Part shown: positions 1-64,000 of the stretch, one piece after another | Layout: each line of letters begins with the position of its first letter | Position numbering within the stretch: position 1 is the stretch's first letter | Source of the DNA: an uncultured bacterium | GTDB lineage: Bacteria; Babelota; Babeliae; Babelales; Babelaceae | Direction of reading: 5' to 3' | Assembly (NCBI GenBank): GCA_963722385.1 | Contig: CAVRKK010000002.1 | Location: 960,001-1,024,000 of the forward strand | Length of the DNA: 64,000 bases | Made by a program: the position numbers and the translations under genes | Notes under the pieces: model-generated | What the model was told of the DNA's origin: nothing | Seen by the model: the letters and a program-made list of their open reading frames with translations, nothing else | The model's database searches: none

Positions 1-82
1 CTTCAGGGGCTTCCATGCCATAACACATGCTGAAAAAGCTTAGAAAGCAGAGCGAGCAAACAAGAGAGCCAACTTTGAACAA
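1..82 (-). CDS. 5' end of an exported protein (signal peptide followed by MEAPE), runs off the window
   Basis: Minus strand GGAGGAG SD, then TTG start at 82: MFKVGSLVCSLCFLSFFSMCYG-MEAPE. Confidence 0.6.
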   Translation of the reverse strand, partial: MFKVGSLVCSLCFLSFFSMCYGMEAPE

Positions 83-177
83 AAATATAGCTCCTCCGGA
101 AAGGTTTGAGTTATACCTGTAAAGTATTATGTTCTCGCAAAATTTGCAAAAATACCAAATCTTAAGACTGGTGAACG

Positions 178-717
178 ATGGTTAATAAAAGAAATGGGAA
201 TAAGCGTGTGGTATACACCATTGGTCACTCGACGCATACCCAGGAACAATTTATTGCTATTTTTAAGCATTACGGCATTAAGCAGGTCGTAGACATACGA
301 ACGATTCCTCGATCACGGCATAACCCACAGTTTAACCGCGATGTTTTGGGGCATGCGCTGCGCAATAAGCACATTGGTTATAGGCATATGAAAGGGCTGG
401 GGGGCCTGCGCCATACGTCATCCAATTCTCTTAATACAGCCTGGCGCAATAAGTCATTTCGAGGCTTTGCTGATTATATGCAAACACCAAAATTTGCTCA
501 AAGCTTAGAGAAACTTATCGATATCGCACATCGTAAGCCTACGGTAATCATGTGTGCCGAAGCAGTCCCCTGGCGCTGCCACCGGTCATTGATAGGTGAT
601 GCTCTCTTGGCCCATGGCATTGCTGTAATCGATATTTTTAGCGAGACTGAGGCAAAAGAGCATAAACTTACACCCTGGGCATCTATTAATAATCATAGGA
701 TTAGCTATCCCGGATAA
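178..717 (+). CDS. DUF488 family protein
   Basis: YTIGHS, VDIRTIPRSR, MCAEAVPWRCHR motifs. Confidence 0.9.
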   Translation: MVNKRNGNKRVVYTIGHSTHTQEQFIAIFKHYGIKQVVDIRTIPRSRHNPQFNRDVLGHALRNKHIGYRHMKGLGGLRHTSSNSLNTAWRNKSFRGFADYMQTPKFAQSLEKLIDIAHRKPTVIMCAEAVPWRCHRSLIGDALLAHGIAVIDIFSETEAKEHKLTPWASINNHRISYPG

Positions 718-725
718 AGCTGTAC

Positions 726-1814
726 TTAGGCAAGATGATGCGCATAAATTAAATAATTTTCTATAAAAGGCATCAGCTCCCCATCCAAAACAAGCTCTGG
801 CTGTGGTGATTCTAAATCAGTTCGATGGTCTTTGACCATTTTGTAGGGGTGCAGTATATAGGAGCGTATCTGGGATCCCCATTCTATATTTTTTTTCTCA
901 ATGGCAGCAACTTTTGCGTGAGCCTCTTCTTTTTGCTTTTGCTTGAGCTTGGCAAAAAGCATCTTCATAGCAGTTTCTTTATTCTGAAGCTGTGATCGTT
1001 CGCTTTGGCATTGTACAACAATATTGGTTGGTAAGTGGGTAATGCGTACTGCTGAATCTGTCTTGTTAACATGCTGACCGCCAGCACCACCAGCACGATA
1101 GGTATCAATGCGTAGGTCTTTAGAATCGATGGTCACTTCGCTTTCTTGCGCTTCAGGGATGACAAAAACGCCAGCAAACGAAGTATGGCGTCGCTTATTT
1201 GCATCAAAAGGTGATACGCGCACTAAGCGGTGAATGCCATGCTCGCCTTTGAGCAGCCCATATGCATTTTTGCCTTTAATAAAAAGGGTAGCTGATTTGA
1301 TACCCGCTTCCTCGCCCGGTTGGTAATCAACAACGTGAACATTCAGCTTTTCTTTTTCACAAAACCGTAGATACATGCGGACGAGCATCTCAGACCAATC
1401 TTGTGACTCGGTGCCACCTGCGCCGGCATTCACGCTGAGGAAACAGTTGTTGTCGTCCTGTGGGTCGTCTAACAAAAGCGTTATTTTGAACCGCTCAACC
1501 TGCTTACAATGATTGATTACCTCAGGTTTGAGCGTTGCAAGTTCTGCTTCGTCATCGCGAAATAAGTTTATAAGGTCAGCCAGATCAGCATGGGCTTTAA
1601 TAATCTCATGATAAACGTCCCTCACCTGGCGCTCTTTCTGCAAAGCTTTTAACGTTTGTGCATGTGCAGGCGTATAAACGGCGCCTTCTTTTGCTGCCAA
1701 GGCAGAAAGGCGTTGAAATTCCGCTTCATGGCCTGATTGAAGCCAAAATGACTTAATGGTCTCGAGAGCTGGTTCGATTTTTTTTAAATTTTCTAATAGT
1801 TCATCAAATAACAC
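726..1814 (-). CDS. prfB: Peptide chain release factor 2, continuous ORF
   Basis: GGTES, SPF tripeptide (RVSPFD), GGQ motif, WGSQIRSY. Confidence 0.97.
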   Translation of the reverse strand: MLFDELLENLKKIEPALETIKSFWLQSGHEAEFQRLSALAAKEGAVYTPAHAQTLKALQKERQVRDVYHEIIKAHADLADLINLFRDDEAELATLKPEVINHCKQVERFKITLLLDDPQDDNNCFLSVNAGAGGTESQDWSEMLVRMYLRFCEKEKLNVHVVDYQPGEEAGIKSATLFIKGKNAYGLLKGEHGIHRLVRVSPFDANKRRHTSFAGVFVIPEAQESEVTIDSKDLRIDTYRAGGAGGQHVNKTDSAVRITHLPTNIVVQCQSERSQLQNKETAMKMLFAKLKQKQKEEAHAKVAAIEKKNIEWGSQIRSYILHPYKMVKDHRTDLESPQPELVLDGELMPFIENYLIYAHHLA

Positions 1815-1929
1815 GTGTAAATCCTCATTATTTACTTATAAGATTACCCCTCGGGGGTTTTTTGTCAATTGGTAGCCTACCATTAACACTTTTGTTCTTG
1901 AGTAGGGAAGAATATACTTAAGAAAATAC

Positions 1930-2871
1930 ATGGGATGGAGGAAATTTGGGATGAAGATAAGAATACCAATTTTATGTTGCTTGTTCTTAATAGGCTTCCA
2001 AGATTTAGGTGCTGATAAGCAAGAAGATGCAAAAAAGCTCTATGTTGATTTTGATATCTCGATGGATAAGGGAAGTACTGAATATGAGAAAAAATTCGGA
2101 TCATCGAGGATCAACGCAGAAAAGCTTGAAATTTTAAAAAAGGTCTATGAAAAAAATAATCTTCTTCAGGTACTACCTCTCGAAGAGAAAAGTATGCATC
2201 CGAAGATTATTCATCAGATATGGGTTGGCTCTAAACCGCTTCCCGATAAGTACCGGAAGCTTATGGCGAGCTGGATTAAACATCATCCGGGGTGGCAGTA
2301 TAATCTTTGGACAAATAAGGACGTAGAAGGCCTCAAGCTCCATAACCACGCTTTATACAAAAGTACTCGTGATCCCATTGAAAAAGCGAATATTTTACGC
2401 TATGAGCTCCTCTACAAATATGGCGGCTTATATGTTGATATAGATACGAAGTGCTTAAAGTCGTTTAGTGCCCTGCGTGAACGCTATAATTTTTATACGG
2501 GTATATGCTCGACAGATTGTACGGCGATATTGAATAACGGCGTGATAGCATCTACTCCCGGTCATCCTATTATGCAACACTGCATTGAAACGATTATTGA
2601 TGATTGGCCAGGAGCCACCCGGTTTGAACGGACGGGAGTCCACCATTTTACCCGGTGCTTCTTTGATAAGCTCTTTGAGACACCAGGCGTAACGATTGCG
2701 CTCCCGGCTACCTATTTTTATCCTTTGAGTAAGTATTCGCATTATTCTTTGGCTTCTGCAAGCATAAGGCCAGAATCGTTTTCAATTCATTACTGGGCTA
2801 CCGTTTATAATGCGCGCAAATACACAATGAAAAAGCGAATCGATAAGCACAAGCGAAGAACTCATCGTTGA
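1930..2871 (+). CDS. Glycosyltransferase with DxD sugar-binding motif (GT32-like) and N-terminal signal peptide; start may be 1951
   Basis: PKIIHQIWVG, NILRYELLYKYGGLYVDID, IHYW. Confidence 0.88.
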   Translation: MGWRKFGMKIRIPILCCLFLIGFQDLGADKQEDAKKLYVDFDISMDKGSTEYEKKFGSSRINAEKLEILKKVYEKNNLLQVLPLEEKSMHPKIIHQIWVGSKPLPDKYRKLMASWIKHHPGWQYNLWTNKDVEGLKLHNHALYKSTRDPIEKANILRYELLYKYGGLYVDIDTKCLKSFSALRERYNFYTGICSTDCTAILNNGVIASTPGHPIMQHCIETIIDDWPGATRFERTGVHHFTRCFFDKLFETPGVTIALPATYFYPLSKYSHYSLASASIRPESFSIHYWATVYNARKYTMKKRIDKHKRRTHR

Positions 2872-2939
2872 TGCATGTGTTTTTTTTATAAATATGCTAT
2901 TATGAAAATATTGAGGGGCTAATACGCGATTGGGTTAGT

Positions 2940-3563
2940 ATGGTGATGCGAGGCAAACTTTTTATTATTTCGGGATCTTCAGGCGTTGGGAAGACAACGT
3001 TGGTAGGCACCCTTGTAGAAAGGGTAAAGCATGATTATTTATTGGAGCGCGTAATAACCTATACATCGCGCTGCCGGCGCCCCGATGAAATCGATGGGCG
3101 TGATTACCATTTTGTTACTCCTGATACATTTCATGCATACAATGAGCAGGGTTTTTTTATTGAATCGAGCACAGCATATGGTGCTTATTATGGCTCGCCT
3201 CACCATGAGCTTGATAAGCTTTCGGCCGGAATATCGCTCGTTATGATTGTGGATTTACAGGGTATGCATGAAATACAGGCACTGCATCCTGCTATTCCGA
3301 TTTGGCTAGCGCCACCGAGCATCGACGTGCTCGGAGACCGCTTATCAAAGCGAGGAGAGCGTGAGCAGCAGTCGCGCTTACAATTAGCTCATGAAGAGTT
3401 GGCCAAGGTGCAGAATAGTGGTCTCTTTAAACATATTATTATTAATGATGAGCAGAATAAAGCATTAGATGAACTGGAAGCTCTGATTCGTCATGAACTA
3501 GCCGCCAATATACCAATTCGAGATAAAATTGCTTTTCATGCTGAGCGTTTGCTCACCAAATAA
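2940..3563 (+). CDS. gmk: Guanylate kinase
   Basis: P-loop GSSGVGKTT, TSRCRRPDEIDGRDYHF, YYGS. Confidence 0.95.
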   Translation: MVMRGKLFIISGSSGVGKTTLVGTLVERVKHDYLLERVITYTSRCRRPDEIDGRDYHFVTPDTFHAYNEQGFFIESSTAYGAYYGSPHHELDKLSAGISLVMIVDLQGMHEIQALHPAIPIWLAPPSIDVLGDRLSKRGEREQQSRLQLAHEELAKVQNSGLFKHIIINDEQNKALDELEALIRHELAANIPIRDKIAFHAERLLTK

Positions 3564-3715
3564 AGTGGGCAATTATCGCCGCTATATATTTGTTAAGTGC
3601 TTTGCAGGTTTCGTGAATACATTGCGCTTATCGATTTTTCACGAACATCGCTAAAAACATATTCCTATTTAACGATAGTTGTTGTATATCGAGTATAAAT
3701 AAATGTTTTTATAGG

Positions 3716-4627
3716 TCAAGCGGAAGCGGCTGGTCTTAAATAATCATGGCAGGAAACATAATCGTATCCATCTTTTTGAAAGTCCCTGATATAATTAAGG
3801 TCTCCAATATTAGCCCATTTCAAAGGTCTACGTAATATATGCTCCTTGTTTTGAGGATCGCTGACAAAGTTAAAATAAATTTCATATTCTGAACAACCTG
3901 AGTGATAAAGATGCTTATGGTCAAGAGATCTACACATTGCTTTCCAAAGTTCTACGTTATGGCTTTCTTGGGCTTTTTGCATAATTTTTTCAATCACAGA
4001 GCGTTGGAAAATCATGTGATGACTAATACTTGAGTCATTAGGGTAAACCCAGCGTAGGCTCGGGAGTAATTTTTGCATATGTGCAAAATAGTTTGGGTTA
4101 TAGCCAGATACTCCTTTATTGTAAAGCGCTCTTCCTTGATTGTCGAAAAAAGATACCGGTTTCAAAAAAATGGTATCTGCATCCAAAATCAGCACGTTAG
4201 ATAAAATATCGGGAATGACCACCGGCGCATAGAGCTTGAGTATCTGTTGATAAAGCCACCCAATACGTGATTCTGGATGTGTAATATATGCTGTTGCCTG
4301 CTCTTTATTTTGGAATATCTCAATGGCCAGATCAAATTTAGTGAAGGGAAAATTTTTTTCATCGAACCATTCTGCTTGCTCAGTAAGTTGCCTATTTGAT
4401 AGAATAATGATACGCCGTACGCCTTGGCCATAGTTGCGAATCCCGTCGATACAGAGGCCTAGGGTAAGTAAATCTTTATCAGTACAAGGAATCACAACGT
4501 CAATTTGTTCACCGTTACTAACCAAAGACTCTTTTTCTCTGTCTCCATGTAATGATCTATCTTGAGTATAAAATATACAACTTGCTAAGAAGGTGTATGT
4601 TATCAACAAAAAAATACCTTTTCTCAT
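3716..4627 (-). CDS. GT-A fold protein (DUF6492-like), possible lipoprotein
   Basis: IDVVIPC, GWLYQQILKL, LILDADT, SEYEIY; LASC lipobox-like. Confidence 0.7.
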   Translation of the reverse strand: MRKGIFLLITYTFLASCIFYTQDRSLHGDREKESLVSNGEQIDVVIPCTDKDLLTLGLCIDGIRNYGQGVRRIIILSNRQLTEQAEWFDEKNFPFTKFDLAIEIFQNKEQATAYITHPESRIGWLYQQILKLYAPVVIPDILSNVLILDADTIFLKPVSFFDNQGRALYNKGVSGYNPNYFAHMQKLLPSLRWVYPNDSSISHHMIFQRSVIEKIMQKAQESHNVELWKAMCRSLDHKHLYHSGCSEYEIYFNFVSDPQNKEHILRRPLKWANIGDLNYIRDFQKDGYDYVSCHDYLRPAASA

Positions 4628-4816
4628 TTTTGCCCTCTTATGGTAGGTGCATTTATGAACACGTCTTGATCAAATAGACGGCGATCATATTATCAAAGTT
4701 TCTATCATTTTTATAGAGGCTTCCCTAGCTTATAGCCTCCATTTGCCCGTCATATGACTTTGCAATCCCACTGTTTTTTATGCTACTGATTATAAAGTTT
4801 GATATACTCATGTTGA

Positions 4817-6610
4817 TTGTATTTGAAGAATACGCGATTCGTGCTAAAAATGGGGTGTTCCGTGAAGTTGAAAGAGCTACTGTTATGTTTAACTATCTTA
4901 TTTATTTCGTGTTACCAATCGATTGCTCACGATATAGTGACCATTGCTATTATTCCAAGAAATGAGCCATATTCATTGCCTTTATATCTTGCTTGTATTG
5001 AAAACCAGACATGGCCGAAGGAGAAAACCTATCTTTATATACGCTCAACGCATGATAATGATGAAATAAAAACTATTCTTCGCACATGGATTGATGCGGT
5101 GAAGGATCAGTATCTTGGGATTCACTTTGATGATAGCGAGATCCCTGCAAACATAGATGATAGTGGATGGAATCAGGCCGTTTTTGATGCTCGCGCCCGT
5201 ATTAATCAAGAGTCCGTTAATTGGGCATATGAGCATCAATCCTCCTATTGTGTAGTCAGTGGTGCTCATTTTATAACGCCGTCGACAATTGAATCACTGA
5301 TGAGGTTGCAATTACCAATTGTTGCACCTTTGTTAAAAACCGAAACAAATATGTATTCAAATTACCATGCTGAGATCGATGTAAACGGGTATTATAAAGA
5401 TTGCCCTTTATATTACCAATTGTGGAATCAAGAAATTAAAGGGCTTATTGGGGTTCCTGTCGTACATAGTACCTATCTCATAAGACATGATATGTTGCCA
5501 CATATGTCATTTGCTGACAACAGCAATCGTTATGACTATGTTATTTTTAGTGATAATGCTCGCAAAAATAACATACCACAATACATCGATACACGCGAGG
5601 TGTATGGATGTATAATTTTTGCTCAAGATGGATATGCGTTTGCTAGCCAAGCCTCGAATTGTAATCTCAAAGGTCTTCGATCTGTTGCGGAAAGCATAAA
5701 TAAGCGCATTGAGAATACCGTCTTTTTGTTAAACATATTAGCACAAGAGCAATGTGCGAAAATTTACGCAAGCGATTTTTTTACTAACCATCCTGACGTT
5801 TTTGGCGAGGAAGAGTTCCTTAAAGAATATATTATGCAGTTTCCCTTTGAGCTCTATGAACTGCATAAGGTTACGAACCATGGCGATTTTTTTCTTGATA
5901 AAGGTGGCGATATAATCAAGCGAATCTTGAGACGGAATATTATTTGGGAACCGGTAAATGGTGAGCTTATAAAGAAATTTAGTCGGGAGGGATCTGTTGT
6001 TGTGGATATCGGCGCCCACATCGGCACTCACGTAATTTCTATGTCAAATTGTGTCGGTGCCCAAGGTAGCGTATGGGCATTTGAGCCTCAGCGAAAAATT
6101 TACCGAGAACTTGTGATGAATCTAGCGCTTAATAAACTGAACAATGTCAAAACAAAGCGATGTGCATTGGGCAATGAAACAAAAACTATTGCCATGTGTC
6201 CTGCAAGTCAGCCACTTTCCTCTAATGAAGGTTCCACCCATGTATGTACCGAGAGCACGGGCATAGAGCAAGATGTTGCAGAAATGAGAACACTCGACAG
6301 TTTCAACTTAACCAACGTTTCCTTTATGAAAATTGATGCCGAGGGTTCAGAGGATCAGGTGCTTGAAGGAGCACGGGAAACAATTATGCGTAATCGCCCG
6401 GTTATGATTATAGAGATTTGTGGTAATTTTGTTTTTGATCAAGCCCCTCCTGATATTAAGTGCAGGATACGAGCAACCAAAGGTAAGCTCAAAGCTATGG
6501 GCTACAACGTAACCCATATATCAGACGCTGATTACTTGGCGATCCCACGTGAAAAAGCATCAGAAATATTGGGAACGCTGGCTCAAATTTCTGAGCATAT
6601 CGTCGAATAG
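4817..6610 (+). CDS. Fusion of a procollagen galactosyltransferase-like GT domain and an FkbM-family methyltransferase; start may be GTG 4862
   Basis: N-half: IVAPLL, YSNYHA, GYY, VPVVHSTYLI; C-half: VDIGAHIG, AFEP, KIDAEG. Confidence 0.8.
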   Translation: MYLKNTRFVLKMGCSVKLKELLLCLTILFISCYQSIAHDIVTIAIIPRNEPYSLPLYLACIENQTWPKEKTYLYIRSTHDNDEIKTILRTWIDAVKDQYLGIHFDDSEIPANIDDSGWNQAVFDARARINQESVNWAYEHQSSYCVVSGAHFITPSTIESLMRLQLPIVAPLLKTETNMYSNYHAEIDVNGYYKDCPLYYQLWNQEIKGLIGVPVVHSTYLIRHDMLPHMSFADNSNRYDYVIFSDNARKNNIPQYIDTREVYGCIIFAQDGYAFASQASNCNLKGLRSVAESINKRIENTVFLLNILAQEQCAKIYASDFFTNHPDVFGEEEFLKEYIMQFPFELYELHKVTNHGDFFLDKGGDIIKRILRRNIIWEPVNGELIKKFSREGSVVVDIGAHIGTHVISMSNCVGAQGSVWAFEPQRKIYRELVMNLALNKLNNVKTKRCALGNETKTIAMCPASQPLSSNEGSTHVCTESTGIEQDVAEMRTLDSFNLTNVSFMKIDAEGSEDQVLEGARETIMRNRPVMIIEICGNFVFDQAPPDIKCRIRATKGKLKAMGYNVTHISDADYLAIPREKASEILGTLAQISEHIVE

Positions 6611-6760
6611 TTATGGCCAAAATGAGTGCCGCTAGCCGAATGAAGCTTCTCGGCGAGTCCGTCTTGCGCCAAAGCGCAGACTTTATGCACAATTCAAAAG
6701 AAATTATGGGATCTTATCATGTTGGTGATGCTTTAGAGAAGCACGGATAGCGGTTAAGAA

Positions 6761-7489
6761 ATGCGCAAGAAACAATTATTCTCGCTTTGCTTTGCTCTTG
6801 TTTGCCTAGCAGGAACTATTATCTTTAGATCAGTGGGCGATGCAGCCGTTCAGCTTGATGGCAACATTACAAAAATACTGTTTATTCGTCATGGGCAAAC
6901 AGATGGGAATATTGAGGAAAGAGTTGAGGGCAGTGGCTCAGATACACCGGTCAATGCCGTTGGCAAAGAGCAAGCGTATAAGGTTGCGCAGCTTTTAAAA
7001 CAACGAGGCGACAAAATTGACGCGCTGTATTCTTCAGACCTAAAGCGCGCTCGAGAAACGGCCAGTTTTATCGCCAAAGCGTTTTGGTTGCCGGTAATTC
7101 TTGACTCACTCCTGCGTGAAAGAAATATGGGCGATGCAGAGGGCATGCTTGAGAAAGATTTTGAAGCTCGGTACGCACCAGCTCAAGCTGCCCTAGCACA
7201 GCGTTATCCTGATCGATGGGAACGCTGGCATCATACGCCTATAAATCATGCTGAGACAAATGCTGAAGTGCTCAAGCGTATTGATCAGTTTATTAAAAAT
7301 ATCGTTAGAAAATATAGAGGCAAGACGGTTGCAGCAGTGACGCATGGCTTGGTGATCGGTATACTTATTGAACATCATACAGGATTAAGTGAGGATATTC
7401 GTAATTGCTCGATAGCGGAATTTTATTATGACCATACAACTAATTCTCTTATATTTAGGAGCATAACGAATATAGACAAGGTCACGTAA
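6761..7489 (+). CDS. Histidine phosphatase (phosphoglycerate mutase-like) family protein with N-terminal signal/anchor
   Basis: IRHGQT, SSDLKRARETA, LRE, VTHG, NCS. Confidence 0.9.
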   Translation: MRKKQLFSLCFALVCLAGTIIFRSVGDAAVQLDGNITKILFIRHGQTDGNIEERVEGSGSDTPVNAVGKEQAYKVAQLLKQRGDKIDALYSSDLKRARETASFIAKAFWLPVILDSLLRERNMGDAEGMLEKDFEARYAPAQAALAQRYPDRWERWHHTPINHAETNAEVLKRIDQFIKNIVRKYRGKTVAAVTHGLVIGILIEHHTGLSEDIRNCSIAEFYYDHTTNSLIFRSITNIDKVT

Positions 7490-7776
7490 ATTTTGGCTTC
7501 GATTCAATTTTAAGCATCGGGTGGGTATTTTTAAAAAACTCTTCTGGGTTAAATTGTTGAATTTGTGCTTGATCGAGTTGAAGCTCTTTGAGGTTGGTTA
7601 ATAATAAAAGTGGCTCTAGGCTAGCAAGAGGATTATCAAAAGCCTCGTAAGACCCCTTAAGATAGAATGTTAATAGGGATAAAATATCATATTAAAAACA
7701 AATAAGCAATAACACGAGATGGCGGCAAAAGTTTTGTTTCTAAGAGAATGTCGAGAATGTCAAAAGCAGCTTGTCG

Positions 7777-8682
7777 TTAAAAATACCAGCCGAGCAGCCC
7801 AAACCAGGTGAACTCTTGTGCTACACTATTGAACGATCCTATGAATCCTGTCTCAAGAGATAAAGCTCGTTGTGCATTATAATATGAATAGGTGGCATAG
7901 AGGGAGGTGTAATTTTCTGCTGGTATTTTGGTGCGCTGATCGAGAGACTTGAATAACTGACGGGTTATAAAGGTGGGATTATAGCCACATTCAAAATGAT
8001 GGCCATAAGAACGGTAATGAAGGAGTAAAAGAACATCAAGTACATTTCCTGGGTCATAAAATACTTGAGTAGTCTTGTCTTTGCGCGCAAATCCATGAAG
8101 CCAACGAGTGATAAAGCCACAAAAGAAGTCTGCTTCTTTCGACCTAATAAAATCATAGGCGAATTCTATGACAGGGCCAGCATGCAGTGTTCGGGTTCCC
8201 AGAAGAATTTGTTCGTCATGGGCGAGCTCCAAAAAAGTGGGGATACCAATCAGACCATGAATAAGAAGCTGGGCTTTCCCTTTTTTATCAAGCAGGAAAT
8301 TGTAGCCACCATCTATAAGAAAATCATCAAACCCAGAACGGGACTTTTTGACATGCTGCTTCCCTTGTTTAAGATGAAGACTTTCTTTGCCAGCGCCAGC
8401 GATAAATTCTACCCAGAGATGTTTATGGGTAAGCCTCAGGGAGCCAATCGAGCCCGCAAAGAAACGGTTTTCAAATCCTCCGGGCAGCCGCTTGTTAAAA
8501 GTGGTAATAATAGGCGATATCGAAACTTTGTCCGGAAAGCCGGGCGGCTCGGCATAATACTCATTGTGAAGATAAAGCTCATAAAGATAGGTGTCTGATA
8601 TGGCTTGACAGGCGAGGTTGAACCCTAGTATAAGCAAGCTTCCGCTGAGGTTTCGGTACAAATTTTTATTTTTTGTGTGCAT
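7777..8682 (-). CDS. Putative outer-membrane beta-barrel protein (paralogous family in this window)
   Basis: Signal peptide, amphipathic strands, C-terminal WYF; motifs shared with 16293 and 25531 ORFs. Confidence 0.6.
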   Translation of the reverse strand: MHTKNKNLYRNLSGSLLILGFNLACQAISDTYLYELYLHNEYYAEPPGFPDKVSISPIITTFNKRLPGGFENRFFAGSIGSLRLTHKHLWVEFIAGAGKESLHLKQGKQHVKKSRSGFDDFLIDGGYNFLLDKKGKAQLLIHGLIGIPTFLELAHDEQILLGTRTLHAGPVIEFAYDFIRSKEADFFCGFITRWLHGFARKDKTTQVFYDPGNVLDVLLLLHYRSYGHHFECGYNPTFITRQLFKSLDQRTKIPAENYTSLYATYSYYNAQRALSLETGFIGSFNSVAQEFTWFGLLGWYF

Positions 8683-8892
8683 TATTGTATCTATTACCTG
8701 AAAGAGATAATTAATATTGTACCATAGCAAAAAAAATCAGGCAGCGATATAAAATTTTGCTTTGTTAGCTTAGCAAACGATTGGAGGCTTACGGGTCAAT
8801 TTATAGCTGATGCTCCATCTGGACGAGCACTTACGTAAAAAAGAATTATTTTGTAAACTATAATTAGTTACTTTTTTAAACTGACTTTATTA

Positions 8893-9732
8893 ATGAGGGT
8901 TATCATGTTTTCCTACCACAAAACAACGTTGAAGCTTATATTGGCAGTTTCCTTTCTCGCCAATGCTGAAACTCTTTTGTTTGAAACCAAGCACGAGCTC
9001 AGTATGCCGGGTGGCTTGGTTGCGTCTTCTGATTTTGAGAATGATGAAGTAACGATGATTTATCAAAATGGTCAACGCGTTAGTTATCCTCTACCAGTAG
9101 TATCACATGGGCCTAGGGGAATTGCGGTATCCGCAGATGGGAGGAGTCTAGCGGTTGCTAATATGGGGACCAATGACATAACAGTCTTTCAACTAACCGA
9201 GGGCGGGATCTTGGCAGCACCGGTGTCATTTCCCGTAGATGGCGAAGCTCCGGTAGCGTTGGCATTTTCACCTGATGGCAAGTATCTCGTAAGTGCCAAC
9301 AATGGTTCCCGTAGTCTAACGATTTTCAACGTCATATATTCTTCATTGTTAGCTAATGGTCTTTCCTACTCAATGCCCGTTCATAGCCCACAGCCAGGGT
9401 GGCTGGAATTTTCGGCAGATGGGAAATCTCTTTTAGTTGCAGAAAGCGCTTATTCGGAGGAGTTTATAGAATTTGCTGTAAGCGATGGCAGGCTTGCTTA
9501 TCAAGATAAGCATATGGCTGTTGGTCAAACTTTTAATACTGATTTGCTTGTTGGCATGGAGAAGCCTCTTGATGCTCATGATAAGCTTGCAACGTATCTT
9601 CGCGAGAAATTTGAGATGTTGAGCTGGGAGCAACAGCTGGCTCTTACTGTCGGCGTTACATGCATGCTTGGGATAACCCTGCTACTTGGGTGCCGCGAAT
9701 GCATGAAGGTTGTTAAGCAAAAAACTGAATAA
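8893..9732 (+). CDS. Short beta-propeller repeat protein (lactonase-like) with signal peptide and C-terminal TM
   Basis: AFSPDG/SADG repeats resembling those of 30393..33737. Confidence 0.7.
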   Translation: MRVIMFSYHKTTLKLILAVSFLANAETLLFETKHELSMPGGLVASSDFENDEVTMIYQNGQRVSYPLPVVSHGPRGIAVSADGRSLAVANMGTNDITVFQLTEGGILAAPVSFPVDGEAPVALAFSPDGKYLVSANNGSRSLTIFNVIYSSLLANGLSYSMPVHSPQPGWLEFSADGKSLLVAESAYSEEFIEFAVSDGRLAYQDKHMAVGQTFNTDLLVGMEKPLDAHDKLATYLREKFEMLSWEQQLALTVGVTCMLGITLLLGCRECMKVVKQKTE

Positions 9733-9810
9733 AAATGAGGCCTATGATAAGTAAGCGGGAAAATTTCATGATTAAAATGGTGGAATCCTACAGGAAATCG
9801 GAAAAAACAG

Positions 9811-9838
9811 TTGACAAGTATAACTTGGTTGGTATAAT
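9811..9838 (+). promoter_or_regulatory. rrn P1 sigma70 promoter
   Basis: TTGACA-16 nt-TATAAT. Confidence 0.85.
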
Positions 9839-9888
9839 TATTATCAGTTGTTGAAATTCGAATTGGTAAGCCTAATATATAATTTTTG

Positions 9889-9916
9889 TTGACATCGTTT
9901 CTACGGTTGGTATAAT
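9889..9916 (+). promoter_or_regulatory. rrn P2 sigma70 promoter
   Basis: TTGACA-16 nt-TATAAT; shares GGTTGGTATAATTA with P1. Confidence 0.85.
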
Positions 9917-9942
9917 TAATATTAGTTCTTAAGATTTTTAAA

Positions 9943-9952
9943 TTCTTTGAAA
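9943..9952 (+). promoter_or_regulatory. boxA-like antitermination site (second copy near 11965-11976)
   Basis: TTCTTTGAAA in the leader and TGTTCTTTGAAA in the spacer before 23S. Confidence 0.6.
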
Positions 9953-10000
9953 TACACGAGAAAAAATTCGTCTACGATCTTGCGATCACTCACAATTTTT

Positions 10001-11540
<1,540 letters not shown>

Positions 11541-11643
11541 CGAGGGAGTAAAAGATCTACACTTTGGTGTGTGAATATAATTAGAGTGGAAAGCAAGGTC
11601 GTAGACATCTAAAGTTGTAACTAGTAATATAGGCTTAATGAGC

Positions 11644-11720
11644 GGGCCTATAGCTCAGGTGGTTAGAGCACCCCGCTGATAACGGGGAGGTCAGTCGTTC
11701 AAGTCGACTTAGGCCCACCA
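11644..11720 (+). tRNA. tRNA-Ile(GAT)
   Basis: Cloverleaf, anticodon loop CTGATAA, encoded CCA. Confidence 0.98.
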
Positions 11721-11803
11721 TACTTCGCTCTTGCTGAGCTTCGTATGGCAGGCCGGGCTTCCTTCTTGTCTGACATAGCTTTAGCAAAGTCAGAGATTTA
11801 AAA

Positions 11804-11879
11804 GGGGGTGTAGCTCAGTTGGTAGAGCGTCCGCTTTGCAAGCGGAAGGTCATCGGTTCGAATCCGATCATCTCCACCA
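11804..11879 (+). tRNA. tRNA-Ala(TGC)
   Basis: Cloverleaf, TTTGCAA loop, G3:U70, encoded CCA. Confidence 0.98.
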
Positions 11880-12555
11880 TGCTTCGGTTTTGCTTTACAT
11901 AAAAAGCCTTTTTGTTATAATTATTATTAGTGAAAATTTTCTTGTGTATATATTAAAAATTATGTGTTCTTTGAAATATCTATAGTGTAATAGTCTAAAG
12001 CGACAATTTACTGAGATCTCGAAATTTGATAAGTTTAGTGGTTAATTGAAAAGGGCTTCCGGTGGATGCCTTGGCACCAAGAGACGATGAAGGAGGCGGA
12101 AGACTGCCATAAGCTTCGGGGAGCTGTCAAACAAGCTGTGATCCGAAGATGTCCGAATAGGGAAACCGATTACGATCAAATCGTAGTACTCGTATCTGAA
12201 TATATAGGGTACGAGGGTGAACGGCGTGAACTGAAACATCTAAGTAGCGCTAGGAAAAGAAAACAAAGTGATTCCCTGTGTAGTGGTGAGCGAAAGGGGA
12301 AGAGCCTAAACTCCTGTTATGTGATAACCTGTGTGTGTTGTAGCAGGGGGGTAGTGGGATGATAATGTCTGAAGAACACAGTCTTCAGCATACGGATACT
12401 TACCTTAGTCGAATGTTTTGAAAAGGACAGTCAAAGAAGGTGAAAGCCCTGTAGGCGAAAAGCTAAGTATCATATGAGTTTTTATTCCCAAGTACCGCAG
12501 AGCACGTGAAATTCTGCGGGAATCTGCCCGGACCATCGGGTAAGGCTAAATACTC

Positions 12556-12607
<52 letters not shown>

Positions 12608-13200
12608 GGGAGGGGAGTGAAATAGAATCTGAAACCGGTCGTCTACAATCGGTGGAAGCGCTGTATAAGAACGCGCAACCACGTACCTTTTGCATAATGA
12701 GCCAACGAGTTATCTTATGTTGCAAGGTTAAGCTTTGAAAGAGTGGAGCCGCAGCGAAAGCGAGTCCGAATAGGGCGATTAGTAGCATGAGATAGACCCG
12801 AAACCTAGCGAGCTACCCATGTCCAGGGTGAAATCTCAGTTAGATGAGATGGAGGCCCGAACCGGTGTAGGTTGAAGACTGCTCGGATGAGGTGTGGGTA
12901 GGAGTGAAAGGCTAATCAAGCTGGGAGATAGCTGGTTCTTCCCGAAATATATTGAGGTATAGCCTCGTCGGATGAATTGTGGAGGTAAAGCACAGTTGAA
13001 GTTTTGGGGGCGCAAGCTTACCGGATTTTTACTAACTCTGAATGCCGCAATTTTAGAAGACGGGAGTCGGACTGTGGGGGATAAGCTTCATAGTCGAGAG
13101 GGAAACAGCCCAGACCATCAGCTAAGGTCCCTAAATGCTCGTTAAGTGTGAAAAGAGGTGGCAGTACATAGACAGCCAGGAGGTGGGCTTAGAAGCAGCC

Positions 13201-13237
<37 letters not shown>

Positions 13238-14034
13238 TTTGCTGCGCTGAAATACAAACGGGGCTAAACGAGCTACCGAAGCTATGGCTTGTAGTGTACT
13301 GCGGTATGCTACAGGGGTAGGGAAGCGTTCTCTAGCAGATACAAGCTCGACTGGAAAGACGAGTAATGGGCTAGAGAAGTGAATATGTTGGTATAAGTAA
13401 CGATAAATAGGTGAAATTCCTATTCGCCGTAAGTCTAAGGTTTCCGTGAGATAGGATCATCCACTCAGGGTTAGTCGATACCTAAGCCGAGGCCAATTGG
13501 AGTAGGCGATGGACAACAGGTTAATATTCCTGTACCACCTTTAAGCGTTTGAGCGAAGAGGGGACGCAGCAGGGTAGGCTGACTTGGCTTATGGATTGCC
13601 AAGTTAAGCACCTAGGGAGATTTGGTAGGTAAATCCGCCAGATCATAGATCCTAAAGTGTGATGAGTATGCTAAATCCTCGTGGTTTTGTGTATTCAGCT
13701 GATCCCATACTGCCTAGAAAAGCCTCTAGTGAGCTTGAAGGTGATCGTACCGCAAACCGACACAGGTAGACGGGCTGAGAATGCTCAGGCGTTGAGATAA
13801 CCACCACTAAGGAACTCGGCAAATTGGCCTCGTAACTTCGGGAGAAGAGGTGCCTGCGATGTGATTTGTGTAATCAGCAAAGAAGCATTGTCAGGTTTCA
13901 ACAAAGAGGCCCAACCGACTGTTTATCAAAAACACAGGGCTCTGCAAACTCGTAAGAGGAAGTATAGAGTCTGACGCCTGCCCAGTGCCGGAAGGTTAAT
14001 AGGAGATGTCAGCTTAAAAGCGAAGCATTGAATT

Positions 14035-14070
<36 letters not shown>

Positions 14071-14334
14071 AACTATTGCTACCAGTAGAGGCCGTTGTAA
14101 AATTTGGCTATATGCTGGAAACTCTCATGTATCCTACACTACTTGCCTATGGGTAAGTGACAATGTGCTAGGTGGAGACAATCAGCAGGAAAGGCCTTGG
14201 CTTAAAAAGCTAAGGAATCCTCAGAGACTATACGCCAAACTCAATTGATAAATTGAGAAGATAGAGTCCGATCTCTATGGCGACATAGAGCGCAAGTAAT
14301 TGCGGCTTTCTCATGTGAGAAAGAAACATAAATA
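14071..14334 (+). mobile_element. Group I intron at 23S position L1923, 264 nt, no ORF, terminal nucleotide A
   Basis: Splits AACGGT|CCTAAG; IGS GCCGTT gives U-G pair at the 5' splice site; core P TATGCTGGAAAC, Q AATCAGCAGG, R CAGAGACTATA, S AAGATAGAGTCC. Confidence 0.93.
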
Positions 14335-14362
14335 CCTAAGGTAGCGAAGTCCCTTGTCGGGT

Positions 14363-15076
14363 AAGAGAATCTTGCCCCTTTATCTCGTGAGAGATATTGA
14401 AACACCAGCTCATATCGGGGGAACCCTCCTGAATCTTTATTCAAAGGGCAATCCCGAGGGAAGTCTACCGAAGTATTCGGTATGACCCCGTAACGACTGA
14501 TCCGAAAGGAGAGGCACACGTGTGCGTGTGCAACACGCTGGTTACTTGCCTTAGAAAGAGGGCCTATGGAGATATATAAAGTGCTTAATCCGTGGTTTAT
14601 AACAGGGTTGACTGATGGAGAAGGTTGTTTTTCGGTTTCGTTTACGCTGCGTAAGCGTGTGAAGCTTGGTATAGAAACTCGTCCTTCTTTTTCGATATCG
14701 CTTAATTGTAGAGATCTTAGTTTGATTAAAGCAGTGCATAATTATTTTCAATGTGGCAGTGTACGTTATTGTCAATCTGATAGAACATATAAGTTTGAAA
14801 CTCGTTCTATCTCTGATTTGGTTAAATGTATCATACCTCATTTTGAAAGCTATCCTCTGCAATCAAGTAAAGCTAATGATTTTGAGCAATTTAAGAAGAT
14901 ATGTACCTATGTACATGCCAACCTTCATTTAAGTAGATCGTATCTACAAGAAATCATAGAAATTGCATGTCTTATGAATCCTTCTGGAAAACGGAAGTAT
15001 AGTAAGGATGATCTTCTAAGGGTACTTTGCAAGTAAAAGGTATAGTCTACTTCTTATAGAAATATGAGGTAAAGTG
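14363..15076 (+). mobile_element. Group I intron at 23S position L1951, 714 nt, carries a homing endonuclease gene
   Basis: Splits GTCGGGT|AAGTTCCGAC; IGS CTTGCCC; R GTAACGACTG, S AAGGTATAGTCT; terminal G at 15076. Confidence 0.95.
14566..15036 (+). CDS. Single-motif LAGLIDADG homing endonuclease, intron-encoded
   Basis: WFITGLTDGEGCF motif, IIPHFESYPLQSSK, MN near C-terminus; SD-like GAGGG. Confidence 0.95.
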   Translation: MEIYKVLNPWFITGLTDGEGCFSVSFTLRKRVKLGIETRPSFSISLNCRDLSLIKAVHNYFQCGSVRYCQSDRTYKFETRSISDLVKCIIPHFESYPLQSSKANDFEQFKKICTYVHANLHLSRSYLQEIIEIACLMNPSGKRKYSKDDLLRVLCK

Positions 15077-15545
15077 AAGTTCCGACCTGCATGAATGGCG
15101 TAACGAGTTGGGCGCTGTCTTGGTGGTGGACTCAGTGAATTTGTAGTACCGGTGAAAATGCCGGTTACCCGCGACTGGACGGAAAGACCCCGTGCACCTT
15201 TACTGCAACTTGACATTGATTTTCGGATAGCTTTGTGTAGGATAGGCGGGAGACTGTGAAGCCAAGGCGCCAGCTTTGGTGGAGTCAATCTTGAAATACT
15301 GCCCTTATCTGTTTGAAAATCTAACTTCGACCCGTAATCCGGGCGGAAGACAATGTCTGGTGGGCAGTTTGACTGGGGTGGTCGCCTCCTAAAATGTAAC
15401 GGAGGCGTTCAAAGGTTCCCTCAAAGCGAATAGAAATCGCTGGGTGAGTGTAAACGCAGAAGGGAGCTTAACTGCGAGGCAAACAAGCCGAGCAGATGCG
15501 AAAGCAGGAGTTAGTGATCCAGTGGTTCCGTATGGAAGGGCCATT

Positions 15546-15582
<37 letters not shown>

Positions 15583-15859
15583 TATCTCCTCTGAGAGTCC
15601 ACATCGACGAGGAGGATTGGCACCTCGATGTCGGATCATCGCATCCTGGGGCCGGAGAAGGTCCCAAGGGTCTGGCTGTTCGCCAGTTAAAGCGGTACGT
15701 GATCTGGGTTCAGAACGTCGTAAGACAGTTCGGTCCTTATCCGTCGTGGGCGTAGGGTATTTGAGGAAGGCTGTTCCTAGTACGAGAGGACCGGAATGGG
15801 TGAGCCTCTAGTGTTCCAGTTGTTTACCAAAAGCAGGCTGGGTAGCTAAGCTCATAAGA

Positions 15860-15890
<31 letters not shown>

Positions 15891-16112
15891 TTGTTCCAAG
15901 ATTAGATACCCCTGTTCTCGAGCAATCGAGAAACTAAGGTCCGTTGAAGACTACAACGTTGATAGGCTGGATGTGTAAGCATAGCAATGTGTTTAGCTAA
16001 CCAGTACTAATAGACCGAACGTTTTAATCACTGATATTAATTTATCAGAGAAAAGTTTAAAGCTTTCGAGTATTACACTATAGATATGAACACGTAATGA
16101 TTTTGAAAGATT

Positions 16113-16230
16113 TCTCTGGTGCGTATAGCTGTAAGGAAACACCCGTTCCCATTCCGAATACGGCAGTTAAGCTTACAGCGCCGATGATACTTGTCTGGTA
16201 ACGGACCGGGAAAGTAGGTAGTGCCAGGGA
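16113..16230 (+). rRNA. rrf: 5S rRNA
   Basis: CCCGTTCCCATTCCGAA, GCCGATGATACT, GAAAGTAGG; ends pair. Confidence 0.97.
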
Positions 16231-16237
16231 TTAAATT

Positions 16238-16266
16238 AAAAGCCGTAGCATAGCTACGGCTTTTTT
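16238..16266 (+). terminator. Intrinsic terminator of the rrn operon
   Basis: AGCCGTAGC-ATA-GCTACGGCT followed by a T run. Confidence 0.9.
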
Positions 16267-16292
16267 GTTGTTTAATTAGATTTGTGCTGTGT

Positions 16293-17183
16293 ATGAAATA
16301 TAGAATTTATATATGCTGGCTTGTTTTTTGTGTGCTTATCTCTCAAAAAGTAGCCGCTCTATCAATCGTATATAACTTTCGTATTGCACAGATTACGAAA
16401 CAATCTCTTGTCGAAGAAACTGGTAGACATAATACCCTGGTATCGCTTCTTTTTAGTCAATTTCGAGAAAGGCATGACCGCTCTCGTTTAAACTATGTAG
16501 GAACCTTTGGCTCGTATATTTACGGATTTGATTCATATTATTGCCGAGCTGACTTTGCGGTAGCGGGCTTTGAAGAGCGTAGAAACCACCGAACTACTTT
16601 TTCTGATATAGAAACCGATGATATTCTTTTTACGGTCGGGCGCAATTTTAGAATAGATAAACAAAGAAATATAACGTTTTCTGCGCTATTCGGCATACCA
16701 ACCCATAAAATATTTAGGCTACAGCATCCTGAGTTTGGACATGGTCAAATAGGTACTGGCCTGCAATTGGATGGCTTCTATGGCCTCAAGCCAAGTAGCG
16801 GTTTTTTGTATGGACTACGATATCTTTCTTTTGTACCACGAGAGGCGCTCGATAAGACTGGTGGAAAACATCTTGTTACTCTTGGTAATGTTGGCGATGT
16901 GCTGGTAGCTTATAGGCACAATTGGCAACAATATGGTATAGAATTTGGTTATACCCACAGGTCTCGGTTTGGAGAAACTATTTCCCCCCCGCTTGATGAC
17001 AAGGGCAAGCCGGCTAATGCCCAGAGAAGCAATTTTTATCTCGTAGGTAAGTATAAGTTTATGCGGGAGAATGTTGAGCACCGATTGTTATGCAATATTT
17101 CTTATGGTTTTGATCATAGACCTGCCCTGCATGGTAATAAATATGTTGTTGGCTTCTGGACGTCATGGAACATAAGTTTCTGA
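16293..17183 (+). CDS. Putative outer-membrane beta-barrel protein (paralogous family)
   Basis: Signal peptide, C-terminal WNISF, DDILFTVG and IEFGY motifs. Confidence 0.6.
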   Translation: MKYRIYICWLVFCVLISQKVAALSIVYNFRIAQITKQSLVEETGRHNTLVSLLFSQFRERHDRSRLNYVGTFGSYIYGFDSYYCRADFAVAGFEERRNHRTTFSDIETDDILFTVGRNFRIDKQRNITFSALFGIPTHKIFRLQHPEFGHGQIGTGLQLDGFYGLKPSSGFLYGLRYLSFVPREALDKTGGKHLVTLGNVGDVLVAYRHNWQQYGIEFGYTHRSRFGETISPPLDDKGKPANAQRSNFYLVGKYKFMRENVEHRLLCNISYGFDHRPALHGNKYVVGFWTSWNISF

Positions 17184-17248
17184 ACATGATGCTCAACAAA
17201 TATTGAGGTAGGATGCCGTAGATTTTTAAACGAATGCTGCTTAAATTG

Positions 17249-19663
17249 TTAGGGCCCTTTCGCTTTGAGGTTCCAAAGAAAGAGGAACCATTCAAGACGG
17301 GATAGTTGAAGAACGGGAGGGTGCGGTTCTAACCAGGATTGTAGCGGATTGGAAGCACCTAATTCTTTCAAATTACTTATTAAGGTCACTATGCTAGAAA
17401 AGGTCACTGGGCTAGAAGTTGTATCCCCAAGATTTTCCCAGTAATTAAGCCCAGTAAGTCCACCATTGCTCTTGTTGTTAATATAAAAAGCTATTAATCC
17501 TAGCACTGACCCTACCGTCACTGAAGGTATGATCCATTTTAAGGAAGCCAAAAGCTGATCACGGACGGTCTTGTTGTTAGGTGAATTCTGCAAGGCTTTA
17601 TTAAGTTGACGTAAGACTGCTTGCTGATTTAATAAATTATCCCGAGTATCTGTATCGTTATTTCTCGCGGGGGCATTAATGATAGAAGTATTTGCTGCGA
17701 GATCACTAAGCCTATTTGGTTCGTGTTGCTCTTGTATGGTTCCCTGCTGCAGAGCTTGCTCATGAATACCGGGTATTTGAGTGTTTGGTGTTACTGATAG
17801 ATCAAGCTGGTGAACCGGAGGCTGCTTGTCTTCAGTCTCTTCGTTATTAACGATAGGTGTATCAGAGCTTGAGGCTTCAGCGGTATCATGCTCCTGAAAA
17901 TTGCCAATAGATTCGGTAAGCCATGTAATAATATAATCATGACCATTGCGGTGAGCTACGGTGGTAGCCGTTTGACCATCAGTAGTTTGGGCACTAATAT
18001 CTGCTCCATGGGCGACAAGCCACCGAATGGCACTCAATTGTCCTGCGTGAGCAGCCCAATGTGTCGGCTGTCGGCTATCATTATCTGGGGAATCAATATG
18101 AGCACCGAGCTCGACAAGCAGCTGTAGTATAAGCAGATTGCCTCCTGCTGCAGCATAATGTATGGGCTCAATTCCTCGGTTTGTTCGAGCATTAATTGAG
18201 GCTCCCCGTTGAATGAGCAATTGTACGATGAAGAGATTTCCAGCTCGCGATGCCAAGAGGAGAGGCTCAATGTCACCGTGAGCGCGGGCACGGATGTTTG
18301 CGCCCCATGCTACAAGCAGCTCCACCAGCTTGAGGCTCCCCCCGCGAGCAGCCCAGTGGATAGCCTGTTGGCCATATTCATCAGATGCGTGAATATCTGC
18401 GCCGTTCTCGAGTAACCATTGTGCAATTTCTAAAAAGCCATAATGCGCCGCTATATGTAATGGCTGTGCCCCTTCAGCACCGCGTGCATGTATGGAAGCC
18501 CCATGTTCGGCGAGCCATTGAATAGTTTCTTGGTGCCCACCATGGGTAGCGCAATGGATCGCCTCGTTGCCAAAAGTATCCGACAAATTGATAGGAATGC
18601 CGTTTCCAATCAACCATTTTAAAATATCCATCCGGCCATTTTTTGCAGCCCATAAAGAGTTTCTTCGGTGATTATCCCGAACAGCGGTACCATCTTCTTG
18701 GGCAATATCTCTTTCTCGTTGAGCATTGCCGAGCGTACTGTTCTCTTGGCTTTTCTCAGCATCGCTCATTTGTGCTTGCTCTTCGATAGATTTTGGAGCG
18801 GCTTGTTTATTTCCATCGCGCGCGTCGAGATGAGCACCCTTTTGGATAAGCCATCTGACAATATGCGCATGCTTCCTAAGGGCAGCAACACGAATGGGTT
18901 GATTATGAGCTCCATCGCGTGCATTGATATCTGCACCGTGCCCAACAAGCCATATAAGCCCACCAAGCAGTCCATTATGACAAACATGATGAATCGACTG
19001 GTTGTCGTGAGTGTCACGATGATTAATATCTGCGCCTTGATTATAGAGTATCTGTGCTTGAGCCAAATCGCTGGCGAGCAGGGTATTGAGGAATTTTTGG
19101 TCAAGCTTTTCTTGAGTTGGTGAACGTGGTGCCTGTTGCTGATTACTGTCTGATAGGTTTAAAGGTTCTCCAGGAGGAGCAACCTGCTCAACGGTTAAAA
19201 AATCTTGGCCAGATAAAATGAGGAATTCAAAATCTTCGGCTAAACCATCTAATGCGACAGTATTCACAAAATTATCTTGGGCGACCGCTCCTGCAGCGGT
19301 CAAAGCTTGAATGATTGCTTGCGACCCACCTCTAGTTGCTAGATCTAGAGGCAGATGCCCAATGCCATCTGCTGTTGGTGCATTTACATCAGCACCAGCT
19401 ACTACAAGAACGTTGACAACCGCAAGATCACCGCGAGTTACGGCATAATGAATGGGCTGCCAACCGCGATCATCTCTGCTTGATAAATCAAGGTTCCCCA
19501 TCAATTTTCGATAATCAAGGTATGTTTTCAAAACGCCAGCGTCGCTGCTTTTTGTATGTTGAAATAACTTATAGCCTTGAGGTTTTGGTGGCTCCATACA
19601 ATAAGCAGGATTTACGGTAAGTAAGGTAGTTGCTAGAATAAGAATTTGAAGAATCTTTAACAT
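17249..19663 (-). CDS. Exported ankyrin-repeat protein with low-complexity tail and a TM segment
   Basis: Many G-x-x-P-[IL]-H-x-A ... GADIN repeats; signal peptide AYC-MEPP. Confidence 0.93.
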   Translation of the reverse strand: MLKILQILILATTLLTVNPAYCMEPPKPQGYKLFQHTKSSDAGVLKTYLDYRKLMGNLDLSSRDDRGWQPIHYAVTRGDLAVVNVLVVAGADVNAPTADGIGHLPLDLATRGGSQAIIQALTAAGAVAQDNFVNTVALDGLAEDFEFLILSGQDFLTVEQVAPPGEPLNLSDSNQQQAPRSPTQEKLDQKFLNTLLASDLAQAQILYNQGADINHRDTHDNQSIHHVCHNGLLGGLIWLVGHGADINARDGAHNQPIRVAALRKHAHIVRWLIQKGAHLDARDGNKQAAPKSIEEQAQMSDAEKSQENSTLGNAQRERDIAQEDGTAVRDNHRRNSLWAAKNGRMDILKWLIGNGIPINLSDTFGNEAIHCATHGGHQETIQWLAEHGASIHARGAEGAQPLHIAAHYGFLEIAQWLLENGADIHASDEYGQQAIHWAARGGSLKLVELLVAWGANIRARAHGDIEPLLLASRAGNLFIVQLLIQRGASINARTNRGIEPIHYAAAGGNLLILQLLVELGAHIDSPDNDSRQPTHWAAHAGQLSAIRWLVAHGADISAQTTDGQTATTVAHRNGHDYIITWLTESIGNFQEHDTAEASSSDTPIVNNEETEDKQPPVHQLDLSVTPNTQIPGIHEQALQQGTIQEQHEPNRLSDLAANTSIINAPARNNDTDTRDNLLNQQAVLRQLNKALQNSPNNKTVRDQLLASLKWIIPSVTVGSVLGLIAFYINNKSNGGLTGLNYWENLGDTTSSPVTFSSIVTLISNLKELGASNPLQSWLEPHPPVLQLSRLEWFLFLWNLKAKGP

Positions 19664-20283
19664 CTTTATTTTCCTAAAGAGCGCACTTTGAGTTTGCTGT
19701 CAGAAAGCATAGCAATATTTATGTTAGTTATCAATTCCATTTTTGCTCAAAGAGCTGTAGTAACTGTGCTCTTTCATGCGCTGGCTAACTTCTTGCCTCG
19801 CAATGTTATAACGAGCAGCCAAATATTTAGATTGCTTGGTCGCTCTTCTTGCTGCACATATTGCAGATTTAATTTACTAACCAAAAAGTTCATGCATGAG
19901 TTAACGCAACAGGGTTTCTTTCGGTTATGTAGGTAACGTCAAAGGTAAACTTATTTTGGTTGGCAACTTGGGAATTGCTTGTTATTGCCGTTTGATTAGT
20001 GATTTCCAGGTAAATTGTGTCTGAAATTGATAAATGGGTATAGGTAATCTAAACCTCAAGGGAGATCAATCTCCCATTCTGGTAATACTGTCGCAACGTG
20101 ACCTCCTCGCTACATTTACAGACGATGTTGGAATCCTTTTCAGTGTCACTGCTTAAGGGTGTAACGTTTTGCACAAATTGAGCCGATGTAAATTGGTTGC
20201 TTGTTGAATAGATTCAGTAATTTGATCGGCATCTATTCCATTGTTTTCCTCATCAAAAATTACGGTAGTATTACCATTGCTAT

Positions 20284-20545
20284 CTAATATTCGTATGCGA
20301 ACATTTCGTTAGCGACATCTCTAAGGCCATCTCTCTGGTGACTTAAAGTGGACAATCGGGTGGTAATAGCTACACGACTTGCCAATATGGCTTCTTGGAG
20401 TTTGGCAATAGGTTCTAGGCTTTTGGCAAGAGTTTCTAGGTTGTTGGCAAGAGTTTCGCAAATTGTAGAGAAACTTTGTTGGGCAACTTGATTACTGCTT
20501 GTTATAGGATTAGTTTCGCTGTTCTCTTTTCCTGGATCAGATAAA
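20284..20545 (-). pseudogene. Separated 3' part of the ankyrin pseudogene beyond the IS
   Basis: Reading frame LSD-PGKENSE continues from ...ESNLSD across the target duplication. Confidence 0.75.
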
Positions 20546-21794
20546 CAGGGCCGGCTCACTTAAAAAATTAAAAAACTAAGATATAATGGTTCTCAAAAAA
20601 AACCGGGAGAACCAAGATGGAAGACAGAAATATTAGTTTTTTGGATTATATAGGTGAACTAGAAGACCCAAGAATTGAAAGAGGAAAACTGCATTCAATG
20701 GCAGATATTCTTTTTTTAACTCTGGTAGGGGTTATAAGTGGGTGCGAGGGTTGGAAAGATATCGAATACTACGGAAAAGCTCGATTAGACGTACTTAAAA
20801 AGTATCTACCATTTGAAAATGGGGTACCAAGCGATGATACGTTAAGGAGATTTTTTAGAGCACTTGATCCTAATGAGTTTTCTAAAATATTTGTAAAATG
20901 GGTAAGCGATTTAGTAGCATCAGTAAGGGATAACAGAGACACTGATGATGCAAGAACAGTAGCCATAGATGGGAAAGTGACAAAAAGAAGCTTTGATCAG
21001 GGTGAAACAGAAGATAAAGAGCCTCTTTATCTAGTCAATGCATTTGCGACAGATGTTAGAATGGTCCTTTGTCAAAAAAAGGTAGAAGGAAAATCGAATG
21101 AAATAACGGCTATCCCGCAGCTCTTGGACTTAATTGATATCTGCGGTGCGATAGTGACGATTGATGCAATAGGGACCCAGAAAAAAATTGCTCAAAAGAT
21201 TATTGACAAAAAAGGGGATTATTTGCTTAATGTAAAGGGCAATCAAGGTGATCTTCTTGAAGAAATAAAAACTTTCTTTGAAATAGAAAGCGAATCAAAA
21301 TATATCAATATTAAGCATGATACATTTTCAGAAACAGAAAAAGGGCATGGTCGAATTGAGATTAGGACTTGTACAACAACCGATCAAATAGGCTGGATTT
21401 CTAAAAAGAATGATTGGGTCTCACTAAAGAGCATTGCCTGTATACAATCAGAGCGATTGATTGGTAAGAATAAGACTATAGAAAAACGTTACTACATAAC
21501 AAGTATTCCTGCATCAGCAGAAAGAATATTGCGCGCCGCAAGAAGTCACTGGTTAATAGAGAATTCGATGCATTGGGTACTCGATGTTTGCTTTAATGAT
21601 GATCAATCGAGAATTCGAAAAGGTAATGCTCCTCAAAATGTAGCGACCATCAAAAGTTTGGCGCTTAACTTGCTCAAACGAGCCCAGCCATTGGTTGATA
21701 AGTACATCAGTATCAAATGTCTTCGAAAGCTGTCTTGCTGGCAACCTAGCACTTTGGAATTAATTGTCAATCAAATTTAGATGAGCCGGCCCTG
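20546..21794 (+). mobile_element. ISAs1-family insertion sequence, 1249 bp
   Basis: Terminal IR CAGGGCCGGCTCA; 10-bp target duplication ATCAGATAAA at 20536-20545 and 21795-21804. Confidence 0.96.
20617..21780 (+). CDS. ISAs1-family DDE transposase
   Basis: DPR, PSDDT, AIDGK, KSNEITAIP, TIDA, KGNQ, HGRIE, HWLIENSMHWVLDV. Confidence 0.97.
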   Translation: MEDRNISFLDYIGELEDPRIERGKLHSMADILFLTLVGVISGCEGWKDIEYYGKARLDVLKKYLPFENGVPSDDTLRRFFRALDPNEFSKIFVKWVSDLVASVRDNRDTDDARTVAIDGKVTKRSFDQGETEDKEPLYLVNAFATDVRMVLCQKKVEGKSNEITAIPQLLDLIDICGAIVTIDAIGTQKKIAQKIIDKKGDYLLNVKGNQGDLLEEIKTFFEIESESKYINIKHDTFSETEKGHGRIEIRTCTTTDQIGWISKKNDWVSLKSIACIQSERLIGKNKTIEKRYYITSIPASAERILRAARSHWLIENSMHWVLDVCFNDDQSRIRKGNAPQNVATIKSLALNLLKRAQPLVDKYISIKCLRKLSCWQPSTLELIVNQI

Positions 21795-23902
21795 ATCAGA
21801 TAAATTACTTTCTTTAGGTTCATCAGTAATTAAGTTATCATGAGTATTTACATTATTTGCCGCTAATATAACATTAATTGAAGTAGTCTCTGCTTGTTCT
21901 ATGTTTGATTCTTCAAGTTCATCGCCCTCTTTTGGGAGGGCTTCTTTATGAACACTGCGTATTTCAGGCGTGGATGCTCTAGGTAGATCCTGATGGTGAA
22001 TCAGCGATTCTTCCTGCTCGCTTCTGCTTTCTATATCTGCTTGTTCTTCATTAATGACTGGCGTATCAGAACTTGAAGCTGCAGCTCTGTTGTACTCCTG
22101 GAAATTGCCAATAGATTCGGTAAGCCATGTAATAATATAATCATGACCATTGCGGTGAGCTATGCTAGCAGCTGTTTGACCATCAGTAGTTTGTGCGTTA
22201 ATATTTGCTCCATGATCGACAAGCCACCGAATGGCACTTAATTGCTCTGTGTGAGCAGCCCAATGTATTGGCTGTTGGCCATCATTATCTTGAGAATCAA
22301 TATGAGCACCCAGATCGACAAGCAGCTGTAATATAAGCGGATTGCCTCCTTCTGCAGCAAGATGTATGGGCTCAATTCCTCGATTTGTCCGAGCATTAAT
22401 TGAGGCTCCCCGTTCAATGAGCAATTGTACTATGAAGAGATTTCCAGAACGCGATGCCAAGTGGAGAAGCTCAATATCACCATGAGCCCGAGCACGTATC
22501 TTTGCGCCCCATGCCACAAGCAGCTCCACCATCTCGAGGCTCCCTCCGCGAGCAGTCCAGTGGATAACCTGTTGGCCATATTCATCAGGGGCGTGAATAT
22601 CTGCGCCATTCTCAAGTAACCATTTTGCAATTTCTAAAAAGCCATAATGCGCTGCTATATGTAATGGCTGTGCCCCTTCAGCATCGCGTGAATGTATGGA
22701 AGCCCCATGTTCGATGAGCCATTGAATAGTTTCTTGGTGCCCACCATGGGTAGCGCAATGGATCGCCTCGTTGCCAAGAGTATCCGACAAATCGATGGGT
22801 ATGCCATTTTCAATCAACCGTTGTAAAATATCCATCCTACCATGTTTTGCGGCCCATAAAGAGTTTCTTCGGTGATTATCCCGAACCGCGATACCACTTT
22901 CTTGGGCAAAATCTCTTTCTCGTTGAGCATTGCCGAGCGTACTATTCTCTTGGTTTTTCTCGGTATTGCTCATTTGTGCTTGCGCTGCGATAGACTTTAG
23001 AGTGGCTTGTTTATTTTCATCGCGCGCGTCGAGATGAGCACCCTTTTGGATAAGCCATCTGACAATATGAGCATGCTTCCTAAGTGCAGCAACACGAATG
23101 GGTTGATTATGAGCTCCATCGCGTGCATTGATATCTGCACTGTGCTCAACAAGCCATATAAGCGCACCAAGCAGTCCATTATGACAAACATGATGAATCG
23201 GCTGGTTGTTGTGACGTCACGATGATTAATATCTGCGCCTTGGTTACGAAGCATCTGTGCTTGAGCCAAATCATTGACGAGCAACGCATTGAGGAATTTT
23301 TGGTCTAGCTCTTCTTGAGTTGGTGAACTTGATGCCTGCTGCTGATTACTGTCCGATGGGCTTACTAGTTCTCCTCGAGGAGCCTGATCAAGGTGCTCAA
23401 CAGTTAAAAAATCTGGGCCAGATAAAACGAGGAATTCAAAATCTTCAGCTAAACCATCTAATGCGATGGTATTCACAACATTACCTCTTGTATGAGCTTC
23501 TAAAGCAATCTGGGGATGGGCGACCGCTCCTGCAGAGGTCAAAGCTTGAATGATCTCTTGCGACCCTGCTTGTATTGCTAGATCTAAAGGCAGATGCCCA
23601 TTGGCATCTGCTATTGGTGCATTTACGTTAGCACCGGCGGCTATAAGAACATTGATAACCGCAGGATCGCCACGAGTTACAGCATGATGAATGGGCTGCC
23701 AACCTTGATTATCTTTGATAGCTAAATTAAGTTGCCTGATCAATTGTCGGTAATCGAGAAAGTTCTTCAAGGCGGTAACATGGCCACATTTGATGTGTTT
23801 GAACAGCTTATGGCCTTTAGGTTTTGGTGGCTCCATACAATAAGCAGGTGCTATGGTAAGTAAGGTAGTTGCTAGAATAATAATTTGAAGGTTCTTTAAC
23901 AT
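21795..23902 (-). pseudogene. Ankyrin-repeat gene, tandem paralog of 17249..19663, frameshifted near 23215 and IS-interrupted
   Basis: Colinear with the paralog; CATCGTGACG-TCACAAC lacks 1 nt versus CATCGTGACACTCACGAC; split into ORFs 22997..23902 and 21777..22973. Confidence 0.88.
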
Positions 23903-23966
23903 TCTTGTCTCCGTAAACGGGCATGCTTAAGGTTTGCCGTCAAGCATACCAACGTTTTCTGAGAAA

Positions 23967-24914
23967 TCAATGCAGAGGGACTCTTTTTCCAGTTGCCTCA
24001 TACACGAAACCTATTTCGTTCAAAATTATGCCCGGCTTTAATTTGCCACCTGGTCCGACCACAGCCGGCTTAATAAATAGCCAGGAAGTTCTATGGCCAT
24101 TTTTGAAAATAAAAGTGGGAAGGCCACCCCCGCCAGCGCGAATGTGAATCCCATGCTTATTTATAATTTTTACCAAATCGTTATCGAGGATAAACTTCTT
24201 GAAGTCTGGAAATCGAGGAAAGAATTTTGATGACCTGATATCAATAACCTCAACCTCATTATAAATGATGAGCTCTTCTGATAATTTTTGGCTGTCGACA
24301 TGAGCAATGGCAGAGTCAGTTGACTCGACTATTGATGAAAATGCTGCTTGTGCGTCATTAAGCTGTTTTACCGGCTGAGCAATCGGAGGTATTGGGGCAG
24401 AAATTGATCCCGAATTTGTAAGTACCTCTAAAGCTCTTTGACGGTTGAGCTTGCGAGCTAAGTCTCTTGGCTGTTCCCCATAATTGTTTTTGGCAGCGAG
24501 ATCAGCACCCTTGCTTTGAAGCCATTTGATGGCTTCTTCGTTCTGCAGGATAACGGCAAGGTGAAGGGCGCGGTCACCGTAAAAATCCTGAGCATCAATA
24601 TGAGCGCCACGATCAAGGAGCAATTGAGCTCTTACGAGATTGCCCTCGTAGATAGCTTCAAGAAACTCTTGGTTTAACTGATATTGGGTGTCGCCCGCTA
24701 TCTTTTGATAGACAGCCCACAAAAGCCATTCGATATGGTTGCGTGGAACTTGAATGCCAAGACCCGCCACATTGGCGCTAATGGCTTTATCTTTCACCTC
24801 AAGCTTGAAGAGCTTTTTGTACCATATTTTATAAAAAGGCTCGTTATTGTCATCACCTCTAAGTGATTGACCATTTATTGCTGCACATAAAAATATTATT
24901 GCCAATATGCGCAT
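23967..24914 (-). CDS. Exported ankyrin-repeat protein with unknown C-terminal domain
   Basis: Signal MRILAIIFLCAA after SD AGAGG; GDRALHLAV, GADLAAKNNYGEQP. Confidence 0.8.
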   Translation of the reverse strand: MRILAIIFLCAAINGQSLRGDDNNEPFYKIWYKKLFKLEVKDKAISANVAGLGIQVPRNHIEWLLWAVYQKIAGDTQYQLNQEFLEAIYEGNLVRAQLLLDRGAHIDAQDFYGDRALHLAVILQNEEAIKWLQSKGADLAAKNNYGEQPRDLARKLNRQRALEVLTNSGSISAPIPPIAQPVKQLNDAQAAFSSIVESTDSAIAHVDSQKLSEELIIYNEVEVIDIRSSKFFPRFPDFKKFILDNDLVKIINKHGIHIRAGGGGLPTFIFKNGHRTSWLFIKPAVVGPGGKLKPGIILNEIGFVYEATGKRVPLH

Positions 24915-24945
24915 TGTTTTTATACCTCTTGTAAATATTTTTAAA

Positions 24946-25446
24946 CTATTCGTTGCCGAGCAAATGATTTTCTTGAAGCGCCTGGATAAGAATAGGGTCA
25001 TTAGAGGCTATGTCGATAGGACGTTGGCCTAGATCATCATGTGCTTCGGCATCGGCTCCATATCTCATGAGCAGCTTGATAAGACCTGCCTGTTTTTGAG
25101 CTACCGCCCAGTGAAGTGGCCGTAATCCAGCCATGCCACGTGCATTACTATCAGCACCATATTCTAAAGCCAGTCGAGCACGTTTGTAGTCACATGAGCG
25201 GATGGCATCAAAAAGATTTTGGTCACGTTGAGCCCAAGCTTGATAGAACGGGTAGATATAATAGCCAAAACCGGCAAGAGTACCAATAACGGTAGCCGAG
25301 ATAAACATTATTTTTTTGTTGCTTATCTGAGCGCCATGTGCTGGTTGGTGTTGAGCGCCTTGCGAGGTTAAGAATCCAGCGAACAGAAAGGATATAAAAG
25401 CTGTTTTGATAGTTGGTAAAATAAAAATTTGAAGCCCCTTTAATAT
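24946..25446 (-). CDS. Small ankyrin-repeat protein; homologous start codon reads ATA at 25446, first ATG at 25308
   Basis: GLRPLHWAV, GADAEAHDDLGQRP; open frame upstream gives (M)LKGLQIFIL like paralog MLKILQILIL. Confidence 0.72.
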   Translation of the reverse strand: MLKGLQIFILPTIKTAFISFLFAGFLTSQGAQHQPAHGAQISNKKIMFISATVIGTLAGFGYYIYPFYQAWAQRDQNLFDAIRSCDYKRARLALEYGADSNARGMAGLRPLHWAVAQKQAGLIKLLMRYGADAEAHDDLGQRPIDIASNDPILIQALQENHLLGNE

Positions 25447-25530
25447 TTTTGTCTCTCTAATGCCCGAGTTTAGTTACTATTGACAGAAAGCATAGCAATG
25501 TTTGCGAGGAGCATCAATCTCTTTTTTTAT

Positions 25531-27189
25531 TTAAAAAGTTTGGGTGAGTGCTACCCAGAAAAGGCCAGCGCCTGGCTCTAAAACGTTAGCGTGAGACCCT
25601 GAAGCGAATGCCTTGGAATAACCGATGTTCAATGATCCTGGAGACTCGCGCAGCGTGAAATCGTACCGATAATAAGCATAGAGTTTATGCTGTACAGCTG
25701 GCTGCTGTAGATGATGAAGCCTTAGTCGCATAGTATGGTCTCGGGGAGAGGTGAGCTCAAAAAGAAAATCTTCCGCTTCATAATGCTGCGCTATATTGAA
25801 CGTAGGATTATAGCCAAATTCAATGTGGTGCTGGTTGTTATCGCCAAGTTGATTATCAAGACCGAGGAGTATATCGATGAAGCTTCCAGGATGTGATGTG
25901 AGGCTGTTATCGGATATAAAGTGCCCATCTTGTTTACGTGAGTTTATTTTAATAGTGTTGTTGAAAAAATGTAACCAGCGCACGTTGGTTATTAAGTCAT
26001 GATTCGTACAATCAGTTTGTTTAAGATTCGTAGATGTATAGCATTCTAGGCCTGCAACCAAATGGGGCAAATCAACGAGAGGCTCTTTTTTCGTCAATTC
26101 TTGTTCTAGCTCTTTTCTAATGCGGTTAAATGAGCCACCAACCAGCCCTCTTAGGGTAAAAGTAACGGGCCCCCATTGTTGGCATCTTCCTACTGCTATC
26201 AAAAAATCTCTAAAATCGAACGAAGAATAGGATAATTTAAGTCGACGGTCCTCAAAGAAATTTACCTGAATGCTTGATAGAAGGCTCATAACATCAATCT
26301 GCCAAGGTCCGAGACCAAGATATGACCGAAAGATAACGCCGGCCTCAAATTTATTGAGCCGTTTACCAAATGCGGTTTGGTTGGCTTGAATAAAGGGGAT
26401 ATAAGAACCAACAAATTGAACCCATTGGTCTTCACGTAGGTTTGGTATCAACGCTTGCTCGAGTCCTAGGTTATAGATAGGTGAATCAATAGTTCGAGAT
26501 AGAATAAAGCAGTCAACGAGGTCCTCAGCGCGTGGCGAATGAAAGCTCGATGATTTTCTCTCAAAGAAATCGTCGCTAAAATCGTCAAAGAAATCATCGT
26601 CTTGAAAAGATTCCGACGATGATTTCTTTTCATCATTCGCTTCGCCGCGGTTCGCATCTGTTTTGGCTGTGTACCAATCCGATGTTTTTTGATTCTCAGA
26701 AGTTTTAGGTGGCTCACAAGAACAATAAAGCTCTTCGAATAGTGAATCTTCGAGACACGTGCCCGGCCATTTGGTAGCAAAACAGGTGCAGGTTTGGTTT
26801 TTAGAAGTGCAGCCATCACGTTTTGCCTGCTCCCTCATCAAGTTTTTAATTTTGTAAATCTGCTCATAAATCTCTTCATAGAGGTCTTTTTGCGAATTCT
26901 CGGAATATTTATTATTGCTATAACTTGTGTACGTAAAATCTTCTTTTTTTGTTTCTTGTTTCACGCGTTGTTGATTTATTTCATCGCACGCATTATTAAT
27001 GTCGAGATAAGCTCTGAGGATTTTACCGTTGTTCTTGTCGGGGTGGTAGCGACCCCGCAGGGCCCGGCACCGCTTTTCAATTTCTTTAGACGTTGCATGG
27101 CGACCAATGCCTAAAAAGGTATAAGGGTCTGTCATGGTACGAGTATTGAATGTAAAAATGAAGCACAGCAGAAAAAATCTTTTGTTCAT
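25531..27189 (-). CDS. Signal peptide + J-domain + putative C-terminal beta-barrel protein
   Basis: DPYTFLGI...YHPDKN J-domain; HHIEFGYNPTF shared with 7777 ORF; terminal WVALTQTF. Confidence 0.8.
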   Translation of the reverse strand: MNKRFFLLCFIFTFNTRTMTDPYTFLGIGRHATSKEIEKRCRALRGRYHPDKNNGKILRAYLDINNACDEINQQRVKQETKKEDFTYTSYSNNKYSENSQKDLYEEIYEQIYKIKNLMREQAKRDGCTSKNQTCTCFATKWPGTCLEDSLFEELYCSCEPPKTSENQKTSDWYTAKTDANRGEANDEKKSSSESFQDDDFFDDFSDDFFERKSSSFHSPRAEDLVDCFILSRTIDSPIYNLGLEQALIPNLREDQWVQFVGSYIPFIQANQTAFGKRLNKFEAGVIFRSYLGLGPWQIDVMSLLSSIQVNFFEDRRLKLSYSSFDFRDFLIAVGRCQQWGPVTFTLRGLVGGSFNRIRKELEQELTKKEPLVDLPHLVAGLECYTSTNLKQTDCTNHDLITNVRWLHFFNNTIKINSRKQDGHFISDNSLTSHPGSFIDILLGLDNQLGDNNQHHIEFGYNPTFNIAQHYEAEDFLFELTSPRDHTMRLRLHHLQQPAVQHKLYAYYRYDFTLRESPGSLNIGYSKAFASGSHANVLEPGAGLFWVALTQTF

Positions 27190-27571
27190 AAAAAACCAGT
27201 TAAGTGTAAGAAATTTGATTTAATTATACATAAAGATAATAAAATTGGAAGGCCCCGATTTATGACAAAACTTAAAAAATAGAAAAAATATAATTTATAT
27301 TTGTTGCCGAAGATTGCCGCATTGGTAAAAGATTATATAAAAAACATGTTATTATTATTTATCAATCCTTTTATATTTTACATACATTGCACGTCAATTA
27401 CTCCATCTATTCTTTCTTAGAGCTGCTCTCAATCCCCTATCGCTATTTTTGGGCTTAAACTCGCCCTTGCTTTGTTCGCTCAATTGATATAATGTGGGCT
27501 CCGGGTAGTGGCAATTTTTGAGAATATTAGTTAAACATCTTGTACAAGATTTACTCATTCAAGGAAGATCT

Positions 27572-28501
27572 ATGAAGAAGAACACATTAAGAGCAAGAAT
27601 TTCTATGCTCCACCTGATGTTACTTATAATGGCATCACCATGCGCTGCCAATGCAAACACAGGCTATAATCTCTATGAGGACAGTTACCTAAGGGAACTC
27701 ATATGTGATCCTCGCGGACTTATAGCTGATGATCCAAATTATAGAGATTATCTAGCAAGACTTCTTGATAGTCAGGAGTGCGAGCAGCCGACAATATTTA
27801 CTAAATTAGAAATATGGTTAGGTAAAATATGTACACTTGATATATTTGCAAGGAGTAAGACCGGCAAGGAGCTTCTCCACTTTGCAGCAGAATGTAATCC
27901 TGGCATAATACCGCTGCTCCTTACCAAGGGCGCTCATGTTAACGTAAGTGATAATGATGGCAATCAGCCTCTTCATATTGCAGCACATCATAACCATGGG
28001 AAAGCATCAACAGACCTTATCTGTGCAGGAGCCGATGTAAAAGCCAAAAATGAGAGGGGCGATACACCGCTGCATATTGCAGTGCGTGATCTTGATAAGA
28101 GATCAGTAGTTTTAAAGCTTTTGCGATTCATCCTACAATATGACGGCTATAAAGAAGCAAAAGAAGTAATAATAAAGCAGCTTGTTCTTGCCGGCGCCTT
28201 TATGATGGCGGAGAACAGCAATGGAGAGACTCCAATTACTATAGTTAAGGACCAGGATTATCAAGATCTCGCCCAGTGGATGGAAAAAAATAAGACATGG
28301 CAAGAGACGGCGAAGCAAAAGATATGGCCTATAATCCTTACGGGCCTTGGGAGCTTAGCACCCTTTCTCGGGCGCCACCTCATCGAGGACCTAATTTGCC
28401 CTCAACCCAAAAAGTCTTTCTTATGTTCAATTTCTGGCTGGAGTTGCCCGCTAGAATCATCATTAGCTTGCAAAGTTTTGAAGCCCTTAGTAGCCAAGTA
28501 A
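27572..28501 (+). CDS. Exported ankyrin-repeat protein with C-terminal hydrophobic and Cys-containing tail
   Basis: GNQPLHIAA, GDTPLHIAV. Confidence 0.85.
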   Translation: MKKNTLRARISMLHLMLLIMASPCAANANTGYNLYEDSYLRELICDPRGLIADDPNYRDYLARLLDSQECEQPTIFTKLEIWLGKICTLDIFARSKTGKELLHFAAECNPGIIPLLLTKGAHVNVSDNDGNQPLHIAAHHNHGKASTDLICAGADVKAKNERGDTPLHIAVRDLDKRSVVLKLLRFILQYDGYKEAKEVIIKQLVLAGAFMMAENSNGETPITIVKDQDYQDLAQWMEKNKTWQETAKQKIWPIILTGLGSLAPFLGRHLIEDLICPQPKKSFLCSISGWSCPLESSLACKVLKPLVAK

Positions 28502-28978
28502 TCGCAGCTAAATCACCGCGTTAAACATGGCCAGAATGCCCCCCCACGAGTTGAAGATGATCATGAGCGAGGCAATACGCTAGAAGGCAAACTGGTCAGA
28601 AAGCTGCCCGGGCCAACATATATATCAGGGATAGCGGATCGCTTGGTTTTGCTTGAGCATCAAGAAGCATCGATTCAAGCGTATTTATATGTTTTATACC
28701 AATTCGGAATCAAAGGCTTCTTTGACAGCATCGAGTGAAGTAACTCTCTATTATGAAAATAGCGTCCACAAATATGTTCCCAGTTCTTATGATAATAGTG
28801 AAGTGTTTCTTGCATTGTATCCGGGGACAATAAGATTTCGTCCATCTGATCAAACTTATGCATTCGCATAATGTTAATATAGCGAGATTCTTTAAGTGAT
28901 GCACGAATATGGCATTATAGCTTTGTGCTGAGATCAAAATGCTCGGCATAGTGAGCATGGCCTAATGCATTACGCTAT

Positions 28979-29014
28979 AAAAAGTCCTGGATCAGTTTTT
29001 TGCTGATCCAGGAC
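28979..29014 (-). terminator. Intrinsic terminator downstream of 29042..30097
   Basis: 12-bp stem GTCCTGGATCAG/CTGATCCAGGAC followed by a T run on the minus strand. Confidence 0.8.
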
Positions 29015-29041
29015 CTATCGAAGTGATGTACTTAAGAGAGA

Positions 29042-30097
29042 TTACTTACTAAAAAGTGCTTCAAAAAAGTCCAGAACCCATGGACGTGGTTCTTGCTTAT
29101 TCGAGTCTTCAAGATATTCTTTAGTATCTTCATCCAATGCAAGCTTCAAAGACGCTTTTTCACTGCTTGCGCCTAAATGAATCTGAGCGTGTTGCTTAGC
29201 TTGATTGAGGGTCTTTTCAAGCATGCTTTTGAGTAGCTTGAGGTCCGTTGATTCTCCATATGCCCAGCGCACCATTCCTTGCAGATAACCTTCTGAATGT
29301 TCATACGCTTGGCATTTCCTTATAAGGTAATAGAGAAGCGAATGAGTCGGCGTCGTATAGCCGTGTTCGCCTTGTCCGTCGGCGATCGAAAAGAAGCCTG
29401 GAGAGATTGTATCATGCTCCAGTGCCGCTAAAAGTTCATCAAGTGCGTCACGGGCTTGTTGTACTGAAACTTCTTGATCATCCGAAAAGTACCTTCTCAA
29501 GATCTGAATAGCAGTATCCCTATCTTGCCTGATCTGCAGTTCGCTTGAAAGAGCAGCGTAAAAGCGAGCGGGAGCATGATCGAGAGGGGCAGGAGCTAAA
29601 TCCTGCTGGCCTGTCTGTGGAGGCATAGGTTGTTGATTCCATTGGGTCGGCGCACTGGGGCTCTGATACGTAGGGTAGTTCTGATTATTAGTTTGCGGTT
29701 CCCAAGGTGTAGCAGGAGTTTGCTGGCTGAAATAAGGGCTACCTTGGCCATACCCCTGCCCATAGGTATTCTGACCTTGGTATTGCAGTTGGCCTGTTTG
29801 TGGAGGCATAGCTTGTTGATTCCATTGGCTCGGCGTAGTGAAGCCCTGATAGGGAGGATAATTCTGACTGCCAGTTGGCGGTGGTCCCCAGTGGGGAGCG
29901 GGGGGCTGTAGGCCAGGGTAAGGGCTTACATTTTGCCCTTGCTGAAAGTATCTTTGCCCATAGGTATTCTGTAAACTTTGGTCAGGATGTTGCCAACCTC
30001 CTCCGTAATACGGATCTCCCATGCCGTAAGCATTGAAGGCTCCGTTAAGGCTCGCCAGAGCCAAAGCGGCAAGAAGGGCGTTAACGCGTAAAAACAT
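29042..30097 (-). CDS. Exported protein with Q/P/G/Y-rich duplicated N-terminal region and helical C-terminal domain
   Basis: Signal AYG-MGDP; two copies of QNTYGQ...QNYP...QWNQQxMPPQTGQ. Confidence 0.8.
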   Translation of the reverse strand: MFLRVNALLAALALASLNGAFNAYGMGDPYYGGGWQHPDQSLQNTYGQRYFQQGQNVSPYPGLQPPAPHWGPPPTGSQNYPPYQGFTTPSQWNQQAMPPQTGQLQYQGQNTYGQGYGQGSPYFSQQTPATPWEPQTNNQNYPTYQSPSAPTQWNQQPMPPQTGQQDLAPAPLDHAPARFYAALSSELQIRQDRDTAIQILRRYFSDDQEVSVQQARDALDELLAALEHDTISPGFFSIADGQGEHGYTTPTHSLLYYLIRKCQAYEHSEGYLQGMVRWAYGESTDLKLLKSMLEKTLNQAKQHAQIHLGASSEKASLKLALDEDTKEYLEDSNKQEPRPWVLDFFEALFSK

Positions 30098-30392
30098 ATA
30101 ATGCTCCTATAAAATATAATCAAGTATCATGCTCTAAGAGTAAACGATTTTTTTCACTTTGTCACTATATATCAACAATAATACTATTTTATGGCATTTG
30201 TGGTTTTGTAAACAAAATCGACCCCTTGAGATTTCCGCAAAGCAGAAATTCAGATTATTTTTCTCGATTTTTATCGAATTAAAGAAATTTGATTGATTAC
30301 AAAATTCATGTTATTGTTCCTCAAGATAATAAAGAAATCCTGAAAATTTTGGTATTGTAATATTTTTTGATAAAAGTTAATCGGAGAGAAAA

Positions 30393-33300
30393 ATGGAGTT
30401 TAAAAATTATCTTAAAGCAGTTAGTTGTTTGATAGCTTTTCTTTTCGCTAAGCAGACGATGTCCGTTGATCTATGTAGGTTAGTAGGGGAAAGTTATGCG
30501 TCACCTGCTGGGCTCTTTCCTCAGTCAGTGGCTTTCTCTCCAGATGGTTCTTATGTTGCTACTGCTAACGGGGGCTCAAGTAATGTGACACTATTTACTG
30601 TTGGAGCAGGAGGAGCTTTATCAAACGGTACCTCTTATATCTTACCTTCTGGCTCTAGCTATCCTATGTCAGTGGCTTTTTCGCCTGATGGTTCATATCT
30701 AGCCACCGCTAATAGTAATTCAAATAATATAACGGTATTTCAGGTAGAAGCAGGCGGGGTATTAAGTACAAGTACATTGTATGAGCTACCCGTAGGTTCT
30801 GTTGGTCCTAGTTCAGTAGCTTTCTCACCTGATGGTCTATGCTTAGCAACTGCTAATAATTCGGATGTCACTATTTTTAGTGTAGGAGCAGATGGAGCGT
30901 TATCAGGAGCAATCTCGTATCCATTGCCATCAGGTTCTTTTGATTCTCAGTCAATGGCGTTTGCTCCTAATGGTTTATATCTTGCTATCGCCAATTATTC
31001 AAATGATGTAACTATATTCCAAGTAGGGATAGGAGGCAGTCTTTCAAACGCTGTTTCTTATGCTTTGCCGAGCGGCTCTCTATGGCCTACCTCAGTAGCA
31101 TTTTCACCTAATGGCTCATATCTTGCTACTGCTAACTATAATTCAAGTGATGTAGCGATATTTCAAGTGGGGGCTGGAGGAGTATTAAGTGGGGGAACTC
31201 CATATGCTTTGCCAAGTGGTTCTACCTACCCTTATTCAGTCGCCTTTTCACCAAATAGCTCATATCTTGTTACTGCTGATGAAATTTCCAATAACCTAAC
31301 ACTATTTCAGGTAGGCGCAGGAGGAGTACTTAGTGGAGCGACCTCCTTTGCACTACCAAATGGTTCACGTCAACCTTATTCAGTAGCATTTTCACCTAAT
31401 GGCTCATATCTTGCTACTGCTAATTTTGGCTCAAATGATGTAGCAATGTTTCAGGTAGGTGTAGGAGGCGTATTGTCGGGTAGCATATCATACGCGTTAC
31501 CTTCAGGTGTTAGTGGTACTCAATCAGTAGCATTTTCCCCAAATGGTTCATATCTTGCTACTGCTAACTATGGCTCAGGTGATGTAACGATATTTCAAGT
31601 AGGAGCAGGAGGTGTGTTGAGTTCAGGAACATCGTATGCATTACCTACGGGATCAAGCCCAAATTCAATAGCATTTTCCCCCGATGGCTCCTATCTTGCT
31701 ACTGCTAATTTCGAGTCGGTAGGGTCAGGAGATGTAGTCGTATTTCAAGTAGGGGCGGGAGGCATATTAAGTGGAGGAACAGCGTATGGTTTGGCTTCGG
31801 GTTCTTTCGCTCCTTATTCAGTATCTTTTTCACCAAATGGCTTATATCTAGCCACCGCTAATGAAGGCTCAAGTGATGTAACGGTATTTCAGGTAGGAGC
31901 CGGCGGCGTCCTAAGCGGAGCGACATCATATGCGTTACCGTCAGGTTCTGGCAACCCCTACTCAATAGCCTTCTCACCCAATGGTTCATATGTAGTCACT
32001 GCTAATTATGGATCAAATGATGTAACGATATTTCAGGTAGGAGCTGGTGGCGTGTTGTCAGGAGCGACCTCGTATACATTGCCAAGCGGTTCTACGGTGC
32101 CTGAATCAGTAGCGTTTTCACCAAATAGCTCTTATTTAGCCACCGCTAATTGGGGCTCAAATGATATCACCATATTCCAGGTAGGAACAGGAGGAATATT
32201 AAGTGCAGCTACATCATATGCAATACCGCGTGGCTCTGGTGATCCTAATTCAGTAGCATTCTCACCTAATGGAATATATCTTGCATGCACTAATTCTGGT
32301 CTTGCTCGTGGAACAGTAGCGTTATTTAATATAGAAGCTGGTGGAAAGTTAGTAAATAGCGCATCGTACGCCTTTCCAGGGAGCTATGCCTATCCTATTT
32401 CACTTGCATTTTCACCAGATAGTAAATATATTGCAACTGCTAATTCTAACCCCTATATAGTAACCGTCTTTAAATGCGGGAGTTTTGAAAGTCCGCTGAG
32501 GTCAGTTTCATTGCCTTACGGTTCTCAGGCACCTAATGCGCTTGCCTTCTCAAATAACGGTTTCTATTTAGCAACAGCAAACTCCCTCTCAAGCGATGTA
32601 ACACTGTTTGGGATCAATAGTACAGCTACATTATTACCTGGAGTATCGTATTCGCTTCCTACGGGTTCGTCAACTCCGATGGGAATAACATTTTCATCAA
32701 ATAGTAGTTACTTAGCAACGGCAAACAGTAACTCAAATGATGTAACCCTATTCCAGGTGAAAGTAGGCCAGTTAACGGCAGGAAGTTCGTATACATTACC
32801 TATAGGCTCTACATTACCGGTAGCGGTAGCATTTTCTTCAAATGATGCATATTTAGCAACCGCTAACAGTAAATCAAATGATGTAACCCTTTTCAACATA
32901 AATGCAGGAATTTTGCAAAATCCTCTCTCTTATTCATTAGGAAATGCAACACAACCAGTAGCGTTAACATTTACGCCTGATAATAACTTTTTGGCCACAG
33001 CAAATGCTCAATCATATGATGTTATTCTTTTTCAAGTAGTCAACGGTATATTAAAGTATAGTAGCTCAAAGCCATTACCAAAAGAATCAACGGTGCCCTC
33101 TTCTATTACTTCTTTCTTAGATAGTAAAGGAGATACAATAGTGATGACAACAAATAGTGGCTCAGATGATATTTCACTCTTTCTGATTACTGGCAATATT
33201 TTGTCAGATGGTCAATCACGCCAAATACCACAAGGAAATGCGCAGCCGAGCACGATTGCTCTCTCTCAAGATGCGTCATATATAGCAACATCAAATAGTG

Positions 33301-33737
33301 GCTCAAGTACTATTGCGCTCTTGGGGTTAAAGGATGGTATAGTGCATAATAGTACATCGTACTTTTTACCAAATAATTCAAGTTATTGTGTATCGATAGC
33401 ATTTTCACCAGTACTTTCAAATGCGGGAAATTCTTTGGTTGCTACAGCTAACTTGTACTCTAACGATGTATCAATTTCAGAGGTATTTGGAATAGGCGGC
33501 TCTACCGGTGATGGCGATGGAGCGGGCACAGGCGATGGAAATTCCAGCTCTACCAATATTGGTATAATAGCAGGACCAATCGTAGGCGGCATAGCCGGTA
33601 TTACTGGATTAGTAATAGTTGGTATTACTGCTTATTTTGTATGGAAGTATATTGCCCGTTATAGAGGGAGCGGTGTTGTTAATTACGATGGTAGTGGTGC
33701 TATTAATTATGGACCATCAGGGAATGAAGAGCTGTAG
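30393..33737 (+). CDS. Large multi-beta-propeller surface protein with C-terminal TM anchor
   Basis: About 20 repeats of ~49 aa (SVAFSPNGSYLATAN...SYALPSGS), signal peptide, GIIAGPIVGG TM. Confidence 0.88.
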   Translation: MEFKNYLKAVSCLIAFLFAKQTMSVDLCRLVGESYASPAGLFPQSVAFSPDGSYVATANGGSSNVTLFTVGAGGALSNGTSYILPSGSSYPMSVAFSPDGSYLATANSNSNNITVFQVEAGGVLSTSTLYELPVGSVGPSSVAFSPDGLCLATANNSDVTIFSVGADGALSGAISYPLPSGSFDSQSMAFAPNGLYLAIANYSNDVTIFQVGIGGSLSNAVSYALPSGSLWPTSVAFSPNGSYLATANYNSSDVAIFQVGAGGVLSGGTPYALPSGSTYPYSVAFSPNSSYLVTADEISNNLTLFQVGAGGVLSGATSFALPNGSRQPYSVAFSPNGSYLATANFGSNDVAMFQVGVGGVLSGSISYALPSGVSGTQSVAFSPNGSYLATANYGSGDVTIFQVGAGGVLSSGTSYALPTGSSPNSIAFSPDGSYLATANFESVGSGDVVVFQVGAGGILSGGTAYGLASGSFAPYSVSFSPNGLYLATANEGSSDVTVFQVGAGGVLSGATSYALPSGSGNPYSIAFSPNGSYVVTANYGSNDVTIFQVGAGGVLSGATSYTLPSGSTVPESVAFSPNSSYLATANWGSNDITIFQVGTGGILSAATSYAIPRGSGDPNSVAFSPNGIYLACTNSGLARGTVALFNIEAGGKLVNSASYAFPGSYAYPISLAFSPDSKYIATANSNPYIVTVFKCGSFESPLRSVSLPYGSQAPNALAFSNNGFYLATANSLSSDVTLFGINSTATLLPGVSYSLPTGSSTPMGITFSSNSSYLATANSNSNDVTLFQVKVGQLTAGSSYTLPIGSTLPVAVAFSSNDAYLATANSKSNDVTLFNINAGILQNPLSYSLGNATQPVALTFTPDNNFLATANAQSYDVILFQVVNGILKYSSSKPLPKESTVPSSITSFLDSKGDTIVMTTNSGSDDISLFLITGNILSDGQSRQIPQGNAQPSTIALSQDASYIATSNSGSSTIALLGLKDGIVHNSTSYFLPNNSSYCVSIAFSPVLSNAGNSLVATANLYSNDVSISEVFGIGGSTGDGDGAGTGDGNSSSTNIGIIAGPIVGGIAGITGLVIVGITAYFVWKYIARYRGSGVVNYDGSGAINYGPSGNEEL

Positions 33738-33758
33738 TAGATAATCTCCAGTAATTAA

Positions 33759-33902
33759 AAAGCTTGCTTTGGGCTGATTGTATTTGAAGACCTGAACATA
33801 GCGGGAATGATTCAAAACCATAATCTAGCAAAGTCTATTGCTAATATAGGTTGGGAACAGTTTGTTCAGTTTTGTAGCTATAAGCAGCTCTGGGCAGGCT
33901 AA
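33759..33902 (+). pseudogene. tnpB: tnpB (IS200/IS605 RNA-guided nuclease) fragment
   Basis: Manual translation LIVFEDLNIAGMIQNHNLAKSIANIGWEQFVQFCSYKQLWAG matches the RuvC-II region. Confidence 0.85.
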
Positions 33903-33982
33903 CGCTTGAGAGATAAGAGAAAGCTTTGGCCTGCTCAAGAAGCCCAAAATACGGCGAAGCTCAACCTTTAGGTTTGGGTAGC

Positions 33983-34909
33983 TCATGGCAGATATGTTTC
34001 TATCCAATCATAGGCGCGTGCTTGCCAATACATTTGACGAAAGTCATTGAAATTAACTCGATTTTCAATGCCACGTGATGGGGGATGAAGCGGCCCTGAT
34101 TCACGAGCGTGAAAGTCGGCTGAAATTTCTGCCAATGGTCCTGGATCTTCTCTGAGAACATGATGCAAGTTAATCGGCTTTTTGTCATGGCCTAAGGGTG
34201 CCAGGCCTACTTGAGCACGGTGCAAGTTCAGGCGACCTTCTGGGTCAACCAAGAGGAGGTCAAACAGTTCATCGCGCTGATGAATAGTGTAGCTATAAGG
34301 TGCTTCAATAGTTGCTGACCAGTTCTCCTGGTGTTGAAAAAGCGTACGGTGTGCTCGTACCTCGTCTTTGCTAACATGTTTTGTTTTTTTACGCTTATTC
34401 TTGCTTGCTTGAGTAAGCGGACTTACCACGTTTGGATCTGCTGATTCATACTGTTGCTGGTACATCCAGGTGAGGTAAGGAGTCATGCTGGTTGCTTCTT
34501 CTCTAATAGCGCGTCGAGCAGGGCTTCCTTCTGCTTGCTGGATTGCGTTCTGCAAGCGGGCTGGGTTGCGAGTAAAAATGCCTTGAAGTTCTTGTGGTCT
34601 GGCTGCTTGCCCTTCGGGCTGCGTCTTGTCGCTCGTCGGTTGCTCGGTTTCCTCATCATGCACATTTTGTCTCGATGCGCGAAGAGTTCGCAAGCCTCTT
34701 GTCAAACACGCTAAAGCCTGCGTGTGCTTGTATGGGCTTGCTGGCGCAGTTTGAGTCGGGTTAGTGCGGTCACGCAACGGTAACAATGGTGTTTCAGGCT
34801 TTCTTTTAGAAACTTTTGGCTGTGGTGTTTCTTCCATTGCCTGCAATGAAACAGGGAGCGCGCTGTATGCTAAGGCGAAGATCAGTAATATAACATTATT
34901 TTTTGCCAT
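33983..34909 (-). CDS. Exported protein with C-terminal LHH (HNH/EndoVII) nuclease domain
   Basis: NLHRAQVGLAP..INLHH..GPLAEI..FH..LH..FNDFRQMYWQAR. Confidence 0.88.
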   Translation of the reverse strand: MAKNNVILLIFALAYSALPVSLQAMEETPQPKVSKRKPETPLLPLRDRTNPTQTAPASPYKHTQALACLTRGLRTLRASRQNVHDEETEQPTSDKTQPEGQAARPQELQGIFTRNPARLQNAIQQAEGSPARRAIREEATSMTPYLTWMYQQQYESADPNVVSPLTQASKNKRKKTKHVSKDEVRAHRTLFQHQENWSATIEAPYSYTIHQRDELFDLLLVDPEGRLNLHRAQVGLAPLGHDKKPINLHHVLREDPGPLAEISADFHARESGPLHPPSRGIENRVNFNDFRQMYWQARAYDWIETYLP

Positions 34910-35155
34910 AATATCTATCAGTTTATAGGGGTGTTATAAAAAAGTGCTCTGAAAAATGGCATATTTTATCTATAAATACCATTTGTATCTATTTCATACT
35001 ATTAATAATAGGCAATTTTGATGAATAAGGCAAGTGAAAAAGGGATAATCAAAATATTTGATTCGGGTCGTGCGTTGGCGCAGCGGATCTCCGGATTGTC
35101 GAGTATTAATCTTTGATATATGCTGTATGAAATAGTTTTAACGGGGAAGAGGAAT

Positions 35156-35512
35156 ATGGATAGCTCAACAACGGTTGAAAGCCTTAAAGAGAAAGTTAAA
35201 AAGTTTATTGATGAGCGGGATTGGCAACAGTACCATACGCTCAAAAATCTAAGCATGGATATAGCGATCGAGTCATCAGAATTGATGGAGCTTTTTGTCT
35301 GGGCTCAAGGCTCAGAGTGTTTATCTATTCTTGAGAGCAAGCGACAAGAGATTGAAAACGAAGTAGCAGACATTGCATTTGCTTTGCTTGATTTTTGCAT
35401 CAGTGCCCATATTGATCTTAGTCGAGCCATGGAATATAAGATTGCTCTTAATGCCAAGAAATATCCCATCGAAAAGAGCAAGGGACGCTCGTCTAAATAT
35501 ACCGAATTATAA
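35156..35512 (+). CDS. MazG-like nucleotide pyrophosphohydrolase (dCTP diphosphatase-like)
   Basis: ERDWQQYH, ESSELME, EVAD, NAKKYP. Confidence 0.92.
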   Translation: MDSSTTVESLKEKVKKFIDERDWQQYHTLKNLSMDIAIESSELMELFVWAQGSECLSILESKRQEIENEVADIAFALLDFCISAHIDLSRAMEYKIALNAKKYPIEKSKGRSSKYTEL

Positions 35513-35618
35513 AATATTCAAGCGCGCCTACCGTTGTGGTTCGATCAAAACCGGATCAAGCCAAATACCGAAGTTTTCTCAATAATAGAGCTTCTTGGAA
35601 TTCATTTGGTTAACTAAA

Positions 35619-35647
35619 TTGACAATTAGAGTAAAATTTGATATAAT
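35619..35647 (+). promoter_or_regulatory. Consensus sigma70 promoter
   Basis: TTGACA-17 nt-TATAAT upstream of 35711. Confidence 0.8.
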
Positions 35648-35710
35648 AGGTAATAATATTGCGAAAATGTAATATCTGGCCAAAGGCGCATTACGGTCGA
35701 GGAGAAAAAG

Positions 35711-36451
35711 ATGAAGCTCGCTGTATCAAAAATATATCATATCGTAATAGCTCTTCATGTTGTTGGGCCTCATGTGGTTGCGCAACCTCCTAATGTTCAT
35801 GCCATAGAAAGCAGTATACCGCTTGGCGGTAGTACGGGGGCCTATCTGGTTACCATAGAAGGTGAGCGGTGGGTTGAAAAGCAAGGAGCATCGGCTCGGC
35901 ATATTGAGAACGAATTTTATACGAATAAAGCATATCGGGCTCTCGGTATCAAGGTTCCTGAGGTTTACTTGTATGATTTAGAATCACGACCTACTATGTT
36001 GAGTCAGTACATACCTGGGCAAACGCTCGCTGCTTATATGCAGCACGCAACGCGTAAAGCAAAAAATAATGTGTTTAAGAAAATTCAAAAAGGCTTTGTT
36101 GCAGATTGTTTACTTGGCAATTGGGACGTTGTCGGTTTAAATTTCGATAACATAATCATTGATGAGCACGCTGATCCTTGGCGCGTTGATAATGGCGGTG
36201 GATTATTTTACCGAGCTCAAGGAGCACTTAAAAAATCATGGGGCGGTGACGTTACCGAACTTAATACGATGCGTAATCCAAAGCTTAATTATTCAGCAGG
36301 CACGGTGTTTGAGGGCATTACGAGTGCAGAGATTAAAGAACAAGCACAAGCATTGCTCGAAAAAAAAGAGGCACTTATCCAAGTATTGCCCCTTTCATAT
36401 CGTCCTGTCATAGAAAGGCGTCTAAGTGTTTTGGCAAGTCGTTTCACTTAA
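35711..36451 (+). CDS. Exported HipA/PI3-PI4-kinase-like fold protein
   Basis: LGGSTGA glycine loop, K, NE helix, DCLLGNWD..N, VDNG. Confidence 0.7.
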   Translation: MKLAVSKIYHIVIALHVVGPHVVAQPPNVHAIESSIPLGGSTGAYLVTIEGERWVEKQGASARHIENEFYTNKAYRALGIKVPEVYLYDLESRPTMLSQYIPGQTLAAYMQHATRKAKNNVFKKIQKGFVADCLLGNWDVVGLNFDNIIIDEHADPWRVDNGGGLFYRAQGALKKSWGGDVTELNTMRNPKLNYSAGTVFEGITSAEIKEQAQALLEKKEALIQVLPLSYRPVIERRLSVLASRFT

Positions 36452-36683
36452 CTTATCCCTGTTTTTCATTTTTTTTGCTTAGTGTAATTCCGCAAGCGTG
36501 CACGATAGCTTTTCAAGAGTAAGCGGTGCCAAAGATATATGGTTTGCCGAGCGTCTGTTCCGAAATTATTGTTAAGTCTTAAACTATTGATTTTGCTCAC
36601 TTGTTTATATTATAATGACAATTAGAAATATCAAAGTCTTCTAATTAAGAACACCTAATAAACCAATATAAAAGGAGAGTGTT

Positions 36684-37130
36684 ATGGAAAACAGACTGAA
36701 GAGATATGTGGCGCTTGCTCTGGTAGCCTTGACGGCGCTCAGCGGCATGACGTTGATTGACGCGCGTGGCGGTGGAGGCCATGGCGGTGGAGGCGGTCGT
36801 GGTGGCCGTGGTCATGCTATGCGTGGAGGCGGTCGTGGTGGCCGTGGTGGTCGTGGAATAGGTCGCGGTGGCCGAGGAGTCGGTCGTGGTGGTCGTGGTT
36901 TTAGAGGCCGTGGTGGTCGTGGATTCAGAGGTCGCGGATATGGCGGTTATGGCGGCTATGGAGGATATGGCGGCTATGGAGGATATGGCTGGCCTTATTG
37001 GGGATATGGCGGTTATTACGGTGATGGCTACGATGATGGCTATTATGGTGGTGGCTACTATGCGCCTAGCTACAGTACTACGTATGTAGATTCAGATGGT
37101 TATGACGATGGCGAATACGTCTATGGTTAA
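36684..37130 (+). CDS. Exported Gly-rich protein with RGG block followed by YGG block
   Basis: SD AAGGAG, signal peptide, GRGG and GGY repeats. Confidence 0.8.
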   Translation: MENRLKRYVALALVALTALSGMTLIDARGGGGHGGGGGRGGRGHAMRGGGRGGRGGRGIGRGGRGVGRGGRGFRGRGGRGFRGRGYGGYGGYGGYGGYGGYGWPYWGYGGYYGDGYDDGYYGGGYYAPSYSTTYVDSDGYDDGEYVYG

Positions 37131-37203
37131 TAACCACCTCGATTAAATCTTAAAGGCATCCTGTTTTGTGCTGCGCGTCAAGAAGGTGCCTTGTGATTAA
37201 TGA

Positions 37204-37240
37204 GACACCGTGGGCTTACGTGGCCCACGGTGTTATTTTT
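37204..37240. terminator. Hairpin between convergent genes
   Basis: ACACCGTGGGC...GCCCACGGTGT followed by T-rich tract. Confidence 0.7.
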
Positions 37241-37724
37241 TCATCTTGAGCAAGAGCCACTCTTTTTTATCGCCCGTACCGAGTTTTGTTTTTACGAGGG
37301 CGTAAGGTCCTTTTAGTTTTTTGCCGACGAGCATGATTTCAATATGCCCCTCCTGGTAGCACGTAAATAAGGGTTTCTCTTTTAAATTGAGGAAGGTGCC
37401 ATGATCCCAGATTTCAACGGTGCCAGCACCGTAGTTCCCGGGTGGTATGACTCCTGAAAAAGAAGCATATTCCAGGGGATGGTCTTCTGTTTCAATAGCG
37501 AGCCTTTTTTGCCCACTCAGAAGTGGCGGCTCTTTGGGAACGGCCCATGATTTAAGGACTCCTTCCATTTGCAAGCGAAAATCATAATGGAGATGCGTTG
37601 CTCTATGCTTTTGGACAACAAAAATGGCCTCGTGAGGCGAGCCTTTGGTTGTTGGCCTAGGTTCAGGCGTCCGTGCAAAATTACGCTTGCGCCGATAAGC
37701 AGTTAATTTATGAGGAGAAGCCAT
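37233..37724 (-). CDS. Stand-alone LigD 3'-phosphoesterase (PE) domain protein
   Basis: FVVQKHRATHLHYDFRL, SWAVPK, EDHPLEY, YGAGTVEIWD. Confidence 0.93.
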   Translation of the reverse strand: MASPHKLTAYRRKRNFARTPEPRPTTKGSPHEAIFVVQKHRATHLHYDFRLQMEGVLKSWAVPKEPPLLSGQKRLAIETEDHPLEYASFSGVIPPGNYGAGTVEIWDHGTFLNLKEKPLFTCYQEGHIEIMLVGKKLKGPYALVKTKLGTGDKKEWLLLKMKK

Positions 37725-37739
37725 ATCATAATATCCATG

Positions 37740-38459
37740 TTAGAAAATAACCGTCATGCCATCATAGGCAATTTTAACCAGAATATTGTAGGTGCGAGCA
37801 AGCGGTACTACTTTTTCTCGTATTTGCGCCGGGTTTCCACGAACAATCTCGGTACCGCAGTGGGTAATTATAGCTTTTGGTATTCCTGCTTCCTGGCACC
37901 AGGCAAGTTGTTCTTTAATTGGGGAATGACCAATACGCACCCCATCTCGCTGCCTGACGAGGAGCGTGCGTTGTATTATGGCGCCATCGCCGATATAGAG
38001 CGTAACATTCTGCAGTGCTTGTTCGCGTTTGATTATTGAAACAATATCTGGTGCGTAAAAAAAAGATTTTTCTTGGTCCGTTACTCGATAACCAACGGCT
38101 GGCGCGTGCAAAGAATGCTCGAGGGCGAATGGGGTGAATTCAAGAGTGCCAATAAAAAAAGGCTCATCGATGGTCACGAGCTTGCAGTTGAGCGGAAACC
38201 GCTTGATGCGATCAATGATGGCTTGCGTGCCATAGATGGGGCAGGGAGCGCCCTGTTTTAAGCCATCCACATGATCCGGGTGAGCGTGAGTGATGACGAT
38301 AGCAGTTGGTCGAATATCATTGACGTGGCCAAGCCAATCGGCGCCACAATCAATCATAATACGTTGAGATCTTTTTTTGATGAGTAATGAGGCATGTTGA
38401 TAGTGGAGCTTGCTTCGCGCTTTAATGCCGCCCCGTGTTCCCAAAAAAATGAGCTTCAT
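37740..38459 (-). CDS. MBL-fold metallohydrolase
   Basis: FLGT, IDCG, THAHPDH, GH, ITH, AYDG. Confidence 0.9.
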   Translation of the reverse strand: MKLIFLGTRGGIKARSKLHYQHASLLIKKRSQRIMIDCGADWLGHVNDIRPTAIVITHAHPDHVDGLKQGAPCPIYGTQAIIDRIKRFPLNCKLVTIDEPFFIGTLEFTPFALEHSLHAPAVGYRVTDQEKSFFYAPDIVSIIKREQALQNVTLYIGDGAIIQRTLLVRQRDGVRIGHSPIKEQLAWCQEAGIPKAIITHCGTEIVRGNPAQIREKVVPLARTYNILVKIAYDGMTVIF

Positions 38460-38578
38460 ATCGCCACTTGTTTTTTATAGTTCCCATTGTAACGCAGTAT
38501 GACTGGCTTGCAGCCACAAAAACAACAGATTATACTTGGGTCAAAGCAAAATGTGCGCTTGCCTCATGGAAGGGACTT

Positions 38579-39577
38579 ATGAAAATTTACGGTTTTATCC
38601 TCCTCATTTGTTGGTCTGTTATTACGCCGTTAGAGGCGCTTGATCAAGCTGCCAAAGCTTACTTGGATGAGTTTTTTCTTCAATACGAACGCCCCATTAC
38701 CATTTTTGAATTTTGTAAAAAATCCCCTCTTTATTATTCTAAAAAAATTGCTAAAGATAAGCGCTTTGACGCAACGGCGGTTATCGTATTTCTTGGTGAC
38801 ATAGATGCTGGCCATATGAGCCGCGTAAAGGGTACTACTAATCCTGATTTGATCATACTTCGGCCTTCGCGCGTAACCCCTCACCTGATTCAGACGCTCT
38901 CCAAATGTGAGCAGCCCGATGTCGTGTTGCTCCATAATGTTTCCAGCTTTGTCCGGCGGACTCATGGCGATTATATTCAGCACTTTTTGCTGCTTGGTGA
39001 TTATTTGGGTGTTGATATCTTGCCCGAGGATATGGCTTTGTTTGATGAAAAATATCGTACGAGCGACCTCTTGATGGCCTGTATCCCCCATGTAAATAAC
39101 CATGGTGGAGTGTTTGCTTTTTTTAAAACGAACAAGGAAGGGATTGTTGCACCTCGATGGGGCACTGCGGAAAATACGCCGAGCATGCCTATCAATTACG
39201 TCATTAAAAGCAATTTTAAGGAAAAAGCAATGTTTAAGAAAGAGCTCAGAACATGGAGTAATTGGGAAAAAGGTATAAACCTGGCAAACTATGTCATGCT
39301 TGAGGGAAAACATCCCGAAGATTATATTATCCGGCAGGCGGTTAAGCGCCTTGCAAAGCTTATAAAGCATAAATACAATAATGAGCACAATGACCTTGTT
39401 ATGAGCAATATCTTAATACAGGGCGATGAGCTTAAGCCGATGGATTTTAACGATCCGCGCCATGATATTGATCTTGATATATGTATCTGGGCTTTATTAA
39501 AAGCATTTAGTGGTGAGAGGGAAGATTTTGAAACCCCAGAATATTTTTTGGATTATTATAGGGACCGGTTAAATTAA
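38579..39577 (+). CDS. Exported hypothetical protein with kinase-like C-terminal motifs
   Basis: Signal peptide; HNDLVMSNIL and MDFND. Confidence 0.55.
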   Translation: MKIYGFILLICWSVITPLEALDQAAKAYLDEFFLQYERPITIFEFCKKSPLYYSKKIAKDKRFDATAVIVFLGDIDAGHMSRVKGTTNPDLIILRPSRVTPHLIQTLSKCEQPDVVLLHNVSSFVRRTHGDYIQHFLLLGDYLGVDILPEDMALFDEKYRTSDLLMACIPHVNNHGGVFAFFKTNKEGIVAPRWGTAENTPSMPINYVIKSNFKEKAMFKKELRTWSNWEKGINLANYVMLEGKHPEDYIIRQAVKRLAKLIKHKYNNEHNDLVMSNILIQGDELKPMDFNDPRHDIDLDICIWALLKAFSGEREDFETPEYFLDYYRDRLN

Positions 39578-40989
39578 TACTGCTTAACCCAGGTAATATC
39601 GATATTTTCAAATGATGAAGCACGGTCTTTATCTAACAGCTCTCGTAATAAATTATAAAGATAAAGCGCTTGTTTTTCATGATCAGGAATCGGCAAGTGG
39701 GCTTTCGTGTGCTCTTGCAGGGCAAGGTCGTGCTTCCAGATGGTCATGGAGGCAAGGCTCCGAATTTTTTCAGCATCGGTGACTCCCTCGCGTTGGGCGA
39801 TGGTCGTTATATTCCGCTTCCATTGGATGTATTGCGTATTTTCCCAATCTTGCTGCCATTGCTTATAGGTTTGTAAAAAATCGCGCGCACCATCATTGGC
39901 AAGGTAGGTGTCGGATGCCTCAGCATTGCTTGGGTCTGTTGGCGCTCCTCGCGTGCCAAGTTCTTGCAGCTTTTGGTTAAGAGGTACCCCATGAGCGACA
40001 AGAAATCCCGCTATATATAGGGTGCGCTCAAAATCAGAAGGATGTGCGTCCTGGTGGCCCTCTGCAATGATATAATCGGAGCTTGCAAGCTCAATTAAAT
40101 GGTAAAGTAGAGTCGTAAGATTTTCTTGATTAAGAAGCGCTTTGCACGCAAAGAGGTCTGCTCGCTGTTCGGTAAACTTTAGATAATCCATTTTGACGTA
40201 ATCTGCTTGCTTGAGCGGTGGTAGCCATAGGAGAGTAGGCTTTGATAGTCTTTCATTGACCTTTTTGCCCCAGGAAGTTGAATTGTCGAATGCTTTTTTG
40301 CCCAAACAGATATAGCGGCTAATGGTTGCTCGCAGATCTTGAACCGTAGCATCATTAAGAAAGTAGTCAGGAGTTTGATGGCCCTCATCAAGCTGAACCG
40401 AATGAAAGCTATCCTGGTAGGCAACATGACAAAGCTCGTGATAGAGCGCAAAGAGCTGGTTATGCCGAGGCGCTTTTGAGCAAAGTGCAATATAATGCTT
40501 TGTTTTATCGCGTGCGTCAATATATGTCCAACTTCCCTGGTGGGGAGCTGCGGCCAGAGAGATGTCTGCAATAACGCCGGTTGCGCTTTGAGCTTGCTTG
40601 AGTAATTCACGATGCTCTGTGCTTGGAAGGTTGAAGCTTTCCTTTTCTAGGAACTGATAAAGGCGTACCGCTGCTTGCACCTGGGTGAGCCATGCATGAT
40701 CTATCTGAGCAAGATTCTCTGCAGATGCTTGCCCAAGTGAGGTTCGAATAAAGTTATATCCGTGAAGAAAATTCTCGTTGTCCTCGTTTGTGAGCGCACT
40801 TTTCATGGTATCAAAGACAAGGTGGAGCCTGCCCGCATATTTTTCTAGGCGATGGTTGTCCCATTGTTTATGGATGTCTGCAAGCCAGTCGGTAGAGCTC
40901 AGTGCTTTGTCATGGGATGACGGGGACGAGCAGCCAAAAAAAGCAGCAGCAAGGAGAAGAAAAATTTTACCGAAGAGCTCCATAATCAA
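39574..40989 (-). CDS. Lipoprotein with M48-like zinc metalloprotease motifs
   Basis: FFGC lipobox, HELCH, EQRAD, HPSDFER. Confidence 0.7.
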   Translation of the reverse strand: MIMELFGKIFLLLAAAFFGCSSPSSHDKALSSTDWLADIHKQWDNHRLEKYAGRLHLVFDTMKSALTNEDNENFLHGYNFIRTSLGQASAENLAQIDHAWLTQVQAAVRLYQFLEKESFNLPSTEHRELLKQAQSATGVIADISLAAAPHQGSWTYIDARDKTKHYIALCSKAPRHNQLFALYHELCHVAYQDSFHSVQLDEGHQTPDYFLNDATVQDLRATISRYICLGKKAFDNSTSWGKKVNERLSKPTLLWLPPLKQADYVKMDYLKFTEQRADLFACKALLNQENLTTLLYHLIELASSDYIIAEGHQDAHPSDFERTLYIAGFLVAHGVPLNQKLQELGTRGAPTDPSNAEASDTYLANDGARDFLQTYKQWQQDWENTQYIQWKRNITTIAQREGVTDAEKIRSLASMTIWKHDLALQEHTKAHLPIPDHEKQALYLYNLLRELLDKDRASSFENIDITWVKQY

Positions 40990-41057
40990 TCCTTTCTTAT
41001 GATAGCAAGTCTAGCAATAAAAAGCTCTATCTGGCAATAAAAAATAGTTTTTTAGCT

Positions 41058-41972
41058 TCACCTGATAGATGCCGGGCGAGCATGCTCAAGGGTATGCTTT
41101 TTTAGACAGCATAGGAGTCCTGCGAAGATAAGGGCAGTTGACATCCAAAATGTTGATGAAATGGTCATTCCAAAAAAGAGCCAGTCAAAAAATGCCGTAA
41201 AGATTGGTACGGTAAAGCTTGAGAGCATGAGTGTCGTGACGGTATATCGCTGGGCAAGGAAGCTATAGAGATTATCAACGACACCGTTATAGACAATTAT
41301 CATGAGGAGGACATAGATACTTGCGGAAAAAGCGTGTGATGAGATGAGCGGTGCCCAGGGCTCGCTGATGCAAGAGTGAGCAAGGGCGCAAATGCCGCCG
41401 ATGAACATGCTAAATCCGTTTGCCAGCAATGGTTGATTATTGGTTTCTGATGAGGCGCGCCGCATAAGAATGTAACCATATACGCTTGCAATATTGGAGA
41501 GCATTATCCAAAGGTCGCCACTACTTAAATTACCAGCAAGGAGGCTCGTACTACTTGAAAGCGCAGACGAAGCGCCCATGATGGGCATGGTACCGAGTGT
41601 TGCCATGGTAATGCCTACCCATTCAAGCGTGCTGAGCTTATCTTTAAAGATGAGCCATTCGAGAAACGCCGATATTAGTGGTGCGCAGTTATCGATGAAT
41701 GCTGCACGTGTCGCCGTGACGCTGGCGAGTCCCCATAAGGCGAACGCATTATAGAGGTACATACAAAAGATACCTGCGAGGCCAAGGGGCGCGAGTGAGG
41801 CAATGGGCAGGGCGAAGCGGCGCATTTTTATGCATGAATAGCCCATTAAAATAAGGCCGGTTAGGGTCATGCATATGCCTATCAAAAAAAGAGGTTGTGA
41901 TGTTTCAGCAGCAATTTTACTTAGTGGATAGCCAAGCGCGTACAGGAGGTTAATGATAAGAAGTGGACTCAT
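41058..41972 (-). CDS. EamA/DMT family transporter
   Basis: About 10 TM helices, two-repeat EamA pattern (APLISAFL, PIFTAFF). Confidence 0.85.
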   Translation of the reverse strand: MSPLLIINLLYALGYPLSKIAAETSQPLFLIGICMTLTGLILMGYSCIKMRRFALPIASLAPLGLAGIFCMYLYNAFALWGLASVTATRAAFIDNCAPLISAFLEWLIFKDKLSTLEWVGITMATLGTMPIMGASSALSSSTSLLAGNLSSGDLWIMLSNIASVYGYILMRRASSETNNQPLLANGFSMFIGGICALAHSCISEPWAPLISSHAFSASIYVLLMIIVYNGVVDNLYSFLAQRYTVTTLMLSSFTVPIFTAFFDWLFFGMTISSTFWMSTALIFAGLLCCLKKHTLEHARPASIR

Positions 41973-42065
41973 AAATCCTTATGGTTAAGCTAAATAGGTA
42001 CCGTACCTCTTAACATACTCTTTCAAAAAAAATTATAAAACTTTTTTTGAGCGGAATCTCTCTTT

Positions 42066-43547
42066 TTATGGTAAAGCTGGGTTGGGCGCGTAAAGTTCGG
42101 GCAAAAGGATGCTGCCGGCGGCCGAAGGGCGCGGAACATCCAAAATGCTGGCAAGCGTTGGTGCAAGCTGCTGGATGAAGGTTGGTTGATGCACGCGCTT
42201 ATTTTCGAGCACTCCTTGCTGATACAAAATGAGCGGAACATGCGTATCATAGGCATAAGGCGTTTGGTAGACATGGTCCTGATGAGTTATGAGCATATAT
42301 GGCCGGACAAGATATATGAGGTCGCCACTTCTGCCAGGATACGCCTGGTTTTTTAAATAGGATCGTACATTGGTAGATTCGACGGGTAGCTTGATGAGCT
42401 CGTCCAGCGTCCATGCATCCTGGATGCCCGCTTGCGTCCGGAGGAATTTTTTAAGGTCCTCCCAAAGAGCCCTTTTTACGATAGTATCAACTGATGATAA
42501 TAGTGCTTGATCGAGATAGACTGACACTCCTGTGCACTTTTTGATAAGGCATGGGGCGATACCATAGCGCTGATAAACGAAACGATTAAGAGCATCCGTG
42601 AGTTCGCCCGTGGACATCTTCTGCGCTAAAGAGAAGCTCTCATTTTGTAACTTTTCTTGTTGGCAGGGCGCTGCTTGACCAGACGTAAGCACGAATAAGG
42701 CATCCTGGGCGTTAACTTTTCTATAAACAGCACGTATAAATTTTGTTAAAAGGGTATCAAGCTGCTGAAGGCGGCGAGCGCTTTGGGCACCATTAAAACC
42801 GAGCCAAAGGACGAGGTTTTTGCTTGGTTCACTGCTCAAGTGTTGGCTTAAGCACGTATAAGCAAGATCTATCAAAAGTACATCACTTTGGTGGCCATCG
42901 AGAATTTCAGGCTTTGACGTTTCGAGCACGGTTTCAATATGGGTTTGCTTGTTCCAACTGCTTAACCAGGGCGGTAGTTGGGTGCAAAACGCTCTGCTGG
43001 TGGTAAAAGCTTTTTCTTGAGGATCAAGCCAAAAAGGCTTGCCCTGTCGTCCAGCCAAAAGGATAGCAGGGGCGCTATCGCGGGCAAGGGCGTAGACGGT
43101 AAAGCGACTGCTTGAGCTCAGCGCTAGCTGATCGGCAAGCGTATCAACGGCAAGATAATGGGCCGATTTGCCAATGGGTTTAGGGTGCGATGAAAATACC
43201 GCGCCTTGGCATTGGTCATCATCGGCGTGAATAAGCTGGTAAGATTGATCAAGCCAACTATTATCGACGATGCCGTGATCATGGGGCAATGCCCCCGTTG
43301 AAATAGTTGCATACGATGGTGCTATGCTTGGTAGACCGAGCGGGACGGTCACGTTGGTGTATGAGATACCTTTATCATGCAAAAACTTAAGCCCCCCATT
43401 GAATGTAGAGCTGCTGTTTATGAAATCATGATAGCCAAGATGATCGATAACCGCGATGATGGTAACCCGCGGGGTACGAGCAATCGCTGACAATTGCTGA
43501 GTCATGAATAAATTAACCAAAGTGAGCAAAATAGGGAGCTTTCTCAT
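42066..43547 (-). CDS. Alkaline phosphatase superfamily (PafA-like) protein with degenerate active site
   Basis: ATISTGALPHDHGIVDNSW, TLADQL, RSGDL, YDTHVPL. Confidence 0.75.
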   Translation of the reverse strand: MRKLPILLTLVNLFMTQQLSAIARTPRVTIIAVIDHLGYHDFINSSSTFNGGLKFLHDKGISYTNVTVPLGLPSIAPSYATISTGALPHDHGIVDNSWLDQSYQLIHADDDQCQGAVFSSHPKPIGKSAHYLAVDTLADQLALSSSSRFTVYALARDSAPAILLAGRQGKPFWLDPQEKAFTTSRAFCTQLPPWLSSWNKQTHIETVLETSKPEILDGHQSDVLLIDLAYTCLSQHLSSEPSKNLVLWLGFNGAQSARRLQQLDTLLTKFIRAVYRKVNAQDALFVLTSGQAAPCQQEKLQNESFSLAQKMSTGELTDALNRFVYQRYGIAPCLIKKCTGVSVYLDQALLSSVDTIVKRALWEDLKKFLRTQAGIQDAWTLDELIKLPVESTNVRSYLKNQAYPGRSGDLIYLVRPYMLITHQDHVYQTPYAYDTHVPLILYQQGVLENKRVHQPTFIQQLAPTLASILDVPRPSAAGSILLPELYAPNPALP

Positions 43548-43701
43548 GGAATCCTTACAAAGAGCGACATGATTTAATTTATTCAAAGTATAAAGGATTA
43601 TCGGGGGTCTGTTAAGCAACATCCCATGTTAAGTATTCTTCGGGGCTATTCCGGCGAAGCCTGGCATTTTGTGCACCTTGAGTAAGGCGAAGCGCTACCT
43701 C

Positions 43702-45117
43702 TTAGGTATATTTATACAAAGGGAGAAGAAGGCTTGCAATAATCCACCGCAGCTCAGGAGGCAGGCGAAGAATCGAGCTCGGTTGACTGGTTGTGGGCTG
43801 TGTTGTTGCTTCCTCTTCTTCTTCTTCACGCTCTTTCTCTTTCTCTTGTTTACTTTCTTGCTCCGCCGTCGTTGCGGTAAGAAGAATTCTTCCTACATCT
43901 CGTGCGTAAAGATACGTGGAAAGCATGTCTCTTAAGTGTATATAGATAGTTGTTGTATCTTCAGGGAGATTATAATGGGAGAGCATCTCCATGCGCTCGG
44001 CAACAGGGAGAATATCAAGATCCAAATATCGATTAAAATCAAGGTTAAGGATTGCGGCTACGAGATCTTTATGCTGTTGAGCAGCAGCTACCATAAGGGT
44101 GTTTTCTAAGGCTTGTGTAAAATCAGGGCCTCTCAAGAGGTCGCTACCAACTAAGAGGTTGAACGCCTCAAGCTGATTTCTCAGTCCAGTTGCTTCAAGG
44201 GCTTGTTGGAGCACTGGTTGCGCAAGTCGTCCGCTCAAATTGTTGAGGATAAAGCTGAGTATTTCAAGATTGCCGTGGGCGGCAGCAAAAATGACAGCCT
44301 CGTTAATGGTGGTTTGTTCCTTATGAGAGAGGTAAAATTTTCTTAGTTTCCACTTCGCGAGTATACTGAGCGCTTCCTCGTTTCTCCCCTCCATAAGGGC
44401 GATCAGGAGTGGGCCAAGCCTATCTTTTAACAGCATAACGTTTTGTTCAAAATCTACAAAAGGGTAATCGAAGAGTTCATTAAGTGCTTTATAACTATCG
44501 CTGTTTAGGTCAATGTGCAACAGCAACCAAAGTAACATCGCTGATTCCCTAGCAAGATTCTCCGGCGGAACCTCTTCGCCTGTTTTGCAATCTTTTTGCG
44601 TCCGGATAAAGTCATCATGAGCTAGGTCAAACAGGTCATTTTGAATTTTTACATCATTAAAATTACCGCCGTATCGCGTAAGTTCAACAAAAAAATCCAC
44701 CGGCATGAACATTATAGCATCGCCGAGCACCGCCGCGTTTACGGTAATTCCCCGTTTGAGCAGCAGTGTGGCTATAGCTTGTGCTTCTCGTGGATCTGCG
44801 TATGCGTTAGAAGCTCTTTTCATGGCTATTTGTAGAAGGTTGTTGTTCTTACGGGAAATAATGTTTATGTTAGCGCCGGCATCAAGAGCTTGCTTAACTT
44901 CTCTAACTTCATCCCTTTTTACTGCTTGAGTAAGTTGTTTGGTAGCTTTTTCTATTTCTTCGGAGCTGAATATTTTTTGTTTTTTTGATGGCGGTTGTTT
45001 CGAGCCTTCTGGAAGCTCGGATTCATTATCCCGTTCTCGTTTGTTTGGGCTCTCCATGCTATAGGTGATCGAAGAAAGAGCTATCAACACAAAAAATAAA
45101 GATTGATTTATTTTCAT
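43702..45117 (-). CDS. Exported ankyrin-like protein with C-terminal F-box-like motif
   Basis: ALDAGANIN, AAAHGNLEIL, terminal ILRLPPELRWII. Confidence 0.8.
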   Translation of the reverse strand: MKINQSLFFVLIALSSITYSMESPNKRERDNESELPEGSKQPPSKKQKIFSSEEIEKATKQLTQAVKRDEVREVKQALDAGANINIISRKNNNLLQIAMKRASNAYADPREAQAIATLLLKRGITVNAAVLGDAIMFMPVDFFVELTRYGGNFNDVKIQNDLFDLAHDDFIRTQKDCKTGEEVPPENLARESAMLLWLLLHIDLNSDSYKALNELFDYPFVDFEQNVMLLKDRLGPLLIALMEGRNEEALSILAKWKLRKFYLSHKEQTTINEAVIFAAAHGNLEILSFILNNLSGRLAQPVLQQALEATGLRNQLEAFNLLVGSDLLRGPDFTQALENTLMVAAAQQHKDLVAAILNLDFNRYLDLDILPVAERMEMLSHYNLPEDTTTIYIHLRDMLSTYLYARDVGRILLTATTAEQESKQEKEKEREEEEEEATTQPTTSQPSSILRLPPELRWIIASLLLPLYKYT

Positions 45118-45301
45118 AATATTCCTTTAGCCAAGGACATAATTTATTTTAATAACACTATAATGGCATTAAAATGGCAAATTTGTCAATATTTTAAAAA
45201 TTAGACTAAAGGTTGGATGCTTTTTGTCTCTGGCATGCTTTTCTAGAAAAGCAAAAAGAGGCAAGCGATAAACCGCGGGACCTTCCTCGGCGACTTCCCT
45301 T

Positions 45302-46828
45302 TTAGGTATTCTGCGGGGCTATCCCAGAGAAGGCGTGCTGCATTATATGCACCCTGAGCTCGGGTGGTAGATTGAAAGGGGAAGGTTGCGCTATGCTTTG
45401 TTGCTGAGCAGCAAGTTCAAAAAGATCTCTTCTCATTCTCGTCTGATCATAGCTAAGAAGAAAGTTATAAATTGTTTTATAACTCTTTACGGATTCCTCG
45501 GTGAGAGTCCCATTATACATAAGAATAGTTAAGTGAGAAATAAGCTCATCGAGATCTAAGTAACTTCTGCCAAACTCTCGATGAGCCGTAGCAGAGGCTT
45601 GCAGATCTCTTTCGACGATAGCTTGCACCGTAGCAGCGTGCCGTTGCCCGCAAGCGAACAATAAGGCGTGGTTGAGGATTCTTCTGCCTTCTGGTGTGTC
45701 AAGGTTAATGAATTGACAAAGTACTCGTACGGTATCTGTCTGGTTATTTAAAGCAGCTGTGTAAAGAGCTCGCTTCCAGGTGAATAAAGTAAAAACATCT
45801 TTAAAGTAGTGGATAAAGGTATGGATTAAATTTTTGTTGCCTTGACTACAAGCTATCAAAAACGCTCCTGTTATGTCATGCATATTATCTTCGGTGAGTT
45901 TGCCTGTCAATAAGGCGTTATGGAGCTTTTTCAATAGTGCGGTTGCTTTTTGTGTTTTATTTATCAAAACAGCCCACATCAGGGGGGATAACTTTGCTGC
46001 TAGGTAAGTTGCTGATCGACGCTGATGCGGCCGAGCGCCCAATGCTAGCAATTGGTAAATATAGGCTGGGAGAGGTCCTTCTTCACGCAATATTTGATTT
46101 AATGCTTCGTCGCGTGGTGTCTCATCATAATCTTCTTCGTTGTTAATACCAGTGACATGTATAAGGAGATTTAATGCTTCATCGAGTGGCGTGATGTCAT
46201 CATAATCTTCTTCGTTAATACCGGCACCATACATAAGGAGAGTCAAAACAGTAGGTAGGTATCCACATCGTGCTGCTCGGTGTAGTGCTCCTTTTCCTCT
46301 ATTATCGATCGCATTAACGGGCGACCCTAAATCAAGGAGAAGCTCAACGATATCACCGCTGACATCATACTTAGCCGCCTCAAGGAGAGGAAGTCGTTCA
46401 TAATCAGGAACAACATGAGCGCCTTCCTGTATAGCTCGTGAGGCGCCTTCTAGGTCTTGTTGCTGTATAGCTTGTATTAACTTGTCTTGTATTGTTTTCC
46501 AATCGTCAATGATTTTCTTAATCCAATCGGCAAATGGCTGATGTCCGTTCGCTGCCGCAATTTGATCAAGGCTTTGCCCCTGACTGTTTCTAGCTAAAAA
46601 GTTTGCTCCATCTTTAATAGCGCGCTCTCCGGCCTCAATATTTCCTTGTTCTGCTGCTTCGCGTAATGCGGTATCTTCTGTCGCCTCTTTCTCGCCGTAA
46701 TTTTTTTCAGGATCAGTTTCTCTTTGCGTATAATTTTGCTCTTTTTCTTTTTCAGGGCCATCCATCGAATTCAGAGGTATTACCAAGCCAAGCGCAAAAA
46801 AAAGAATAATTTTAGGAAATAGTTTCAT
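45302..46828 (-). CDS. Exported ankyrin protein with C-terminal F-box-like motif
   Basis: GKGALHRAA, terminal FNLPPELRVHI. Confidence 0.82.
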   Translation of the reverse strand: MKLFPKIILFFALGLVIPLNSMDGPEKEKEQNYTQRETDPEKNYGEKEATEDTALREAAEQGNIEAGERAIKDGANFLARNSQGQSLDQIAAANGHQPFADWIKKIIDDWKTIQDKLIQAIQQQDLEGASRAIQEGAHVVPDYERLPLLEAAKYDVSGDIVELLLDLGSPVNAIDNRGKGALHRAARCGYLPTVLTLLMYGAGINEEDYDDITPLDEALNLLIHVTGINNEEDYDETPRDEALNQILREEGPLPAYIYQLLALGARPHQRRSATYLAAKLSPLMWAVLINKTQKATALLKKLHNALLTGKLTEDNMHDITGAFLIACSQGNKNLIHTFIHYFKDVFTLFTWKRALYTAALNNQTDTVRVLCQFINLDTPEGRRILNHALLFACGQRHAATVQAIVERDLQASATAHREFGRSYLDLDELISHLTILMYNGTLTEESVKSYKTIYNFLLSYDQTRMRRDLFELAAQQQSIAQPSPFNLPPELRVHIMQHAFSGIAPQNT

Positions 46829-47004
46829 GCGAAGCTCCTATAATTTTTTTATTTTCCTTTATAGTATATATTTTTTGATAAAAATAATCAATAAAGCTAA
46901 ATCTTAAAGCTAGCTTACAAATGGGCAAATCGAGTTAAAAAATTCTACTTGGCGGAATATTAATGTTGTCGATGTCCTATCATATGCCAAAAGCCAGGAT
47001 ATAA

Positions 47005-49272
47005 TTATGAGTGTTTAGAAGTTGCTTTATGCAGGGGGTGTAAGACGAATGGCATGAGCAGGGCTAAAAGTTCGGGGGGTAAGCGTTGGGTGTGGAAGGT
47101 AGCTTGACCGATATCAAGACCACGTGCATGGGTGCGCAAAAGCGATCCTGCTTGTGCAGCCTGTATATCTTGTAGAAGGCCCTCAAGTTGCTTTCGTTCT
47201 TGGCTAGAAAGTCTCGGCAGTGCTAATCGTTGGGTAAGTGCCTGCTCGATGGTGGTGAGGTCGAGAGCAATGTTATGCTGAAAAGCGGTGTGCAAGATCC
47301 AACGGACGGTATCACGGTGTCGTTGAGCGAGCGCAGCGGATAGTGCAGAGCCGAATATATCTGGGTGTGATAATAAATTTGTTGCTGTGGGTGATAAGTC
47401 TGATGCAGTTTGAAAGATTGCTTGCAGAGCATCAGTATTGCCAACCAGAGCTGCCCGGGCAAAGCCTGAGGCGAGGTGGATTTGTCCGGGCAGATGCTCG
47501 AGGATCATATTCAATACGGTATTATTACGCTGTCCGATAGCAAGAAGGAATACCTGCTGAAGCAGATCTACGTCTTCGTGAGTAAGTTCATCATTGTTGG
47601 CTTTTTCTTGCAAGTGGGCAAATAGGGATAAGGCTTCTTTTTGTAATTGTTGATATCTTGGTTTTTGAGCATTTAGGTCGGCGGGATCTAAAGATGCAAT
47701 TGTATATGCACGTAATGGTGAATCTTTGATGTTAAGGGCGACCAACCTTTTTAGTGATGGAGTCCAACCATATTCAAACAGTACGTAATCAAGAGCTCGG
47801 GGAGGACTATGGAGCGCATGAGGAGCAGAGAAATTGAGGTTTGCACCAAGGAGCATAAATTGAGTAAGTTGTTCGGACGTAATTTCGGTCTGCGAGCTAT
47901 CGATGAAAGCAAAGAGTGGGGTGTTACCTCTATTAATCATGCGACTTCTTATCGACATATTGCTGGGGAGAGGAATGTTAATGTCAGCACCATGAGCAAC
48001 TAAGAGCCGTACGAGTTCTAAAGCGTGAGCGCTGGTAGCCGCCAAGATTATGGCCGGAGCTCCGGTTTCATCGAGAGCGTCCGCGTGAGCCCCATCTGCA
48101 AGAGCATTTCTGGTTGCTTCAATGTCATCGTGTTGAATAGCATGTATGAGTTTCGAATTAAGCTCTTGTTGGGCCATATTGCCAGCTATCTCAGAGTACA
48201 TGCTATAGAGATAATTAAGAAAGTACTCAAGTTTGCTCCGTTCTTCCTGAGAAAGGGTATTGATACTTAATCGTTGAAGAAGAGCATGTTCAAAAATGGT
48301 CGGGTCGATCGCTATTTTATTTTTTTTAGCGATACGGAAGATTTCAAATATGGCTTCATACCGTTTTTGAGCAAGCGCATGAACCAACGCTCTTGCGAAG
48401 ATGTTTGCCCATGGCAAGTCGCCGTTGGTTGCATAAATGTCTCGTAGAGCCAGGATGTCGCCGATGAGGGCAGCATGTAGAAAGCTCGAGGGAAGGTCAA
48501 GGTATTGAGCAAAGCGCACGAGGAGTACGCTTGCTAAGTTATTATCCCTCTGTGCAATAGCGAGGAGGAATGCTTGTTGAAGTAATTGCGTATCTTCGGC
48601 AGTAAGCGTGTTATTTTTTGCTTTCTCGGTTAATTCGTCAAGTTTGGGTAATTCATACGCCGGACTATACGTAGCTATGCCAAAAGCCAGCGATGATGGG
48701 TCATAGATTTGGGCTACTATCCGATCACGACTTGATGCAGGCCTATAACCGTGGAGAAATAACAAATTACCGATAGAAGGAGGGTAGTCATCGATGGAGG
48801 CCCCTTCTGGCAGATTTGCGTGAGCACCGAGGAGCATAAATTGTGTAAGCATATCAAAAGTAATTTCTTGTTGTTGCGCCAGGTTGTGAGCAATAAAAAC
48901 AAAAAGTGGGGTTGTACTTTGAGAAATAGGTGTACCTCGATACTTCAGTTTTGTAGGGCTCGGAGTATTAATATCAGCACCGTGCTCTATCAAGAGCCGT
49001 AAAAGATGTAAAGCGTCGGGCATGACAGCTGCTAGAATAACAGCAGGAATTTTTGCTGCTGTGCCGTAGGCATTGGCATGAGCTCCGCGCTCGAGAGCGC
49101 TTTGGGTCGCTTCTATGTTATTAGCTAAAATCGCATCAATGAGCGATTGATCCAATTCTTGTTGCTCAATCGAAACTTTTTCTTGGGGTTTGGTCGGATG
49201 TTCCATAGCACCGAGGTTGTGAGTAGATGCTAAAGCTCCAGCCAAAATAAAAAAAATGTATAATTTCATCAA
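47005..49272 (-). CDS. Exported ankyrin-like protein, internally duplicated, with C-terminal F-box-like motif
   Basis: Two modules (LLxxHGADIN, QFMLLGA, LLQQxFLLAI, ALAQ); terminal RLPPELLALL. Confidence 0.8.
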   Translation of the reverse strand: MMKLYIFFILAGALASTHNLGAMEHPTKPQEKVSIEQQELDQSLIDAILANNIEATQSALERGAHANAYGTAAKIPAVILAAVMPDALHLLRLLIEHGADINTPSPTKLKYRGTPISQSTTPLFVFIAHNLAQQQEITFDMLTQFMLLGAHANLPEGASIDDYPPSIGNLLFLHGYRPASSRDRIVAQIYDPSSLAFGIATYSPAYELPKLDELTEKAKNNTLTAEDTQLLQQAFLLAIAQRDNNLASVLLVRFAQYLDLPSSFLHAALIGDILALRDIYATNGDLPWANIFARALVHALAQKRYEAIFEIFRIAKKNKIAIDPTIFEHALLQRLSINTLSQEERSKLEYFLNYLYSMYSEIAGNMAQQELNSKLIHAIQHDDIEATRNALADGAHADALDETGAPAIILAATSAHALELVRLLVAHGADINIPLPSNMSIRSRMINRGNTPLFAFIDSSQTEITSEQLTQFMLLGANLNFSAPHALHSPPRALDYVLFEYGWTPSLKRLVALNIKDSPLRAYTIASLDPADLNAQKPRYQQLQKEALSLFAHLQEKANNDELTHEDVDLLQQVFLLAIGQRNNTVLNMILEHLPGQIHLASGFARAALVGNTDALQAIFQTASDLSPTATNLLSHPDIFGSALSAALAQRHRDTVRWILHTAFQHNIALDLTTIEQALTQRLALPRLSSQERKQLEGLLQDIQAAQAGSLLRTHARGLDIGQATFHTQRLPPELLALLMPFVLHPLHKATSKHS

Positions 49273-49602
49273 ATAACCTAATCTGAGTATGATTATTTCA
49301 AGTATTAATACTTTTTAGAATAAAGTCAAGGAATTTAAAGCTTGCTAAGGCCGGCACCATTTAGGGACCAATAATTATTGGTGTTTAGACGTTGATTTAT
49401 GCAGAGGACAAAATAAAATTTTTTCGAATTAGCTGCATAATCGATGCGTTGGATAAGAAAAGGAGCCTTTTTACGTAAAATTCTCAAGACCCATGAATAA
49501 CTAAGCTAGATTTTTTCTTTGTGTGCTATAAGCTTTTTCTATGATTGGCAGTTTTGACACTTGTCTATAATAGAGAAAATTTGTTTTACAGGAGCGAGGA
49601 AA

Positions 49603-52600
49603 ATGCTTGAGTATATGAAGCTGACAGTATTAGTAGTATGTGCCTTGTTAGGGATGATACCTGCTTATGGGATGGAGGTAAGGCCTAAGGGTAATAAGTT
49701 TTTTGAGTATGTAAAAAAAGGTGATCTGGAAGCTTTAAGTGCTTTCCTCGGCTATAAAAGATCTGCTAAGAGCCTTGACCTAGGCGTAAGGGATGGTGCT
49801 GGTTGGCAGCCACTCCATTGTGCTGTAGAAAGTGGTAATATGCAGATAGTCCGACTTCTTATCAGATATGGTGCAGATGTAAATGCGCAAATAGAAGATA
49901 ACGAAGGAGAGCGACCATTACATTTGGCAGCTCGAGCTGGAAATGAAGAAATTATTTTAGACCTCGTAGCAGCAGGAGCTAGCCCAGATTTAGCCGATAA
50001 CAATGGAAGATTGCCTATTTACTATGCTGAGAATATATTAGCTTTATCTGTAGGTTCTTCAGGTAGCTCAGTAGGTTCGGTAAAGAACATTCGAGCAAAA
50101 ACCGCCGATAGACAAATAAAAAGAGAGATGGCAGGTAGGCTTTCTATTACGATAGAAGAGCACAATCAAAGGCTACTTGATGCCCTTTTGCGCGGTGACT
50201 TTGTAACTGCGCAACTACTTTATGAGCAAGCTGGTAATGTCAATTTTCAGGATGCTTTTGGTAATCAGCTCATACACCACGTAGTAAACCAAGGTTCGAT
50301 AACTGCCCTTGAATGGCTTCTTGTGTATGGGGCTGACATCAATGCACGGAATAGAGATGGAAACAGGCCGGTACGTATAGCAGCTCTTAAAGGGCATGCT
50401 CAGATTGTGCAATGGCTTATTAAGCAAGGAGCCAGCCTTAATGATCAAGATGAACAGAAGCCGAAAGCTAAAGAAAGGATAGACAGCCCGTCTTTTAGCG
50501 ATACCGTTTTACCAACAGTTTCAAAAGAGACAAATTTTGAAATATCGTTACGTCATTTGAAACGCTATTATATGATCCATGAGGTGCTTATCGATGCTGC
50601 CAAGCAAGGAAACATAAGACGAGCACAGAATGCTTTGGCGGCAGGTGCTCAGATTGATGCGAGAGATAATCATGGTCGCACTCCTATGCATCATGCTGCA
50701 CGAGAAGGGCATATTCATTTTATAAAATGGCTTATTAACCAGGGTGCTCAAGTAAATGATCGAGATAACATTGGACAAGAGCCAATACATGAGGCTGCCT
50801 ATGGAGGTTATGGAGTTCACTTAGAAATTGTCCAGCTGCTTGTTGAGCATGGCGCTCAAATTAGAGCTTGTGATGATTGGAAAAGAGAGCCTATTCACTT
50901 TGCTGCGGCTAAAGGATTTTTAGATATCATACAATGGTTGTTTGAGCACGGTGCTGATATTTGCGCACAGGATGGTCATAAAAATCAAGCGATACATTGG
51001 GCTGCTCATGCAGGCCAGCTTGAAGTTGTTAAATCGCTTATCTCTGGAGCTGCATCTAAACAACGCCAGTCGGGCACCATTGGCGCCGAAGCTGGCGAGC
51101 GCGTTATGGATAGCAATGCTCTTGAGCGTGAGCGCGGTAAGATTTATGATGAATATTCTGATGAATATCATAAGATTTATGATGAATATTCTGGTGAATA
51201 TTCTATTACTGGTGAATATTCTATTAAATATAAAGGTGGTGCCGATATTAATGCTCGAGGTGAAGATGATCGAACGCCTCTTCATGAAGCTGCATCTGAA
51301 GGTCATTTAAAATTGGTAGAATGGATTTTATATTATGGAGGTGGAGCCGACCTAAATGCCGAAGATAGCGAAGGTCGAACTCCCTTGCACTGTGCGGCTT
51401 CTAAGGGGCATCTAAGCATAATAGAGTTTCTTAGTAAGCGTGGTGCAGATCTGAGCAAGTCAGATAGCAATGGATTAATGCCTATACACTATGCTGTTAT
51501 TGGTGGGCACCTAGAAGTTGCTCAATGGATCTCAGGTCAGCCTACGACTAGAGCACCAGGCAGTAAAACTCATGTTGAGCGGGGTTTTAGAAGCTCGTGT
51601 CAAGAACTTATGACTTATGCTGCACAAGGAGGGCATTTAGATATTCTAAGATGGGTTAGTAGCGGAGCTGAATCGACTGATTGGGATGATTGTAGACATA
51701 TAGCTGCATCAAAGGGGCATTTGCATATTGTTAAATGGCTTATACTGATGGACAAAGGGTATAGTGATCGTGCTCTGCATTACGCTGCAGAAGGGGGACA
51801 TTTAGCTGTTCTTAAATGGCTTGCTGAATGGAAGTTTAAGTTAAACTTTAATGATGATCTTCTTGAAATAGAAGCTGCATTTGCTGGTGATTCAGTAAAT
51901 AGCTCTGGGCATAACGAGTTTAGTTCAGGGGCTCATTTTGGTTCTCCTTGTCCTTATCTACTAGGGGGGTATACCACTTCAGCTTCCCGCCTGGAGGCGT
52001 ATACCTTTCCACGTCCCACCATAACCGATGAGGTTAATCGTAGGGATCCTCAGGGGCGTACGCCTTTACATTTTTGGGTTAAACACAATGATTTACCTGG
52101 ATTAGAATGGTTAATCGAGCAGGGTGCTAATATTAACGCTCAGGATTATGATGGGTACGGAGTCTTACATAGAGCTGCTCAAGCAGGTAATTTAGAGGTT
52201 GTACAGTGGCTCGTAGAGCAAGGCGCTGATTTGACTGCTTTGACCAATGATTTGCTTAGCCCTGTAGACGTAGCCGAGACGGCAGGACATTTGAGTATTA
52301 GTCAATGGCTTAGTGAGAAAAAGAAAGAATTACATTTTCCACGTAGCAAAAGGTTATTGAGTAAAGCGGACCAACAAAGAGTAAATAAATATCTAGAAGA
52401 TGCTCTCGTAAAAAGGGACGTAAAGCTTGTTCAAAATGCTCTAGGTGCTGGGGCAAATGTTAAAAATTACGCCTTTTTGTTTGATGTGCTGCGTAAGACT
52501 CTATTTGGTTTAAATAAGGAAGGCTTAGGTGGAGTATCCTTTGGAGAAACAGACTTAGGGATTATTAAGTTGCTTATCGATAATGGTTTTGATATCAACG

Positions 52601-53037
52601 CGCAGGATGAATCTGGCGTTCAACTTATACATTTGGCTGTAAGAGGAGAAAGCTTGGAGATTGTTCAATGGCTTATTGAACATGGTGCTAAGCTTAATGC
52701 GCGCGATAAGATGGGAAAAGAACCCATACATTACGCAGCAGAGAGTGAAAATTTAGAAGCTGTTCAATGGCTTGTTGGGCGTGGCGTCAATAGCAATGCT
52801 CAAGATAATAATGGACAAACGCCGCTCCATTATGCAGCAAAAGTAGGATGCTTACTTACTGTTCAATATTTGGTTGAGAGAGGAGCTGATGTTAATGCTC
52901 AAGATAGAGCCGGAAACACTCCTTTAGTTCTCGCAAGCCTTGGACAGCACTCTAAGATTGTTCAATGCTATAAATGGTGCAAAAGGGAAGATGGGAAACC
53001 CAAAACTCATCTGATAGAGCCGGAAACACTCCTTTAG
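49603..53037 (+). CDS. Large exported ankyrin-repeat protein
   Basis: Over 20 ankyrin repeats; N-terminus paralogous to the 19663 ORF (AYG-MEVRPKG...GWQPLH). Confidence 0.93.
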   Translation: MLEYMKLTVLVVCALLGMIPAYGMEVRPKGNKFFEYVKKGDLEALSAFLGYKRSAKSLDLGVRDGAGWQPLHCAVESGNMQIVRLLIRYGADVNAQIEDNEGERPLHLAARAGNEEIILDLVAAGASPDLADNNGRLPIYYAENILALSVGSSGSSVGSVKNIRAKTADRQIKREMAGRLSITIEEHNQRLLDALLRGDFVTAQLLYEQAGNVNFQDAFGNQLIHHVVNQGSITALEWLLVYGADINARNRDGNRPVRIAALKGHAQIVQWLIKQGASLNDQDEQKPKAKERIDSPSFSDTVLPTVSKETNFEISLRHLKRYYMIHEVLIDAAKQGNIRRAQNALAAGAQIDARDNHGRTPMHHAAREGHIHFIKWLINQGAQVNDRDNIGQEPIHEAAYGGYGVHLEIVQLLVEHGAQIRACDDWKREPIHFAAAKGFLDIIQWLFEHGADICAQDGHKNQAIHWAAHAGQLEVVKSLISGAASKQRQSGTIGAEAGERVMDSNALERERGKIYDEYSDEYHKIYDEYSGEYSITGEYSIKYKGGADINARGEDDRTPLHEAASEGHLKLVEWILYYGGGADLNAEDSEGRTPLHCAASKGHLSIIEFLSKRGADLSKSDSNGLMPIHYAVIGGHLEVAQWISGQPTTRAPGSKTHVERGFRSSCQELMTYAAQGGHLDILRWVSSGAESTDWDDCRHIAASKGHLHIVKWLILMDKGYSDRALHYAAEGGHLAVLKWLAEWKFKLNFNDDLLEIEAAFAGDSVNSSGHNEFSSGAHFGSPCPYLLGGYTTSASRLEAYTFPRPTITDEVNRRDPQGRTPLHFWVKHNDLPGLEWLIEQGANINAQDYDGYGVLHRAAQAGNLEVVQWLVEQGADLTALTNDLLSPVDVAETAGHLSISQWLSEKKKELHFPRSKRLLSKADQQRVNKYLEDALVKRDVKLVQNALGAGANVKNYAFLFDVLRKTLFGLNKEGLGGVSFGETDLGIIKLLIDNGFDINAQDESGVQLIHLAVRGESLEIVQWLIEHGAKLNARDKMGKEPIHYAAESENLEAVQWLVGRGVNSNAQDNNGQTPLHYAAKVGCLLTVQYLVERGADVNAQDRAGNTPLVLASLGQHSKIVQCYKWCKREDGKPKTHLIEPETLL

Positions 53038-53076
53038 TCTCCTGAAGCCTTGGACAGCACTCTAAGATTGTTCAAT
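52903..53076 (+). repeat. Imperfect ~65-bp direct repeat at the 3' end of the ankyrin gene
   Basis: GATAGAGCCGGAAACACTCCTTTAGT...AAGCCTTGGACAGCACTCTAAGATTGTTCAATG at 52903 and 53013. Confidence 0.9.
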
Positions 53077-53105
53077 GGTTAATTGGGCGTGGTGCTAAAA
53101 TCGCG

Positions 53106-53300
53106 CTAGACTTTGCGCTTATTTTTTGAAATAATTGAGTTTCTTATGAGGAAAAAAACTACGCAATCACCGATTGTTGATCCGTTTAATTGAGCAGACG
53201 AAGCATAACTTGTACCTGTCAGCCGGCATAGTGCTCGCACCTGAGTAGCACATAAAAACAAGATGCCTAATAAAAAATACTTAAAATAATAAGCGGACAT
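53106..53300 (-). pseudogene. N-terminal fragment of a beta-propeller surface protein paralog
   Basis: Signal peptide then LCRLTGTSYASSA versus LCRLVGESYASPA in 30393 ORF. Confidence 0.6.
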
Positions 53301-53621
53301 AACCTACCCCCTATGCAATCTTCTTTGAAATGACTTTTATTTTAGAAAATATTTTATTCATAGTCGAACTAAAGAAAGGCAGGCCTAGAGAGACTTTTAG
53401 TATAAAAATTTTAAAACATCTTCCTCTACTCCTTATATTAATAATTTTTTTAGAATAAAGTCAAAAAATTTAAAACTTGCTGATACGTTCGTTAGCTTCA
53501 CGATAAATTTGTAAAAAATATAAAAATTATTAATACATTTCACTATTTTTACTGCTGGAAGTGGCGTGCTATTTACGGTACTATAGGAGATTATTATACA
53601 TTGCTGCGAAGGTTTACCAAT

Positions 53622-54911
53622 ATGACTAACGAATACGTTATTATTGAGCAATCTCCTGCTTTACAAGGAGCTGTCGAAGTTGTGGGTGCTAAAAATGCTG
53701 TGTTAGTCATTATGGCATCGCTTATCTTGGCTGCGGGCAAGTCGCGGTTGAGCAACGTGCCTGCTTCAACAGATGTTGGCCATATGCAAGAGCTTTTATC
53801 AAGCCTAGGAGCCTCGATTACTTTTGATGCAAATACCGGAGTTATGGAGGTAGATACGAGTAATCTTCGGTCGGTGCGAGTTAGCCATGAAAGTATGAAA
53901 AAGATGCGGGCATCTATTTTGGTGATGGGACCGCTCTTGGCGCGTTTTGGGCTGGCCGAGGTCGCCTTGCCTGGTGGCTGTGTTTTGGGTGCACGCCCTA
54001 TAGATTTTCATCTAAAAGGGTTTATCGCTATGGGAGCTGATATAGAGACGCACGGTGAATTTGTTAACGCACGCGCGTGTGGTTTGCGTTCAAAACGTAT
54101 CATTCTTGAGTACCCCAGTGTCGGGGGTACGGAAAACATTCTGATGGCAGCAACCCTTTCTCAGGGAATTACCCATATCGTGAATGCCGCGCTTGAGCCA
54201 GAAGTTATAGACTTGATCGCGGTATTGAAAAAGATGGGAGCTCTTATTGAGATTGTGCCACCGGCGACGATAGAAATTGAAGGCGTGCGGCATTTGCGCC
54301 CGCTCGAAAATCATGTCATTATGGCTGATCGCCTTGAAGCAGGTTCGCTCTTGGTGGCAGCAGCAATGACGGGTGGAACTATAGAAGTGCGGCATGCACC
54401 CGCCTTCGCTATGGAAGTTTTTTTGGATAAGCTTGCCGAAATGGGTCACCGCATAGAAGTTGGACATGATGGGGTGGGTGTTTCGCTCGTCGCAACAAAA
54501 AATCCACGTTGCGTTTCGCTTAAAACGATGCCCTACCCAGGATTCCCAACGGATTTGCAGGCTCCTATGATGGCGGCACAATGCCTTGCTTCAGGGGTAA
54601 GTGTTATTCATGAAACGGTATACGAAAACCGCTTAGTGCATGTGCGGGAACTGCAGAAGATGGGTGCGCACATTTCTCTTGATGGGAACGTGGCGACGAT
54701 TAAGGGAAGTGACGCGCTTTATGGCTCTCATGTCATAGCACCTGATATACGAGCTTCCGCCGCACTGGTAGCGGCAGGGCTTGTAGCGCAAGGCCAGACA
54801 ATAATGACGGGCGTGCATCACTTGCGCAGAGGTTATCAGGACTTTGACCGCAAACTGTCGCAGCTTGGTGCTCGTATTCAGATTCGTCAGCACGACTTGG
54901 CTAGCTTATAA
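53622..54911 (+). CDS. murA: UDP-N-acetylglucosamine 1-carboxyvinyltransferase
   Basis: GAKNA, MRAS, LPGGCVLGARP, SVGGTEN, PGFPTDLQ, DIRA, RGY. Confidence 0.97.
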   Translation: MTNEYVIIEQSPALQGAVEVVGAKNAVLVIMASLILAAGKSRLSNVPASTDVGHMQELLSSLGASITFDANTGVMEVDTSNLRSVRVSHESMKKMRASILVMGPLLARFGLAEVALPGGCVLGARPIDFHLKGFIAMGADIETHGEFVNARACGLRSKRIILEYPSVGGTENILMAATLSQGITHIVNAALEPEVIDLIAVLKKMGALIEIVPPATIEIEGVRHLRPLENHVIMADRLEAGSLLVAAAMTGGTIEVRHAPAFAMEVFLDKLAEMGHRIEVGHDGVGVSLVATKNPRCVSLKTMPYPGFPTDLQAPMMAAQCLASGVSVIHETVYENRLVHVRELQKMGAHISLDGNVATIKGSDALYGSHVIAPDIRASAALVAAGLVAQGQTIMTGVHHLRRGYQDFDRKLSQLGARIQIRQHDLASL

Positions 54912-55737
54912 ACCCGCCGATAAGATCCGTCAGTTCACGAGTGATAATAGTCTGACGAACTTTGTTATAATTAAGGCGCATAGTAGTAATCATGTCGTCA
55001 GCGTTACGTGTCGCGGAGTCCATTGACAGGAAGCGAGAAGAGGCTTCAGCAAGCAAAGAATCAGTGAGAATGGAAGCGATTCGCGCGCGGAGTACCAGAG
55101 TGCCTATTGCGTGTATTGTTTCTTGGTATGATTGCTCGCGCAAAGCGCTGTTAAGCATATCAGGAGAGGAGCAAGCCGCAAACATATCGCGGGTTAGCAT
55201 AATGCGCTCATGGGTATGTATAAAAAATGTTTTAGGCCGTGTCGTATAGATAACGATGGCATCATAGAGGCCAGAAAGGACGAAAGAAACAAGCTCATCG
55301 GTCAGTGAGGTGATTTCATGAGCGCTAAAGCGGTCATATGATAAGGTAGGACCGATTTCTTGGTAGAGCAGGGTCTCCTTCATCTGCTTGCCAATAACGA
55401 GAACATCGTATTCAATAGACAGAGGTGGTTTATGGTTTTTGAAATAGTAGGCAAGGCTCGTATTAAAATTGCCACATAAGCCTTTTTGTGATCCAACGAT
55501 AACAAGGAGTTCTTGACGGTTGCCTGTTGGCTCGCTTTCTTGGCACGCCTCGGGGTGCTGGCTTGGTATAAGGGCCGTAAGAATGCGATTGACTTCGGCC
55601 GTATACTGGTCTAAGGCGGCTTTGGTAGCTTGAAGGCGCCCATGTGATGCTTTGGCGATAAGCCTCATGGCATTGGTAGTTTTTTGGATTGCTTGTGTTG
55701 CTTTAATTCGCTGACGCAATTGCGTGAGAAGGGACAT
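54901..55737 (-). CDS. atpG: F1 ATP synthase gamma subunit
   Basis: IQKTTNAMRLIA, KGLCGNFN, RFLSMDSATRNA, YNKVRQTIITREL. Confidence 0.93.
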   Translation of the reverse strand: MSLLTQLRQRIKATQAIQKTTNAMRLIAKASHGRLQATKAALDQYTAEVNRILTALIPSQHPEACQESEPTGNRQELLVIVGSQKGLCGNFNTSLAYYFKNHKPPLSIEYDVLVIGKQMKETLLYQEIGPTLSYDRFSAHEITSLTDELVSFVLSGLYDAIVIYTTRPKTFFIHTHERIMLTRDMFAACSSPDMLNSALREQSYQETIHAIGTLVLRARIASILTDSLLAEASSRFLSMDSATRNADDMITTMRLNYNKVRQTIITRELTDLIGGFIS

Positions 55738-55834
55738 GCGTAAAACCCTAATAAAAACTTTGATAAATATGCTACTCATTAATAATGTACGATGACTGTC
55801 GGTAGTTTGCAAGGGCTATAACAACAAAACGCGC

Positions 55835-56422
55835 ATGGTTATACTTATAGATGCTTACAATATGCTTAAGCAACTGCTTAAGGGCGATTATATAGACGAG
55901 AGCCAACAGAAAAAGTACCTTGAACGCCTGTCTACCTATGCTCAGGCAAAAGGGCATACGCTTATTGTCGTATTTGACGGTGGTTCGAGTAAGTGGCCAA
56001 ATAAAACGATTCAGGGGCCGCTTGAGATTATTTATTCGGGTTGGCAAATAAGTGCTGATGAGGTTATTAAGCAGCGCATACCGTTATTGCTTCCCGATAA
56101 TGCCGTGCTCGTGACCTCTGATCGCGCGTTGCGCGATTATGCAAGCCAAGCCCATATAATTTCTATTGAACCCCTCACGTTTAGTTATTATAGTAGAATA
56201 AGATCCGCTGCTCGGCTCTCTCTTATAAAAGACGCAAGCGAGCCCCATAAGCTTGTCGGGCATCAAAGCAGCCGCGAAGTTGATGAGCTCATGAAAAGCG
56301 CGAGCAGCATTATGCTGCAGAAAGATACTACGCAGCACGAAGATGGCCATCCAAAAAAACAAGGGGCACATAAGCTTTCCAAGCAAGAAAGAAAACTTGC
56401 CCGCATTATGAGTAAATTATGA
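55835..56422 (+). CDS. NYN/PIN-domain RNase (YacP-like)
   Basis: LIDAYN, VVFDG, SADEVI, VTSD. Confidence 0.88.
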   Translation: MVILIDAYNMLKQLLKGDYIDESQQKKYLERLSTYAQAKGHTLIVVFDGGSSKWPNKTIQGPLEIIYSGWQISADEVIKQRIPLLLPDNAVLVTSDRALRDYASQAHIISIEPLTFSYYSRIRSAARLSLIKDASEPHKLVGHQSSREVDELMKSASSIMLQKDTTQHEDGHPKKQGAHKLSKQERKLARIMSKL

Positions 56423-56847
56423 TTCATGAATTGGTTTATACCCTCGACACGATTGATAGCGTTGCTGAAGATATCTATGCGTTTTTGCCTATAGTATCAG
56501 TCCTTACGTTTACCGGCGACTTGGGAGCCGGCAAGACGACGCTTATTCAAGCACTTTTGCGAAAGTGTGGTATTTTTGATATCGTTCAAAGCCCAACATT
56601 TACGTACCTCACAACCTACACAAATGCTCAAGGCCAGACATTTTATCATTTTGATCTCTACCGCATAAAGTCGCTGCAGCATTTTCATCAGGCCGGCTTT
56701 GAAGAATATTTGTATCAGCCCTTAAGCTGGGCGCTCATCGAGTGGCCTGAGGTTATCATGCCCCTGGTGACCAAACAAGCCTGTCACTTCAGCATCGAAT
56801 ATTATGGCCAAGATCGTCGGCGCTTACGGTACGCCATTTGTAAATAA
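56419..56847 (+). CDS. tsaE: tRNA t6A biosynthesis ATPase TsaE
   Basis: GDLGAGKTT, SPTF, HFDLYR, IEW. Confidence 0.96.
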   Translation: MIHELVYTLDTIDSVAEDIYAFLPIVSVLTFTGDLGAGKTTLIQALLRKCGIFDIVQSPTFTYLTTYTNAQGQTFYHFDLYRIKSLQHFHQAGFEEYLYQPLSWALIEWPEVIMPLVTKQACHFSIEYYGQDRRRLRYAICK

Positions 56848-56933
56848 TTATATTAAATATTGCTATTGGTATTTAATAATTGCTATTCTTAGGGTAATGT
56901 AATTTTATGAGCATTACTTACCTAAGGAGTAGT

Positions 56934-57425
56934 ATGAATACGTATAAACTGATTTTGGGCATTGCATTTTTGGCCTTTAGTAGCGTACACGCTGAGGAGT
57001 TAGGAATGGACACGCCTATTGTAACTTCCAGTGCGCTGCCATGCACAGGTAAACCTATTGGTTCTCTATGCATGATTAAAAAGTTCTCCGCGGGCCGGGT
57101 AACGAAAATAAAAGGAAAATGTATTGCGGGGGTTTGTCAGCCGATAAGTTTTGCCGTAACGATTAAAAATGGGACCAGCCCGCAAGCGCCATGGCATATT
57201 ATATGCGTGGTACCTGAAACAAAGAAGCGGGTGTTTGTTGAGGCCGGTGAGACAGAGTGGTTGAATGTTGGCCAGGGCAATGAAGTTGTTTGTACACCCT
57301 GTAGTTCTTTTGGCCGCTGCAGTTCTCAACAAGAGCTCAGGATCATTCCTGCCGCTGCGCGTGGTTTTGAGTGGGACGGCAGCAAATGGATTGATTTTAA
57401 GCCAAAGGTTATCAATTGGCGGTAG
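56934..57425 (+). CDS. Exported Cys-rich hypothetical protein
   Basis: SD AAGGAG, signal VHA-EE, 8 Cys in the mature part. Confidence 0.7.
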   Translation: MNTYKLILGIAFLAFSSVHAEELGMDTPIVTSSALPCTGKPIGSLCMIKKFSAGRVTKIKGKCIAGVCQPISFAVTIKNGTSPQAPWHIICVVPETKKRVFVEAGETEWLNVGQGNEVVCTPCSSFGRCSSQQELRIIPAAARGFEWDGSKWIDFKPKVINWR

Positions 57426-57432
57426 CGCTGAT

Positions 57433-57993
57433 TTAAGTTCGGGTATTATCGATTAAGCTGATATCTATCGGTATTTTATCAATGAGCTGGGCAACCTCAT
57501 TCGCCTGAACGAGGGCTTGTGCGTTTTGCCATAACCATGCTCGTTGGCCATTGGATGCTTCGTAAAACATTTGGAGCGCAATTGGAAAGCCGATGGTGAA
57601 TCCGAAGGTGCCTATACTGAGTAAGAGCGTGCTGCCGACATAGGTAATACGAGGTGAATTATACTCGACGATATGACCTCGTAATCGAGGCAGTTGCTTT
57701 TGGGCAAGATAGAGACCTAAGCCGGTCGCAAGTAAGCCAAGCGTTATACAATAAATTGCTGGCGGTTCTTCGATGCGGTTCCTGATTTTGTCAATAAACT
57801 CTTGTGCGATATCTTGCAGCGCAGATTTTTCAGCAAGAGTTAACGAATCCGGAAGCATATTGTATACTTTTTCGACATCTTGCGCGGCAATGGCGCTTTT
57901 AATGATGTCTAAAAAAGAACATGGTGTGCCCAATAGCCATGTTGGTAAAAGAGCAGTAATTATGAGTAATCGATAGAAGCCACTTTTCACCAT
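57433..57993 (-). CDS. Hypothetical membrane protein
   Basis: Signal peptide and two hydrophobic segments. Confidence 0.6.
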   Translation of the reverse strand: MVKSGFYRLLIITALLPTWLLGTPCSFLDIIKSAIAAQDVEKVYNMLPDSLTLAEKSALQDIAQEFIDKIRNRIEEPPAIYCITLGLLATGLGLYLAQKQLPRLRGHIVEYNSPRITYVGSTLLLSIGTFGFTIGFPIALQMFYEASNGQRAWLWQNAQALVQANEVAQLIDKIPIDISLIDNTRT

Positions 57994-58162
57994 GCCACTG
58001 AATCCTTTGATTTCTTTCTAGTATGGTAAAAGGAGCGAGGAGTTGTCAATTGGAACGCTTATAAAATGTATAATATTTATGGCTTAAGGGAGCTTATTGC
58101 ATTGACTTGATTGATTTATATATTGATATATCATATATTAATATATATATTTGGTAACTTAT

Positions 58163-58455
58163 ATGATTCAATTGTTTTCTAATAAGGGTACTCGGGATAT
58201 CTTCGAAGGAGCTAACTCAAAGTACGCGAGAAAAAAACTTGATTCTGCTCTGCATGCGATTGCTCATCGCAAGTTAGATATGCTTAATGCTGCTTGTACT
58301 TTGCAAGATCTTGAGGTGCCACCATCAATCGCCTTGAGGCTCTGAAGGGTAATATGGTAGGGAAGTATAGTATCCGCATTAACGACCAATATAGAATTGT
58401 ATTTTATTGGAATAAGCATGGACCTGAAAAAGTTGAAATTATGGATTACCATTAA
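58163..58455 (+). pseudogene. higB: HigB toxin (RelE/ParE family), frameshifted near 58327
   Basis: ...RKLDML..DLEVPPS then shifted frame [33 protein letters not shown]. Confidence 0.9.
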
Positions 58456-58469
58456 TATTAAGGTAAAAT

Positions 58470-58802
58470 ATGCTTCCTAAGAACCGTAGACCTGTGCATC
58501 CTGGAGAAATTTTGTTAGTCGAGTTTCTTCGGCCATTGGGTTTATCCCAGGAGCAATTTGCAAAGCATTTAGGTAAAACATGGACGCAGCCTAAAGTTAG
58601 CGAAGTCGTTACCGGTAAAAGGCGTATTACCGAGGCTATAGCGCTTGATTTTGCTGATGCATTTGGTACGTCGCCAGAGTTTTGGATGAATCTTCAGTAT
58701 CATTATGATCTTTGGTTTGCGCTGCAAAAGCGAAAGCCAGTTTCTTTGCTTCCGGAGCTCAAGAAAATCGATCACTCTTTTTTTAAAAAGCGTGAGGCTT
58801 AA
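58470..58802 (+). CDS. higA: HigA antitoxin
   Basis: PVHPGEILL, HTH, FGTSPEFWMNLQ. Confidence 0.95.
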   Translation: MLPKNRRPVHPGEILLVEFLRPLGLSQEQFAKHLGKTWTQPKVSEVVTGKRRITEAIALDFADAFGTSPEFWMNLQYHYDLWFALQKRKPVSLLPELKKIDHSFFKKREA

Positions 58803-58873
58803 TAATAAGCCATTGTTCCGTGTAAGTATTTGATAAAGTTATGCTCACTTACAGCGTGAAGAATAAAAGCGTT

Positions 58874-59275
58874 TTACGGTGATTTTTGTGGTAGATCAGA
58901 CGTGTTGCGAACGTCATTCGCTATGTCGAAAAGTTTTGAGATAACGAGCAGCACACTTGTTCCAGCAGCGGCGGTTACAATGCCATGGGAGCGAACGAAA
59001 ACAAGGTAAAGTGTGGATATAAGGGCAGCTTGTGCTAACCGTCGAGCAGCGTAAAAACTTTTTTCTAACAGATTATCAAGTATGCAAGATGTTGGTTGTC
59101 CTACTATTTTTTCTTCAGATATTGGTTTTTGATAGGTCTGGGTTTGATCTTGGCTAAAACATTGCCAAGAAGATATAAGCGTGGTAATTACGATGAGGGG
59201 ATAGGTAATATTAATGGCCATGGTTAGTATTATCGTATTTTTGATCATGCTATGATAAAAAATGAATGCCGTCAA
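58874..59275 (-). CDS. Hypothetical membrane protein, start uncertain
   Basis: Signal-like segment and hydrophobic hairpin. Confidence 0.5.
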   Translation of the reverse strand: MTAFIFYHSMIKNTIILTMAINITYPLIVITTLISSWQCFSQDQTQTYQKPISEEKIVGQPTSCILDNLLEKSFYAARRLAQAALISTLYLVFVRSHGIVTAAAGTSVLLVISKLFDIANDVRNTSDLPQKSP

Positions 59276-59301
59276 GGAGCTCGAGTTTTAGGCTGGCTTG
59301 T

Positions 59302-60432
59302 TTAATCGCAGAATTCTTTGGCAGCATCTGCTAAATGATTAGCAAGATTATGATGGTTTGGGCTTCGTATCGGTTCATCGCGCAAGTCTAAAATATAAGC
59401 GACTAACTCAATGGGCAACCCCGTTGCTTCAAGGAGCGCTTGCTCCTCTTGACTTCGCAAAGCTATGTTTATCAAGTCTAAAATTTCTGCGCGACCGCGT
59501 AATAGGGTGTCTGATCTACGATTAAGCATGACGGGGTGTTGGGAAAGTTCTTGACGTACTCTTGTCAGGTCAAGATTGAGGTTATGTGCCCAATCAAGAA
59601 TAAGTATACGTACAACAATATTGGTATGCCCGTGGGCTGCCGCGCCGAGCAAGGCTTTGTTCAAGGCAGCTCGTGCATTAGGATGTTGCAGATCAATTTT
59701 AGCGAGTAATAGATTAAAAATGCTCTCGTGATTTTTTAGGGCAGCATTTACCAGTGCTGAGTGAAAAGCTTTATCTTGGAGAAAATACCCTAGATTGTCC
59801 AAAATGTAGGTTGCTACTTCATCATATGCTTGTGCAGCTGCGATAACAAAGGCATCGTTAATAATTTGGATGTCTTCTTGGTTATCAACGGTACTGAGCC
59901 CTGCTGCAAGGCTTTCAAGGCGTGATAGAACCATGTTGCTTCGTAACGTAAGATAATAAAGTAATGAGTTATAGCCAAAAAGGAAACCGGGAACGTCGCT
60001 GCCATAAGGATTAGCGCCATAATCTATAAGTAATCTTGTTATATTCGTTGGCCAAGGAAGACTGCCGTCTATAAAGTTATGCTCATGAGTAGGCCGGAAG
60101 GAATGTCCATACTTATTATACGAGGAAGCTCTTTTGAATGGTCCATATGATATATTTTCCATGAGTTTCTTGTAATACGAGAGCTCATCCAAAATGCTTT
60201 GAGGCGAACAACCACGCGCAATCGCTTGCTCAACGAAATTTATGTCATCATTGCGAAAAGCAGTACGAAGTGAGTTTTTAAATTCTTCAGGATCTTGAGC
60301 GAATGAAATTTGTCGATGTTTGGGAACCTCTTGGCTTCTGCCCAATAGTTTTCTGAAATATTCCATGCCGTGGCAGGGCATTGCGCAAAGGACTCCGCAG
60401 ATGAACAGTAAAGCAATTAATTTTCTAAGCAT
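59302..60432 (-). CDS. Exported ankyrin-like protein with F-box-like motif near the C-terminus
   Basis: LLIDYGANP, AFVIAAAQ, AAAHGHTNIV, LPIELVAYIL; related to 43702 and 45302 ORFs. Confidence 0.78.
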   Translation of the reverse strand: MLRKLIALLFICGVLCAMPCHGMEYFRKLLGRSQEVPKHRQISFAQDPEEFKNSLRTAFRNDDINFVEQAIARGCSPQSILDELSYYKKLMENISYGPFKRASSYNKYGHSFRPTHEHNFIDGSLPWPTNITRLLIDYGANPYGSDVPGFLFGYNSLLYYLTLRSNMVLSRLESLAAGLSTVDNQEDIQIINDAFVIAAAQAYDEVATYILDNLGYFLQDKAFHSALVNAALKNHESIFNLLLAKIDLQHPNARAALNKALLGAAAHGHTNIVVRILILDWAHNLNLDLTRVRQELSQHPVMLNRRSDTLLRGRAEILDLINIALRSQEEQALLEATGLPIELVAYILDLRDEPIRSPNHHNLANHLADAAKEFCD

Positions 60433-60619
60433 ATCGAATCCTAAAATCTATTTAAATTTCATTTATACAGATTATAATAATTGAAAAGTTGCAATGTGTC
60501 AATTTTTATTCAGGAGTAGTGATTTGTCGCCAAGTAAGAGGGCGGAGCTTTTCTGCGCAGGAGAGGACGGTAAAATGGTTGCAATAATTCCAGAAAAATA
60601 TATTCTATAACAGTGAATT

Positions 60620-60706
60620 GGCGAGATTCCCGAGTGGCCAAAGGGAGCGGACTGTAAATCCGCTGGCGTGATGCCTTCGTAGGTTCGAATCCTACTCTCG
60701 CCACCA
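60620..60706 (+). tRNA. tRNA-Tyr(GTA)
   Basis: CTGTAAA anticodon loop, long variable arm, encoded CCA. Confidence 0.97.
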
Positions 60707-60824
60707 GTCTTCCATCGAGTCTTGTATAAATATTGACTTTTCGATCTGTATTTTCGTATATTTGTATATAACGAGTGAGCCCTTCGGGTTATTTGACATG
60801 AAATATTTAACAGGAGTAATAAGA

Positions 60825-61673
60825 ATGATTAATTATATAAAATTTATGGCGATCCTATCGTTGGCTTTACTGGGGGGTCTGCCAACTCATGCGCAAGAGC
60901 TTGTTGCCCCGGCGGAGATAGCAGAAAGCCGTGAAACGCGCGAGGTCCCAGCATTCGAAGGGATATCGGCGAATGCTAGAGCCCCTATTTCAATTAGTGT
61001 AGGTCAGCCCCAAAGTATTACGCTTATGGGTGCCAAAGAAGATCTTGAGCGTATTTCGCTTGAGGTTGAAGATGGCATCCTGATGATTAGGCAAGAAGCA
61101 GATAATGTTATGGGCATAGGCGAAGGATTCCAAGCTATATATTCGAGTGGGCGAAGTATGGTTTGTAATATGGATAAGGGGACTTTTGTTTGCACCTGTG
61201 ATGGGAAAGAATGTGATTTAGGTCAACGCAAGATTCAAGGACCGGTAGAGATTTTTATTACGGTTCCTGATCTTAAAAGTATTACTCTCGCTGGTGTGAG
61301 CACGGCTACTATTGATAAGGTGAATCGGAACGATTTCGTTGTTAAATTAAGTGGAAGCAGTTATTTGACGCTGCCTGACGTCCGGTTGCGAGATCTTGAA
61401 GTAAGGTTATCGGGTAATGGAAGGCTTCAGGCCCGAGGTTTAGTGGTGAATATGGGCTTGCAGTTGAGTGGTTCAAGCAGCATCGATGCGAGTGATTTGG
61501 TTGCTCAGGACGCTGATGTTGAGGTATCAGGATCTGCTCACGCAGAAGTTAATGTGCTCAAGAAGTTAGATGCGCGTGCTTCTGGCGTGGGAAGCATTCT
61601 CTATCATGCAGTAGGGAGACTTGTTGTTTCCGAGAGAAGAAGCGGAATGGGCTCTATACAAAAAATTAAATAG
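60825..61673 (+). CDS. DUF2807/GIN-domain putative adhesin
   Basis: Signal peptide, VEDGIL, PDLKSITLAG, SGS beta-solenoid repeats. Confidence 0.85.
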   Translation: MINYIKFMAILSLALLGGLPTHAQELVAPAEIAESRETREVPAFEGISANARAPISISVGQPQSITLMGAKEDLERISLEVEDGILMIRQEADNVMGIGEGFQAIYSSGRSMVCNMDKGTFVCTCDGKECDLGQRKIQGPVEIFITVPDLKSITLAGVSTATIDKVNRNDFVVKLSGSSYLTLPDVRLRDLEVRLSGNGRLQARGLVVNMGLQLSGSSSIDASDLVAQDADVEVSGSAHAEVNVLKKLDARASGVGSILYHAVGRLVVSERRSGMGSIQKIK

Positions 61674-61685
61674 AGAAGGACATTT

Positions 61686-62435
61686 ATGAATCTGAGATTG
61701 TTAACATTTATAAGCGCCTTGCTTCTGATGGGTCTTGCTGGTGCCGCTGAAGAATCGCATGTTGCACGAGTTGATGGGCCAGTAGCTATAGACCGTGAGG
61801 TAGGGGGAGCATTTACGGGTGTAAAGTCGATGACGTCGGCAAATGTCTTTATTACGGTGGGTGAACCTCAGGCTATTATGCTCAAGGGGAACAAGGAAGA
61901 TCTTAGTCGTATTATTATGACCGTTGAAAACGGCGTATTAAAGATTCAAGAAAAGTCGCTATGTCGCAAAGGTGGGCGTCGTTTTTGTGACCATGGTATG
62001 AGGAGTCGAGAAATTGAGGTACACATTAAGGTACCCGCTCTTAAGAATGTTGTTCTGGCAGGCGCGGGTAAAATAGAGATTAATAAGGTTGAGGGCGATT
62101 CATTTTCTGCTTTTTTAAGCGGTAGTGGTGATATTTTACTTCCCTCAGTGCGTGTTAATAAGCTTGAAATAGACCTAACAGGATCTGGTAAAATAAATGC
62201 TCGAGGTAGTGCAGAAGAGGTCAGCGTTGAGCTTACTGGCAGTGGCAATGTTAATGTCCTTGATTTAGTTGCTCAAGCTGGTCGGGTACTGCTTACCGGA
62301 TCAGGTAATGTAGAAGTAAACGCAACGAATAAATTGACCGTCAAAATCTCCGGAAGCGGAAATGTTTTCTATCGAGGTAACCCATGCCTAGAGAAGCGGG
62401 TTACTGGTAGCGGCAACGTGCGTAAGGCATGGTAG
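61686..62435 (+). CDS. DUF2807/GIN-domain putative adhesin, tandem paralog
   Basis: VENGVL, repeated [ST]GSG, YRGNP. Confidence 0.88.
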   Translation: MNLRLLTFISALLLMGLAGAAEESHVARVDGPVAIDREVGGAFTGVKSMTSANVFITVGEPQAIMLKGNKEDLSRIIMTVENGVLKIQEKSLCRKGGRRFCDHGMRSREIEVHIKVPALKNVVLAGAGKIEINKVEGDSFSAFLSGSGDILLPSVRVNKLEIDLTGSGKINARGSAEEVSVELTGSGNVNVLDLVAQAGRVLLTGSGNVEVNATNKLTVKISGSGNVFYRGNPCLEKRVTGSGNVRKAW

Positions 62436-62467
62436 TTTTCAGTTTTCCCTTATATTTAGTTTGTTGA

Positions 62468-62501
62468 TGAGGGGTTGTCGAAAGATGGCTCCTCTCTTTT
62501 T
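62468..62501 (+). terminator. Probable intrinsic terminator
   Basis: GAGGGGTTGTC-GAAA-GATGGCTCCTC followed by T-rich tract. Confidence 0.65.
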
Positions 62502-62682
62502 CGTTAGAATAAAACGCTAGGGTAAAATCACTTGCTTGGCGCGATTAAATCGGAATTAACGTCTATGCGCGAGCATGAATGGCCCATGCTGACCGCGGCA
62601 AAGGTATCCCAAAATCTCTCTGCACTCTGTAACCAAGGTCCTTGGAATATGATCATGCATTGAGTAGCAAGGCTAATTTACT

Positions 62683-63082
62683 GTCTGTGCGGCGAGCACT
62701 GAATGGCCCTCCGCGGCCAGCGGCAAGGCGGGGTTATCGCAAACCCCCCTTGCAACCTATGCGCCACGGTTCCCTGGACCCTTGGAACGGCCCTAACTAC
62801 TGCACCTTGCATGCTGCTCCTTCTCTACGCTACAGAGCCAGGGACGCATGCGTCGGGCTATTCGTAGAGCCTAATGAGGCTTTTCTTTTATTTATCCATT
62901 GTTTTGGAAACTATTTATTAAAAGGATTATTGAATTCTTCACCGGAGGTGAATGCGAAAGTGCCTAGCCATGTGCCCCCACATGGGTATGGCACATTAAC
63001 AAGCAATAAATGCAGCATGTTGAGCAGCAGAGACCAAATCGATTGGTGCAGGACTAAGTCCTGCCGCTCGCCGCGGAGGCGC
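62683..63082. other. Unidentified highly base-paired non-coding element (candidate ncRNA or MITE-like element)
   Basis: 17/18 inverted repeat 62708-62725 / 63062-63079 enclosing nested stems. Confidence 0.5.
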
Positions 63083-63243
63083 TCCAAAAAGAACGGAGAT
63101 ATTTTGTTTCCCGGCAGGTCGTCGAGTAAGCAGGACAATTAGGTGAAACGGCGATATTCGTAAGATTTCTTAATTTTCTTTAATTTAGATAGATAGCGGG
63201 AGGTTGGTGGCCAACAACTTTCCCTCTCCCGTTAAGCTTAAGC

Positions 63244-64000
63244 CAGGGCCGGCTCACTTAAAAAATTAAAAAACTAAGATATAATGGTTCTCAAAAAAAC
63301 CGGGAGAACCAAGATGGAAGACAGAAATATTAGTTTTTTGGATTATATAGGTGAACTAGAAGACCCAAGAATTGAAAGAGGAAAACTGCATTCAATGGCA
63401 GATATTCTTTTTTTAACTCTGGTAGGGGTTATAAGTGGGTGCGAGGGTTGGAAAGATATCGAATACTACGGAAAAGCTCGATTAGACATACTTAAAAAGT
63501 ATCTACCATTTGAAAATGGGGTACCAAGCGATGATACGTTAAGGAGATTTTTTAGAGCACTTGATCCTAATGAGTTTTCTAAAATATTTGTAAAATGGGT
63601 AAGCGATTTAGTAGCATCAGTAAGGGATAACAGAGACACTGATGATGCAAGAACAGTAGCCATAGATGGGAAAGTGACAAAAAGAAGCTTTGATCAGGGT
63701 GAAACAGAAGATAAAGAGCCTCTTTATCTAGTCAATGCATTTGCGACAGATGTTAGAATGGTCCTTTGTCAAAAAAAGGTAGAAGGAAAATCGAATGAAA
63801 TAACGGCTATCCCGCAGCTCTTGGACTTAATTGATATCTGCGGTGCGATAGTGACGATTGATGCAATAGGGACCCAGAAAAAAATTGCTCAAAAGATTAT
63901 TGACAAAAAAGGGGATTATTTGCTTAATGTAAAGGGCAATCAAGGCGATCTTCTTGAAGAAATAAAAACTTTCTTTGAAATAGAAAGCGAATCAAAATAT
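63244..64000 (+). mobile_element. Second ISAs1-family IS copy, truncated by the window end
   Basis: Same left IR CAGGGCCGGCTCA; nearly identical to 20546 copy. Confidence 0.96.
63314..64000 (+). CDS. ISAs1-family transposase, partial
   Basis: MEDRNISFLDY... same as 20617 ORF apart from one V-to-I change noticed. Confidence 0.95.
   Translation, partial: MEDRNISFLDYIGELEDPRIERGKLHSMADILFLTLVGVISGCEGWKDIEYYGKARLDILKKYLPFENGVPSDDTLRRFFRALDPNEFSKIFVKWVSDLVASVRDNRDTDDARTVAIDGKVTKRSFDQGETEDKEPLYLVNAFATDVRMVLCQKKVEGKSNEITAIPQLLDLIDICGAIVTIDAIGTQKKIAQKIIDKKGDYLLNVKGNQGDLLEEIKTFFEIESESKY

Follow-up and report, generated by a model that had tools for sequence, protein, structure and literature searches.

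The window, a 64,000-nucleotide stretch of an uncultured member of the Babelaceae (contig CAVRKK010000002.1), contains a complete rrn operon consisting of the 16S rRNA gene (10001-11540), tRNA-Ile, tRNA-Ala, 23S and 5S genes. The genome (G000) measures 1.6 Mb in two contigs and has this operon as its single rrn locus. Among the best 120 matches of its MurA, the named relatives were Ca. Dependentiae, Babeliales and Babeliaceae at 64-65% identity, and three ATP/ADP translocase loci were found in the genome. Babelota are described as strictly intracellular within protists (PMC12172432, in part), and the host is an intracellular energy parasite. Elsewhere in the window, a DDE transposase (PF13808, PF01609) at 20617-21780 is flanked on either side by one of a pair of similar ankyrin-repeat genes (17249-19663 and 21777-22973, minus strand). 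The features of the 23S rRNA gene considered here are as follows.

12040..16031, plus strand, host 23S rRNA gene, in the only rrn operon of G000
14065..14070, plus strand, 5' exon strand of P1, AACGGU (E. coli 1918-1923), read from the sequence
14071..14334, plus strand, group I intron at 23S L1923, 264 nt, without ORF, ending in omega-A
14076..14090, plus strand, predicted P10 guide pairing with 3' exon 14335-14347, duplex -13.1 kcal/mol
14091..14096, plus strand, internal guide sequence (IGS) GCCGUU of P1, read from the sequence
14224..14230, plus strand, P7 5' strand, with G14226 of the guanosine-binding site
14264..14269, plus strand, P7 3' strand, with C14268 of the guanosine-binding site (canonical)
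14271..14272, plus strand, 5' side of P9.0 (AU), pairing A14271-U14333 and U14272-A14332 and setting A14334 in the omega position
14273-14290, 14291-14304 and 14306-14323, plus strand, hairpins P9, P9.1 and P9.2, the last closed by G14323
14334..14334, plus strand, omega-A, the final intron base
14335..14362, plus strand, 28-nt exon (E. coli 1924-1951) separating two introns
14363..15076, plus strand, second group I intron, L1951, 714 nt, with a normal omega-G
14566..15036, plus strand, intact single-motif LAGLIDADG ORF of 156 aa within the L1951 intron (PF00961, E 3.6e-27)

The limits of the first intron were set by comparison with 16 intronless relatives, in which GTAACTATAACGGT and CCTAAGG are contiguous with a 0-nt gap, which gives the insert a length of exactly 264 nt. 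AACGGT, up to 14070, closes the 5' exon, and CCTAAGG, from 14335, opens the 3' exon. The junction cannot slide: the insert opens with A and the 3' exon with C, and A is also the final base of the insert, against T in the 5' exon. On E. coli numbering the insertion follows 23S U1923 (in an E. coli locus whose 23S starts at 387, the end of the 5' exon corresponds to position 2309), which is the site of the mobile I-CeuI-type introns, and the I-CeuI target, located at LSU 1923 (PMC3315327, in part), is disrupted. The insert scored 74.2 bits against Rfam RF00028 (gathering score 50), with the conserved P3-P9 core, and P1 forms six pairs between AACGGU and GCCGUU, including the U14070-G14091 pair at the 5' splice site. 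Its largest ORF is 14 aa, so the LAGLIDADG homing endonuclease of a mobile I-CeuI-type intron is absent. The first-pass annotation had placed a group I intron ending in A at L1923, with this P1, this 3' exon start, an interrupted I-CeuI target and no endonuclease, and had taken it for an apparently separate omega-A ribozyme in another intracellular bacterium; these points are supported, the host by the MurA relatives and the ATP/ADP translocase loci. In the exon that follows, 14346-14352 reads GAAGTCCCTT, compared with GAAATTCCTT in E. coli-type 23S (around 1937-1941), a difference common to the host family. The same L1951 intron occurs in a genome of the same genus (G001), which has an L1917 intron instead of the L1923 intron.

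Base 14334 is an A rather than the canonical omega-G, and the closest upstream G is 14323. The guanosine-binding site is unchanged, with the expected G-C pair after the bulged A in P7 formed by G14226 and C14268, which we take to be the equivalents of Tetrahymena G264 and C311; with A in the omega column, the intron is an omega-A group I intron of the Cbu.L1917 and ND5-717 kind. At the last P7 pair, a G14264-A14230 mismatch is unique among 62 L1923 introns, and the L1917 introns of G049 and G050 share the G on that strand. Two predicted pairings, P9.0 and P10, would define the 3' splice site, and the former is supported by covariation. Both P9.0 pairs were in register at 74 of 93 distinct L1923 3' ends (77 ending in G, 16 in A), including all 16 A ends, compared with only 2, 9 and 3 of the 93 in registers shifted by -2, -1 and +1, and the partners covary as T:A, C:G, A:T and G:C. 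This pairing register places A14334 in the omega column. For P10, a duplex as strong as that of the window intron arose in 6 of 2000 shuffled P1 loops, and a free-energy fold recovered the same pairing between the P1 loop and the 3' exon.

Alternative 3' ends ending in G were evaluated and rejected. At G14323, G14319 and G14317, P10 is lost (-0.7, -0.1 and -0.1 kcal/mol versus -13.1 kcal/mol) and 11-17 surplus bases would stay in helix 69; the first-pass annotation had given 11 extra nucleotides for G14323. The downstream candidates G14340 and G14341 would remove exon bases. Overall, the omega-A observation at 14334 is confirmed as real and correctly placed.

The same annotation had asked for a look at raw reads at 14334 and at other rrn copies. 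The single operon offers no second copy for comparison. A Logan contig from run X1 spans 14271-15012 (742 nt) with 0 differences at a depth of 5.3 and thus carries A14334; as run X1 may be the sample from which the genome came, the base rests on one assembly and one possibly non-independent contig. Among the pieces listed for the other three runs, none spans base 14334 without differences. Exon-exon joints (14070/14335) in RNA run X4 were rejected as splicing evidence, because identical joints also occur in DNA runs; these joints most likely come from intronless genes of other bacteria. A search of 261 genomes of the phylum gave matches in 14, and all 7 other L1923 introns end in G, which makes A14334 private to this lineage. 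Conceivably, the population carries omega-G, and the A at 14334 in this assembly is an error of the consensus or a newly arisen private mutation: G to A is a common transition, G stands at all 7 of these relatives as well as at 11 true L1917 ends, and the base is confirmed by a single run that may be the source sample. We consider this unlikely, since the independently assembled contig carries the A with 0 differences over 742 nt and omega-A is fixed in other L1923 lineages represented by many records.

Those lineages emerged from two scans. A metagenome scan in which only A ends were requested, and which has no G denominator, returned 23 loci, 20 of them L1923 group I introns with 15 distinct ends, one identical to that of L066. 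A scan of GTDB, admitting A or G, found among the matches listed an A at 1 of the 73 loci whose intron end was recognised (L066, from a Margulisiibacteriota genome) and three further G-ending loci without the motif. No further A-ending L1923 intron was present among the loci listed for 146 genomes of the L066 phylum. The sole match in a viral collection (L206) was not an rRNA intron. The hosts of the A-ending L1923 introns fall into at least 7 groups, whose 23S flanks are just 65-77% identical in best local alignments. Since A is also the last base of related introns at this site in several unrelated bacteria, omega-A in the window likely represents a variant that is tolerated, as opposed to an error of sequencing. 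The near-uniqueness of omega-A that the first-pass annotation had implied did not survive: the state has been published for the hexacoral ND5-717 intron, and at L1923 alone it occurs in these divergent host groups, at least 7 in number. Among 17 full-length A-ending introns, a LAGLIDADG ORF was intact in 11 (176-185 aa), broken in 1 and absent from 5. The LAGLIDADG ORFs of L1923 introns (L066, L163-L184) begin in P5 and run through core elements, an arrangement known as core creep.

To place the A ends on a tree, we used the cores of 62 L1923 introns (17 A, 45 G). Loci lacking room for the 5' end were excluded, and six rows were dropped, either as not being introns (L166, L168, L179) or because the P7 motif was unrecognised (L044, L102, L142, all G). 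On the best tree the omega base changes 6 times between A and G, counted irrespective of direction, and at least 3 changes are forced by well-supported branches. A single omega-A clade with one origin at L1923 was rejected (AU p 7e-14). All members of a diverged clade, 7 introns in number, end in A, and the sister of this clade ends in G. At other sites, the ends seen were G in 20/20 L1951 introns and 11/11 true L1917 introns; three A ends and one T end listed at L1917 proved to be motif false positives. In one further case the intron core of L088, from a MAG labelled Spirochaetaceae, was identical to that of L060 from an Acidimicrobiaceae MAG, which is likely due to mis-binning.

We then considered what might compensate for the loss of omega-G. 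A compensatory switch to A-U at the guanosine-binding site was ruled out, as its G and C were kept in 62/62 introns, 17 of them A-ending. A P10 of -9 kcal/mol or stronger was predicted in 15/17 A-ending versus 9/45 G-ending introns, and GG stood directly before the IGS in 16/17 versus 7/45; in both comparisons the A-ending and the G-ending introns were drawn from different collections, and for P10 the counts include kin that are not independent. The window intron has no GG before its IGS and carries a bulged A there instead. The uncorrected counts suggest that P10 may compensate for omega-A, but the association was lost once kinship was taken into account, with 3 independent pairs left on starred branches (sign test p 0.5-1). 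P10 is equally strong in the G-ending relatives of the window intron in its phylum (-9.6 to -14.8 kcal/mol), from which we infer that a long P10 was a permissive background more than a specific repair.

Comparison within the phylum indicated that the start and the core of the window intron have different affinities. Its first 27 nt are identical to phylum L1923 introns at 17-21 of 27 positions, compared with 5 of 27 for the L1917 intron of G001, while the core (14098-14323) is 91% identical over 188 columns to that same-genus L1917 intron (L002), with 171 of 193 positions matching compared with 149 of 193 for the best L1923 intron. Hairpins P9.1 and P9.2 are present in six aligned phylum L1917 introns and missing from the seven other L1923 introns of the phylum. 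In a maximum-likelihood tree of the phylum only, the window core grouped with L1917 cores (99/97), although AU tests (p 0.21 and 0.22) did not reject an L1923 origin. The phylum L1917 introns (G001, G015, G049, G050, G171, G184) share P9.1/P9.2 with the window intron and differ from it in P1 and IGS, insertion site and their G end. On this comparison, the window intron is probably a chimera that joins an L1923-type P1 to an L1917-type core. L1917 and L1923 introns occur in tandem in relatives such as G015 and G049, which makes gene conversion between neighbouring introns plausible. Such tandems, with a 6-nt exon (AACGGT) between the introns, were seen in L004 (G015), L028 (G049), L027 (G187), L173, L176 and L184. 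Two of these tandems, L176 and L184, combine a G-ending L1917 intron with an A-ending L1923 intron, and L004 carries a duplicate GCCGTT.

Joining these lines, we tentatively propose, at somewhat less than even odds, that omega-G has been lost repeatedly and independently in mobile, endonuclease-bearing L1923 introns across bacterial phyla since an extended P10 makes it dispensable, and that in the window intron, as a natural chimera, an L1923 guide directs an L1917 core to a site 6 nt away from its own.

For the intron itself, we favor GTP-initiated two-step splicing, and give a probability of about 70% to a model in which ligation would be exact after A14334, with the 3' site fixed by P9.0 and the long P10 and with a probably slower reaction. 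In the first step, free GTP would attack at U14070. In the second, P9.0 and P10 would bring the A14334/C14335 bond to the active site while omega-A is perhaps only loosely seated in the G pocket, and exon ligation should be accurate and, judging from other omega-A introns, probably slower than with G. As the rrn operon is single, an intact helix 69 could be obtained only by exact removal of the intron.

A different outcome would be that the intron is poorly cut or left unligated, and that 23S rRNA persists in the cell in an unspliced or nicked form. Against this, the interrupted helix 69, which forms intersubunit bridge B2a, belongs to the only operon, and the conservation of P9.0 and P10 in A-ending introns points to selection for exon ligation. 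In favor of such an outcome, there is reportedly a precedent in Simkania, for which the title of a report reads 'An unspliced group I intron in 23S rRNA'. Omega-G is moreover required for efficient step 2 (PMC3984707, in part), and ND5-717 is mostly unspliced (PMC6545197, in part). On balance, we regard persistence of an uncut or nicked 23S rRNA as quite unlikely.

It could also be supposed, following the first-pass annotation's suggestion of a possible limit on ribosome maturation, that omega-A acts as an adaptive brake on this process in an intracellular bacterium. The host is an energy parasite of this kind, and Coxiella introns affect the growth of E. coli (PMC4990558, in part). Against an adaptive brake, omega-A at L1923 recurs in at least 7 unrelated host groups, the A-ending introns often carry an intact endonuclease, and G is retained in the 7 phylum relatives; the hosts of the other A-ending L1923 introns gave no link to an intracellular lifestyle. 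A brake function is very unlikely in our judgement.

Finally, omega-A splicing might need a protein helper, either an RNA helicase or a LAGLIDADG maturase such as that of the L1951 intron, or the A might be edited to inosine before step 2. Hicks et al. 2011 reportedly assign a role to a helicase, as their title indicates. To our knowledge there is no evidence for editing of bacterial rRNA introns, and 5 of the 17 A-ending introns lack an ORF. Although dependence on proteins in vivo is common among group I introns (PMC3984707, in part), we hold both a protein helper and inosine editing to be highly improbable, and splicing guided by P9.0 and P10 remains the preferred reading.

Omega-G serves as a rule for annotating the ends of group I introns and for designing ribozymes for RNA circularisation and trans-splicing. 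Repeated A/G switches at one rRNA site, in single-copy essential genes and alongside intact homing endonucleases, suggest that the rule holds less strictly in introns with a strong P9.0 and P10. Natural sister pairs are available to gauge the cost of omega-A, namely the window intron against G012 or G001, the L164 clade against L067, and L171 against L121. If repeated loss of omega-G and the chimera are both true, these would provide matched A/G sisters for studying 3' splice-site choice by a ribozyme that lacks a terminal G.

The omega-A exception itself is rare and already documented, and the L1923 intron extends a known phenomenon; what is added is the recurrence of omega-A at L1923 in mobile introns of unrelated bacteria, together with a probable L1917/L1923 chimera. 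No report of omega-A at L1923 was found in a word-based search of the main texts of freely available papers. Among the closest known systems is the Coxiella burnetii 23S intron Cbu.L1917, which Raghavan et al. 2007 (J Bacteriol 189:6572) are said to have described as being without the canonical omega-G, and which reportedly spliced less efficiently in a 2009 paper. Like the window intron, Cbu.L1917 lacks omega-G, lies in 23S helix 69 of an intracellular host and is followed by a short exon (34 nt in Coxiella, 28 nt in the window) and an L1951 intron with a LAGLIDADG gene. It differs in its site, 6 nt upstream (1917 versus 1923), its IGS and the phylum of its host, the comparison being one of described features. 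The hexacoral mitochondrial ND5-717 intron has a natural omega-A, stated for Stichodactyla (PMC8146996, in part), and in corallimorpharians ND5-717 lacks omega-G and is ligated exactly in vivo with >70% of the precursor unspliced (PMC6545197, in part). Unlike the window intron, ND5-717 interrupts a protein gene in animal mitochondria, has genes inserted in P8 and is not mobile. The insertion site of the window intron is shared with the Chlamydomonas chloroplast I-CeuI intron (PMC3315327, in part) and with archaeal LSU/1923 introns listed as IB4 (PMC6125680, in part). The window copy differs from these in the lack of an ORF and in its A end; many of its bacterial L1923 relatives carry single-motif LAGLIDADG ORFs.
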